NCBI GenBank assembly: GCA_035221665.1
Contig: CM069162.1
Coordinates: 19,158,001 to 19,222,000, forward strand
DNA: 64,000 bases
From: Okamejei kenojei
Taxonomy: Eukaryota
Direction: 5' to 3'
The notes beneath the pieces were generated by a model. It did not search any database. It was not told where the DNA came from and worked only from the letters and a program-made list of their open reading frames with translations. The first letter of the stretch is position 1, and every line of letters begins with the position of its first letter. The position numbers and the translations under genes were made by a program. Of this stretch, positions 1-64,000 are shown piece after piece.

Positions 1-540
1 AAATTAATCAGGACAGTGAAACTAGTTGGATATCTAGCGTGGGGGAAGAACAGAGAGAGAGGGAAACCAAGGGCTACGAAGTTAGAGAAATCAATATTCA
101 TCTCCAAAAATCTTACACATGTTTCCTATTTCTTTTTGACCAAATTTACAACATCTGTCATCATCCAATTTTCCCTTTCCTTGCGATTCCCTTCCCGCCT
201 CTCAGCTGGAACACGCTGGTCCTCAACAGCTGGTATTACTCAAACAACAGCTGCTCCTGATTCGCTCACCCGAATTCCTACCTAATACTGGCCCAATTTT
301 GTTTTCATTCCAATTTTGTATGTTCCACCAGGGTCCAGGCTTATTTTTATTCATAACTATGATAGAATAGTGATTCCTGCTCCGTAAATACGCTTGCACA
401 TAAACAGCAGCCACCTAGCCGGGCTCATTTCCCAATACAAGTCCATTATGATCCCTCCTCCCGTTGGATTCTCCACACACTGTTTGAAGAAACCCTCTTG
501 CATACACCTAACAAATTCTGCCCCGTTCGAAGCTTCAAGG
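1..540 (-). mobile_element. Degenerate CR1 LINE ORF2 fragment (end of endonuclease domain)
   Basis: Minus-strand translation FVRCMQEGFFKQCVENPTGGGIIMDL resembles the CR1 EN motif F..C.Q.GFL.QYV..PTR...ILDL; frameshifted downstream. Confidence 0.65.
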
Positions 541-551
541 GGATATACAGC

Positions 552-858
552 GGCATGATGGGCGCAACGGTACAGTTGTTGCCTTACAGCACTTGCAGCG
601 CCGGAGACCCGGGTTCGATCCTGACTACAGGTGCTCTCTGTACGGAGTTTGTACATTCTCCCCGTGACCTGCGGGGGTTTTCTCCGAGATCTTCACTTTC
701 CTCAAAGACATACAGGTTTGTAGGTTAATTGGCTTGGTGTAAGTGTAAATTGTCCCTCATGTCTGTAGTATAGTGGTAATTTGCGGGGATCGCTAGCCGA
801 CACGGGCTCGGTGGGCCGAAGGGCTTGTTTCCACGCTGTATCTCTAAACTAAACTAAA
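552..858 (+). mobile_element. HE1-like tRNA-derived V-SINE
   Basis: tRNA-like head with B box (gggttcgatcc), V-core (tgtacggagtttgtacattctccccgtgacc), CR1-like tail ending (ctaaa)n. Confidence 0.85.
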
Positions 859-1025
859 GATGAGATGTGGTGAGGGTTTTGGAGAAGAATTTTTGGAACC
901 CCTGAGAGATGATCCTGCAGTTTCTCACATTAGTTGCCAAATGCTTTCTAAACTGTTTACAAGAAAATGGTAATTGTAGAACTTTGTTTGGAAAATTCCT
1001 ACGCACTTGAGGCCAGCACATTCAT

Positions 1026-1376
1026 ATGAACACGCTAGAGGCAGGAAACATGTTCCCGATGTTGGGGGAGTCCAGAACCAGGGGCCACAGTTTAAGAATA
1101 AGGAGTAGGCCATTTGGAACGGAGATGAGGAAACACTTTTACTCACAGAGAGTGGTGAGTCTGTGGAATTCTCTGCCTCAGAGGGCAGTGGAGGCAGGTT
1201 CTCTGGATGCTTTCAAGAGAGAGCTAGATAGGGCTCTTAAAAATAGCAGAGTCAGGGGATATGGGGAGAAGGCAGGAACGGGGTACTGATCGGGGATGAT
1301 CAGCCATGATCACATTGAATGGTGGTGCTGGCTCGAAGGGCCAAATAGCCCACTCCTGCACCTATTGTCTACTGTC
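1026..1376 (+). mobile_element. CR1/HER1 LINE 3' end
   Basis: ORF2 C-terminus SRTRGHSLRIR...QRVVSLWNSLP followed by 3' UTR gatcagccatgatcacattgaatgg. Confidence 0.9.
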
Positions 1377-2192
1377 ATATGAAACAAATCAGAGTCATCC
1401 ATTCTGATTCATGAACATAACATTGAAAATTTTAAGATGATCATTTATAACATCCCGCATGTTGACGTCCTTTTCTGAAAGTCCATTCCTAAACTATGTG
1501 GCATGTAAGCTATGGGTCAGTCATAAGATGACAGTTCAATGAGATGTATTGCCTTGCATGTTACAGAACAGATTGAGTCATCTTACATTGGCAAGTATGA
1601 ATTGATCTCAACAATGAAAAGGCTTCATTAAAACAGCAAATTATCATATCATATTTTGAGGTAAAGAGACCGTGACAGTCAGAAATTTGGAAGCTTTAAT
1701 TTGTATAATGGATGTCATCGTCCATGGCCATCTGCCTCGCAGCAGGTCTCATCTCAGATCTTGAATCTTTTTGAAGGGATTCAGTTCCTCAGCTTACATG
1801 GCAGTCATTGTCTGCACGGATGAGCAGGGTTTCAATGAGGGGTGCAGGGGAGAGCCGCAAGGGACCAACCGCATATTTAGAAGCTATATATTCTCCACTG
1901 TACGAAAGACACTCAAGCTCCAACCCTTCCGAGTCGAAAGCCGAGATGCTCACGCTGAGCCAAGGTCTGGCTCTTACTTTTCCCACTCAAGTACAGAACG
2001 CACTGATTCACACTGAGGCAGAAACTGAGTCAATGGACCACGCTGGTACATGGGAGTAAATAATGAGTGGCCGCAGAGTATTCAGCTGTGAAGGTCACCG
2101 TTGGTTAGTCTAGTTTCTGCATTTCATCAATGCACATGTTCTAAGAGGGATAAAGTTCATCAGTGTGAGCCCGATCAGCCTGAGAATTATAA

Positions 2193-2660
2193 CACGATGG
2201 TGCAGCGATAGAGTTGCTGCCCTACAGCGGCAGAGACCCGGGTTCGTTCCTGACTACGGGTTCTGTCTGTCCAAAGTTTGTACACAATGGTCAAGTCTTG
2301 ACAGCAAAGGTGCTGTTGAGTCTCTTACAGTGCATGAGTGTGGAGTAAGGAGTCAGTCCCCATGCCTGTTGGGATGCATCCCAGATTATTGAGAGAGTCA
2401 CGAGAGCAGATTGATGGAGCCTTGACAAAGATCATGGTATCTTGGTACAGAAAATCCCCGTGACCTGCGTGGGTTTTCTCAGGGAACTTCGGTTTGCTCC
2501 CACACTCCAAAGCCGTACAGGTTTGCAGGTTAATTGGCTTGGTATAAATGTAAATTGCCCCTAGTGTGTGTAGGATAGTGTTAGTGTGCGGCGATCGCTG
2601 GTTGGTGCGGATTTGGTGGGCCAAAGGGCCTGTAAATTTGCTGTATCTCTAAACTAAACC
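2193..2660 (+). mobile_element. V-SINE interrupted by an internal CR1 fragment (~2285-2452)
   Basis: SINE head and tail are collinear with the other copies; the insert resembles the CR1 KSPGPDG..PR.LRE region. Confidence 0.7.
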
Positions 2661-2840
2661 ATTTGGAAGAGAAAAGAACATGCATCGTCAACCAGGCAAA
2701 CATTTCTTGTGAAAACCACAAGCATCTTTTATTAATGCATTTTTCGGTATCAGGCTTTGTTCTCAAGGCCAGCATTTAATGCCCATTCTTAATTGCTTTT
2801 GAACTGGGAGGGTTGCTGAACCGTTTAAGGATCAACCACA

Positions 2841-3088
2841 TTTTCACACAGAGAGTGGTGATTCTGTGGAATTCTCTGCCACAGAAGGTAGTTGAGGCCA
2901 GTTCGTTGGCCATATTTAAAAGGGGGTTAGATGTGGCCCTTGTGGCTGAAGGGATCAGGAGGTATGGAGAGAAGGCAGGTACAGGATACTGAGTTGGATG
3001 ATCAGCCATGATCATATTGAATGGCGGTGCAGGCTCGAAGGGCCGAATGGCCTGCTCCTGCACCTAATTTCTATGTTCTATGTTTCTA
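2841..3088 (+). mobile_element. CR1/HER1 LINE 3' end
   Basis: ttttcacacagagagtggtg...tggaattctctgcc; tail ends ctatgtttctat. Confidence 0.9.
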
Positions 3089-3121
3089 TTATTGGTGTCC
3101 AGAGCCATTTAGAGTGACTTA

Positions 3122-3666
3122 AGGGCCTGTCCCACTTGGACGACCTAATCCACGAGTTTAGAAGACCCTAGACGAGTTGAAAAAAATGTCAAGGTCGTGT
3201 TGACTCGCCGATGTAAAAGACCTCCTACGACTATGTCTACGACCTCCCTCAACCTCAGGTCTTCCACAACTAAGGCCAACTATGACTAGCTACGAGTGGA
3301 AAATGATCACATGATAAAATGATGTCATGTTTGCATTTTTTTTCTCGGGCTAGTTACCGATCTTCGACTACCTACGACTATCTACGACTACCATCAAGAC
3401 CTACTACGACCTACCTACGATTATAAAGTATCAATTTATTTCCATGCCGACCTCTTTTTTACTCGTGCACATTTTTTATCAAGCTGAAAAAAACACCGCA
3501 ACCTACTTGAGGCCATGAGCACGCAGAGACCACTCACGAGCATGAGGAAGAGTTACGAAGACCTCCTACGACCTTGTAAGACCTCGTGGCGACCATGCTG
3601 CGAGTATGAGTCGAGGGCAAACTCGGCAGAGGTTGCCAATTAGATCGTGAACATGGGACAGGGGCT
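3122..3666. mobile_element. PIF/Harbinger-type MITE
   Basis: TIR agggcctgtccca.../...tgggacaggggct; TTA on both sides (3119-3121, 3667-3669); same family as 44442-44938. Confidence 0.85.
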
Positions 3667-4629
3667 TTAGAGACTGACCGACAATGGCAGGTCACCGCCT
3701 GGCTGGACAGTGGTAACACTGCAAGATGGTGAAAATAAAACTATCAATTTAACAGCCATAACCATCCGCTCAGACTGATACACCACACAGCTTGCAGGTC
3801 ATCTTGATATTGGTATTAGTTTATTATTGTCACTTGCACCAAGTTTCAGTGAAGATCCTACGTTAATCCCCATTTCATCAATTTTCCCCAGATTCTACCA
3901 CCCACTTACACACGTTAAAGTGATCATTTAAACTACCAACTGACAGGAGTTCGATATGCAGGAGAAAACAGGAGCCCCTGTGGAGGAAACTTGTACAGTC
4001 ACAGGGAGAGCATGGGAACTCCACACAGAGAGCGCCAGAGATTGGGACCAAACCCAGTTCTCTGGGGCTGTGTGGCAGCGGCTTCACTAACTGGGCCACT
4101 GTACCGCCAGAAATACCCCAGATCATTTGATTTATCCGTTCGAACCATTACAAACCTTGCAGTGTTTGCACATGAAGTAAAATCTTCTAAAAAAAATCTT
4201 TTTAATTGATGCAGGTAACTTGTGTGGTCCATTATTATATACTTCACGAATGAGGCACTCAGCACCTTTTCTAAACAACGGTCGATAACGCACGGTTTCA
4301 CTTTGCCATGAATTCAAAGTGATTCCACGTGCTTTTTTAGATGTTTTATTGTACAGCGGGGATTCACTAACCTTTTGGATACAGGACTCTACCAAAGCTC
4401 ATCTGCTTTTTGTTATGCTAATGATTTTAGCATAGCTTCACCGCATGCTTTGGAAAACTATTCTTCCCAGAAATTGCTTTCTATTTCTGGTCTCCTTTTA
4501 ATATACGCTGCTCTTGCCTTCCCTTCTAGAATTCCCCGTTTCATTCCAAAACGTGATCATTTGTGTTGGTTTATAACTGTGCTGCGTTCACAGTCTTCCA
4601 GTAATCCACTTTCAGATAATCCCACTGAA

Positions 4630-4727
4630 CCCATCTGAAGAAGAGTTTCGGCCCGAAACGTTGCCTATTTCCTTCGCTCCATAGATGCTGCCTCACCCGC
4701 TGAGTTTCTCCAGCATTTTTGTCCACC
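4630..4727 (+). mobile_element. Short Penelope-derived fragment flanked by a duplication
   Basis: ctgaagaa...cgaaacg...gatgctgcc...tgagtttctccagcatt; flanked by ttcagataatcccactgaa at 4611-4629 and 4728-4746. Confidence 0.7.
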
Positions 4728-5479
4728 TTCAGATAATCCCACTGAAGTCGCAACAGGAAAATGACTGAGAGAGAAAAATCAAAGATCACTCTGCATTTCC
4801 AGATGGGTTTAGGAGATCTGGAGACAAATGGCATACATGTTTGACAGACTGGGTTAACAATTGGGCAAAGCATCTAAAATAGGTTCATTGCTCTCGACTA
4901 GGGCCCTGTTTGTGAACATGAACCCCTCACAAACAAAGGGAATGACTAAGGAGCTGCCAATGGCAATGCGATAATGGGACACAATGAAAGCTCACCTGGG
5001 GTAGAATTAGAAGAACGATGAGCCAACCAAACCACTCTGTTCAACCTGAGAAAATGGTAGGGCGTTTCATGCAGTTTTATTTTTGGAGATATAGCGTGGA
5101 AACAGGCTCTTTGGCACAACGAGTCCATGTTAACCATCGATCACCCGTTCACACTAGGTCTATGTTATCCCACGTTTCGCATCCTACACTCCAGGGGTAA
5201 TGTTCAGAAACCAATTAGCCCACAAACCTGCACATCGTTTGGAGGATACACAAAAGGCTGGAGAAACTCAGCGGGTGCAGCAGCATCTAAGGAGCGAAGG
5301 AGATAGGCGACGTTTCGGGTCGAGACCCTTCTTCAGACTTGGAGTGTGGGAGGAAACCAGAGCTCCCATTCCTAATTGCCCCTGCACTGGTGAGGCAGTC
5401 AAGACTTGACCATGTGTCGGGCTGGAGTCAGGTGTAGACCAAACATGGCAGGAACAGCAGACGTACTGTTCTGGTTACC

Positions 5480-5945
5480 ACTCGGTAGAAGGATGTGAGG
5501 GGACAGGAGATTCACCAAGGATGTTGCCTGGGATGGAGCTCCACAGTTACAAGGAGAAGCTGGATGGGTCACTTCTCATTTTGGCTGCAATGGAAAAGAC
5601 TGATAGGAAACCTGAATTATTATAATGGAGCACAGATTGGGTAGATAGATGGCAATGTTTCCAAGTAGCAGAGAGATATCTAAAACTAGAGGGCATGGGG
5701 TTAGGGTAAGGGGTTGGGGGTTTAGAGGAGATCCGAAGAAGACCTTTATCAATCAGTGGGAGGTTGGAGCCTGCAACGCGTACTGCCAAGTGGGTGCTGG
5801 AGACTCTCACAACATCTAGGAAGTATCTAGATGAACAGTTGAATCATCAATACAGGGGAGGCTATGGGCCAACTGATGATGAATGATGGATACATTCTTG
5901 ATGGTGGCCCAAGTGCCAATTTTGTGCTGTGTGACTCTATGACTT
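5480..5945 (+). mobile_element. Old CR1 LINE 3' fragment
   Basis: Degenerate ttcaccaaggatgttgcctggg...aaaactagagggcat...tgtgactctatga. Confidence 0.65.
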
Positions 5946-6774
5946 AATGAAGTATATCAGTGAACCAGATTGTCTTGTTTTACCGTAACTTGGTCATTTC
6001 ATGTTTCTTTTGGGAAACCTATCTAATTACTAGGATTAAATTTTCTTTTAAATTCCCGATGTAATTAATTACTTGAATTTAAATTCCCAGCTGCTACGAT
6101 GGGATTTGAACTCATGTCTCTGAATCAATGATGCAAACTCTGGCTACCAGTCCAGCAACTTAATTGGAACCCTAACCTAAAAATGCCAATCATTGTTACA
6201 TGGGTTGACTACAATTGGCTTAAATTTGTGGCAATTTCCAATAATGTGTCATGTAACATTCCAACACCAATGATAAATAAAGTTGAAGATGACTCATTTT
6301 GCCATGTGCTCTTTTCCATTTTGACATATTAATGTGGGAGAATCTGACAAATTCTATGGTTGTAATGATGTATGTCCAACATTCAGTTATATTCAGATAT
6401 TAAGGCTGTTGCTGAGAATATCTTTGCTGTAATATGAAACTGAAAATACTGAAAATACTCAGCAGGGAGAAACACGATTAATGCTTTCTATGAACTGGGA
6501 ACTGCTCTTCTTACAAGTTCTAGGAGCAGAATGAGGCCATTCGGCCCATCTAGTCTACCCCGCTATTCAGTAATGGCTGATCTGTCTTTCCCTCTCAACC
6601 CCATTCTCCTGCCTTCTCCCCATAACCCCCGGCACCCACTCTTGGAGTAAGGCTTAACTGGGACACACATCACGATCAACCATCCAAGGTTGCAAGGGTG
6701 GCCTAGAACCTCAATGCTGGTGCATGTAGATTGAAGTATGAGGCCATGGCACATTTAAATATAATATATCAGGA

Positions 6775-7190
6775 CTACAGGGTCTGAGCTGTGTTGAGCA
6801 GGCTGGATCTCTATTCCTTGGGGCACAGGAGGGTGAGAGGTGATCTTATAGATCAGGAGAGGAATAGATTGGGTAGATGCACAGAGTTTCTTGCGCAGAG
6901 TAGGTGAATCAAGGAACTGAGGATATAGCTGAAGGGAAAAGATTTAAGAGGAACCTGAGGGGTACCTTTTTCACACAAAGAGTGGTGGGTGTATGGAACC
7001 ATCTGCCAGAGGAGGTAGTTGAGGCAGGGACTATCCCAACATTTAAGAAGCAGTTAGACAGGTACATGGATAGGACAGGTTTGGAGGGATATGGACCACA
7101 TCCTGGCAGGTGGTAGCTGGGACATGTTGGCCGGTGTGAGCAAGTTGGGCCGAAGGGCCTGTTTCCACTCTGTATCACTCTATGACTATG
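6775..7190 (+). mobile_element. CR1 LINE 3' fragment
   Basis: Encodes RFKRNLRGTFFTQRVVGVWNHLP; tail gggccgaagggcctgtttcc...ctctatgactatga. Confidence 0.85.
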
Positions 7191-9803
7191 ACTTTGCATT
7201 AACACAAGCCTTTTGTTCATTATTACCACTTAATTTAAGGTCTAGCTTCACCACAATTCAATTCTATGTAATTCTTTGAAATTGCACCAGTATTATTTGC
7301 AGCAGTGAATAAATTGGGGAGAATGATAAGTCTGTTCCTATAGTGGTTCCTTGCTGCCTTGTAAGCAAAATGCTCACTGATAGAATGTGGATTTATCTTG
7401 CAATCATTAGCATCTGCAGCAAAATAAATACAGGCGATCCCCGCATTACAGCTATTCGGGTTCAGAAGTTCACCCTTACAAACCACTCCCGAAAACTTTG
7501 AGATATAGAATATAATTTGCTCTTACAGCATTTTAGTTGAGAAAAGGTAAATGAATAAACACAATATTAAAATTTCAATTTGCATATCTTGACACATGTA
7601 CCGATGACAGTTTAATGTTAACGGAATTTTACAATGTTGACTGTTTTTGCAAGGAACACAACACACCCTCTCCCCATAACACAGGCGTCAGCTATAATAA
7701 GGCAAAGTAACTGAATTTCACATAACCAACCTGCACCTATACAGAAAAACATTGCTAATTCTCCTGTGGAGGGAATGGAAAGCCGACATTTTGGCTCGGG
7801 GGTCATCTTCAGATATAGAGCAGACTTGCCCACAAACAAGTCTGTTCTACATTACCATGAATCACCTTCAAGTTCCCAGCAACAACAATAAGAGGTCTAT
7901 GGTAAAATGCCCATCTTCAAGGGAATCGCAGACTCCTGGAGAGGAGGAATGGGTGACGTTTCAAGTCGAGACCCTTCTTCAAGGCTCTCGATCCAAAACG
8001 TCACCCCTTCCTTCTCTCTAGAGATGCTGCCTGCCCCGTTGAGTTACTCCAGCTTTTTGTGTCTATCTTTGAGCAGCCGCTTGGTCACCCATCTTAATGT
8101 CAATTTCTGTGCTTCCACAGCATTCTGCCTGAAGAGCATCTTTGGATGATTTGACAAGGTGAAAGGTGCTACCTAAATTCAGCATCTTTTCCTTGGCTAA
8201 AGAACGATAATGGGACAGACAACTTGCCAGTTGGCTCCCACTCATCGCCAAGGTCTTGTGCACCACAGTGGGATCGTGCAAGAATGTGGGCAGAAGACAT
8301 AAATACTCTTTGACAGCTGGCTAAGCCATTCACTCCACTCTGCCAGAAATGTTAAAGTTGGCAAAGAGCTTAAAACAATCTGGAATGTTTCAGATGCTCA
8401 GAAACAATTACAAAGATTAAAACCATTTGAACATTTTAAGCAAAAATATATATTTTTAAACTAGTTTTAAAACATTTACAAGAATTCAAAACATTAAAAA
8501 ATCTAATTTAAGCCAATAAGCCCAAGTCTCCCAAGTCTCCACGTCACCCATTCCTTCTCTACAGAGATGCTGCCTGCCCGCTGAGTTACTCCAGCTGTTT
8601 CTGTCTTTCTTCGGTTTATCCAGCATCTGCGGTTCCTTCGCACACAAATCTCCTTGACTGATCTCCTCCACTCCCTTAGTACCAGTACATGTACAGGGAT
8701 TCCTCACCGCAAGCAACACAGAAATGTGCTGTCATTTCATATTCTGATGCGCAATCTACAATGGGGCCCAGCACCACGTTCAAAGGGTGTTAAAAGGCAG
8801 GGGGTGTTTTACAGACCATCTATGAACTATCCCATTATCGAGCAACTGAAAGAAGTAGACTAGAAAGCCTAACTCTTGGTAAGATCTAAGGAGCTCAGCG
8901 TACAGTCCTAGTACATCCAGTCAGAGCCAAATATATTTCTCCCTCTCCACAATCAGTCTGAAGAACGGCCCCAAACCAAAACATCACCAATCGATGTTCT
9001 TCAGAGATGCTGCCCAACTGTTGTGGTACTCCAGCACTGTGTCCTTTGTGTAAACCAGCATCTCCCGTTCATTGTTTCTATATTTTTCAGCCACTTGATG
9101 GAACACCAAAGCAAAGCAGATTTCAGAACAGATCGATGCACCTAATATTCAAGTCCTCCAATGGGGATTGTAGCACTTCTAATTATTTTAATACACTTGG
9201 AAATCATAATTTCTCCTCTCATGCATCAAGGGTATGGTTGCTCTTCAGTCAGACTGGAGGAACAAGTAACCCATGTCATTCCCAGTGCACGTGCCAATAT
9301 AAAGAGGCTTGCTGTTCAGCTCCCTCTTGTCATCCAAAAACCTGCACAGTTGGAAAGTCAGTATTGAGAGATAGATCCAGTTCATTGTATCATTGACTAA
9401 GATATTTTTTTTAAATCAGAAGCAGGCTTGCAGTTAATCTTCACCATGTGTGACCCAGGATACGTTTCTGCTCTCGGGTGGGAACTTGTACTATAGGTGA
9501 AAGAAAGTAGTCTGATCCACAACCGTACACTTAGCCACCCAAAAGGTTCCGCAACACAATCACAGAGAGTTGCTGGTCATAAGTGATAGGAGCAGAATTA
9601 GGCCATTTGGCCCATCAAGTCTACTCCACCATTCAATCATGGCTGATCTATCTCTCCCTCCTAACCCCATCCTCCTGCCTTCTCCCCATAGCCCCTGACA
9701 CCCGTACAAATCAAGAATCTATCTATCACTGCCTTAAACATATCCATTGACTTGGCCTCCACAGCCTTCTGTAGCAAACAATTCCACAGATTCACCACCC
9801 TTT

Positions 9804-9857
9804 GGGATGGGAGATTGCAACCTTCACGTGGTCCACCCTGTTTCGACTAATGCAATC
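9804..9857 (+). ncRNA. Predicted minimal HDV-like ribozyme (one P1 mismatch)
   Basis: P1 GGGATGG/CCACCCT, P2 GATTGCA/TGCAATC, P3 ACC/GGT, L3 TTCACGT, J4/2 C-TAA. Confidence 0.7.
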
Positions 9858-9941
9858 AACCGGACATGCACAATCAAATAAGATCAAATAGAACAAGTTG
9901 ACCTACAACTTCAGGTTGTGAATGCCATACGCAAGAAGAAG
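9804..9941 (+). mobile_element. Short non-autonomous retroposon (Ingi/Vingi-like 3' end) with 5' HDV-like ribozyme, copy 1
   Basis: 5' 54 nt fold as a nested double pseudoknot; 3' end gccatacgcaagaagaag; paralogous to 57218-57335. Confidence 0.75.
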
Positions 9942-10499
9942 TTCGTCCTCTGACTAAAGAAATTCCTCCTCATCTCCTTCCTAAAGGAAATCCTATGACC
10001 TCTGGTCCTGGGCTCTCCCACTACCCACTCACCCACTGGTGTCTCGCGCTTCTTTGGACTGATCCCTCACTCTGTTCTGCTCATCCGGTAAAATGTTATT
10101 TTGACTGAGGCAGAATCCACCAGCCATTCTCCAGCTGTCTAGCCAACCTCCACTTTGGGTGGGATGAAATATTATTAAACCTCTCCAGAACGACAATCAG
10201 TCTGGTGCCCATATTACCACCCATGTAATTACATAGAGATGATTCTGCCCCAGACATTAAAACCCAGTACATAACGAGGTGGTAAAAAATTATATACCAG
10301 AGCATTAAAATATGCAAACTCTTGTTTTTCATAAAACCTCCACTGTTGGAAAGTCAGCTTTGAGAGAAAGATCCAGTTCATTGCATCAGTGTCCCGGATT
10401 TTCTGTTAAAAATCAGACAGATCCTCTTTGATCTGCTTGGGTCTGGATTTAACAGCAGAAGATCAAGATTTTCAATGCCATTTAAGAGCAGATGACACA

Positions 10500-10950
10500 G
10501 ACAAAGGCACAAAATGCTGGAGTAACTCAGCGGGTCAGGCACCATGTCTGTACAAAAGGAATATGTGATGTTTTGGGTCGAGACCCTTCATCACACTGAA
10601 AGTCAGGGAGGGGAACACTAGAGATATGGGAAGGTACCGAAAAAAACAGGACCTACATTGATGACTCGGGAAAGGTGGAGCCCACAATGGTGCTTTGTTG
10701 GCTGGGGACGAGGTGATAACAAAGGAATTGGAGTTGGATGATCAGCCATGATCATATTGAATGGCGGTGCAGGCTCGAAGGGCCGAATGGCCTACTCCTG
10801 CAGCTATTTTCTATGTTTCTATGTTTCTATGAATTTAAACGGTGACATTAGGATTAGGGTGGGGGAGGGATGGAGAGAGCGAATACAAGGGCTACTTGCT
10901 GCTACCACATGCCGTTGGGGGTTATAAACTGCTGGTGAAATATGAGGTGC
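10500..10950 (-). mobile_element. Penelope-like fragment with a CR1 3' tail inserted (~10729-10830)
   Basis: aaaatgctggagtaactcagcggg...gggtcgagacccttc block shared with the GIY-YIG-bearing copy at 58607. Confidence 0.65.
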
Positions 10951-11148
10951 TCAGAGCAGGTGAACTGGATTTCCAAACTTCCACCAATAGAATAATACAG
11001 AAAGGAGCCGGCACATTAGTGCCACATACTTTGAAGCCCCATCCAAGCAGTTCTATTCCACCTGCGCTCTCCCCATTCCTGTAATTCTGTCCCCTGCAAC
11101 TACTTACCCAATTACATTTTGAAGTTTATTATTGAATCTAAACCAACT

Positions 11149-11395
11149 GGCACAATGGCACAGCTGGTAGAGCAACTGCCTCACAGTGCCAGGGACCCGG
11201 GTTCGATCCTGTCCCCGGGAGCTCTCTGTGTGGAATTTACACATTCTCCCTGTGACCGCGTGGGTTTCCTCCGGGTGCTCCGGCTTCTTCCCACATCCCA
11301 GGGATGTGCGGGTTTATAGGTTAATCAGCCTCTGTAAATTACCTCTAGTGTGTTGGCAGTGCATGCGAAAATGAGATAACATAGAACCAGTGTGA
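11149..11395 (+). mobile_element. V-SINE
   Basis: ggcacaatggcacagc...gggttcgatcc...V-core. Confidence 0.8.
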
Positions 11396-11439
11396 GGGGC
11401 AGAGTGGCCTATTCCTGCTTCCGTTTTTAAATTTGGTTT

Positions 11440-11622
11440 TCCCCCTCTTCCCCCTCTTCCCCCTCCCTTCTCCTCTCTCTCCCTCCCCCCCCTCTCCCTC
11501 TCCCTCCCGCCCCCTCTCCCTCCCCCCCCCTCTCCCTCTCCCCCCCTCTCCCTCCCCCCCCCCTCCCTCCCCCCTCTCCCTCCCCCCCCCCTCCCTCCCC
11601 CCCCTCTCCCTCCCCCCCTCCC
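11440..11622. repeat. C/T-only low-complexity tract (G-rich on minus strand)
   Basis: About 180 nt of c-runs separated by t. Confidence 0.9.
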
Positions 11623-12499
11623 TTGGAGTGATCTAAACATGTTCATAAACACCACGAACAAGATTAAAAAGCATCTTTAAAGTAGCAGCATGTTTCAAGG
11701 TACGTCAGACAGATATTTATTGTCAGGCCAGCACAAGATAAATTAGGGTAGTTGAGCAAAAACATAACAAAGAGATTGCTTTTCATTAAGGGAGGAGAGT
11801 GAGATCACAGTTGATCTTTTCCTCAGTACCACTTTATTCTTGATTCCATAATATCTAAAACATGCTGCTATCTCAAATACATAATGCTCCACAGCAATTA
11901 TTGTCAGAGCATGCCAAAGATTTAGCACATTCTTGTTTACAAATGCTTAGCGAAGGTTCTCTAGAACTTACAGCCCAAGCAGGTAAAGGCAATGTCGCCA
12001 GTGGTGAAATAATAGTAAGATTAAATGAGAACTTACCAGTTTGAAGTTTGATCTTTATTTTATGAGGAGTTACGATGAGGGATTACGTGAAGACCCTGCC
12101 AGCACGCATGCGCGACATTCTTCAAAGCAGTGATGTGAAATCACAGATACCAGAGTAGACTAATATAGTAAGATAAGAGAGAACTTCCATACCAGTTGAA
12201 CTTTATAATAGAGGGTTTTGGGAGCGGAGGGCACATAATCCCTCATCATAACTCCTCATAAAATAAAGATCAAACTTCAAACTGGTAAGTTCTCATTTAA
12301 TCTTACTATTTTACTTCGGAGTCACGTGAGTGACTACGTGAAGATTTCAAAGCTCCGTGATTTCATGCCCTGGAACGAGTCCATGCTCACACACTGCCAT
12401 TCTGGGAAGGAGGATGAACGTATTTCAGACACGATACTGTGCTGAAAAACAAGAAAGGTATTATTCATACCTAAAATAATATGCCCCACATTGGGTAAT

Positions 12500-13400
12500 T
12501 TATTTTACAGAACTTAAATTTTCCCTGCAAACGTCTCAGGAGCGGCCACGGGTTTATTATAAAGCGTTGAAATTAGTTCATTGCTCCAACCCGCTGTGGC
12601 AAGGATGTGGTCCATAGGAACTCCCATCATCCTAGCCGCCGATGAAGATGCAGCCCTGGTGGAGTGAGATTTGAAACATTAGTATCCACCACTGCACGTA
12701 ATACCACCCTAACCATCTGGATATGGTTTGTACTGTGACCTTTTGGTGAGGGCGTTTATAGCTTATGAGAAAAGCTTTCTCCGTGCCCCTAAGTGTCTTG
12801 GTGACTCTATATATTGCAAAATATGTGTCACTATGCAGAGCCGACTATCTGCAGGATAGGCCAGAACTCTAATACTGGCCAGAGAAACCGGGTCGGTCTT
12901 GTTTAAGTACCCCTGTATGTAGCAGGTTATCTGCCATTTGTGACATATATGGCGTCCATACTTAGCCTGTGTAAGGACTGAACCCGATGTGCTGATCCAA
13001 GTGCCATAATCATTCTCATCTAGGATGTTAGTTTGTCCAGAGTGAGCCCCGATATGGGTGTCCATCCTCGTAACATAGTTAATACTACGCCTATGTCCCA
13101 TGTATAGGTGTATCTGGGCCTGGGGGGATTAGAGCAAAAATACCCCTCATTAGTTTAGGTACTAGTGGGTGTGATCCTATGGGCAGGTGATCACTCCCTC
13201 TGCCCAGATATTAGCTAGGGCACTCCTTGCACAATAATGGCACTGTAACTCAATCCTTCATCGAAATGAAGGGTGGCCAGAACTCCAGCACTTCAGTGAT
13301 GGTGGCTGAGTCATATGTAGTGTTCGCCCTGGTGCAGAACACTTCCCATTTCCTGACATATGTCAGGTACTGTCTTCTCGTGGACTCCCTGCCGTTTAAT
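12500..13400 (-). pseudogene. DIRS tyrosine recombinase (frameshifted)
   Basis: Minus strand reads HSTRAASSSAARMMGVPMDHILATAGWS (HxxR and GWS motifs); upstream STRRQYLTYVRKWEVFC N-terminal region and YPADSRLCIV. Confidence 0.9.
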
Positions 13401-13439
13401 TCTGATTTTGCTTTCCCTGGTAGTTCTATAGGCCTATCG

Positions 13440-14395
13440 AAATGGCCTGCATGATTTCTGAGAGCTAAAATTTTGCTCTTACAGGTTTTGATAATGGAGC
13501 GGTCCAAATTGTGCTGCTGGGAACACAGCCACCAATTTCCCAATCACTCTGGCTCCTTGCCGAATGGATGGTACCCTGATGCCAGTGAGGCTTTTGCATG
13601 CTCCCATCAAGTCTGTCACTTTGTTTGGTGGCAAGGTAATAGACATATGAACAGAGTCAATAGTGAACCCCAAATAATCCATGGTAGTGGAGGGTTCCAA
13701 TTTTGATTTATCTGGATGTATGATAAATCCCAGCTTTTGAAAAAGATGTTTTGTGGCTGATACTTCCAATGTAGCCAGCTCCAAATTCTCACCTACAATG
13801 AGAATATCATCAAGGTAAGCCATGACGATATGGTTATGTTTCCTTAAGTATGCTAAGACTGGTTTTAATAATTTTGTAAACAGCCTGGGTGCTAATGACA
13901 AGCCATTGGGTAAGGCCTTACACTGCCATAGCTGTCCCATCCAGATAAATTTCAGGTATTTACAATGATCCTTGTGTGTGACAAACGTGTCCATTTTGAA
14001 ATGGGCATACTGAACGGAAGTATTTAGTTCGGTCAAATCTATAATGATGCGTCAACTGCCATCTTTTTTGTATTTAGTAAATATATTTGATACGAACTCT
14101 TGAGATTCTCTGATTGTCTTCTCAATTACCCCTTTTTTGTTAGTCTTAACAGTTCAGCATGGCCTGCTGTTCTCTCTTTTTTTGAAAGTATGAACTTCCG
14201 ACTAGGCGTATGCTGAACTGGGATGGGGAGTTCGTATACAAATTCAATTTTGTAACCCTGAATACTTCTGAGTATGTAAAGGATCAGAGGTAAAAGTGCT
14301 GCACACATGATGAAACAAGTGCAACCGTCCACCAACTTTTGATGAATCGGACATGCAATGTTTTTGAGGCAACCAGACCCACCTACATCCATGGT
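13440..14395 (-). pseudogene. DIRS reverse transcriptase (deleted/frameshifted)
   Basis: ORF 13479-14036: HFKMDT...ALPNGLSLAPRLFTKLLKPV...MAYLDDILI...YLGFTIDS; upstream IQGYKIEF. No RNase H/methyltransferase region seen before YR. Confidence 0.9.
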
Positions 14396-14399
14396 CACC

Positions 14400-15563
14400 G
14401 CTGGTGTTGTGTGGGTTGTATCTGCACTTGTTTCTTCTGGTATTGTGTTGCTGCGTTGTGGGGTTGGCGCATTTTCCATGAAGGCCGGGCTGGGCCATGG
14501 TCTAAAAGACCGCTGTGCAGGTGGGCCAGCCTTCGCGCTTTCACCACCAGATGGTCTTCCATAGCACCGATGTCTGGTGGGTGTGTAGGGGTGCTGCCGC
14601 TGTTGATAGTGGGTTTTAGAGGTGTTTGGCACCTTGATCAGGCCTATAGCCTTGTCCTCCTCATCCAGATCTTTCACCTGCTTCGGGAGGTGGCCCCAAC
14701 AGCAATTTTGGCGGCTGTGTGCTACTGGTCCTGTATAATCCCGCACTTGGGATTAAGTGCAGGCTTGATGATGCTCTTCCTGTAACTGTTAATCTCGAAC
14801 TGAGTATTACACAGTCTGCTAGAGCATCTTGTAGCTCTTCAGGCAAATCAACCCCATCAGTTGTCCTGGTACTGCTGTGATTCCAGCAGCCAGCAGTTTA
14901 AGGATTCTCTGGAGCTTCACCTTCTGGCTCCTTGTAGATGGGCTCATGTTGCCCCAGATGGGATTGTAGACTGCTGGTACTTTAAGAGAATGTAGTTCTC
15001 TGGAGCAAAGTATTTCCCAGCTGTAGAGTTAATGGTTTGCTCCTGCAGCTGGTTTGTAGCCATGTAATTTGTACTGGCTGTCAGCTTGGGATGTATAGGC
15101 AGTCCTTCCTGTGTTGTTCTTCTGGCACCCCTAACACAGTTGACTGTTCAGCCATTGCCCCTTCTTCAGGGTCAGCCCAGCTCTGACCCCTAATGCTCCC
15201 CTGCGAAGAGGGTGAGACATTTGGCAGTCCTTGAAAGGATGCTGCCGTGGGTCTGCGAGGAGACCCACTGTGACTCTGCCCCTGCATAAGCAGGTCACGC
15301 TGGAGCACTGCTCCCCATCCGCTCCTGCGGAAAAGACGCCCACCGTCGCTATCCATGAACGGGGTGTCTTCAGGTCCGGAGCTGAGTCAACGGACCTGTC
15401 CGACTTCCGGGTGGTTCTGCCGCCGGGCCGCGGCGCACCTTCGGTCTGTAGCGGCGAGAAGTCGGGAGCTGCTGGCAGCACCTGCAGCTCTGGAGAGACG
15501 GCACGCTGCTGGCTGCTTCCACAGCAGCGGTTTTAGCCGCTGCTCTCCCTTACGCGACTCCAT
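14400..15563 (-). pseudogene. DIRS gag-like ORF1 (disrupted)
   Basis: Position between the 5' ITR and pol; ATG in ACCATGG context at 15563; fragments such as LQDALA.. and KQVKDLDEEDKAIGL. Confidence 0.6.
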
Positions 15564-16699
15564 GGTGCTTCCTTCGTTCTGAAAAAAAAAGTACACCCAG
15601 TCGCCACCCAGAAAGGTAAGACTTACCTTCAGTAAGTTTTTAAAAACTTACGCTGGAGGAGCGGCGCTCCTCCCGACTGTCGCTTCCGCAATGCGTTCGA
15701 CGATATGCCCCGCATGCGTGCTGGCGGGGTCTTCACGTAGTCACTCACGTGACTCTGAAGTAAAATTGAAGTTAGATGAGTACAAGAAGCCAAAAGAGAA
15801 CAATTGCAGGGATCTATGGGTTAGGTTGGGTTGGTTTGGAGCAGAAAAGGAGGTGTTGATCAACAAGAACTGGGATGAAAGGTGCCTGGTACATAAAGAG
15901 CAGAACTTTGGATAAACTCATGCTTGGTAACTTTGGAATAGTCAGGTACAGTGATACCGAAAGCATAGTTGAGGGAGTCATGGGTTTATAAGCTGTAGCG
16001 AGGCTGTGGTTGTGGCTGCATGGTGTTGAACAGATGGAAGTATGGAGTCATGGCCATAAGGTAGATCAGCCATGAAAGATCATATCAGAGTCAAAAGTCC
16101 CAGGGAGGACCTGGTTCAGTTTCAGACGATTGCCATGATGATTTGGTGTTCAGGGAACATAGTTCATGGCAAGAATCAAAATCTCTTTGACGTGCCAGAG
16201 AGGTTTTGAGATACCGAGTGTGAGATGTATGAGATAGAGAAAGAGCAGGGACAGGTGATTGTGAAGTAGAGATCGGGTCTGCTCTCTACGTATATGAGCT
16301 GGAGCTTCTGATTGATCTGCAGATGAGCAGGCAAGTGAGAAATGGAAGAAGATCATGTGTAGATCTTTGTGGATCTTCGGAGGCTGTGGTGTGAGAGAAT
16401 CAAGCAGAATCTCTGCATATGGATCTGACTGAGAATGGATGAAAACATTCCCATCCAGTTGACTTACAGAAGAGAAGCAAAGACAAAAGATGGATGTTGA
16501 AAGATGCACTTGGGTGGAGGAGAGATGAAAATATAGAACGCTATTTGCAACTCTGATATGGACACTTTTAGTATTGTGCGAGCGGCAGGAACTCGAATGG
16601 AGGGATTCAGACTTGGAGTTGTCGATAAGAGGTGAAGTTCTAACAGGTAGTGATCAGGGGTACAAGGGCCATGGATGGAGTAATTGGGAAGAAGGGGAG

Positions 16700-16965
16700 T
16701 TGAGTTGAGTTGAGTTGAGTTGAGTTGAGTTTAGAGATACAGCAAAGAAACAGGCCCTTTGGCCATTGAGTCCGCACCAACCAGTGATCGTATGTACACT
16801 ACTTTCATTTTACATGCACTCGGGAGACAATTTATAGAAGCCAATTAACCTACAAACCTGCACGTCTCTGGAATGTGGGAGGAAACATACAAACTCCCTA
16901 AAGACCATATCCATATCCGGGTCTCTGGCGCTGTGAAGCAGCATCTCAACCCACGCCACTGCGCT
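16700..16965 (-). mobile_element. V-SINE with (ctcaa)n tail
   Basis: Reverse SINE tail (gagtt)n and core ccaattaacctacaaacc. Confidence 0.75.
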
Positions 16966-18276
16966 GTCCTGAATTACAATAATGGTGCAGGCAGAGAGTG
17001 GCGGAAGCTGCAGCTCTCTCTCTCCCACATGGACCCAAACCAGATACTGATGGATTTTTGAAAAGAAAAATGGGAACCTGGCTTAGCAACGGATTAGCTG
17101 TGATGTAATTGAATAGTTGAGCAGGCTAAATGATCTTCCACTGCTGTCTGTTACCCAAGGGTAATGAGTGGTTTTGGCAGTGAAGAATAAACCCCAGCAT
17201 TACACTGCCCAAACGCCTACATTAATTCAGGTCACCATTCATGAATGGTTGATTTTGCACTTCTGTCCAAGGTTTAAAGTTACATGTCTATTTTGTTAAT
17301 AAATCTCTTTAACATACTTTCAATTTGACCTTTAAAGTCTACAATCAATAACTAGGATTTAAATGTGATTTATTTGCAAAGAAACCAGCGCTGCTAAAAT
17401 AGCCATCAGGTTTCTCATTTAAAAATCACAAATTGTGTTGAATCCTCTCAAAATCAGTTAACCCATAACTAGCTGTTTCTGATGAATACAACCAGGACTT
17501 TATGTATTTTTACAGATCAAATGTCTTTTGGAAATTCTCATTGGATTGCCAGTGGAATAACACATTTTTGATAACAAATGCCCCTGAAGGAAACGGAGGC
17601 TGTTTGCGGTTCCAAAGTACAGCTATCGATGTCGATTCCACATGTTGATCTTGCCAGCAGCTTCAAACCAGGTTAAATCCTGGTCATGTTTCTAAGATAA
17701 TGGTAAAACATGTTTGTAAAGGTTGGATGGACATTGAAGTTTCTCAGTTGGAATTCATTTTGTTTTCAGTAACCCAGGAATCCTTGCCTTTGGATCTTTA
17801 GTAAGTTCCTTATTTTCAGTCTTTCTGCTTCAGTTGTTGTTCCATTCTCCATCACTGTTGAAGCTATAAGTGTAATGGAACCAGACGCCCTTGTAACCCG
17901 TCGGAGCTGGAGAGGGGGTTGGTCAGGAAGGCCTGAAGAAAGGTCCCGACCTGAAACAACGTCAACCCATTCCCCTCCACAGATGCTGCCCTGGCAACTG
18001 AGGTCCGCCAGCAGTCTGTTCGTTGCTCAAGATTGCATCATCTGCAGTCTCTTGTGACGCTGGATGGATTGGTCACTGTGTGTGACTGAAAGTTCATGGA
18101 AAGTTCATACGTTCTAGGAGCAGGACCATCAGGTCTACTCCGCCATTGAATCATGGCTGATCTATCTTTCCCTTTCAACCCCATTCTCCTGCCACCTCCC
18201 CATAACCCCATCGCTCTTTTGGTACTAATCTACTTGCCCTACACAGCATTTCAGAACCAAAGCCTCAAAACTTTAG

Positions 18277-18568
18277 GGTGGTACAGTGGTGCAGTGATAG
18301 AGTTACTGCCTTACAGCGCTTGCTGCGCCAGAGACCCGGGTTCAATCCTGACTACGGGTGCTGTCTGTACAGAGTTTGCATGTTCTCTCCATGGCCTGCG
18401 TGGGTTTGCTCCGAGATCTTCGGCTTCCTCCCACACTCTAAAGACGTTCAGGTATGTAGGCTAATTGGCTTGGTGTATGTGGAAAAATTGTCCCTAGTGT
18501 GTGTAGGATAGTGTGAATGTGCAGGGATCGCTGGTTAGTGTGGACTGTATCTCTAAACTAAACTAAAC
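18277..18568 (+). mobile_element. V-SINE
   Basis: Full head, core and tail. Confidence 0.85.
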
Positions 18569-18959
18569 CTGCACCTGAAGCTAGATGGCAGTGCAGACCC
18601 CACCTTGCCTCTTGTGTACGGAAGGTCAGCTAGCTTGGTCCTCCGTATGTGGGACAGATGAGGTGAGTGAGGGTGTGGTGAGGGCCAGCTGTGAGGCGAA
18701 TTATCTGAGTTTGGGGACGAGACCAGATTCAGGTTTATCCTATCGTAAGATAGACACAAAAAGCTGGAGTAACTCAGCGGGACAGGCAGCATCTCTGGAG
18801 TGGGCAAAAATATTTTAAACGTGCCCAACATCTTTCTGCATGCAATTCATGGATATATAATAGCTGCATTGTCCAATTTATAGATATAATTATTGAGGGC
18901 TACTTATCCTATAAGAATCACATCTCAGGTGGTGAGTGGAAAAATTAGCTGATAAATCC

Positions 18960-19510
18960 AAGATAGACACAAAATGCTGGAGTAACTCAGCGGGACAGGC
19001 AGCATCTCTGGATAGAAGGAATGGGTGATGTTTCGGGTCGAGACCCTTCTTCAGACTGGTTAGAGATAAGGGAAATGAGAGACATGGACGAAGTGGAGAG
19101 ATAAAGAACAATGAATGAAAGATATGCAAAAAAGTAGCGATGATAAAGGAAACAGGCCATTGTTAGCTGTTTGTAGGGTGAAAATGAGAAGCTAGTGNNN
19201 NNNNNNNNNNNNNNNNNNNNNNNNNNNNNNNNNNNNNNNNNNNNNNNNNNNNNNNNNNNNNNNNNNNNNNNNNNNNNNNNNNNNNNNNNNNNNNNNNNNN
19301 NNNNNNNNNNNNNNNNNNNNNNNNNNNNNNNNNNNNNNNNNNNNNNNNNNNNNNNNNNNNNNNNNNNNNNNNNNNNNNNNNNNNNNNNNNNNNNNNNNNN
19401 NNNNNNNNNNNNCAATATTCGTACCACTGGACCTTAAGCTGCCCAAGCGAAATATGAGATGCTGTTCGTCCAATTTGTATTTAGCCTCACTCTGACAATG
19501 GAGGAGTATC
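18960..19510 (-). mobile_element. Penelope-like element 3' part spanning an assembly gap
   Basis: LLHCQSEAKYKLDEQHLIFRLGSL (GIY-YIG C-terminus) plus the same UTR as 58607-59190. Confidence 0.85.
19198..19412. other. Assembly gap (N run)
   Basis: 215 N. Confidence 1.
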
Positions 19511-19600
19511 GTAATCCTTGCTGAAATAGAACAAGCAGATTGATGAGTGGAGTGTGGGAAGAGCTCCAACCCACAGACTCTTGCTTTATCGGCTACAATG

Positions 19601-19918
19601 TTTAGTTTAGTTTTAGTTTAGAGAAACAGCACGGAAATAGGCCCTTCAGCCCACCGAATCCCCACCGACCAGCGCTCCCCGCACATTAACAATATCCTAC
19701 ACGCCCTTGGGACAATTTACACTTACACCAAGCCAATTTATACTTACACCGACCTGTACGTCTTTGGCATGTGGGAGGAAACCGAAGATCTCTGAGAAAA
19801 CCCACGCGGTTATGGGGAGAACGTACAAACTCCTTACGGACAGCACCTGTGGTCAGGATCGAACCCGGGTCTGCTGCCGCTGTAAGGCAGCAACTGTAGC
19901 GCTGTGCCACTGCGCTGT
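19601..19918 (-). mobile_element. V-SINE
   Basis: Reverse full-length copy. Confidence 0.85.
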
Positions 19919-20204
19919 CCACTGAGGGGCAAGGATGGCTTTAAAAGAGGAACTCATCCACTTTGTGCAGTCAATAGTTGTGAGTTGTAGACCAGATGTA
20001 GACCAGATGAGGACTCAAATCTTCAGTCCTGTGTAATACTGTTACTTTTCTATTCATTTCCTCTCCCAGTATTTCCTGTGGAAAGCACTCAAGAACTTCC
20101 TGGCTGCTTGCATTTGTGGCTGGGAATTTCCTGTGCTGCTGCATGGGTATTTCCTGTGCTTTCCGCTATGTCTACAAATGATGCCGTGTGTTTGCACAGT
20201 TTTT

Positions 20205-20475
20205 GTTTTAGAGATACGGTATGGAGACTGGGCCTTTGGCGAGAATTGATCACCCGTTCACACTAGTTATCCCACTAAACACTAGGGGCAATTTACAGAG
20301 GCCAATTAACCTACAAACCCATGCATCTTTGCAATGTGGGAGGAAACCAAAGCACCTGGAGGAAACTCACGTGGTCACAGGGATAACATACAAGCTCCAC
20401 ACAGACAGCACCCGAGGTCAGCATCGAACCCGGGCCTCTGGCGCTGTGAGGCAGCTGGTCTACCACTGCGCCACT
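20205..20475 (-). mobile_element. V-SINE
   Basis: Reverse copy. Confidence 0.8.
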
Positions 20476-21469
20476 CCTTACTAAGCTCGGGCCTGTCTTC
20501 GACTCGCCACCAGTGAGCTAGCTGGACATGTTCCCAACTGCATGATATATGTCCAGAGACAATAGACAATATTGCGGGTCAGTGCAGACGTATTCATTCC
20601 TTAGAGACTTTCCTTTGACCTAGAGAGACCACACGAACATCCCATCAAGACCAGTTCTTGATATCAGCTGAGCAAAATTAGGAAAAGCATGATTTTAGTT
20701 TGTTGATTTTTTTTGTTAGCTCTTCTTCAAGCAACCGTGTATTATATTGATCTGTAGATTCCCAAAATGGTGACCCACCAAGGCAAGAATGAGTCATGTA
20801 TTTCTCCCACTCACTTAATTAGGTGTAGTCATAGAGTCAACAGCTCTAGTTTTCAAGTACTCACGCACACCATTCCTACACTAATTCCATTTCACTCTCT
20901 CAACGTTCACTCGCCTACACAATAGAAGCAATTTGTAGTGGCCATTTACTTACCATTCTGCATGCCTTTGGGATGTGGGACGAAACTGGAGCAACTGGAA
21001 GAAATCCATATGGTTACGGAAAACTCCAGTACCCGGGATCAGGATCAAGCTTGCATTTCTCTTTTTGGTGCCATTGTCCCATTCTGTTGTACAATAAAGC
21101 CAAGCAGTCCTTTGCCAGATAAATATTAATTAACTGACTTACAGGATGGTCGCTGCAATCAAAACCAACCACATTGTTCAAAGTGATGTATTTCACAAAA
21201 ATCTAAATGATAGATTGCCTTTGAAGGCAATATTCCCATCAGCTGTGGCATTGACAATCCTCAGGGGTAAACTCACCCTGGGTGGCAGCTCCAAATGGAC
21301 AGTTGTAGCTAGCAGACAGTTTAGACTTTAGACTGTAGAGATGCAGCATGGAAACATGCCCTTCGACCACCGGGTCCACGTCGACCAGTGACCAACTCTT
21401 ACACTGGCATTATCCTACACACTAGGTACAATTTACAATTTTACCGGAGCCAATAAACCTACAAACCTA

Positions 21470-21746
21470 TTCCACTCGGGCAGTCTGCACCCCAGCGGCT
21501 TGAACATTGATTTCTCCAATTTCCGGTAGCCCTTGCTGTCTCCTCTCCTTCTCAGCTCTCCCTCAGCCCTCTGGCTCCTTCTCTTCATTTCCTCTTCCCG
21601 CCCCCACCCTGCATCAGTCTGAAGAAGGCCTTCGGCCAGAAACGTTGCCTATTTCCTTCGCTCCATAGATGCTGCCGTACCCGCTGAGTTTCTCCAGCAT
21701 TTTTGTCCTACCTTCGATTTTCCAGCATCTGCAGTTCCTTCTTGAA
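21470..21746 (+). mobile_element. Penelope-like 3' fragment inserted in a reverse V-SINE
   Basis: gggcagtctgcaccccagcggcttgaacattgatttctcc (GSL.P.GLNIDFS) plus UTR; aaacctacaaacct repeated on both sides. Confidence 0.75.
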
Positions 21747-22090
21747 CAAACCTACAAACCTGTTCATCTTTTGTGTGTGGGGCACATCTTCATGTGCCTT
21801 GGTGATAGTTTTTGCATCTGATGACCCTCGTGTGATGCCCGCCTGGATGTTTTATCATATCTAGCAGGTCAGGTCGGGTGTAGTTCCCCCCGCCACGTGT
21901 ACCATGTAATCCCGTGCTACATGCTCCATGGTCGGATAGCCGACGACTAAACTGTCTCTCCCACCTGGTTTTCCAGGTGAGGAGGGGGCTGTGGACCCCC
22001 AGCAGGACCAAAAACAAGACCTGTCAAAGGAGGGATGAGCTTCTAATGAGCCACTAGAATTTGTGATCACTGTTGTACATAGCATTGTAA

Positions 22091-22504
22091 TGCCCCAGTC
22101 CCACTTAGGAAACTTGAATGGAAACCTCTGGAGACTTTGTGCCCCACCCAAGGTTTCCGTGCAGTTCCCGGAGGTTTTTGTCAGTCTCCTTAATGGTCTT
22201 ACGTTTTAAAAATAATGGTCCTACGTTTTAAAAATAGGTCATTTTTTTGTCGAGGCCGGTTCTCTTAATTTTTAAGAAAGTTATGGGCTTTTGACTGTCC
22301 TCGATCACAGCTTTCGTGTTCAGTCAATGGAAAAGCAATAGGGAACAAGATGCTAATTTCCGAGTATGAAAATGGCCATAACATTTTTATTACTGAAGAT
22401 ATGAAAGTGAATTAGGTGTCAAATTAAACTTCTTTTTATGCTTTATCTGATGGGATAAATTGCAGACTTGATTTTTAAAATCTCAAAATTTTGGAACATT
22501 GCTA
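22091..22504. mobile_element. Truncated Harbinger MITE (left arm of the 61980 family) joined to an unrelated AT-rich segment
   Basis: 22091-~22260 matches 61980-~62136; no right TIR seen. Confidence 0.6.
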
Positions 22505-24009
22505 GGTTTAGAAGATCGGTCTGCTTACGGAGGGAAACTGTGGCTTTCAGCAAGCAAGATCTTGGCAGAGGCAAGGAATGCCTCTCAGTCTGGCTTTAGC
22601 CAAGTTAATAACACTGTTCCGAACCCGCCTGGACAACCCAGATGCAGGCAGCCAAGGGAACCACAGATCTAGGTTTGAGACGAGGACCCCACCTCACAAG
22701 CTTGGCCATTGGCAGACCAATGACCTTTTTCCTCCCCGCTGTGATAGTTTGTAATTTAGAATTATAGCTAATTTAGAAAGGGTGAGAAAACATGCACTGG
22801 GATTATAACATGGAATTAAACTATCTCTGTTCCACCCAGTGCCAGATGTGTACGATATTCAGAGCTACCAGTGCTGCTGGCTTGGTGCATGCTTCAACCT
22901 AGGTTGAGCTGAAAAAGGCCAGCACGCATCTCCAAAAGGGATAGTTTACTGCAGACGCCCAGGAGAGGGGGGTGGGGGGGGGGGGGGGGGGTGCAGATGT
23001 CATCATGGTTTGTTGGAAGCCATGCGTGATCATGCGGGTTTTCATGTGGAATGCATGAGTCCGACAACTGGCGCAGTTAGCCATGAGATCAGCAGCCACA
23101 GGCTATGGATGCCATGTTGGATCTGAAGAGCATTAGGAAGAGAGACCATCGCTAACCTACCATGCATCACCAATCATCGCTCTTCCTTGTCCAAGTTCTT
23201 TTGGATGTCGTTGTAGTGTGATAAGGTCATAAGGTCAAAGGTGATAGGAGCAGAATTAGGCCATTCGGCCCATGAAGTCTTCTCCGCCATTCAATCATGA
23301 CTGATCTATCTCTCTCTCCTAACCCCATACTCCAGCCTCTTCGCCATAACCCCTGACACTCGTAATGATCAAGAATTTATCTATCTCTTTAAAAATATCT
23401 ATTGACTTTAATTTAATGTTTCATGTATTTTGTTTTTTATGACTGTTGGCAGATCAATTTTTCTCCTGGGATAAATAAAGTTCTATCGTATTGTATCCTA
23501 CTGTGATTGTTCCATCATATCGTATCGTGTCCAGTCATAATGGAAAGGGTGCAGGGGAGATTTATAAGGATTTTAGCCTTCTGTGGCAAAGAATTCCAGG
23601 GATTCACCACCCTCTGTCTAAATAAATTCCTTCTCGTTTGCTTCCTTCAGGAACGTCCTTTCATTCTGTGTCTCAATTCGCTTCTTCTTGAGACAGTGTG
23701 TTCCCGACATCTTCCACCATTTGGCAAAAATAAAAATAACCTCATCTCCTTGCTAATCCTTCTACTTTTTAACTTTAAATCTCTGACCCGACAAAATAAG
23801 TGGAGTAAATGGTAGGAAGCACTGAACTAGGCCCCGCATAATTTTACCCATTTAAATCTCCCCCCAAGCAATGTTGTTTTGCAAAGAACTGAGCCCTAGC
23901 ATAATCAATCATAACTGTAGTTTCCCTGATAAAATCCTTATAAAACTCCCCCGCACCCTTTCCATTATGACTGGGCACGACACAATACGATGGAACCATC
24001 ACAGTAGGA

Positions 24010-24335
24010 TACGGTACGATAAAACGTTATTTATCCCAGGAGGAAAATTGATCTGCAAACAGTCATAAAAAACAAAATATGTGAAACAATAAATTAAAGT
24101 GTCGAGTCGAAATTGGGGAATGTGTAAAGATCGGGGAGGGTTGGGGGGGGGGGGGGTGGGGGGTTGGGAGTCAGTCTACCCCACAACAGAAGGGGGAGGA
24201 GTTGTACAGTTTGATAGCCACAGGGAAGAAGGATCTCCTGTGGCGTTCTGTCATGCATCTTGGTGGAACCAGTCTGTTGCTGAAGGTTCTCCTCAGGTTG
24301 ACCAGTGTGTCGTGGAGGGGGTGAGCTGTATTGTC
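24010..24335 (-). mobile_element. Rex1/Babar-like LINE 3' fragment
   Basis: Same block as 34268-34620; (gatac)n-type tail; reverse of RT C-terminal region. Confidence 0.6.
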
Positions 24336-27300
24336 TCGCTAAACTAAACCAAAATTTGGCCCAAGATAGACACCAAGTGCTGGAGTAACTCAGCAGGTCA
24401 GGCAGCATCTCTGGAGAAAAAGGATGGAGCGATATTTCGGATCGGTAACTTGGGTGTATCGTCCGTATGAACCAGCATCTGCAGTTCCTTTCTACACAAA
24501 ATTGGACCAACATTTTGTGACAGGTGTGTGAGAACACTTAGATCCCCCTGTACTTCATTCTCTAGTTTGATCATAATCTGCCTTTTGAATCCTCTTACCA
24601 GTGAGTAGCCTCACATTGGTCCACCTGAAACCCTGTTTGCCATGTTTTCACTCAATCACCCAATCCAATCGCATTACAGAAGTACAATGTCCTTTTCACA
24701 GCAGGACCTTCAACCTCTTTCTTGTTTATTTTCATTAAACTTGGAAACCTTACATTTTATTCACTCCTCCAGGGTCATTAATATAAATGCTAAACAATTG
24801 AACATCAAGGACCGATCCCAAGTTGTGAGGTCACATTAACCTTCATATAATACCTGATGCTACGATGCACATCCCTTTCCCTCCATGACGATTCTACAAA
24901 CCGTACCTTGTATATACTCTTTCAAGGGTCTATCCGCTGACTATCTGATGGGTCACCACTTCTTGTGGCTGACCCCATCACCTTTGCTGCATGTAGTACC
25001 CTTGTGGTTTAGACGTAAAACCATGTTGGCCATGAACAATTTCAATTGCGGTTTTCTCTGTGGCAGAGAATTTCACAGGTTCACAACTCTCTGGGTGAAA
25101 ATTCTACATTTACATTCGACACAGACAAATAGTAAGATTAAACGAAAACTTAACAGTTTGAAGTTTGATCTTGATTTTCTGAGGAGTTACGTTGGTGATT
25201 ACGTGAAGAAGCCCAGCCAGTCCGCATGCGCGTCAATCTTCAAAGCAGTGCTATGAAATCACAGATAACCAAAATCGAAGTAAACACAGTAAGATTAGCA
25301 ACCTAAGAACTACCAGATGATCTTTATGTGAGAGGGTTAGGCGTGGAGGGCACGTAATCACCAACGTACCTCCTCATAAAATCAAGATCAAACTTCAAAC
25401 TGGTAAGTTTTCGTTTAATCTTACTATTTTATTTCGGAGTCACGTGAGTGATTCTGTGAAGGGTTCAAAGCCCTGTGATTTCATGCCGCAGATCCAAATC
25501 TCTGCGTCCCACTGCATCGATTGACTCAGGATGAGTGAATAATCAAAAATGCATTAAGCATGACATTGATTCAAATGTATTAATGGTTTACGTTAATAAA
25601 GAAAACAATAACAACCCCTGTATCTCAGGGGAGGCTAAAGTGGACACAAAACAGAATGGGCAAAAACCCTGGGTCAGTAACCGGCCTATGGTAAAAAAAA
25701 TGTTTTTAATCAATTCAGTTGACCATTCTGAAGTCACGAGGATATGGTCGAAGGGAATGTCCATTGCCCTGGCCGCTGACGTTGATGCTGCCCTGGTGGA
25801 ATGAAATATACAGTCGTCAGTGTTAATACCTGCATAACCTGAACCTGCTGCAGCCACCTTGAAATAGTCTGAACCGACCTTCCTTTGTGTGGTTGTTTGT
25901 CGATTAGTAAACAATTCTGATTCCACACTTCTTAGGATTCTGGTGGCCTTGATATAATATAGCAAGCCTTCCCTCCCACATAGACGCGAGTCCATGGGGT
26001 ATCCGAAAAATGATCTTAAATCCTGTCACCCCTGGTCTGCTCTGCTTGTGTAGGTCAGAAATGTAAAATGTAATGGCACCTGCAACCAATTTCATCCTAT
26101 CTAGCCACAGCGTTTGCAATGTTTGCCCTCGTTGCGCTGATATTAGTGTCATGACTAAGGATGTAGCTGGAACCCCCTGGTGAAGTAATGTTAACACATT
26201 TTCAATATCCAAACTGCATATTCTTGTAGTGGGAAAACTTGCGTCAAGATCTCTTTTACAACTCGATATCCGGGGCTGAACCCGACAGAGTGGTTCCCGT
26301 TTGTTGCAGCTGTAATGGCTCTATAACTAAATTATTGTCAAAGACCATTTAAGAATGAACTGGAAGACGTTAATAATCTGTACTGTATTAAATGTAACAT
26401 TAATATTTAACCAAAACCGCTTCCGATCCCCTCAATAGGAATGTACTGCTTTTTTTGGGTGCTATCCCTGCACTCTATAGTGAGCTCATCCATGGCTTGA
26501 TGTGACAACCTGAGCCGTAAGTCAATCCATTCAGAATATGTAAGTCAATAATTGTTTTATTATGCAGAGGCTGGTTTCCTGAACCACAGTTTGAACCAGC
26601 AAAGTTTTAGTTTTTTAGAATAACCGTATACCGTTGTATTATGCCTGATATTATGCCTGACGAAAGCAGGCAACATGGCTGCTTAGCCAGTCCGACAGTA
26701 CGAAACCTAAAGCGACGTCTTGCTGACTATTTTAAGACCCGACTAATGAGGCAAAATGGAGGAAGACATAAAAGAACATTCCTCCTTTTTGTAGCAAGAA
26801 TGTATTTCTCCGCACTGTTAAGCCACATATTTTTGCAATCAGTGAATAAACATGAAACCAGCATGTCGATATTCGATGAAGCATTGAACCATACTTTCAT
26901 AATACTTTGAGATCCAATACTTATTCTGTGTTGTCATCGATCTGAACTGGATGATACACCAGTGGCAAAGGAGATAGGTAAATTATTACAGGATACTTTT
27001 ACTCGATTGCCAAGTGACTAACATATGCCACCACCGTAGTGTAGCAACTTGAAGTTGATCATATAGATTATGTATATTCGCTCAATAGCCCCTTACCCAT
27101 GAGGTGCATCTAGTGTATATATTTAATTGATACCAACAACTGAAGAATTGGTAACTCATGCAAATCTCCACTACCTCCAACTAGAGATGGTATTCGGAAC
27201 TTCTCACCTTAGAGCCCTTAGCATCAGTTTGTAATAACTGAATTCGACCGACCAAACTACTGGAGCAAAGCTGAATACTGTTTGTTCATCATTGTGACTG

Positions 27301-27367
27301 AGGTAGCTTCAGCTGATAATAGCATAAGGTTGTTAACAATGGTCTACATGTCCTTTGAGAGGTCGCT

Positions 27368-27686
27368 CAGTGACTCCAACTCTCCCGCTTTCGGCGGGAG
27401 ATCTCCCGCCGAAAGGCTTTTTTCGCAAAATCTCCCGCTCTCCCGCTTGAGATTTAATTTCTCCCGCCCTGGCTTTGTGTCTCAAAAATAAGCCTAAAAT
27501 AGCACCAGAGAGCATCTAGAACCATAGAGCTTCCCTTAAGCGGGCCCTGGACCCCGGCCGCAAGGGACTTCGCGCTTCGCGCTCGTGATGTGCGCTTTGC
27601 GCACATGAGTTTGCAGACTCCAGTTTCCTAGGGGATCCAGGCGGGAGAATCTCCAGATCAGAAGGTGCTTGGGGTTGGAGTCTCTG
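27368..27686. mobile_element. MITE with CAG.. termini and 6-bp TSD nested in DIRS
   Basis: TIR cagtgactccaac / gttggagtctctg (12/13 match); gtcgct at 27362-27367 and 27687-27692. Confidence 0.85.
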
Positions 27687-28593
27687 GTCGCTACTTTGCA
27701 CAGAATCAGTTCCTTGATTTGCACAGCGGACACAGCTGCTAGATTGCCAATTACTCTTGATGAAATAGAAGTCAGTTTTATAACAGGTTGCTATAAACTC
27801 CAATGTCTTGCCACAGGGCGGAGTCATAGGCTAATTAATAGTTAAAGGTAAATCCCAATGACCAACAAACAGTTTATCCCTTCCGCAATGTTTTACTGTT
27901 ATTAGTACAGTTATATTGTACCTCTGTAATGGGAACTGCATAGAATGGATCTTTGAGACCCTTATGAATCTATTGTTAGTCAGGAAAATAAGTTTTCATA
28001 TTCGGAAAGTTCATATGCGACACTCTCCAATTTTCATAATAAACAGACCACTCCTGCCTTATTCCATGGGTGCTTTGCATAAGAACTCTGGCCCGATTTC
28101 CGAACCTTATCTTCAAAGACAACCCTGGCCATAATCCAAACTTGCTTGGAATGCTAGTACTATGCCTCTCAACAGATGTTTTTATCCTTTGTGTGTTGTA
28201 CAAACAAGTGTAAATATTACAAATTGTGAGTGATGCACTTACCCATTTTTCGGAAGTGCCAGACCCACTTTGTTGAGTAGGGTTGGTAAGGTGCATGGAA
28301 CATCTGCCCAGCTATCATGCTGCCCGCAGCTCCAGTGAACCGCCTCCTGCCGATGAGCGCCTGGGGTGCGTTCTGAAATAATGAACCTTTACCCGCCGTT
28401 GGCCTTAATTGATTCATCTGCCAGGCGGGGAATCTTCCCCCAACTCCGTGGGCTGAGCAGATTTATGTGTTACTTTGAGCAACCCTGTCCCAGGCGTGGC
28501 CGGCCCCGCCTCACGTAGAGGCTGCCGCTTTTTGACATTAAACAGCCCTGTACCACGCGCTGCTGGCGCGGCTCTCCCATAGGCCGACAATGT

Positions 28594-28902
28594 CATAGAA
28601 ACATAGAAACATAGAAAATAGGTGCAGGAGTAGGCCATTCGGCCCTTCGAGCCTGCACCACCATTCAATATGATCATGGCTGATCATCCTACTCAGTATC
28701 CTATACTTGCCTTCCCTCCATACCCCCTGATCCCTTTAGCCACAAGGGCCACATCTAACTCCCTCTTAAATATAGCCAATGAACTGGCCTCTTGTGTGGC
28801 AGAGAATTCCAGAGACTCACCACTCTCTTTGTGAAAAGTGTTTTCCTCATCCGGTCCTAAAGGAATTCCCCCTTATCCTTAGACTGTGACCCCTTGTTCT
28901 GG
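28594..28902 (-). mobile_element. Young CR1 3' end nested in DIRS
   Basis: (catagaaa)n tail and reverse RTRGHSLRIRG. Confidence 0.9.
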
Positions 28903-29899
28903 AATTCTGTTCTGTCACAAATGAAACAGCCCTGCCCCGGGCGCTGCTGGCGTGGCTCTCCCGTAGGGTGGCGCTTTCATACATGAAGCAACCCTGCCAG
29001 GCGCTGCTGGCCGGGCCTGTCCCAAGGCCCGTGCTATTACAGTGTAGGCTCACTAAATCTAATTTTCAGTGTAGAGCTTCACCTGTGAAGAGTTAAAGCA
29101 ATTTTAACCCTTCATAGCAACCGGTGTTAAGCAATGAAAGAATTTCATTGTCCTGACAGGGACACATGACAATAACTCTTTTCACTTTTGACTGACTTTA
29201 CTTTGACTTTAAAACACTATAAAACATACATGCAAACTTTATTATTGGAAAAAAAACCCTTGCAGCCCGACTCACCCGAGTCCCATAGGGCTGAACGAGC
29301 CATTTCTCCACCAATTTTACTCCCTGCCTGGGGCCCAACGTCTGTGAGCCGCTGACCGCACTGTCAGCGACTCTGGCGTTACTTCCTTGCCACTTCACGG
29401 CATCCCCGCAGGCTGGAAGCCACTGACTGCCTTGCCAGCGGCGGCCATCTTCAAACCCGATCTTTTGCCGGTTATCCGCTTCCACGGTCGGACCGGGGTT
29501 TCCCCACAGTCCATAGCCGGCTCACTCGTCGGGCTGTGAATCTGGCAGGGAAACCTCTGTGAAGAGAGGCTCCTGCTTGAAAAACCCTGGTAAGTAAAAG
29601 CGAACTTACCTACTAGGTTTAACCTACCGCCGGCAGGAGCGCTGCCCTGCCAGTATGGTGCTTGCGCCAATGCGGCTGACATCCTGAAGCGCATGCGGAC
29701 TGGCTGGGCTTCTTCACTGATTCACTCACGTGACTCCGAAATAAAATGCAATTTATACAGTTGCAATGAGATTACGCCTTTTACTTCCAATGAGAGGTGG
29801 TTTCAATGGAATTATCTGTTCATAATAGGGTACATTGAAGGCGGGGAAAGTTAAAAAAACTTTAAAATATGCTTCTTTGAACTTTAAACTATGTTCTCA

Positions 29900-30900
29900 T
29901 CCAAATCATTAATGTCAACCACAAACAGCAAAAGGCCCAACACAGATCCCTGAGACACCATTAGTCACGGGCCTTCAGTCTGAAACACATAGGCAACCTT
30001 CCACCATCACCCTCTGCTTTCTTCCATGCTACCAATTTTCTATCTACTCGGCTAGCTCTCCCTGGATCCCATACGATCTAATATATCAGGCACGGTGGAG
30101 CAGTAGTGGAGTTGCTGCCGTACAGCGTATGCAGCGCCAGCGGCCTGGGTTCGATGCTGGCTACAGGTGCTGTCAGAACAAATCAGGCAAGTCAGGAGGT
30201 GACCAAGGAAGGGTGGAGCATGTACATGGAGTTTGTACATTTTCCCCGTGACCTGTGTGGGTTTTCTCCGAGTTCTTCTGTTTCCTCCCACACTCCAAAG
30301 ACGTACAGGTTTGGAAGTTAATTGGCTTGGTAAATGTAAAAATTGTCCCTAGTGGGTCAGGATAGTGTTAATGTGCGGGGATCGCTGGTCGGCACAGACC
30401 CAGTGGGCTGAAAGGGCCTGTTTCCACGCTGTATCTCTAAACTAAACCAAACTAAACTATCCAGAGCAGCCTACATGCCAAACCTTATTAAATTTCATGC
30501 TGATATCCATATGGATAATGTCTACAGCTCTGCCCTCATCAATCTTTTTGGTTAATTCTTAAAAAAATCTCAACCAGTTTCATGAGACATGTTTTAACAT
30601 GAACAAAACCATGCGGTCTAACCTCTATCAACCCTGTCTGCACAAATGCATATATGTCTTATCCCTCCAGTAACATTTGGCCCACAGATATTAGGATCAC
30701 TGGTCTATAGTTCCCAGGCTTTCTCTTGCAGCCATTCTTAAATAAAAGCACATGAGCCACCTTCCAGGCTTCTAGCACCCTTCCCATTTCTCATGTATCT
30801 CAGCTAGGGAGCCTGCAATGCCTTCTCTCACCTCTCTCAGTGATATATCTAATCAGGCCCCGGAGATGTAGCCGCCATCGTACATCTTAGATCTTTCAGA
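29900..30900 (-). mobile_element. Old CR1 RT region interrupted by a V-SINE
   Basis: Reverse CR1 RT motifs (ggcccaacacagatccctga; aaaaccatgcggtcta; atcactggtctatagttccc). Confidence 0.6.
30088..30458 (+). mobile_element. V-SINE carrying a 44-bp foreign insert
   Basis: Full SINE; insert at 30176-30219. Confidence 0.85.
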
Positions 30901-32515
30901 ACCTATACTGGACCGCATTCTCTCCTGCAGTAGACAGCACTCTATCGTATAAGGGACAGCATTTCATGCTGTAATGGGCAGCATTCTAACATCCAATAGA
31001 TTGCACTCTTGTAATGGACAGTACTCTGTCCTGTAATGGACATCATTCTATATTGTAATGGACAGAGCTCTGTCTTGTAATGGTCATAGTTCTGTCCTGT
31101 CATCGGTTGCTAGAACCATGAGATAGCAGCTCTATTCACTGTGCCACTGTGCTGCCTCCTCAGAGAAGGAAACAAGCTCAGCCATGTATTGCATCGGTAA
31201 GATCCTGAGAGCAGGATGGGAGCACACATTAACGTTGTAACAAAAACATCACATTCCTGTAACCAGAATCAATTGGCTACATCACAGCTAAAGATCAAAA
31301 TGATCTTCAATAGAAGCTAGAATGATTGTGAATCCATCCATATCGGGATGCACCTTGTCACCCACCTCAAATGTACACACACATTGAACTGAAGGTTGCG
31401 TTGGGTTCCTTTCACCATGGGGAGGGTTGAGCCTGTTCCTCCATTCACCACAATTCTATCGCTTTGCCCTCGAGTGGTCACCTCTGCATTCAGAACCAGC
31501 ACAGTAGCTCAGGGGGATCAGATTTACTTCGAATGAAGGATGGTTATGGATTTCTCAGAATTGGCTTAAAGCTTTAAGTTACGTGTGAGGACATGTCGGG
31601 ACCCTGTGAGGAGAGCAGCAGATTAACATTGGAGACTGATCGTCTTTCACCAGGAGTGAGAAAATTTGGAAAGCAAATATGTTTTAAATTGCAGAGTACA
31701 GGGTAGGAGGAAGGGAATGGCTGATAGGATCAGAGCCTAGTGGCACAAACAGGGGTTGCATCAGCTGGAGGAGGGAGGTAAAGATCACCTGTTATTAACG
31801 CACATCATTATCCTTTCTCGGCTTCCATCTCCACCTTCCTCAGTCAGTTTCTCCTGATCTGCACAAATCATACAAATCTGCTTTTGTTCTCTCTAGCTCT
31901 CACCCTTCTCTACAATTCAAAAGACGCTCGATTTCTAAGCTTCCCCTCATAAAGAGGCTCGGGAGAGTGGGGGAGGAGGGGGGGCGGAAGGACCATTGGG
32001 ACTATATTAAATACTTTTGTATCTTTGTCGACGCCCTTTAGGTGGCGACTCTTTGCATACTCTGCTCCTATCACTGATGAAATTATGAACTGGTGCACTG
32101 TACACAAAACAAATAATTTCACTGTAGCAAGTACACGTGATAACAAGGTGTCAATCAATCAATCTGATGTGACCATTCTGCAGTGTTAACGCTGCTTAGC
32201 CTCGACCAGCTGAGCAGTTCCAGCATTCTGTCTTCACGCTTCAGATTCCCAGCTCCTGCTGTTTTTTCGGGCTTACAGGTTACTGTCAATACGAGTGTCT
32301 GTGCATGGAAATCCAGGAGAAAATGACACCTTGCTGCTCGCGACCTCAAAGCAATCATTCCACGGAGTTCTATCCTCTGTACGACAAAACAAGCTGCCGG
32401 TAAATTGGCAAGCACCCTCCTTGAAAGTTTCAAGAAGTGACCTCAGCAGACAGTAAATTAACTGTTGGTGCCCATTTGCCGTGAAAACCAGAAGGTGGTT
32501 AGTTCGACTTGAATT

Positions 32516-32800
32516 GGCACGGTGTCGCAGCAGTAGAGTTGTTGCCTTACAGCACCAGAGACCCAAGTTCGATCCCGACTGCGGGTGTTGTCTGTACAAA
32601 GTCTGTACGTTCTCCCCGTGACCGCGTGGGTTTTCCCTGGGTGCTCCGGTTTCCTCCCACACTCCAAAGACGTACAGGTTCGTAAGCTTATTGCCTTCGG
32701 TAAAGATTGTAAGTTGTCCCTAGTGTGTAGGATAGTGTTAGTGTGCAGGGATCGGTGCGTTCGGTCAGCCAGGAGGCCAGTGTCTCTCAACTAAACTAAA
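32516..32800 (+). mobile_element. V-SINE
   Basis: Full head, core and tail. Confidence 0.85.
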
Positions 32801-33614
32801 TTGCATCTGTTTCTGAAACTTTACATTTTCACATCCAACCAGTCGTAAATTTGTCTGTTTTTGCAGGTGAAAATTACTCGCATTAAAACATTCAACACGT
32901 CCGACAGCATTTAAGAAAGAAAATATTAGGGTTTCCAGCAGACCCATTCAGTACTGTCCATGCCTGAAACATTAATATTTTCCTTTCTATTTTTTTTTAT
33001 GCTGTCAGTTTGCTCAATGTTTCCAGTACTTTTTCATGTGCTTCGCATATTTCCAACTTACAATTTTTTTGTTATTTTTTTGCAAATGATATTCAGGAGT
33101 TTATAACATCCCCTTAAGCAGGAACACGCCTTACCAACTTAAGCCGACAGGAGAGCTACCGGAGAAACAGTATATTGGAAATCTGGTAACAGCTCAAATG
33201 GCGTAAATCTGGCGTAAATCTGGCGTGTATTCTCTGTGATTTAGAGGTTGCAAGGCTAGGCTAATCAAGATCATTAAAATTGTCAAGGGTTTTCATTTTA
33301 ACTCTGTTCCATTATGAAGTGAATGCAAAGGAACCGCCTTATAAAACTATAAAGCACTGGGACCTTTTCCTTCTGCGCTGTTCTGGGCGACTAATTCATG
33401 TACAGAGAACTCTCACAGCCAGCGATCTGATAATCTTTTAATATCAATTAAAAGTGCACGCCACGCTGTGTAGAAACAACATCATTTGCACTTTCCCCAA
33501 TTTACAATCTGATGTTTTCATCAGTGTCCCAGCATCAAGCTCATCAGTTTGGGAGAAATCACTCTCCATCCTCATGATTTAAATAGTCATCCTACTAGTT
33601 CCACTGTTAAACAT

Positions 33615-33850
33615 GCATCCCTGTATCACTCCATTATCACCTCATCCCCAGCCTACTATCGGCCATTATGGGCTCCACCCTTCCTTGGTCATCTCCTGAC
33701 CTGCCTGATTTGTTCGAGCCTTTTCCTACCTCCGGGTAACCCCTCTCCCCACCTCTCTACTTTCAGTCTGAAGAAGGGTCCCGACCAAAACGCCCTTTAT
33801 CTCCAGAGATGCTGCTGACCCGCTGAGTTACACTAGCACTTTATGTCTCT
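33615..33850 (+). mobile_element. Penelope-like fragment
   Basis: cagtctgaagaagggtcccgacc...gatgctgctgacccgctgagtta. Confidence 0.7.
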
Positions 33851-34267
33851 CTTCAAATAGATCATGGTTAGCCCATCCTTGCCTATTCACCCATCACTGA
33901 CCGCATCCTTACTAATCCCACCAAACAAATATCCGTGGAATTTTTTTCCTGAAAATATCCATTGATCGCTCTGATCAGTCAGCACCTGTTTGTGATTTCA
34001 TTTTTAAATGGCCCGGCAAGATTGTTTACATTGTGGACCTTCGCTTTTCATTTACCACAGGAGGAAATCATTTTCCTATCAGGCCTCCTCCCCATTTTCA
34101 AGATCTTGATTAGATTATAGTTTAAATTACAGGGATTGCATGTTCGATTTATGTGGAGGCAAAAGAGATGCTGGAATCTTGAGCAAATAGTAAACCGCTG
34201 GGGAACTCAGTGGGTCAGGCGGCATCTGTGGAGATGAAGATCCCAACCCGAAATGTCGTCCGTCACC

Positions 34268-34620
34268 TACGATACGATACGATGCGGTACGATAGAACTT
34301 TATTTATCCCAGGAGGGAAATTGATCTGCCAACAGTCATAAAAACGCAAAATTTATTAAACATGAAGTGATGAGTGGAAAAGATTGGCTGTGTGCAAAGA
34401 TTGGGGGGGGGGGGGGGGGGGGGGGAGGGAGGGAGGGAGGGGGGAAGGGGGCGGAGGGGACTGTGGTGGGGGAGGGGAGTCAGTCCCAGTCTACCCCACG
34501 ACAGAGGGGAGAGGAGTTGTATAGTTTGATAGCCACAGGGAAGAAGGATCTCCTGTGGCGTTTTGTCCTGCATCTTGGTGGAACCAGTCTGTTGCTGAAG
34601 GTCCTCCTTCAGACGCTGCC
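34268..34620 (-). mobile_element. Rex1/Babar-like LINE 3' fragment
   Basis: Paralog of 24010-24335. Confidence 0.6.
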
Positions 34621-35004
34621 TGATCATGTATTGTCTTTCCGCTGACTGGTTAGCATGCAACAAAGCTTTTCACTGTACCTCAGTACACATGACAATAAAC
34701 TAAACTGAGCTGAACTGCTCTGCTGCGTCCCTCCGGTTGTTTGCTTTTGTTGCTCAGGTTTATACAGTCTAACTTCACACTTTAATTCCCCCCCCCCCCC
34801 CCCACTGTCCCGACAAGCACCTTCCTCCCCATCCGTGGCAGAATCTGCGGCTCCAACATTAGGCTCGGCAGCCTCCTCTGAAACAACAGAACCAGAGTGG
34901 AACAAAGTCATCCCTAACCTCAGGGACTGCTTCAGAAGAAGAAGAAATCAAACCAGGTTCTACTCGAGACATTTTAAAGGCAAGAAGCTAATCTGTACCA
35001 GGTG

Positions 35005-35228
35005 CGTAGGGAAGAACTGCACACGCTGGTTTAAATCGAAGGTAGACACAAAATGCTTTAGTAGCTCAGCGGGTCAAGCAGCACCTCTGGAGAGAAGGAA
35101 TGAGTGACGTTTCGGGTCGAGACCCTTCAGTCTGAAGAAGGGTCTCGACGCGAAACGTCACCACTTCCATCTCTCCAGAGATGCTGCCTGACCCACTGAG
35201 TTACTCCAGCATTTTGTGTCTACCTTTA
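35005..35228. mobile_element. Head-to-head (palindromic) Penelope-derived element
   Basis: Reverse and forward copies of the PLE terminal block meet at ~35130; flanked by taatctgtaccagg on both sides. Confidence 0.8.
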
Positions 35229-37774
35229 ATCTGTACCAGGACTGGCAGTGTCAGCAAATAAATAAAACAGCATTCATGATTGATAGGAAAGGTACATGTG
35301 CACCAGATGTTGCTGAACACACACTATATCAGGGCAGATCTTGGCTCCAGTTAAATTCATTGTTCTTACTTATTCATGTTTGGAAGTAATGTTCATTCAA
35401 TAGGAATGTAAAGCAAATGTCCATGTATTGAGCTCTCTGGATCTCAATGAACTTTTCAACCTTTTTCAACAACAATTCTCGGTTTTAAGTGACATCCTGC
35501 TCATTAACTCCAGTTCACCCTCCCCTGATCCTCAGTCTGAAGAAGGGTCTAGACCCAAAACGTCACCCATTCCTTCTCTCCAGAGATGCTGCCTGTCCCG
35601 CTGAGTTCCTCCAGCATTTTGTGTCTATCTTCAATTTAAACCAGAATCTGCAGTTTCTTCCTACACATCCTGCTCATTGTCATCGCTGGAGTTTAAGTAA
35701 CTTGGTTGTAGGAAAACGGAATAATTATGAGACTCCTTAAAGCTTAGCAAGCTCATTCACCACATGTTCATTGCCACAGAAGGCTGTGGAGGCCAAGTCA
35801 ATTGATATTTTTAAGATAGAGATAGATAGATTCTTGATTGGTTGGGGAGAAGGCAGGAGAATGGGGCTCAGAGGGAAAGATAGATCAGCCATGGTTGAAT
35901 GGTAGAGTAGACTTGATGGGCCAAATGGCCAAATTCTGCTCCTATCACTTATGAACTTCTGGACCTGCTGTGCCAGATGGAACTGTGTCAGAATGTACAT
36001 TGAAAACAGAAGTTTCAGAACCAAGACACAGAGAAGCCGATGCAACTTCAATTGCTTATATCTTTGATTAATCTTTGCATTCAGTGAGCGTGATGCAAGT
36101 CAGCCCACTTACACCTCCTCATAATTTCTCCAAATGGAATTGCGCTACGCCGAGTGTAGCTGTCAGCAGTATGTTTTAGAGATGCAGCGTGGAAACAGGC
36201 CCTTTGGCCCACCGTATCCATGCCGACCATTAATCACCTGTTCACACTAGTTCAAGGGTCAAGAGTCAAGAGTGCCATATGTCCCAAACAGAACAATGAC
36301 ATTCTCACTAGCAGCAGCACAACGGAATATGTTATACAGCTTTCTCATCCACTCCCTACACGCTTGGGGCAATTTTATAGAGGCCAATTAACCGACAAAC
36401 CCGCAGAATTTTGGGTTGTGGGAGAAAACCAGAGCACCCGGAGGAAAGCCATGTGCGCCCACAGGGAGAACGTGCAAACTCCACACAAGGCAGCACCAGA
36501 GGTCAGGATCGAACCTGGTTCCTCTGGCGCCTTGATTATATCGAAAGCTTCCATGGAAGAGAAAGGGAGTTCAAGTCTGCCCATTCACCACGAGCAAGAT
36601 ATTAACAGAAAGTCGTTACTGGTGAAAATGTCTTTATATTGGAAGTACCTCAACAACGTGCACAACTCTCCAGCTCTACGACCACGTTTTAACCCTCGTT
36701 GTCACCTTCCCCTCAGCTAACGGTGACCCATTCTACATTTCCTTCATCATCGTCCCCTTTGATCTGTGTTTTCACACCTTACCCTTCCATATCTCTGTGT
36801 CTCCCTTTCCCCTAGCTCTCAGTCTGAAGAGGGGTCTAGACCCGAAACGTCACCCCTTCCTTCACTCCAGAGATGCTGCCTGTCCCGCTGCTCCTCCAGC
36901 ATTTTGTGTCTCTCTTCAGTGTAAAGCAGCATCTGCAGTTCCTTCCTACACAGGTTGATCTCGATTTATCCTTCAGTAATCTCGCCTTCAGAGGATGCTG
37001 TCGGATGATTCACTTCAGGTTGAAAGCACAATGATATTTTGTGGTTGAACACTGCAGAATAGTAAGGGTTACGTATTACACAAGGAATCAGGCTTCCCAG
37101 CAGGTCGGGTGGCTTTCACAGTGAAAGGGATTTCATTGTTGAAATGGAAATATGAAAGCCATCGAGCATGGGCAGTCAAAATAAAAAGGAAAATATAAAT
37201 TAACCTGCGGCTGCACAGTGAAAACTAGTCTCAGTGTAGTCAGATGTATTCACTTGGGAAGAAAATTTACTGCAGTGTCAATTAACTCCTTTAAAAAACA
37301 GCTGGATAAATATCTGGTTAGTGCTAGGATTGAGGGTTGTGGGGATAAACGTAGAGGCAGATAATTAAATACTCCTGGCAAACACTGATTCCTTAAAGTA
37401 AGGATGGTGCCTGGGGAAATATTTCCCATGGAATGCAGCTGTGGGCAGAGGTTTTATGCAACGGATTGTGTAAAATGCAGAATTAGATTCATATTCAGGA
37501 ATTAGATGTGTTGAGGAAAATTATTGAGTAGCGGCGTTTGTGAAAGGAGGCCATTCAGCCACTGGAGTTCATACCGGCTCTGTGCCTCCACTCAAATACT
37601 AACCCAACTCCATTTTCAGCACTAAAATAGTCTGCCTCCACTATTCCCCCAGTTCCCCAATCACCCACTGTCATTCCTGCCAACCTCCTTCACTAAGTGA
37701 CCCTGTACTTCTGTCCCTGCTGTCTCAACCTTCATCACGTTGGAAATGTTTATAAGATCACGTTGCAATCTCCT

Positions 37775-37777
<3 letters not shown>

Positions 37778-37838
<61 letters not shown>
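37778..37838. repeat. Poly-C homopolymer
   Basis: About 60 consecutive C; the length may be a sequencing/assembly artefact. Confidence 0.9.
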
Positions 37839-38004
37839 ATAGAGCAGCATTAGCTTCTCTCGTCTCCAATCCGTCCACATAACTAAAGGCTCTCATCTTT
37901 GGAATCGTTTTGGCAGATTACGAAGCAGTCACACCTTTCCTCATCTGTACCATTCTGACCAGGACACAGGAGTCACTTATGGCTGAACCAGTATTTTATA
38001 GTTT

Positions 38005-38540
38005 ACAGTTTACAGTTTAGAAATACAGCACAGAAACAGGCCCACCGGCCCACCGAATCCGCGCCGACAAGCGATGGTACTCTAGCACTATCCTACACAC
38101 TAGGGACAATTTACAATTTTTACCAAAGTGTGTGGGGAGAAAATCCACACGGTCATGGGGAGAACGTACAAACTCCGTACAGCCAGCACCCGTAGTCAGG
38201 ATCGAACCCGTGCCTCTGGCACTGTAAAGGGCCTGTCCCACTTCCGCAACATGTTGGAAATTCAGCGGCGACCAGAAAGACGCTACGACTGTTTGGGCGA
38301 CTGTTTGGGCGACTGAGGAGACTACGCACGACCATACAGGCGACATGTCGCGGGGTGAAGTCTGTATGGTCGTGACTAGTCGGCCAAAGAGTCGCACCTT
38401 GTTCTGGTCGCCGCTGGATTTTCAGCAAGTTGAAAATTTTCGACGACCTGTAACTACCTAGGACGGGTGCCGGCAGTTGCCGAAAAAGTTGTGTAAGTGG
38501 GACAGGCCCTTAAGGCAACAACTCTTCCACTGCGCCACCA
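38005..38540 (-). mobile_element. V-SINE interrupted by a Harbinger MITE
   Basis: ggcactgtaa|MITE|ggcaacaactc restores the SINE head. Confidence 0.85.
38228..38510. mobile_element. PIF/Harbinger-type MITE
   Basis: TIR agggcctgtcccactt/aagtgggacaggccct; TAA TSD at 38225-38227 and 38511-38513. Confidence 0.9.
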
Positions 38541-39186
38541 TTTTGTAAAGTTTCATCATGACCTCCATGCTCTTGTGCTCTTCTCAGGAAGCCCAGGGTC
38601 ACATATGCATTTTAACCTCTTTTAAAACCTGCCGTACAACTGTCAATAAACTATGCATACTGTATATTCCCACCAATCCCCGCTCTGCGCCTCCTTTTTT
38701 GACACGTTCGTTTATACTTCCTATTCTCATTTGTCATACCAAAATATATGCATTTATCAGCATTGCATTTAATTTGCCACGTCTCTGCCCTGTCTACCAG
38801 AACGTCTGTGGCTCTTTTATGTCTGTTCCTATCCTCCTCACTGTTCATTGGCCTGCTCCTGTACTGTTCTATGTTCTATGATCATTATCTGTAGGAAGGA
38901 ACTGCAGATGCTGGTTTAAAACGAAGAAACTCAGCAGGTCAGGCAGCATCTGGTGGAGGGAGACACAAAATGCTGGAGTAATTCAGCGGGACAGGCAGCA
39001 TCTCTGGAGAGAAGGAATGGGTAACGTTTCGGGTCGGGGCAGGTATGAAGAAAGGTCTCGACTGGAAACATCACCCATTCCTCTCTCCAGAGATGCTGCT
39101 TGGCCCGCTGAGTTACTCCGGCATTTTGGGTCTATGGTCTGTTTGATCATTACCTTCTCTAACTTACTTCCAACACTGTTCCTTAA

Positions 39187-39504
39187 AGCCCTGTCCCACT
39201 GTATGAGTTCATTCAAGTGCTCTCCCGAGTTTAAAAAAAAAATCAAACTCGTGGTAAGCACATAGAATGAACGTAGCGGGTACGTCGGAGCTCGAGGACG
39301 TCTCTTAGCTGCTCGTAACGCTAACGGCAGGTACTCGGGAAACGCGGTAAGCTCGGGAAGACTCGTGAAGAATTTTCAACATGTTGAAAAATGTCCACGA
39401 GAGTCCCCGAGTACTTACGAGCGGCCATTACCGTAAATCTCCCAGTTCGAATCAGGACAAACTCGGGAGAACTCTTGAATGAACTCGAACAGTGGGACAG
39501 GGCT
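39187..39504. mobile_element. PIF/Harbinger-type MITE
   Basis: ~46-bp TIR agccctgtcccactg..gagttcattcaag...ctcccgagttt; TSD not clean. Confidence 0.8.
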
Positions 39505-40217
39505 AGTACATGTGGTTTAATGTTTCAATGGCTTTATCAGTTTCTGCTGTACATTAACTTGTCACATTTACCCAAGAATTGTTTAACATTCCCAGGTCTG
39601 TATCAACTTCCCTCTAGAATACTTTCAGAAGACTAGTTCCAATGGCAAAACAAGGAAGGAACTTTCACCTTTAAACCAGCTACTATCTGCAAATGACAAA
39701 AGGCGCCAATTTCAAAATACTAATAGAACAGTTACCTGTAACGTAACAATGAAACAGCATCAAACTATTGGAACAATGATAAATAAGCTTTGAAATTATT
39801 TACATTATGCAGAAAACATATAGTAGACATGATCAGCATGGATTAACTATGAAAGAATTGAAAGTCCAGCCACAAACTTAGTTTTGTGCACTACCCATCT
39901 GATAAATTTAAGAATTATTGAATTATATTATGAGAGATTTAATGAATTTCCTGTTTTGAACATGATACTGGGTTCAAAGATTACTAGAATGCCTTCTTAA
40001 TTGTCCGCGAATCCTCTGTTGCATCAAATTCTACCGTTAGAGAACTAACTTGTAGTCAGGCACAGTTAACATCCAGTGGTTGTGCATTAGCTCTTTCTTT
40101 ACTTATTCATTTTTCAGGTCACCAGCTTAGCTGGTAAGGTCAGCATTAATTACCCATTCCTAAGTGTCCTTCAAGAAGTGATCATGAGCCACCTTGTTGA
40201 AATACAGCAGTACCTCT

Positions 40218-40520
40218 TCAGTTTAGTTTAGTTTTAGAGATACAGCGCATAAACAGGCCGTTCGGCCCACCGTGCCCTCGCCGACCTGCACACCAACACT
40301 CTCCCACAAACACTATAGACCATGCACAATTATGCCAAGCCAATTCATCCAGAAACCCGTACGTCTTTGGAGTGTGGTAGGAAACCGGCGATCCCGGCGA
40401 AAACCCACACAGGTCACAGGGAGAACGTACAAACTCCATACAGACCGCATCCGTAGCCAGGATTGAACCCGGGTCTCTAGCATTGTAAGGCAACAACTCT
40501 ACCGCTTCGCCACCGTGCCG
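40218..40520 (-). mobile_element. V-SINE inserted in an old reverse CR1-like 3' end (~40120-40700)
   Basis: Reverse full SINE; the flanks continue one element. Confidence 0.8.
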
Positions 40521-40809
40521 CCCCGGTGAATATCAGGTGAATGTGCTCCCGTGATGTTGTCCGTGAGGGAGTTCCAGGATTCAGACCCAGAGGTGATGAT
40601 AGGGCGGCCGTATGTTTCCAGGTCAGGATGGTGGACAGTCTGGAGGGGAAACTGCAGGAGATAGTGTTCCATAGAAACTGCTGCCCTTGGTGGGTGGAGA
40701 TAACAGACCTGGGAGGTGCTGCTGGGGTAGCCTGGACCAGTAACTGCAGCGTAGCAGGAGTAGCCTGGACCAGCAACTGCAGCGAGGCAAGTGTAGACGG
40801 TTCCACTAA

Positions 40810-41335
40810 CTTCTCCTGGATCACCAATATTGAAGGAACAACTGAGAAAGCACACCAACACTTCCACATCCTTAGACGGCTTAGGAAGTTTGGCATGTCC
40901 CCTACTTCTCTCACCAACTTCTACAGATGCACCATAGAAAGCATTTTATCAGGATGTATCACAGCCTGGTTTGGGACCACAAGAAACTGCAGCAGATTGT
41001 GGATGCAGTCCACACAGCCCTCCCTTCCATTGACTCCATTTATACCACGCTGCCTCGGCAAGGCCAGCGGTATAATTAAGGACGAGTCGAACCCTGGCCA
41101 CTCCCTCTTCTCCCCTCTCCCATCAGGCAAAAGGTATAGAAGTGTGAAAACTCACACCTCCAGATTCAGGGACAGTTTCTTCCCAGCTGTTATCAGGCAA
41201 CTGAATCATCTTACCACAACCAGAGGGCAGTGCTGAACAACTACCTACCTCTTTGGTGACCCTTAGACTATCCTTGATCGGACTTTGCTGGCTTTACCTT
41301 TCACTAAACCTTATTTGTGACAATAAACTAAACTG
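40810..41335 (+). mobile_element. Rex1/Babar-like LINE 3' fragment
   Basis: KAHQHFHILRRLRKFGMSPTSLTNFYRCTIESILSGCITAWFG...PGHSLFSPLPSGKRYRS...RFRDSFFPAVIRQLN. Confidence 0.85.
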
Positions 41336-41756
41336 TAGCCATGTATTTTGTCCATGGTACACACACCAGCCAGCATGATGGGGAGATGAACATTTAGGGT
41401 GATGGATGACGTTCAAGTAATTGGGAAGCCCTGTTTAATTTAGTTTAGTCTGGAGATACAGTGTGGATGCAGGCACTTGTGTCCACCGGGACCACGCCGC
41501 CCTGCAATCACCCATATATTAGTTATATCATAGACGCTGAGTACAATTTACAGAAGCTAATTAACCTACAAACCTGCACGTCTTAGGAATGTGGGAGGAA
41601 ACCCGAGTTGTTGCCCTGGAACGCGCTGCCAGGGATAGCAGTGGAGGCAATTACAATAGTGGCGCAAATACCAGAGACTTTTAGATAGGCTCACGAATAT
41701 GCACAGAATGGAGCGATATGGAACTTTTTGCAGGCAGAGGAGTTTATTTAGTGAAC

Positions 41757-41927
41757 GACCTGGCCAATAACATGGCCAATGCTTGGCCAATAACATGGCC
41801 AATACTATGGCCAAAGCTTGGCCAATATTCTTCTAATACTATGGCCAACACTTGGCCTATACTATGCCCAATACTATGCCCAATACTATGGCCAATACTG
41901 AGCCAATACTGAGCCAATACTATGTCC
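41757..41927 (+). repeat. Tandem array of 11-12-bp units (ggccaatactat variants)
   Basis: About 14 degenerate units. Confidence 0.85.
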
Positions 41928-43104
41928 ACCACCAGCACCAGGAGAATAGTTTATCTAGTTATTGTCATATTGTTTTCTCCTACTAATCTGGCCCCTGTTC
42001 CCATTTGTATGACAGCATGTGGTGGTAAAAGATGGATTAGGAGTGGGCGGGGAGAGTAGGAGGTGGCAGACTGGAGAGGGTTGATGGAGAGGTTGTTGCA
42101 GAAGGCATATACAGTGCCTGGAATTACCAGTTGCAAGGTGGGTGATCAGGGTGTCACAGAAGCTGGGAAAAAATTCCCACGGCTGCTTTACCCCAGGCTT
42201 TCTAACCTTTCATCCCACTAAACTTGGACAACTATTCCCATCCGCTAATAGCTCTCGATCAGCTCCGACCTGTTGGCACATCTGCCCGCTGAAGCTTGCA
42301 TTAGCATCCGGCATAGTCCCAGCGGCCTTGCAGCTGAAAATCAGGAAATACCCAGGAAGTATGTGGAACAGTCAATCTTTTTGCTAAGTCAACCCCTCAC
42401 AGATCTAATTACTAAATTGGCTGTAAATTTATCTTCAGCACTGGTTTGCGGTTAGCTCAGTATCAGACGAACTGATTCAAATCCAACCATGCTTTCTAAA
42501 TATCAGAAGCTTTCCCATGTGTTTGCTCAGTGTCTGGGTCACACAGGCACTTCCATTATATCTGCCCTATTTTACAGCATTTTAATATCTAGCCGCTGCT
42601 GGTCCAGGACCCAGGATCGCCCTCCCCTGACTCACCACAGCACTTTCCCAACGCATGCACTTTACATTTATCTGAATGGGTCATTTGTGGACGCTGGTTT
42701 CCCACTGTTTTCTTACCAGCATAGAAAGCTTCCCAAAGCCCTTGGTGCTGTCGAAAACACGAGATTAATTTCTGAATCTCTCCCTTTGAGATTTCCAAAG
42801 CCAAGCGACGCTGACTGTGCTTTTTAGTGGGTAGTTGATAAAGTTGCAATGAAAAGCATATCGAAACTGGGGTGTCTGGAGAATTATAGGATTCATCTGC
42901 CAGACCGCTCCATGGTACAACAGATGGAACAGCTCCAGGAACCCCAGTCCAATCCTGACATTGGGGGCTGCCTATGTGGAGTTTGCATGTCCCACCTGCG
43001 ACAGCATGGATTCTCTCTAGGTTTTTCTCCCATGTCCCAAAGGTGTGCGGGTTGCTATGTTAATTGGCCTCTGTGACATGCCTCTAGTGTGTGGATACAG
43101 GGTC

Positions 43105-43303
43105 GGCACGGTGGCGCAGTGGTAGATTTGCTGCCTTGCTGCGCCAGAGACCCGGGTTCGATCCTGATCACGGGTGCTTGTCTTCTCCGGGGTCTCCTCC
43201 CACAAGTCAAAGATGTACAGGTTTGTACGTTAATTGGCTTGGTAAATCGTCCCCAGGATAGTGTTACTGCGCTATATCTCTAAACTAAACTAAACTAAAC
43301 TAA
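43105..43303 (+). mobile_element. Internally deleted V-SINE
   Basis: Head plus tail (taaac)n. Confidence 0.75.
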
Positions 43304-43649
43304 TCAGAATGTTGATGATGAACATATGAGAGAGAATAGATTGTGTGAGGAACGGGACTGATGGGAATTCTCTGAGAGCTGGGACAAGCATGATGAACCG
43401 AATGGCCTTCTACATTGCAAGAGATAAGTGAAATTGCAGGTTTATAAGGATAAGACCAGAAGAACCAATTGCTGGGTACAGACCAGGGTCCGTACCGAGG
43501 GGCATAACATAACAGACAAAATTGAGAAAGGTTTCAACGAAATGTTGAATGTTTCCTTCAGTGGCATCAGCAAATGATAACATGAAAGAAGATTAAAATC
43601 AAGAACTTAAAGTCAGGAACTCTGATTTTGTTTTAAACCTTTACCCATG

Positions 43650-45195
43650 CAATGCATGGTAGGAAGCAGAGGGTGGTGGTGAAAGGTTGTTTATCGGTCT
43701 GGGGCCTGGGACTGGTGATGTGCCTCAGGGATCAGTGCTGGACCCATTGCTGTTGATCATCAATATCAACGATTTAGAATGTACATGGCATGATTAGTAA
43801 GTTTACAGATGACACTGAAATAGGTGGTATCGTAGACAGTGAAATTGGTTATTAAAAATTACAGATCTTGATTATCTGGGCCAGCGGTTCAAGGAATGGC
43901 AAAAGGAATTTACATCACATAAGTGTGAGGTGGTGCATTTTGGAAAGTCAAGCCAGGGCAGGACTTTTACAGTGAAGGGTAGGGCCCTGGGGAGTGTTGT
44001 AATGCTGAGGGATCCAGGAGCACATAGTTCTCTGGAAATGGTGTCACAAGCAGATAAGATGGTGAAGAATGCTTTTGGCACATTGGCCTTCATCAATCAG
44101 GGAACTAAGTATAGAAATTGAGACATTATGTGACGTTATGCAAGACATTGATGAAGCTGCACTTCAAGGATTGTGTTTAGTTTTGATTACCCTGCAATAA
44201 GAAAGATGTAATTAAGCTTGATAGAGTACAGGGAAGATTTATCTGGGTGTTTCCACGACTCAAGGGCAGGGGCTAAAGGGAGAGGTTGGGCAGGCTGGGA
44301 GTTTATTTCTTGGAGCATAGGAGGCTGAGTAATGATCTGATAGAGGGATATAGATTCATGAGAGGAATCGATAGGATGAATGCATGGTGTTGTTTTCCCA
44401 AGGCAGGAAATCAAGAGCTAGAGGCAATAGATTTAAGGTAAAGGGGCTGTCCCACTCGGGCGACCTAATTGGCAAGTTTAGAAGAGTTTAGGAGAGTTTG
44501 AAAAAATGACATGTTGAAGACCTCCTTCCACTATGTAGAAGACCAGCTTCAACTAGCTATGACTAACTTCGGGAAAATTGGACACCGAATAGTGGAGAGT
44601 GAAGACAACCTCCTTCGATCTCCCTTCGACTATGATGAAGACTATCTACGACTACCTTTGACTACCTTCGATTACCTACGATGCCGACCTATTACGACCT
44701 ACTACGACTAAACCTATGAGAAAAAATATATAGATTTTTTCCATGGCGACCTTTTTTTACTCGCGGGCATTTTTTAACATGTTGAAAAAAATGCCGCGTC
44801 CTCTGTGGAGACCACTGTGGAGCATGAAGGAGAGTTACGAAGACCTCCAAAGACCTTGTGTCGACCATGCTGCGAGTATGAGTCGAGGGCAAACTCGCCA
44901 GAACTCGCGGATTAGGCGGCCCAAGTGGGACAGCCCCTTAAGAGGACAAATATTCAATCAGAACCAGAAGGGGAACCTATTTGCACAAAGGGTGGTGGGT
45001 ATATGGAACAATCTACCAGAGAAAGCAGTTGAGGCCGGTACAATAACAATATTTTAAATATATTTGGACAGGCACATAGATGAGAAAGGATACGAGGAAT
45101 ATGGGCCACATAAGGATAAATTGGACTAGTTGGTCTCTTGGTCAGTTTGGACGAATTGAGCCAAAGGGAGTGTTTCTGTGCTTTGTGACTCTATG
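43650..45195 (+). mobile_element. CR1 LINE RT/3' region interrupted by a MITE
   Basis: gtgcctcaggggatcagtgctggaccc (VPQGSVL-like), aagtttacagatgacact (FxDD), continuing after the MITE to the 3' tail. Confidence 0.85.
44442..44938. mobile_element. PIF/Harbinger-type MITE
   Basis: TIR aggggctgtcccact/agtgggacagcccct; TAA TSD at 44439-44441 and 44939-44941. Confidence 0.9.
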
Positions 45196-45439
45196 ACACG
45201 CAATGCACAAACATAAGCAGTTGTTGTAGCAAATACTTGATGTAATTTAAGGGGGAGGATAATTGTTCGTCTGGGGGAAAATGGAAAGTGGGCTTTGCTG
45301 AGTTATGGGGGAATGGGAGAAGCTTGAACAGAGCATGGACCTCAACAATAACAGGCAGGAAGATCTCACTGGAATTTTAATGAGCAGGAATATAGTGGGT
45401 AGATCTGCTCCCCCTATCTAAGGAGAGATGTTCTTGTTG

Positions 45440-45735
45440 TTTTAGTTTTTAATTTGAAAGATACAGTACGAAAACAGGCCCTTCAGCCCATCTAGTCCGT
45501 GCTGACCAACGATCCCCAAACACTCGTACTATCCTACACACTAGAGACAATTTGCAATTTTTTACAGAAGCCAATTAACGAACGACGCTACATGTCTTTG
45601 GAATGTGGGAGGAAACGAGCACACGGAGAAAATCTGCACGGTCTCGGGGAGAACGTACAAACTCCGTTCAGACAGCACCCATTGTCAGGGTCTCTGGTGC
45701 TGTAAGGCAGCAACATCTACCACTGCGCCACCGTA
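45440..45735 (-). mobile_element. V-SINE
   Basis: Reverse copy. Confidence 0.8.
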
Positions 45736-47179
45736 ACACCCTCAATGTGCGAGAAGAAATGCGCTTTGCACTTATGTCAGGACTGCGGATAAGGTACCAG
45801 ATGGATTCATTCAGGCGAGAAGAACAGTCTCTACACCCAAGAGGAGATATGACAGAAATCCTCGAAATAGGTGCAAGGTTTTGCAGAGACAAGTTGGGTG
45901 GAATTATTTTATATCAGTCAATAATTAAAGAGCAGAAGGTTTTAAATCATCAGCAGAATATTGGCCGGGGCGGAACGGTTTGCCACACGCAGTGGTGGAG
46001 GCTGCACCACTTGAATGAAACCTGGCAAAGCACTGAAGGACAAGAATTTTAACGGGTCCACAGGACTGGCGTAAAACTCTTGAGTAATAGGTAATGCCCA
46101 ATCCTTGAGTCTCCAGGATTTATCCTGGGAATATATATCTACCGTCAGCCAATAACTTTGCTATGTAAGCAGGCCAACAAACCGTGAATGCTAAACTTGT
46201 CAGCGCTCGAGGGGGCTTTTCAAACTGAGTTGTGGTTCCTGTCAGCCACGCCTTATAAAACATCAGACGTCTGTCACACTGAGGGAACATCATACCTGTG
46301 TGAGAGCTCTATAGGTCTCTGTACAGACTTCCTGCCCTGGCCTCATTCCCATTATAAGTTTTCCTTATGTAAATATTTATTCACCTTTCCCCGTTAGGCA
46401 TTATTTACACAAAAATATTTCTCTTAACCTTTCCCTTCATTCCTCTGGTGTCAGGGTTAATTCTGAGACCCCGCTTCTCCAGTGTGTTGGTGAATGAACT
46501 ATTACCATCGTTTCCACCCTGCACCACAGACTCATTGTGTGAGCCTTATCGGCCGGCCATGCCATTCTATCCCATATCTATAACACGCCCCTTTACTTCT
46601 CCAATTCAAAATACACGTAATTTAATATTCTTAATAATTTATTATTATTCTCCAGCCATTGAGCATCCAAGTGCAGTATAAACTACATCACATAGGAGGA
46701 GATTAAATCATTAAAGTTTAATGTTAATGCAATGCTACTAGTTAGATATAGCTCTAGATTAGATAGTTAGATATAGCTCTTAGATACAGCTTGTAGGGCC
46801 AATGGAATAAAGGGATATGGGGAGAAAGCAGGAACGGGGTACTGATTTTGGATGGTCAGCCATGATCATACTGAATGGCGATGCTGGCTCGAAGGGCCGA
46901 ATGGCCTACACCTGCACCTATTGTCAATGTTTCTATGTTTCTATCTCAGTGTTGGACGTGAGAATCAATGAGCAGTGAAGACCCAGGAGTTGACCTGATT
47001 TGGCAACAGAGGATGTAAATGTGGTTAGAGCTTCTTGCTCGAGTGGACAGCCAACTAAATCATGGAGCAGATGGTCTAAAGGACCGGTTTTTACTTCCAT
47101 TCATTACTTTGATTATAGTTTATTATTTTTATTATCATCACAAGTACTGTATGTATAGTATGCATATACAGTATGAACA

Positions 47180-48400
47180 AGTATCGGTAGTAGGGAAGAC
47201 AAATTCAATGCTAGCATTTATATCAAGAACACTGGAATATAAGAACAGAGATGTAATGCTGAGGCTCTACAAGGCGCAGGTCAGGCCGCATTTGGAATAC
47301 TGTGAGCAGATTTAGGCCCAATATCTGTGGAAGGATGTGTTGGCTCTGGAGAGGGTCCAGAGGACATTTACAATGAATTATTCCAGAAATATGGTGAGTG
47401 CTTGACAACACTGGGACTCTACTCACTGGAGTTTAGAAGCTTGAGGAGGGACCTCATTGAAACTTGCAGAATAATGAAAGGCATAGATAGAGTGAATGTG
47501 GAAAGGATGTTTCCACTGGTGCAATAGTCTAGGACCAGAAGTCATAGCCTCAGAATTAAAGGGCGCTCTTTTAGAAAGGAGGTGAGGAGGCACTGCTTTA
47601 GTCAGAGGGTAGCTAATCTGTGGAACTCATTGCCACAGTGGGCTGTGGAGGCCCAGTCAGTGCATAGTTTTAAGGCAGAGAAACACAAATTCTTGATTAG
47701 AACTGAGGCATATACATGAATTTCCATATTTCCTTATGCCACAGAAGGAGGCCATTCAGCCCATTGAGTCTCTGTTGGCTCAGTGCAATCCCAATCACGT
47801 CCAGTATTTCCCCCTACAATCTGTGCCTCGTGAAAGCAGCCAACATTATTAAGGACAGTTATTGATGTAGATAGGGCAGCAATGATCATTTTTGGTACAT
47901 TGTCCTTCATCCCTTGGATATTGCGTACCTAAGTTGGGACATTATGTTACAGTTGTACCAGATGTTGGTGAGGCCGCATTTGGAGTGTTGTGTTCAGTTG
48001 TGGGCACCCTGCTATAGGAAGGATGTCATTAAGCTGGAAAGAGGGCAGAGTGGATTTACAAGGATGTTGTCTCGACTCAAGGGGTATAGGGAGAGACTGG
48101 GCAAGCTCGGACTTTATTCCTTGGAGCGCAGGATCTTATAAACCGTGCGTAAAATTATGCGGGCTTTTGATAGGGTGAATGCGTATAACCTTTTACCCAG
48201 GGTAGGGGAATGAAGAACCAGCGGACATGGATTTATCGTGAGAGGGGAAAGATTTAAATTTGGAAACTGAGGAGAACCCTTTCACTCAGGGTTCTGGGGA
48301 GAAGGCAGGAAAATGGGATTAGGAGGCAGAGATCAGCCATAATTGAATGGTGGAGAAAGATTTGATGGGCCCAATGGCTTAATTCTGCTCCTATCACTTA
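47180..48400 (+). mobile_element. CR1 3' region split by an inverted duplication (47701-48289)
   Basis: VMLRLYKAQVRPHLEYC...; CR1 resumes at ggttctggggagaaggcagg after the insert. Confidence 0.85.
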
Positions 48401-49270
48401 ATGTGAGAGGAATATGTGAGGTATAAAAGTCTTATATAACAGCAAGGAAGAAGAAGATTCTAATGGTATGTGCATTCAAGCTTTTGTATCGTCTGCCTCA
48501 CGGGAGAGGGGAGAAGAGAGAATGACTGTGCTGTGAGTGATCATAGAGAGTCATACAGCATGGAAACAGGGCTGTCAGAACACATTCTCAGCCTTACCTA
48601 TCCATGTACCTGCCCAAGGGACTTTTAAATGTTGTTATTGTGCCTGCCTGAACAACTTCACTCACCCACTGAGTGAAAGGGTTCTCCTCAGTTTCCAAAT
48701 TTAAATCTTTCCCCTCTCACGATAAATCCATGTCTGCTGGTTCTTCATTCCCCTACCCTGGGTAAAAGGTTATGTGCATTCACCCTATCAAAACCCCGCA
48801 TGACTTTATGCACCTCTATAAGATGCTGGCCTCAGCCTCCTGCGCTCCAAGGAATAAAGTCCGAGCTTGCCCAGTCTCACCCTATACCCCTTGAGTCGAG
48901 ACAACATCCTTGTAAATCCACTCTGCCCTCTTTCCAGCTTAATGACATCCTTCCTATAGCAGGGTGCCCACAACTGAACACAACACTCCAAATGCGGCCT
49001 CACCAACATCTGGTACAACTGTAACATAATGTCCCAACTTCGGTACGGAATATCCAAAGGATGAAGGACAATGTACCAAAAATCATCGTTGCTACCCTAT
49101 CTACATCAATAATTGCCCTTAATAATGTTGGCTGCTTTCACGAGGCACAGATTGTAGGGGGGAGTACTGGACGTGATTGGGATTGCACTGAGCCAACAGA
49201 GACCCAGTGGGCTGAATGGCCTCCTTCTGTGGCATAAGGAAATATGGAAATTCATGTATATGCCTCAGTT
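47701..49270. repeat. Large inverted repeat, arms 47701-48289 and 48669-49270
   Basis: Arms are reverse complements with scattered substitutions and one ~14-nt indel. Confidence 0.95.
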
Positions 49271-50674
49271 TAATTTCTGTAATCCATCGTTCTTGTTAAT
49301 ATCTAGTTTGACAATAACCAACCTGCAGGTGTGTACTTTATTTGTTTCATCTTGTCCTGGGTGACCAAATTGTACGGCACCTCTAGTCAGTTACAATAAG
49401 TTGTTGTCAAAGCTTCTTAAATCGGTAACATGTCACTGCTTTAATTGAGATGCCCCTGAGAACTCCCATTGAGCCTGGTGCTGGGCCAAGGTCATTACTT
49501 CACTCCACAATCCGTTGGAAAGTTTTTGCTGCAGAGTGGGCGGTGGGTTAAGGAAGCCTAAATGCAGGCGGCAGCCTGTGGGACCCCCTAAGTCAAGGCA
49601 TGTAAAAAATAAGACCGTGAGTAATAAGTTCAAGCTCGAGTGCAGAGGAAATGCCTTTACCCTGAGAATCGCAAGAATGTGAAGCTTGCCAGCGTGCAGT
49701 GTGGTTGGGGGGGACGATGTGAAGAAGAGGGAATTGTATTGGGCACGTGGACGTGGCAGGTGAGGTGCCGCAGTGGAGGAGTGGACCTGTTGGGTCATGA
49801 AGCCTCTTCCAGTGCTGTGGATTCATGCAAAATAATGATCGTCTGTCCAGAGCCCTACTCTGAAGGGTCTTGACCTGAAACGTCACCCATACCTTCTCTC
49901 CGGATTTGCTGCCTGTCCCACTGAATTACTCCAGCTTTTCGTGTCCATCTACCCTTCTCTGTTAATAGCTAACAGGCAGCTAAATTCTATCTATATCCCC
50001 TGAGGGTCCTCTGCAATGACCCTCGCAGCCAACAAACCGCTGCAGATCCTCCCCGGGTTACCAGTGCTCCCATCCTGAGAACTGTTCATAAAAGGAATGA
50101 TGACACTCTGCTCTCTGAGCCAGGCTTGTAGCCATGCAATCTGACCTCTCGCCCACAGACAGCGTGAACCCTCAGCCCGTCTGCCTGCAACAAACTCCTG
50201 TGATACATTTTAAAGAAAGAAGTGCTGCTTCATGTAACTCCTTTAATTAAAAACAGCTTATCTGACACCAGCGCACTGGCCTCGGCTTTTATCTGGTGCC
50301 GATTTTTATTCCATTCACGGGATACACCACTGACAAGACCGGCAGTTATTACTACCCATAATTTACCTTCAAGTTGACTGGCTTAGAAAGACACCTCAGA
50401 GTTCAGTTAAGAGTCGACCAATGTTCCGTGTGTCTGGAGTTAAGTATGGACAAGACCAGGAAAAGATGGCACAATTTCCTGAGATATTTCAGCTAATCAT
50501 ATGTTTTATTTTACAACGTTCCTGCAGTTCTACCATCACTTGGCTTCTCTGGACTATTTAATTGATTGAACTTTCAATTCCCAGATATAGGATTGGTTTT
50601 GAACAAGTGGTCTCAGATAAATGGTTCACGGGTCAACCGTAATTCGATGGTAATACCACATTCCAAGACATAGG

Positions 50675-50971
50675 TGGCATGGGGGCACAGCGGTAGAGTT
50701 GTTGCCTTAACGAGGGTTCAATCCTGACTATCTACACAGAGTTTGTATGTTCTCCCCATGACCTGCGTGGGTTTTCTCTGGGTGCTCCCGTTTCCTCCCA
50801 CACTCCAAAGACGCCCAGGTTTGTAGGTTAATTTGCTTAATTGGTTTGGTAAAATTGTAAACTGTCCGTAGTGTCTGTAGTGATTGTGTTAGTGTGCGGG
50901 GATCGCTGGTTGCTGTGGACCCGGTGGGCCAAAGGGCCTGATTCCATGCTATATCTCTAAATTAAACTAAA
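50675..50971 (+). mobile_element. V-SINE
   Basis: Head, core and tail. Confidence 0.8.
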
Positions 50972-51150
50972 CGTCATTTCAAAGATCATGACGAGCTCTT
51001 TATGACACTGAGGTACCTATTGCCTCTTAGATCCTTTAACATCATGGATGACATCTGGCTTTACAAAAGACTGAAAGCTGTGAATTCAATGACTAAACAA
51101 AAGGAAGAAATTGAAGCATGGTGGAGCATTTGATAAAACAGTGAAAACAT

Positions 51151-51156
51151 TTTATT
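51151..51156 (-). promoter_or_regulatory. Candidate ALPL polyadenylation signal AATAAA
   Basis: AATAAA on minus in AT-rich context followed by U/GU-rich sequence; other AATAAA exist at ~52182 and 52681. Confidence 0.45.
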
Positions 51157-53419
51157 TTATAAAAGCATTCTGTAACTACAAACGTGATATTGTTAACACA
51201 AAGGGACACAGTTTGAAATATGTTTTGAGTTCGATTTACAGAAGGCTTTATATTCAACCATTTGAGTGTTGTGGTGTTATACCTCAATAATGTCTTTATA
51301 GATAACAAATAACTTTATGCTTATCCACATCTCTATATGTTTCAAATCTGCGATTTCTGCTAATACTCATTCCCTGATGGATAAGTTGAAAGAGAATTTG
51401 AAGTGAATTCCAAAGTCGAGATTCCAAAGCCAGATTCAGGAAACGCGTCAAAAAATTTCTGCTCCAGAGCTGTGTTCAGGTTTCTTCAGGGAGTCATGAG
51501 CATTGATAACACATTGAATATAATCTTAGTGACTAAACTCCCCACACCCTCCCGACTAAAAGGGAAGGATATATGAGCAATTGCTATACGAAAGTAGCCT
51601 CTTTGAGATTATCCAACAACTCCGGTCACCCATAGAGATCTGGAGTCAGCTCCCACTGGGAAACACAGAACGTTTTACAAATAAAAGATAGACACAAAAT
51701 GCTGCAGTAACTCAGCACATCAGGCTGGACCCTTCTTCAGACCCGACCCGAAACGTCACTTATCCATTTCCCCAGAGATGCTGCCTGACCAGCAAAGTTA
51801 CTCCGGCATTTTGGTCTCTACCGTTTGTGTAAACCTGCATCTGCAGTTCCTTTTGATTACATGTCTACAAAAATGAGAGTACAGGAATAAAAGCACACGC
51901 GGACTGTAGTAAATTGTTATTTTGATGTTAATCCAGCTTTTGGAACAGAGATTTGAAAAAGCAGAATGTGCAGAAAACACTCAGCAGGTCAGGCAGTATC
52001 TATAGAGACAGAAACAGTGTTAACTCTTCAGGTCAAAGATTGGTTAAAAAAACTTTCCGATGAAGGGTGTTCAACCTGAAATGTTGACTCTATTTCTCTA
52101 CCCATAAATGCTGCCCGACCTACTGAGAATTTCCAGCAGTTTGTGCTATTGTTTCAGGTTTCCAATATTCGCAGATTTTCTTTTATTTTGGCGCAGAGAT
52201 GCTTCATATGACTATTTAAAAAGGTATAAAAACATTAAAATGGGTCTTCTGCAAGAGTAATGCTCAAAGTCTTGATGCAAAAGACAAACTTTCCTGGGGT
52301 TTTGCACAGTCTAATGCTGGAAGATCCAAACGCTGGCATCGTTCTGGTTGTCTGAAACCAATGTGAGGCAAATCAATATTATCTCAAGAGTTCTCGGAAG
52401 CTGGCGAGATCTATGGATCGCATTAAATTTAGCAAATACCATTGCCTTTGGGGTTAAGGGGAGGGGTGCATGAGAGGCAAGTCAGCCAGGGTTGCCACTT
52501 ATCCACTGGGTAGAGCCATTGTAATCTGACAATATCTTTCTTTGGGGATGGTTCCTCCATGCAGAGAGGTGAACTAACAGTCCAGTCATGCGTATCCCCA
52601 TCCACAGGCTTGCACTGAGGATAGCTTCTCCATGCCAGATATCAGGTTACCCACCATGTACTCTCCACCTCATTCACCCATTTATTTTCTGCTTTACTAA
52701 CTATGAAGAAACACTTCAAGCTGGAGAGGGACGGAGTGATTGACTCAATGGCATCTTCCAAGGGGGGGGGGGGGGGGGAAATGGAGAGATTGTCCAGCAC
52801 TGGTGCAAGGAGACAGGGACGTTTTCATCGCTGTGAGAATCTCGTCAGGGTGAGCTGGTGCTTGGCTCCATTCAGTCGATGGTTCCAATCCAACGGGGTG
52901 CGGGTGAGCGTGAGGAGAATCTTGTTTTGTGACAGAGGGTGCGAGCGTAGGGTCCGGCTGGTCATTGCACCAGGCACGGATATCATCCACTGGGGATGCC
53001 CAGGAGCTCAGAATTAGGTCTCTGGCAGACCAAGAAGCAGGGGAAACCAGTCACTGCTAGAGTGGCTGCACTTGGAACTTAGCTATCAAAATTCATTTTG
53101 CTACGTAGTTAGCTAGTGGTTTTTGTTTAAGGTTCATGCCCTTGCAGGTCTCAATTTGAGGCTCTGTGGGAGGATCTAGGAGGTAGGCGAGGGAAGTGAG
53201 GATGGAAGGCAGGGAGGGAATTGGCCATTTTGAGCTCATGGTGCACTGCGATCAGGGAGGCTGTGGCTAGCTTCATCTAGATACACTCAGCTCCTTCCCG
53301 TGACTCGTTCGTCTGACCACAGTGCTTCACAAGCCATAGCCAATGTACTGAAAAGAGGGGGGTGGATTCCTGACTAATAGGACAGTCCGTCCTGGAGCAA
53401 GTCCCAGGTAGATGTTGAG

Positions 53420-53700
53420 TTAGACGCAGGCCAGTAGTGCCAGCAGGGCTAACAAGATTGCGCTGGTGCCCTGGGCAGCCCACGCGCCATTGTCACAGGG
53501 CAAGGTGTTGAGGTTAGTACAGTGGTCCCGGTTCTGGCCAATGCAGGCCGCGTACGCCATCACGTGCGGGATGTAGTTCTGCTCGTGTACGCTGTGGAAG
53601 AGGTGAGCCATCGGGCCCTTCGCAAATATGGCCACGTCTTCCCCTCCGTGAGTTTCGTGCCTCAGCGGTACGGCCGACTGCGCCTGGTAATGGTTCTCAT
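53420..53700 (-). CDS. ALPL: Alkaline phosphatase, tissue-nonspecific: last coding exon
   Basis: [55 protein letters not shown]...HC followed by a hydrophobic GPI-signal tail and TAA; acceptor ttgccAG at 53702-53701, phase 1. Confidence 0.95.
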
Positions 53701-54062
53701 CTGGCAAGTGGCAGCGGGGGAGGGGAGGTGGAGAAGGTGGGTTGAGCAACAGAGGAGGTGCAAAGGGGAAGAATGAGGAACGCAGCGGGGGAGGGGAGAG
53801 AGGGCGAAAGGAAGGCGAGACGGCACGGAGTGCAAGGGTTGAAAGCCAAAAGGAAGAAGAGAACGACAGGATTAGACAGGGAAGGAGAGAGAGAGAGAAA
53901 GAGAAGCAGACAACGCAAAGGGTGAGAGAACGAGGGTGTAAATGAAAGGGGAACGAGGAGGAAGAATGAGCAGAGGGATGAGAGGGGAAAGGGGTGGGAT
54001 TGGGGTAGTAGGGAGACAGAGGGACGGAAGAGGAGGTATAAAAAAAAACAAAAAGAAAAACT

Positions 54063-54069
54063 GTTAGAA
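54063..54069 (-). promoter_or_regulatory. Candidate distant branch point TTCTAAC
   Basis: Consensus branch point directly followed by a U-rich tract and 358 nt without AG. Confidence 0.6.
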
Positions 54070-54182
54070 TAAACCTCCTCCTGGGTTGGTAAACATGCAT
54101 CGTCTGCCGGATGTAACGTAGCAGCTGTGCAGTCTTGAGGACCAGATTCATTTATTGCACTTTCAGCGGCAAGATTAGGGTT

Positions 54183-54415
54183 GGCACGGTGGCTCAGCAG
54201 TAGAGTTGCTGCTTTACAGCGCCAGAGGCCCAGGGCTGATCCTGACTATGGGCGCTGTCTGTTTGGAGTTTTTACGTTCTGCCCGTAACCACATAAGTTT
54301 TCCCCGGGTGTTCCGGTTTCCGCCCACACTTTGAGGACGTACAGTTTTGTAGGTTAATTGGTTTCGGTAAAGATTGTAAATCGTCCCTCGTGTGTAGGGT
54401 AGTGCTAGTGTACAA
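54183..54415 (+). mobile_element. V-SINE (ALPL intron, antisense)
   Basis: Head and core. Confidence 0.8.
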
Positions 54416-55294
54416 GGTGATTTCAACCTTCTTTGCGCCAGTGAAAACGGTCCCAGCTAACCCAGGCCCGGCCTAAAACTCAAGCTCTCTAGTCCAAGCA
54501 ACATCCTTCTAAAGCTTTTCTGCACCTCTCTAGCATAACCACATCCTTTCCTTGCTTTCTCTAACATGGCGATCAGAACTGCACACAACGTTCAAGGTGC
54601 AGTCGCACCAGCGCTTTGTACAGCTGCGATGTGCCATCCCAATTCTATTTATCAATGCGGGGCAAGTCTCTCTGTCATACAACTTGCCCCAGGTCACTGT
54701 CATTTACTGTCTTAATCCTGCCTGGTTTTACTTCCCTATAGGTATCACCTCATGCTTGCCTGAGGTAGATGACACCGAGATTGGTGGTGTGGCGGATGTT
54801 GAAAAGGTTGTCTAAGGTTAGGACTGGGTCTAGGTCAACTGGGAACGTGGGCAAAGGAACGACAGATCGAATTTACCTCAGGCAAGCATGAGGTGATACC
54901 TATAGGGAAGTAAATCATGTCACTAATCATGTCAGTGCACACACAGTCTCATGTTTCTCAGTTTTCTAGTTTAGCGATTTCATGCTTTTTTAACATTTTT
55001 CCCAGTCTATCTTTACCAACTCGCCTCCAATTTCTAACGTAGTTTGCTGCATTTAATTTTAAGGTGCCGTTCTGCTGTTTTATTGTTCTGACAAATTATA
55101 TCATATTATGATTGCTCTTCTCCCGTAGCCTCTAAAATTATAATATAATTAATTATCCGCATCTCATTGCATAATTGGGTCAGTTATCTGCAATTGACTG
55201 TAAAGTATGCTAATTTTAATATTGTAAATAACCCAGAAGACGTGCAATTCCAGATCTAGGAATTTGATATATCTTTTACTTTAGTTTTGTCTGG

Positions 55295-55497
55295 TTTAGT
55301 TTAGAGATATAGCATGGAAACAGGCCCTTTGGCCCACCGAGTCTGCACTGACTAGCGATCCCCGCACATTAACACTAAAACAAACACAAACACTAACACA
55401 AAAACATACAAACTCCGTGCAGACAAGCACCCGTAGTCAGGATCGAACCCGGGTCTCTGGCGCTGCAGGGTAGCAACTCTACCACTGCACCACCGTG
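55295..55497 (-). mobile_element. Internally deleted V-SINE
   Basis: Reverse tail and head. Confidence 0.75.
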
Positions 55498-55607
55498 CAT
55501 CCAGTTAACATCTCACAGAGGGATATCGGGTAAAAACATGTTACATGAAAGAACTCCCACTAACAAGGTTTATCTCATTTCCCAGACAAGACCATTCCAA
55601 AACTTAC

Positions 55608-55727
55608 TGATTTCACTCGTTGAAACATTTGCCCTCTCTCCATTTTCCATGGCATAGCCAGGTCCATTTCCGTAGAGTATCGAGGTGAATGGCCTGTTGT
55701 CCACATCACTTAAATACGGAGCAAGGC
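55608..55727 (-). CDS. ALPL: Alkaline phosphatase, tissue-nonspecific: penultimate exon (120 bp)
   Basis: [40 protein letters not shown]; ttttatcttccAG acceptor, GTAAGT donor, phase matches the last exon. Confidence 0.95.
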
Positions 55728-56009
55728 CTGGAAGATAAAATAAAAGAGTCTGAGAAAGTGACACCGACCAACACGTCATGTTTCCTCAGCTCACAGCACT
55801 CACGATCAATAATGTCAATGCGTGTGATTTCACCGATAATTCAGGTCTCATGGGTTGCACTAATATGTGCTACTCCACCTGTGTGGCAGGCGCAGTGTAT
55901 TCCACCACCTTCGTTGCAGGCCCCCTGTCACTAGGATCAGTAATACACACTCCAATTGTTACATCAATTGTAATACAATCCCCACAAGTCAATGTGTCTC
56001 TGCTTAGTC

Positions 56010-56515
56010 CAGCTTAGTTCAGTTCATTGTCACGAGTACTGAGTTAGTGAAAAGCTTTTGTTGCGTGCTGAGCCATCCACGGTGCGCGGGATAAATGGGA
56101 TAACATGAATAATGTTTAGTGCAAGTCAAAGAACAGTAAAGGCCTATCAAAGATAGTCCGAGGGACTCCAATGAGGTAGATAGTAGCTCAGACTGCTCTC
56201 TAGTTGTTAGTAGGATGGTTCAGTTGCCTGATAACAGCTGGGAAGAAACTGTCCCTGACTCTGGATGTGTGCGTTTTCCCACGACAATACCTTTTGCATG
56301 ATGGGAGAGGGGAGAAGAGGGAGTGGCGGGGGCGCGACTCGTCCTTAATTCTGCTGCTGGCCTTGCCGAGGCAGCACAATGTGTAAATGGAATCAATGGA
56401 AGGGGGGATGGGGAGGGGTTGGTTTGTGTGAGGGTCTGGGCTACGTCCACAATTCTCCGCACTTTTTGCGGTCTTGGATGGAGCTGTTCCCAAACCATGC
56501 TGTGATACATCCTGG
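56010..56515 (-). mobile_element. Rex1/Babar-like LINE 3' fragment
   Basis: CLGKASSRIKDESRPRHSLFSPLPS...RDSFFPAVIRQLN. Confidence 0.8.
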
Positions 56516-56627
56516 CCTACACGCCCCACTGATTACACTACGTTACAGACCCCGCAGAGGAACACAACCCCACATCACAAGCAGCAAAGGCCCCGAGTCA
56601 CATTGTTAGCGTTTCAGGACGTTATAA

Positions 56628-57037
56628 ACATAGAAACTTAGAAAATGGGTGCAGGAGTAGGCCATTCTGCCCTTCGAGCCAGCACCGCCATTCAATATGA
56701 TCATGGCTGATCATCCTGAATCAATACCCTGTTCCTGCTTTCTCCCCATATCCCTTGATTCTGTTAACCCTAAGAGCTGTATCGATCTCTCTCTTGAATA
56801 CATCCAGTGAATTGGCCTCCACTGCCTTCCATGGCAGAGAATTCCACAGATTCACAACTCTCTGGCTGAAAAAGTTTTTCCTCATCTCAGTCCTAATTGG
56901 CCTACGCCCTTATACTGTGACTGGTTCTGGGCTCCCCCAACATGGGAAGGGAAATTTTTCCTGCATCTAGCCTGTCCAATCACCTAAGAATGTTCTATGT
57001 TTCTATAAGATCCCCTCTCATCCTAAATTCCAGTGAA
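56628..57037 (-). mobile_element. CR1 3' fragment
   Basis: Reverse CR1 ORF2 end and tail. Confidence 0.85.
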
Positions 57038-57217
57038 TGAGGTTACAAATGTAAGATGTCACGGTGAATTTCTATTATTTTCCTATGACGATCAAATATG
57101 GAATTATTTCTCATCTCTAACGTTGCAATAATTAATAAGAGAATATCAATTAAAAAAATGCAATTATATATATTTGTGGCCCTTTTTTCCATTGATTACT
57201 CTCATCAGAAATCAGTT

Positions 57218-57271
57218 GGGGTGGGAGATTGCAACCTTCACGTGGTCCACCCTGTTTCGACTAATGCAATC
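57218..57271 (+). ncRNA. Predicted minimal HDV-like ribozyme
   Basis: P1 GGGGTGG/CCACCCT with G1-U wobble, P2 GATTGCA/TGCAATC, P3 ACC/GGT, L3 TTCACGT, candidate catalytic C at 57261 in CTAA. Confidence 0.8.
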
Positions 57272-57335
57272 AACCCGACATGCACAAACAATAACCTACA
57301 ACTTTAGGCTGTGCTCGCCATAAGCAAGAAGAAGA
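57218..57335 (+). mobile_element. Short retroposon with 5' HDV-like ribozyme, copy 2
   Basis: TSD agaaatcagtt at 57207-57217 and 57336-57346; (gaa)n tail. Confidence 0.85.
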
Positions 57336-58066
57336 AGAAATCAGTTTAATCTTTTTAATTTCTGAGCATTCTTTGGCAACTTGATATTGGTATATTATTG
57401 CCACCTGTACTGAGATAAAGTGACAAACTTTCTTTGCAAAAACTCTCCGGCATATCAGGCAGCACAGATGAAATAAACAGAATGCAGAATATTGTGTTAC
57501 AAATGTGGATAAGAAAGGTGCATGGGCCGCGAAGGGTGAAAATGATGCCAACTTGTCAGATGGTTAGAAACCTCCTCACAATCCATTGACATATGAACAG
57601 CAAGACAATGAGGTAAAGAGATCTGCACTTGCCCACAAAATATCTGGTGCAAGTTAGGATTAGAACTAAAATCACTGCAGGAGGTCACTGCAGGTCGGGT
57701 GAAGGATGTTATCATACCCGAAGACTTTCAATTATGAGTTTCGACTCCTGTGAATTCCTGTGAATTAAGTTGTTGGTAGTTGAATGTATAAGCCATGCCT
57801 ACAGCAAAAACCCATGTTTTCACAGATTCATTTGGATGACTCTCAACAAGTTACAAGTGAAACGAGTCATCCAGACTTGGTCTCCTCTATTCCAGTGAAC
57901 ACCATGAATTGAGACCTTTTAAGAATCTAGTTTCAACAGTGTCCAGCCAGTTACTGCAAGTCCTCAAATGCTACCACACGCCATCCCACCCTATCCCACT
58001 GGGGATAGCCGCACCACCCACGTTGTATCACCCTGACATGGTCCCACCGGTAGCGCAGCAGTGCTG

Positions 58067-58380
58067 GCCACAGTGGTGCAGCGGTAGAGTTGTTGCCTTA
58101 CAGCGCTTGCAGCGCTGGAGTACCTGGTTCGATCTCGGCTACGGGCGCTGTCTGCACGGAGTTTGTACGTTCTCCCCGTGCCTGCGTGGGTTTTCTCCAC
58201 GATCTTCAGTTTCCTCCCACACTTCAAAGACGCACATGTATGTAGATTAATTGGCTTGATGTATGTGTAAATTGTCCCTAGTGTGTGTATGATTGTGTTA
58301 ATGTGCTGGGATTGCTGGTCAGTGCGGACTCGGTGGGCCTGTTCCCACGCTGTATCTCTAAAACAAAAAAAACTAAAACT
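58067..58380 (+). mobile_element. V-SINE
   Basis: Full head, core and tail. Confidence 0.85.
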
Positions 58381-58606
58381 AACAATACGCCACAGCCTTG
58401 GCTGCTTGAGAGAAGGAAATTGCTTTTGCTGAATGCACACCCTCAGGTTTAAACACATTTCATGGCCAAACAATAACTCAGTCTTGGAAGTGTTAACCTG
58501 GCTTTAACGGCGGAAAACTCTGACCAATTTGCAGACATTGGATCCCGAAAACAGCACCAGAATGGGTTGAAGAATGTCCATTGATTAGGGCTCTGGGAAA
58601 TCACCC

Positions 58607-59192
58607 TTGCACCTCTTACACATCGACGAGACCAAACGTAGACTGGGCGATCGTTTTGCTGAACACCTTCGCTCAGTCCGCCCGAACCTACCCGATCTCC
58701 CGGTTGCTAAACACTTTAATTCTCCTTCCCATTCCCACACAGACCTTTCTGTCCTAGGTCTCCTCCATTGTCAGAGTGAGGCTAAACGCAAATTGGAGGA
58801 ACAGCATCTCGTATTTCGCTTGGGCAGCTTCCAGACCAGGGGTATGAATATTGATTTCTCTAACTTCAAGTTATCCCGGCATTCCCTCTCTCTCTATTCC
58901 TCCCCCACCCACGTCACCCACACCAGCTTCTCGTTTTCACCCAACAAACAGCTAACAATGGCCTGTTTCCTTTATCATCATTATGTTTTTGCATATCTTT
59001 CACTCATTGTTCTTTATCTCTCTACATCAGCATCTATTTCTCTTGTTTCCCTTATTCCTAACCAGTCTGACGAAGGGTCTCGACCCGAAACGTCACCCAA
59101 TCCTTCTCTCCAGAGATGCTGCCTGTCCCGCTGAGTTACTCCAGCTGTTTGTGTCTATCTTAGGTTTAAACCAGCATCTGCAGTTCCTTCCT
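58607..59192 (+). mobile_element. Penelope-like element 3' part (GIY-YIG endonuclease C-terminus plus terminal repeat)
   Basis: HIDETKRRLGDRFAEHLRSV...PVAKHFNSPSHS...KLEEQHLVFRLGS...GMNIDFSNF; hammerhead-like core at 59067-59094. Confidence 0.9.
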
Positions 59193-60379
59193 ATTCACTT
59201 ATTTGAGTTATTCCCCGAGCAGCATCTATAGTATATCTACCTAAGGATTTAAATGGTCTCACTTTAATCCATTGTCTGAGAGTCAATGTCATCATGGTGT
59301 TAACTCTTTGCTTCTATAGTTAAAGGTCAAATGGTTTTGGTGCTCTAGCTGTTGTTATGGCACTTGAATTCAAGACCACCTGCTGTGTCTCGTTGATTTC
59401 TTACAAATATAAAAGCATTATGACCAGCAGGGGACCAGAAAACCCACGTGGTGACGGCATGACGTACAAACTCCGTGCAGACAGCACCCATAGTCAGGAT
59501 TGAACCCGGGTCTCTGGCGCTATTAGGCAGCAACTCTACCGCTGTGCCACCGAGCCGTGTTCAAAGTATCCATCCAAAAGTGGTCGCATTTAAATGCTTA
59601 ATCAATCCTGAATAACGCTCCAATATTTAGCATCACTAAACATTGGGGTCCGTTCTCCATTTTACCCTTTCCACTGCCCACATCTTTTTTCTAAACTACA
59701 AAACAGTGGAATAAATGTGAAATAGGATGCCTTCAAAATAACAGAGCATGAGGAGACGGAGTGGGGATGTTTGAGTTCAGACCGTTGGCTCGGCAACTGG
59801 GGTGCGGGTAGTTTGAAGGTTGTGGAGTGGGGCCAGTGGTGACTCGAGGGTCAGAGGGCAAGATCATTGGGTGAGAGGGACTAGAACAAGAGGCAAGTGA
59901 TGGTGCTGAGTTTCCCAACAAAGGCAAAGTCGCCAATGGTGGGCTACGTCCCTGGGCAATGCTCTAACAACACTCATGCTGGGAGGCACATCCTGGAATT
60001 TCTCCAATGACACAAAGTGACTCCGCGTTGTTTGTTATCATGTTTCTTCTCCTGGAAAAATGCATATCGAATACCATGGCTATGGTATAATTGGCATTCT
60101 GCGATTATATTTCCCGCTAAGACTCTTCACTTCTTTGTGTACACTGTGAATGTGCTTTTGGCCTCCTTCCCGTTGATTTATGGCACTGGTTGGAGCAGGA
60201 ATATTTTGAATGATATCAGGACCAGACATCTGTGACTGTTCTCTTCCCAGGGCTTCAATCCCTGGCTCCGGGCCCACAGAGCACCATCATAAAAACATGA
60301 CATATTTTACATTGGTGTGAGTTTTATCCCCGAAAGCTCCCCAATCCAATGCAAATGATCTATTCCGCCACCTGTTTAA

Positions 60380-60655
60380 GAAGGAACTGCAGATGCTGGA
60401 AAAACCTGAAAGCAGGCAAAAAAATCCTGGAGAAACTCAGCGGGTGAGGCAGCATCTATGGAGAAAAGGAGTAGGCAACGTTTCGGGTCGACGTTTCGGG
60501 TCTTCAGACTGATATCGGGTGGGGGGGCGGGAAAAAGAAAGGAAGAGAAGGAGACAGTAGGCTATATGGGAGAGCTGGGAAGGGGGAGGGGAAGGAGGGA
60601 GAAAGCAAGGACTACCAGAAATTAGAGAAGTTAATGTTCATACCGCTAGGGGTAT
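60380..60655 (-). mobile_element. Penelope-like fragment
   Basis: Reverse PLE terminal block and GIY-YIG end. Confidence 0.7.
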
Positions 60656-60859
60656 GAATGTCCACCACCTTGCACCCTTTGAAAAGGTTGAAATAATGGA
60701 GCTAAATTGCCAGCGGCACCAAACATTAATTGCCAAAGTCCCTGTGTTGGACCATGAGTAGCCTAGTCCTGGGCTTGTATTCTCTCCATATACATTCTCA
60801 GCTGTTCCACTTGTCCTTTGCTGTCCTGCATGTACAATGGATAACCAAGCCTTGATGCC

Positions 60860-61390
60860 ATCATAAGGTCATAAGGAATAGTAGAATTAGGCCATTCAGC
60901 CCATCAAGTCTACTCTGCCATTCAATCATGGCTGACTCATCTCTCCCTCCTATCCCCATTCTCCTGTCTTCTCCCCATAACCTCTGACACCTGCACTAGT
61001 CAAGAATCTATCTACCTCTGCCTTAAAAATATCTACTGACGGGCTCCACAGCCTTCTGTGGCAAAGAAATCCACAGATTCACCACCTTCGGACTAAAGAT
61101 ATTTATCCTCATCTGAGTCATCTCCTTCCTAAAAGAACGTCCTTTGATTCTGAGGCTATGACCTCTAGTCCTAGACTCTCCCACTAGTGGAAACATCCTC
61201 TCCACATCCACTCTATCCAAGCCTTTCACTATTCTGTATATTTCAATTAGGTCCCCCCTCGTTCTTCTAAACTCCAGCGAGTACAGGCCCACGGCTGACA
61301 AACGCCCATCATACGTTAACCTACTCATTACTGGGATCATTCTTGTAAACCCCCTCTGGACCCTCTCCAGAGTCAGCACATCCTTCCAGT
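60860..61390 (-). mobile_element. CR1 3' fragment
   Basis: LERVQRGFTRMIP...LYSLEFRR.RGDLIE.Y...SRTRGHSLRIKG. Confidence 0.9.
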
Positions 61391-61404
61391 GGCAGAGGTC
61401 CGTG

Positions 61405-61632
61405 AGGGCAACTGCAAATGCTGGTTTATACCGAAGATAAACACAAAATGCTGCTGTAACTCAGCGGGTCAGGCAGCATCTCTGGGGAAAAGGTATAGGT
61501 GACGTTTTGAGTCAGAACCCTTCTTCAGAATCAAGTCTGAAGAAGGGTTCTGACCCGAAACGTCACCTATTCTTTTTCCCCAGTAATGCTGCCAGACCCG
61601 CTGAGTTACAGCAGCATTTTGTGTCCATCTTC
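61405..61632. mobile_element. Head-to-head Penelope-derived element
   Basis: Inverted PLE blocks meeting at ~61530. Confidence 0.75.
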
Positions 61633-61979
61633 CATGAAGTGCAACCTGTCATCCATTTATGGATTCTGAGCTCATGTTCCCAGATCACCCTGACTGCCTT
61701 CTGACAATCCATCCACTGAAAAGCCTGTTCAACTTTCTAAACGAGTTAGACATTTGAACTGAATGAGTTAGTCTTACGTAATCCAGAATTTGAGAAAGCA
61801 TGTTAATATAATAGATGTATTTTGAAAAAAACATTTAACTGATAAAAGTTACTTTATACCCATTAATATTAATTAAAGACTAAAAATAACAAATCACTCA
61901 GGTCGTTGCCTTTATTATGTGTAAGACGGGTCAAGCATGGCTGGTGTAAGCCCCCAGACAAGGTACGAGGTGGGTCTAA

Positions 61980-62268
61980 TGCCCCTGTCCCACTTAGGAA
62001 ACCTGAACGGAAACCTCTGGAGACTTTGCGCCCCACCCAAGGTTTCCGTGCGGTTCCCGGAGGTTTTTGTCAGTCTCCCTAATGGTCGAAAGTGGTTTCC
62101 GTTTTAAAAATCGGTAATTTTTTAGTCGAAGCTGGTTGCGATGCTAGTTGAAGGTGGTTGCCAGAGGACGAAAACCTCCGGAAACCTCCGGGAACCGTAC
62201 GGAAACCATGGGTGGGGCGCAAAGTCTCCAGAAGTTTCCGTTCAGGTTTCCTAAATGGGACAGGGGCT
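61980..62268. mobile_element. PIF/Harbinger-type MITE with ~85-bp TIRs
   Basis: gcccctgtcccacttaggaaacctgaacgg... and its reverse complement; TAA at 61977-61979 and 62269-62271. Confidence 0.9.
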
Positions 62269-62342
62269 TAACCCTTCAACTCACTGAAACTAAGCTCAAG
62301 TAGCGAGGAGGGCTTGAGAAGCAAAGAGGGAGAAGCAGTGGG

Positions 62343-62505
62343 NNNNNNNNNNNNNNNNNNNNNNNNNNNNNNNNNNNNNNNNNNNNNNNNNNNNNNNNNN
62401 NNNNNNNNNNNNNNNNNNNNNNNNNNNNNNNNNNNNNNNNNNNNNNNNNNNNNNNNNNNNNNNNNNNNNNNNNNNNNNNNNNNNNNNNNNNNNNNNNNNN
62501 NNNNN
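62343..62505. other. Assembly gap (N run)
   Basis: 163 N. Confidence 1.
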
Positions 62506-62944
62506 AGGAGCAGAATTAGGCCATTCAGCCCACCAAGTCTACTCCGCCATTCAATCATGGCTGATCTATCTCTCCCTCCTAACCCCATTCTTATTATTTT
62601 TAGGTATTGGGTATCATTAGGTAGAAAAAAAGATTTGTCCAAAATGCCTCTACAATGCACCAGCATGGAGCAATTGAAAATGTGATGGGGGTCATCTAGC
62701 ACTCAGTACAAAGTGATGCTCTCAGCTTGAACCAATAGACTATGGAAGGTTTGTGCTTTCAAAGCAGAGCATGGTCTTATCGAAGTAGTTGATAAACACA
62801 GGCTTGGCATTTCTGTCCTCTGCATCAACATCAAATTCATGCCAAAGGTATTCCCATCTCCAATAATTTGGCAGTATTTGTAGATTGTTACTCTCTCTAA
62901 ATATCAGATTTTACATATTTGAATATTGAACAGGGTCTTAATGA

Positions 62945-63440
62945 TGCAACGGTGGTTGCTGCCTTATAACACCAGAGACCCGGGTTCGATCCTGACCATG
63001 GGTGCTGCAGGATGGAATTGTCTACATTCTCCCTGTGACCTGCGTGGGTTTTCGCCGAGATCTCGGGTTTCCATTGATGTACAGGTTTAGAAACATAGAA
63101 ACATAGAAAATAGGTGCAGGAGTAGGCCATTCGGCCCTTCGAGCCTGCACCGCCATTCAATATGATCATGGCTGATCATCCAACTCAGTATCCCATACCT
63201 GCCTTCTCTCCATACCCCCGATCCCTTTAGCCACACTTAAATATAGCAACTCCCTCTTAAATATAGCAACTCCCTCTTAAATATAGCTTTTGTAGTTTGT
63301 AGGTTAGTTTGTAGGTTAATTGGCTTGGTATCAATGTAAAATTGTCCCTAGTGTGTGTAGGATCGTGTTAATCTGCTGTGATTGCTGGTCGGTGTGGATT
63401 AGGTAGGCCTGTATCTCTAAAACTAACATCTAAAAACTAA
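62945..63440 (+). mobile_element. V-SINE interrupted by a reverse CR1 3' end (~63088-63290)
   Basis: SINE resumes at tttgtaggttaattggc after the CR1 tail. Confidence 0.8.
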
Positions 63441-64000
63441 AACTATTAAAGTACTCTTTTAATACTCCCTTTGGGAGTGATACTCTGTTTCTGTGCTAGG
63501 CTTGTTAAATATTGCTGAGGAGGGATGCCAGTTTTGGTAGAATGAGTGAGATCTAAATGAGAGGCTGAATGAAGGACAACCCTGCTGCTCAAAGACAGAG
63601 TTCCTGCTCATGTCCAGAGAAGATGGAAACTGTGAAACGACCCAAGAGTGAACATCCTTTGTGCTGGGTGAAGAGAGGCTAACACAGGTTCTCTGTTGCA
63701 AAGACCCGTTTCCGTGCTGTGTGACTCTACGACTAATTTGAGCCCATATTTGTGCTCTGAACTAACCGTCCTTGGAGCTGTGAGGCAGCAGTTACAATGG
63801 CTGTGCCTCTAAGTTGCCCCATGTCAAAGCAGCTCACAGCTTAGATAAGCATGAGAACATGTAGCAGATTGATCAGTCCCTTTCAGTTGGAAACTGGGCA
63901 CCAATAAATGTTGATCCCCAACACATCTGGCTTCAGCAGTAATTGAAGCATCAGGTTCCTTCATTGAAGGAGAACAGTTTGATACTGCATTCCCTCCTTC

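Follow-up and report, generated by a model that had tools for sequence, protein, structure and literature searches.

A short skate retroposon built from both ends of a Vingi-type LINE and headed by a predicted HDV-like ribozyme without P4

Introduction

A short insertion at positions 57207 to 57346 of a 64,000-nt (64-kb) stretch of skate DNA (the whole stretch is referred to here as the window) raises the question of where a retroposon with an HDV-like head comes from, and what that head does. Ribozyme-headed bipartite elements are a known class in parasites and insects (NARTc, RIME, SIDERs, and R2 SIDEs). The LINE clades described as makers of bipartite elements are RTE, Ingi, Vingi, and R2, and the six ribozyme-bearing clades named in the text of the same account do not include Vingi (PMC5786205). 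HDV-like ribozymes are defined as a family by their fold and not by primary sequence (PMC10879173). Here, we describe evidence that the insertion is most likely a non-autonomous, internally deleted derivative of a skate Vingi-type LINE, whose 54-base predicted HDV-like ribozyme probably cuts RNA before its first base (G1), releasing read-through copies with an exact front for the LINE enzyme.

Results and Discussion

The insertion and its predicted fold

The insert is 118 nt long (window positions 57218 to 57335), ends in (AAG)n and has 11-bp duplications on either side (Table 1). A strict HDV descriptor run over both strands of the window gave one match, the copy at 57218, and no match on either strand in 335,631 nt of other loci; when one P1 mismatch was allowed, there were two matches in the window, corresponding to its two copies of the element. 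Descriptor and covariation together identified the nested double pseudoknot of P1, P2, P3, and P1.1 in HDV order, with the active-site residues present (the G1 wobble, U20 and G25, C22-G37, and the C opening J4/2). No Rfam family matched anywhere in the window at gathering score, and a search at E ≤ 10 over 1 kb returned no HDV-like family and nothing relevant. Minimum-energy folding of the head (z = 0.20) is uninformative for this fold, as the method does not include pseudoknots; the competing G37-C44 hairpin had a weight of 3%. When the sequence was reread and compared to the strict descriptor, every element of the fold lay where the original prediction had placed it, and the 11-bp target-site duplication (TSD) proposed to adjoin G1 was confirmed. 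The structure search that it suggested as a check gave a divided answer, positive with the HDV descriptor and negative with the Rfam HDV-like models. One detail was wrong: the end quoted for this copy, gccatacgc, belongs to the second copy, and the copy at 57207 reads gccataagc.

The host gene was identified as ALPL from an exon (53417 to 53698) with 100% identity to a skate protein cluster named tissue-nonspecific alkaline phosphatase and 86% identity to stingray alkaline phosphatase. Further ALPL exons lie beyond the window end, also on the minus strand, so that the 57218 copy has exons on both sides and is intronic and antisense, as had been proposed; in this orientation it would not cut ALPL pre-mRNA. 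A search of the window for RapGAP as a second gene found none.

Table 1. Features of the insertion, the second copy, and the host gene in window coordinates
Feature	Position	Strand	Basis or remark
5' target-site duplication, 11 bp	57207..57217	+	abuts G1
54-nt HDV-like ribozyme fold without P4 (predicted)	57218..57271	+	descriptor, pairing in relatives; equals parent LINE nt 1-54
Predicted cut site	5' of G57218	+	RNA 5' ends at equivalent position
P1, 7 bp	57218-57224 with 57247-57253	+	G57218.U57253 wobble
P2	57227-57233 with 57265-57271	+	descriptor
P3	57234-57236 with 57244-57246	+	descriptor
L3 loop, U20 U21 C22 A23 C24 G25 U26	57237..57243	+	letters and numbering as in CPEB3
G37 U38 (P1.1 partners), then 5-nt loop in place of P4 (57256-57260)	57254..57260	+	descriptor
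J4/2 with predicted catalytic C57261 (C44)	57261..57264	+	J4/2 starts with C in both distant families
Remainder of LINE-derived 5' UTR piece	57272..57291	+	LINE alignment
LINE-derived 3' piece: last codons, 3' UTR, tail	57296..57335	+	LINE 3' end alignment
Stop TAG (57305-57307) and (AAG)n tail (57326-57335)	within LINE-derived 3' piece	+	
3' target-site duplication	57336..57346	+	repeats 57207-57217
Second copy, 138 nt, longer middle	9804..9941	+	P1 mismatch G4>A; no clean TSD
Last coding exon of host ALPL	53417..53698	-	protein match

Parent LINE

The tail of the insert resembled the end of a LINE ORF, and the genome was therefore searched for W-x3-L-D-L-Q-L-stop, a motif presumed to mark such an end. 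The pattern was found at 280 places (control, 0), and at all 30 places that were read the element's 3' UTR, or the beginning of it, came after the last LINE codons, in most cases with a CCHC-type finger upstream. Extension of 26 LINE 3' ends yielded near-complete copies. One locus (L143; G000:C7:50,581,337-50,578,291, minus strand) is a whole parent copy, spanning 3,047 nt from G1 through the tail and flanked by an 8-bp TSD; its single ORF is broken by stops and shifts, and its pieces match endonuclease (APE) and reverse transcriptase (RT) families, with a zinc finger in protein P0001. No RNase H family was found in Pfam for the intact relatives P0002, P0004, and P0006 (∼1,000 aa). A compact single ORF with APE and RT and without RNase H is described as the mark of Vingi as against Ingi (PMC13708176), and the parent LINE, set beside Vingi by description, would by its architecture be of Vingi type.

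Positions 1 to 74 of the element align to the LINE 5' UTR (L143, 90.5%; L144, 97.3%) and positions 79 to 118 to LINE 3' ends (87 to 95%), and the raw deletion junction is still visible in short copies L004, L017, L018, L021, and L025. Because head and tail are common to the element and L143, the element is, judged from these alignments, a bipartite internal-deletion derivative of the LINE, with a head from the LINE 5' UTR and a tail from its last codons and 3' UTR. A LINE sharing both ends, which the original prediction had asked for, is thus in hand; of the Ingi/Vingi-like partner it envisaged, the architecture fits, whereas its view that the element merely borrows that LINE was too weak, both ends of the element deriving from the LINE itself. 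The features of the SIDE type were all found (both LINE ends joined, no ORF, many dispersed copies, TSDs, and a simple-repeat tail). A classical SINE with a tRNA, 7SL, or 5S head was considered and rejected, as the head is LINE 5' UTR and has no Rfam match; the expected lack of a tRNA or Pol III head was correct.

Among the 150 matches listed, the longest open frame was 697 aa and no intact LINE ORF was seen, and LINE 3' ends were a median 87% alike (117 pairs). From this frame length and divergence, the LINE family appears old and largely dead and is probably now inactive. Several further observations concern the LINE copies. Copies with a 5' inversion were frequent (L112, L042, and L124-L134), and the inverted part often ended in the first ribozyme bases; in L042, the segment separating both arms of P2 was itself flipped. 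At L101 (∼1200-1335, minus strand), a short element with its TSD sits inside the beginning of the very LINE from which it derives. P0003, a protein assigned by name to the deep-sea eel Synaphobranchus kaupii, showed 67 to 83% piecewise identity to the decayed L143, far above other relatives, and horizontal transfer between bony fish and skates is one possible explanation of this closeness.

Copy number and family variation

An exact 22-mer of the core occurred 5,612 times in the genome, and the 54-nt head matched 8,975 genome places at ≤3 mismatches (reversed-pattern controls, 0), in keeping with the abundant family that had been predicted from two copies. Sixty loci were read (the 30 best matches and the 30 first by position), of which 54 had a tail; tailed copies were mostly 120 to 145 nt long and carried a TSD of 7 to 14 bp in 43 of 54 cases. 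These duplications and tails, with thousands of dispersed copies, bore out the claim of a retroposon, and the expectation that copies start at G1 held in 48 of 54 short tailed copies, which begin exactly with GGGG. A further upstream G was seen in none of these 48, and none of 11 copies with extra letters at the junction had a lone extra G, which would be the signature of a cap.

Two main subtypes were recognized, whose heads differ at just two positions, 8 (unpaired) and 32 (U-A to U.G). All stems and core residues were intact in 18 of the 30 position-ordered copies. In 25 copies of one subtype, non-CpG divergence was 3.58% in the head and 3.68% in the body; the head being no better kept than the body, single copies appear to drift neutrally, and no host selection on single copies was seen among the 25 compared. 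In L002, L014, L088, and L081, the element stops at the same mid-point and runs on into another repeat, which suggests that this repeat was a preferred target or that the copies form a chimeric subfamily.

The fold in distant relatives

Related LINEs at 78 metagenome loci provided 19 upstream segments. The strict L3 descriptor identified no head in the 78 loci, and a relaxed descriptor was passed by 2 of 19 upstream segments (L219 and L169) and by 0 of 19 reverse-strand controls; the other 17 segments came from truncated, degenerate, or distant LINEs. In both cases the head immediately precedes the ORF, and the LINEs share ∼31 to 51% identity with the intact relative nearest to the skate protein. 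When L219 and L169 were aligned with the two skate subtypes, P1, P3, and P1.1 paired in 44 of 44 cells, with two-sided changes in 4 of 11 pairs (shuffles as high, 0 of 500; slid controls, ≤54.5%). P2, which the aligner had misplaced, was counted separately by script and paired 7 of 7 in the window copy, L219, L169, and L213, with four (L219) and five (L169) two-sided changes relative to the window. U20, C22, G25, G37, U38, and the J4/2 C were constant across the compared families, and the P4 region was longer in L219 and L169 than the 5-nt loop of the skate head. The covariation comparison covers three independent families, and as L219 and L169 were selected by passing the descriptor, the pair counts are biased toward the fold. 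Stems that differ between families while pairing is kept suggest selection on RNA structure rather than on DNA sequence. Such selection could also have kept the pseudoknot as a 5' shield, a protein-binding site, or a translation element, with the RNA read ends at G1 described below being a library artefact at a G-run. Ribozyme folds of R2 are described as protecting the 5' end, and HDV-like heads have been proposed as IRESes; however, it is the active-site residues that are constant here, and not the stems alone, and we consider this reading very improbable.

Left out of the counts were L152:280-365, a possible HDV-like variant whose L3 has 5 nt and whose P4 is long, and the L149 upstream segment, in which no HDV-like fold was found. 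High relaxed scores in L257, L267, and L271 were rejected as simple repeats, and one in L218 as lying inside coding sequence. Viral contigs held no relative, and 49 loci of prokaryote bins held nothing but a degenerate head (L245).

RNA ends at G1

Reads of four runs from organism A, perhaps another species than that of this genome, were aligned to the typical copy L078. Among the loose-end rows listed, 1,587 of 5,476 aligned reads in single-cell run X22 and 1,364 of 5,408 in single-cell run X23 stopped exactly before G1. The loose-end consensus at this point comprised 30 letters ending in three G (agreement of 0.70 in X22 and 0.66 in X23), which we take to be the template-switch adapter. Reads that stop at G1, most of them running into adapter, thus place RNA 5' ends where the cut is predicted. 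Sense reads over the head outnumbered antisense reads ∼3 to 1 (1580:465 in X22; 1452:478 in X23), and a neighboring repeat in L078 showed the opposite strand bias. That these ends are an artefact could be argued from the occurrence of strand invasion at G-runs (PMC3562004), and the G1 counts rest on the loose-end rows listed only. However, the junction has three adapter G followed by the element's own four, and strand invasion would not yield three G beyond those four (PMC3562004); seven G in place of four therefore argue for a true RNA end. Nor is there a comparable step at a second GGG run (positions 6 to 8, present in 711 of 1,526 X22 sense reads), where depth goes from 1580 to 1693, and the DNA copies, too, start at G1.

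Whether that end is made by a cut or by a cap is a separate matter, and the adapter junction cannot tell the two apart: a capped RNA starting at G2 also gives seven G. RNAs with a 5'-OH that start with G do template-switch, although capped ones switch better (PMC6885630). It is thus conceivable, albeit unlikely, that the head serves chiefly as an internal RNA polymerase II promoter starting at G1, like Pr77, and that its inherited P4-less fold cuts slowly or not at all. Pr77 of L1Tc/NARTc is described as a promoter that is also a ribozyme (PMC3383444), Pol II is taken to transcribe bipartite LINEs (PMC5786205), and the CPEB3 ribozyme, which has the same core, is reported to be slow and able to dimerize through L3. 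In addition, the letter before G1 was a pyrimidine in 41 of 54 tailed copies and T in 32 of 54, which fits an initiator, and in bulk oligo-dT run X24 979 reads passed through G1 into varied flanks (agreement of 0.44), with no pile of read starts at G1 among those listed. Against a promoter as the main function, capped ends often add one G (PMC4534009), whereas neither the adapter consensus at G1 nor the genomic junctions carry an extra one, and the changes in stems with pairing kept across families point to selection at the RNA level. Promoter and ribozyme functions of the head are not mutually exclusive, and the element, called promoter-less in the original prediction, may yet prove to have a promoter.

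A-runs after the tail fell at one position in 697 of 752 cases in X22 versus 2 of 21 in X24; they were not read as polyadenylation, since oligo-dT could prime on (AAG)n. About one-third of single-cell sense reads (L078:1538-1543) had a two-letter insertion like that of the copy at 9804-9941, which was nearly absent in DNA run X17, so that expression in organism A may be high for a single subtype or locus.

Proposed mechanism

A self-cleaving head on an internally deleted LINE best explains the head and tail shared with a 3-kb LINE, the copy number, the TSDs, the start at G1 in both DNA and RNA ends, and the pairing in relatives. Host transcription would read through a sense copy, and the head would fold and cut the RNA just before G1, with catalysis presumably by C44 and Mg2+. 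While active, the LINE protein would have bound the shared 3' UTR and (AAG)n tail in trans, and target-primed reverse transcription at a nick would then have produced the TSD of 7 to 14 bp. Mobilization by this route would depend on host read-through, though an internal promoter may contribute too, as it does in L1Tc (PMC3383444). A short RNA is likely to be copied to its end, so that nearly every copy keeps its head, unlike the LINE copies, which are mostly cut short: LINE tails were found at 280 places versus 26 for LINE starts (counted with different patterns), and only 4 of 22 aligned LINE heads began at position 1. In published accounts, P4-less HDV-like ribozymes cleave in vitro and need the C opening J4/2 (PMC10879173), and a one-pair or weak P1.1 need not slow cleavage (PMC13635239).

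Relation to known elements and ribozymes

The closest parallels are NARTc and RIME, derivatives of L1Tc/Ingi in trypanosomes, and SIDERs, which are short and non-coding and are described as having ∼77 nt at the front and ∼30 nt at the end in common with their LINE, with an HDV-like ribozyme in NARTc/RIME that cuts just before +1 (PMC3383444, PMC4035085). The skate element differs from NARTc/RIME in its vertebrate host, a parent in which no RNase H was seen, its length of ∼140 nt, its (AAG)n tail, its ∼9,000 copies, and its 54-nt P4-less fold. Vingi LINEs (Vingi-1_EE of hedgehog and Vingi-1/2_Acar of anole) resemble the parent in their compact single ORF of APE type without RNase H (PMC13708176), and internal-deletion derivatives of Vingi have been reported (PMC5786205), the comparison to the skate LINE being by description. 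The R2 SIDEs of Drosophila are likewise ribozyme headed, internally deleted, and moved in trans (PMC6765202, PMC3414825); they are rDNA specific with a much larger ribozyme, whereas the skate family is dispersed with TSDs of 7 to 14 bp. Among ribozymes, that of CPEB3 is identical in letter and number at U20 U21 C22 A23 C24 G25 U26 and at G37 U38, the comparison covering L3 and these P1.1 residues (PMC4836649, 10.1101/2022.09.22.508989), but is single copy, occupies an intron in sense orientation, possesses a P4 stem, and shows conservation among mammals. Minimal HDV-like or theta ribozymes share the lack of a P4 domain and a catalytic C that comes first in J4/2, but ∼99% are reported from gut phages, next to tRNAs, and the genomes of bacteria, human, mouse, and protists searched in that work are described as giving only 12 theta matches, all in bacteria (PMC10879173).

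Among the papers listed by the literature search, we found no printed account of a P4-less ribozyme on a vertebrate Vingi-type element; Repbase, Dfam, patents, or supplements may already have a name for the repeat. Similarly, no ribozyme on Vingi was found in that literature, though the Ingi examples of Ruminski 2011 may include elements now called Vingi, and the main text of a 2026 ribozyme survey makes no mention of Vingi, shark, or skate. With the skate element, a LINE clade that has no listed ribozyme would gain one, and thousands of sites in a vertebrate genome would carry an HDV-like fold lacking P4, a form described until now from phages and metagenomes. It bears on the open question of why only RTE, Ingi, Vingi, and R2 yield bipartite parasites (PMC5786205), and the skate copies amount to a natural mutant library in which selection against sense intronic self-cleavers could be tested directly. 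The core equal to that of CPEB3 also makes a retroposon origin of the CPEB3 ribozyme testable. It is a tentative and rather doubtful extension of these results that a CPEB3-type front ribozyme is general among Vingi-type LINEs, that thousands of the ∼9,000 skate 54-nt P4-less heads are still able to cleave transcripts of the host and to release a small RNA, and that the mammalian CPEB3 ribozyme is such a head, domesticated; the human genome is reported to hold a Vingi fossil, X12_LINE.

Vingi-1 is in use as a gene-writing tool with RNAs that keep their native UTRs (PMC13708176), and a self-cleaving head together with 5'-3' pairing would explain the role of these UTRs. Such pairing is possible in typical skate copies (L078 body), where the 3' UTR can form an 8-bp stem, or clasp, with the stretch that immediately follows the ribozyme; in the copy at 57218 it is reduced to 5 bp (57281-57286 with 57310-57314). 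In L143 and L095, both decayed LINE copies, no clasp of at least 6 bp was found, and L149 and L152 showed none clearly. At the same two places, an unrelated complement of 8 to 10 bp occurs in three members of a distant family (L213, L205, and L174), and the clasp may explain why both ends are kept.
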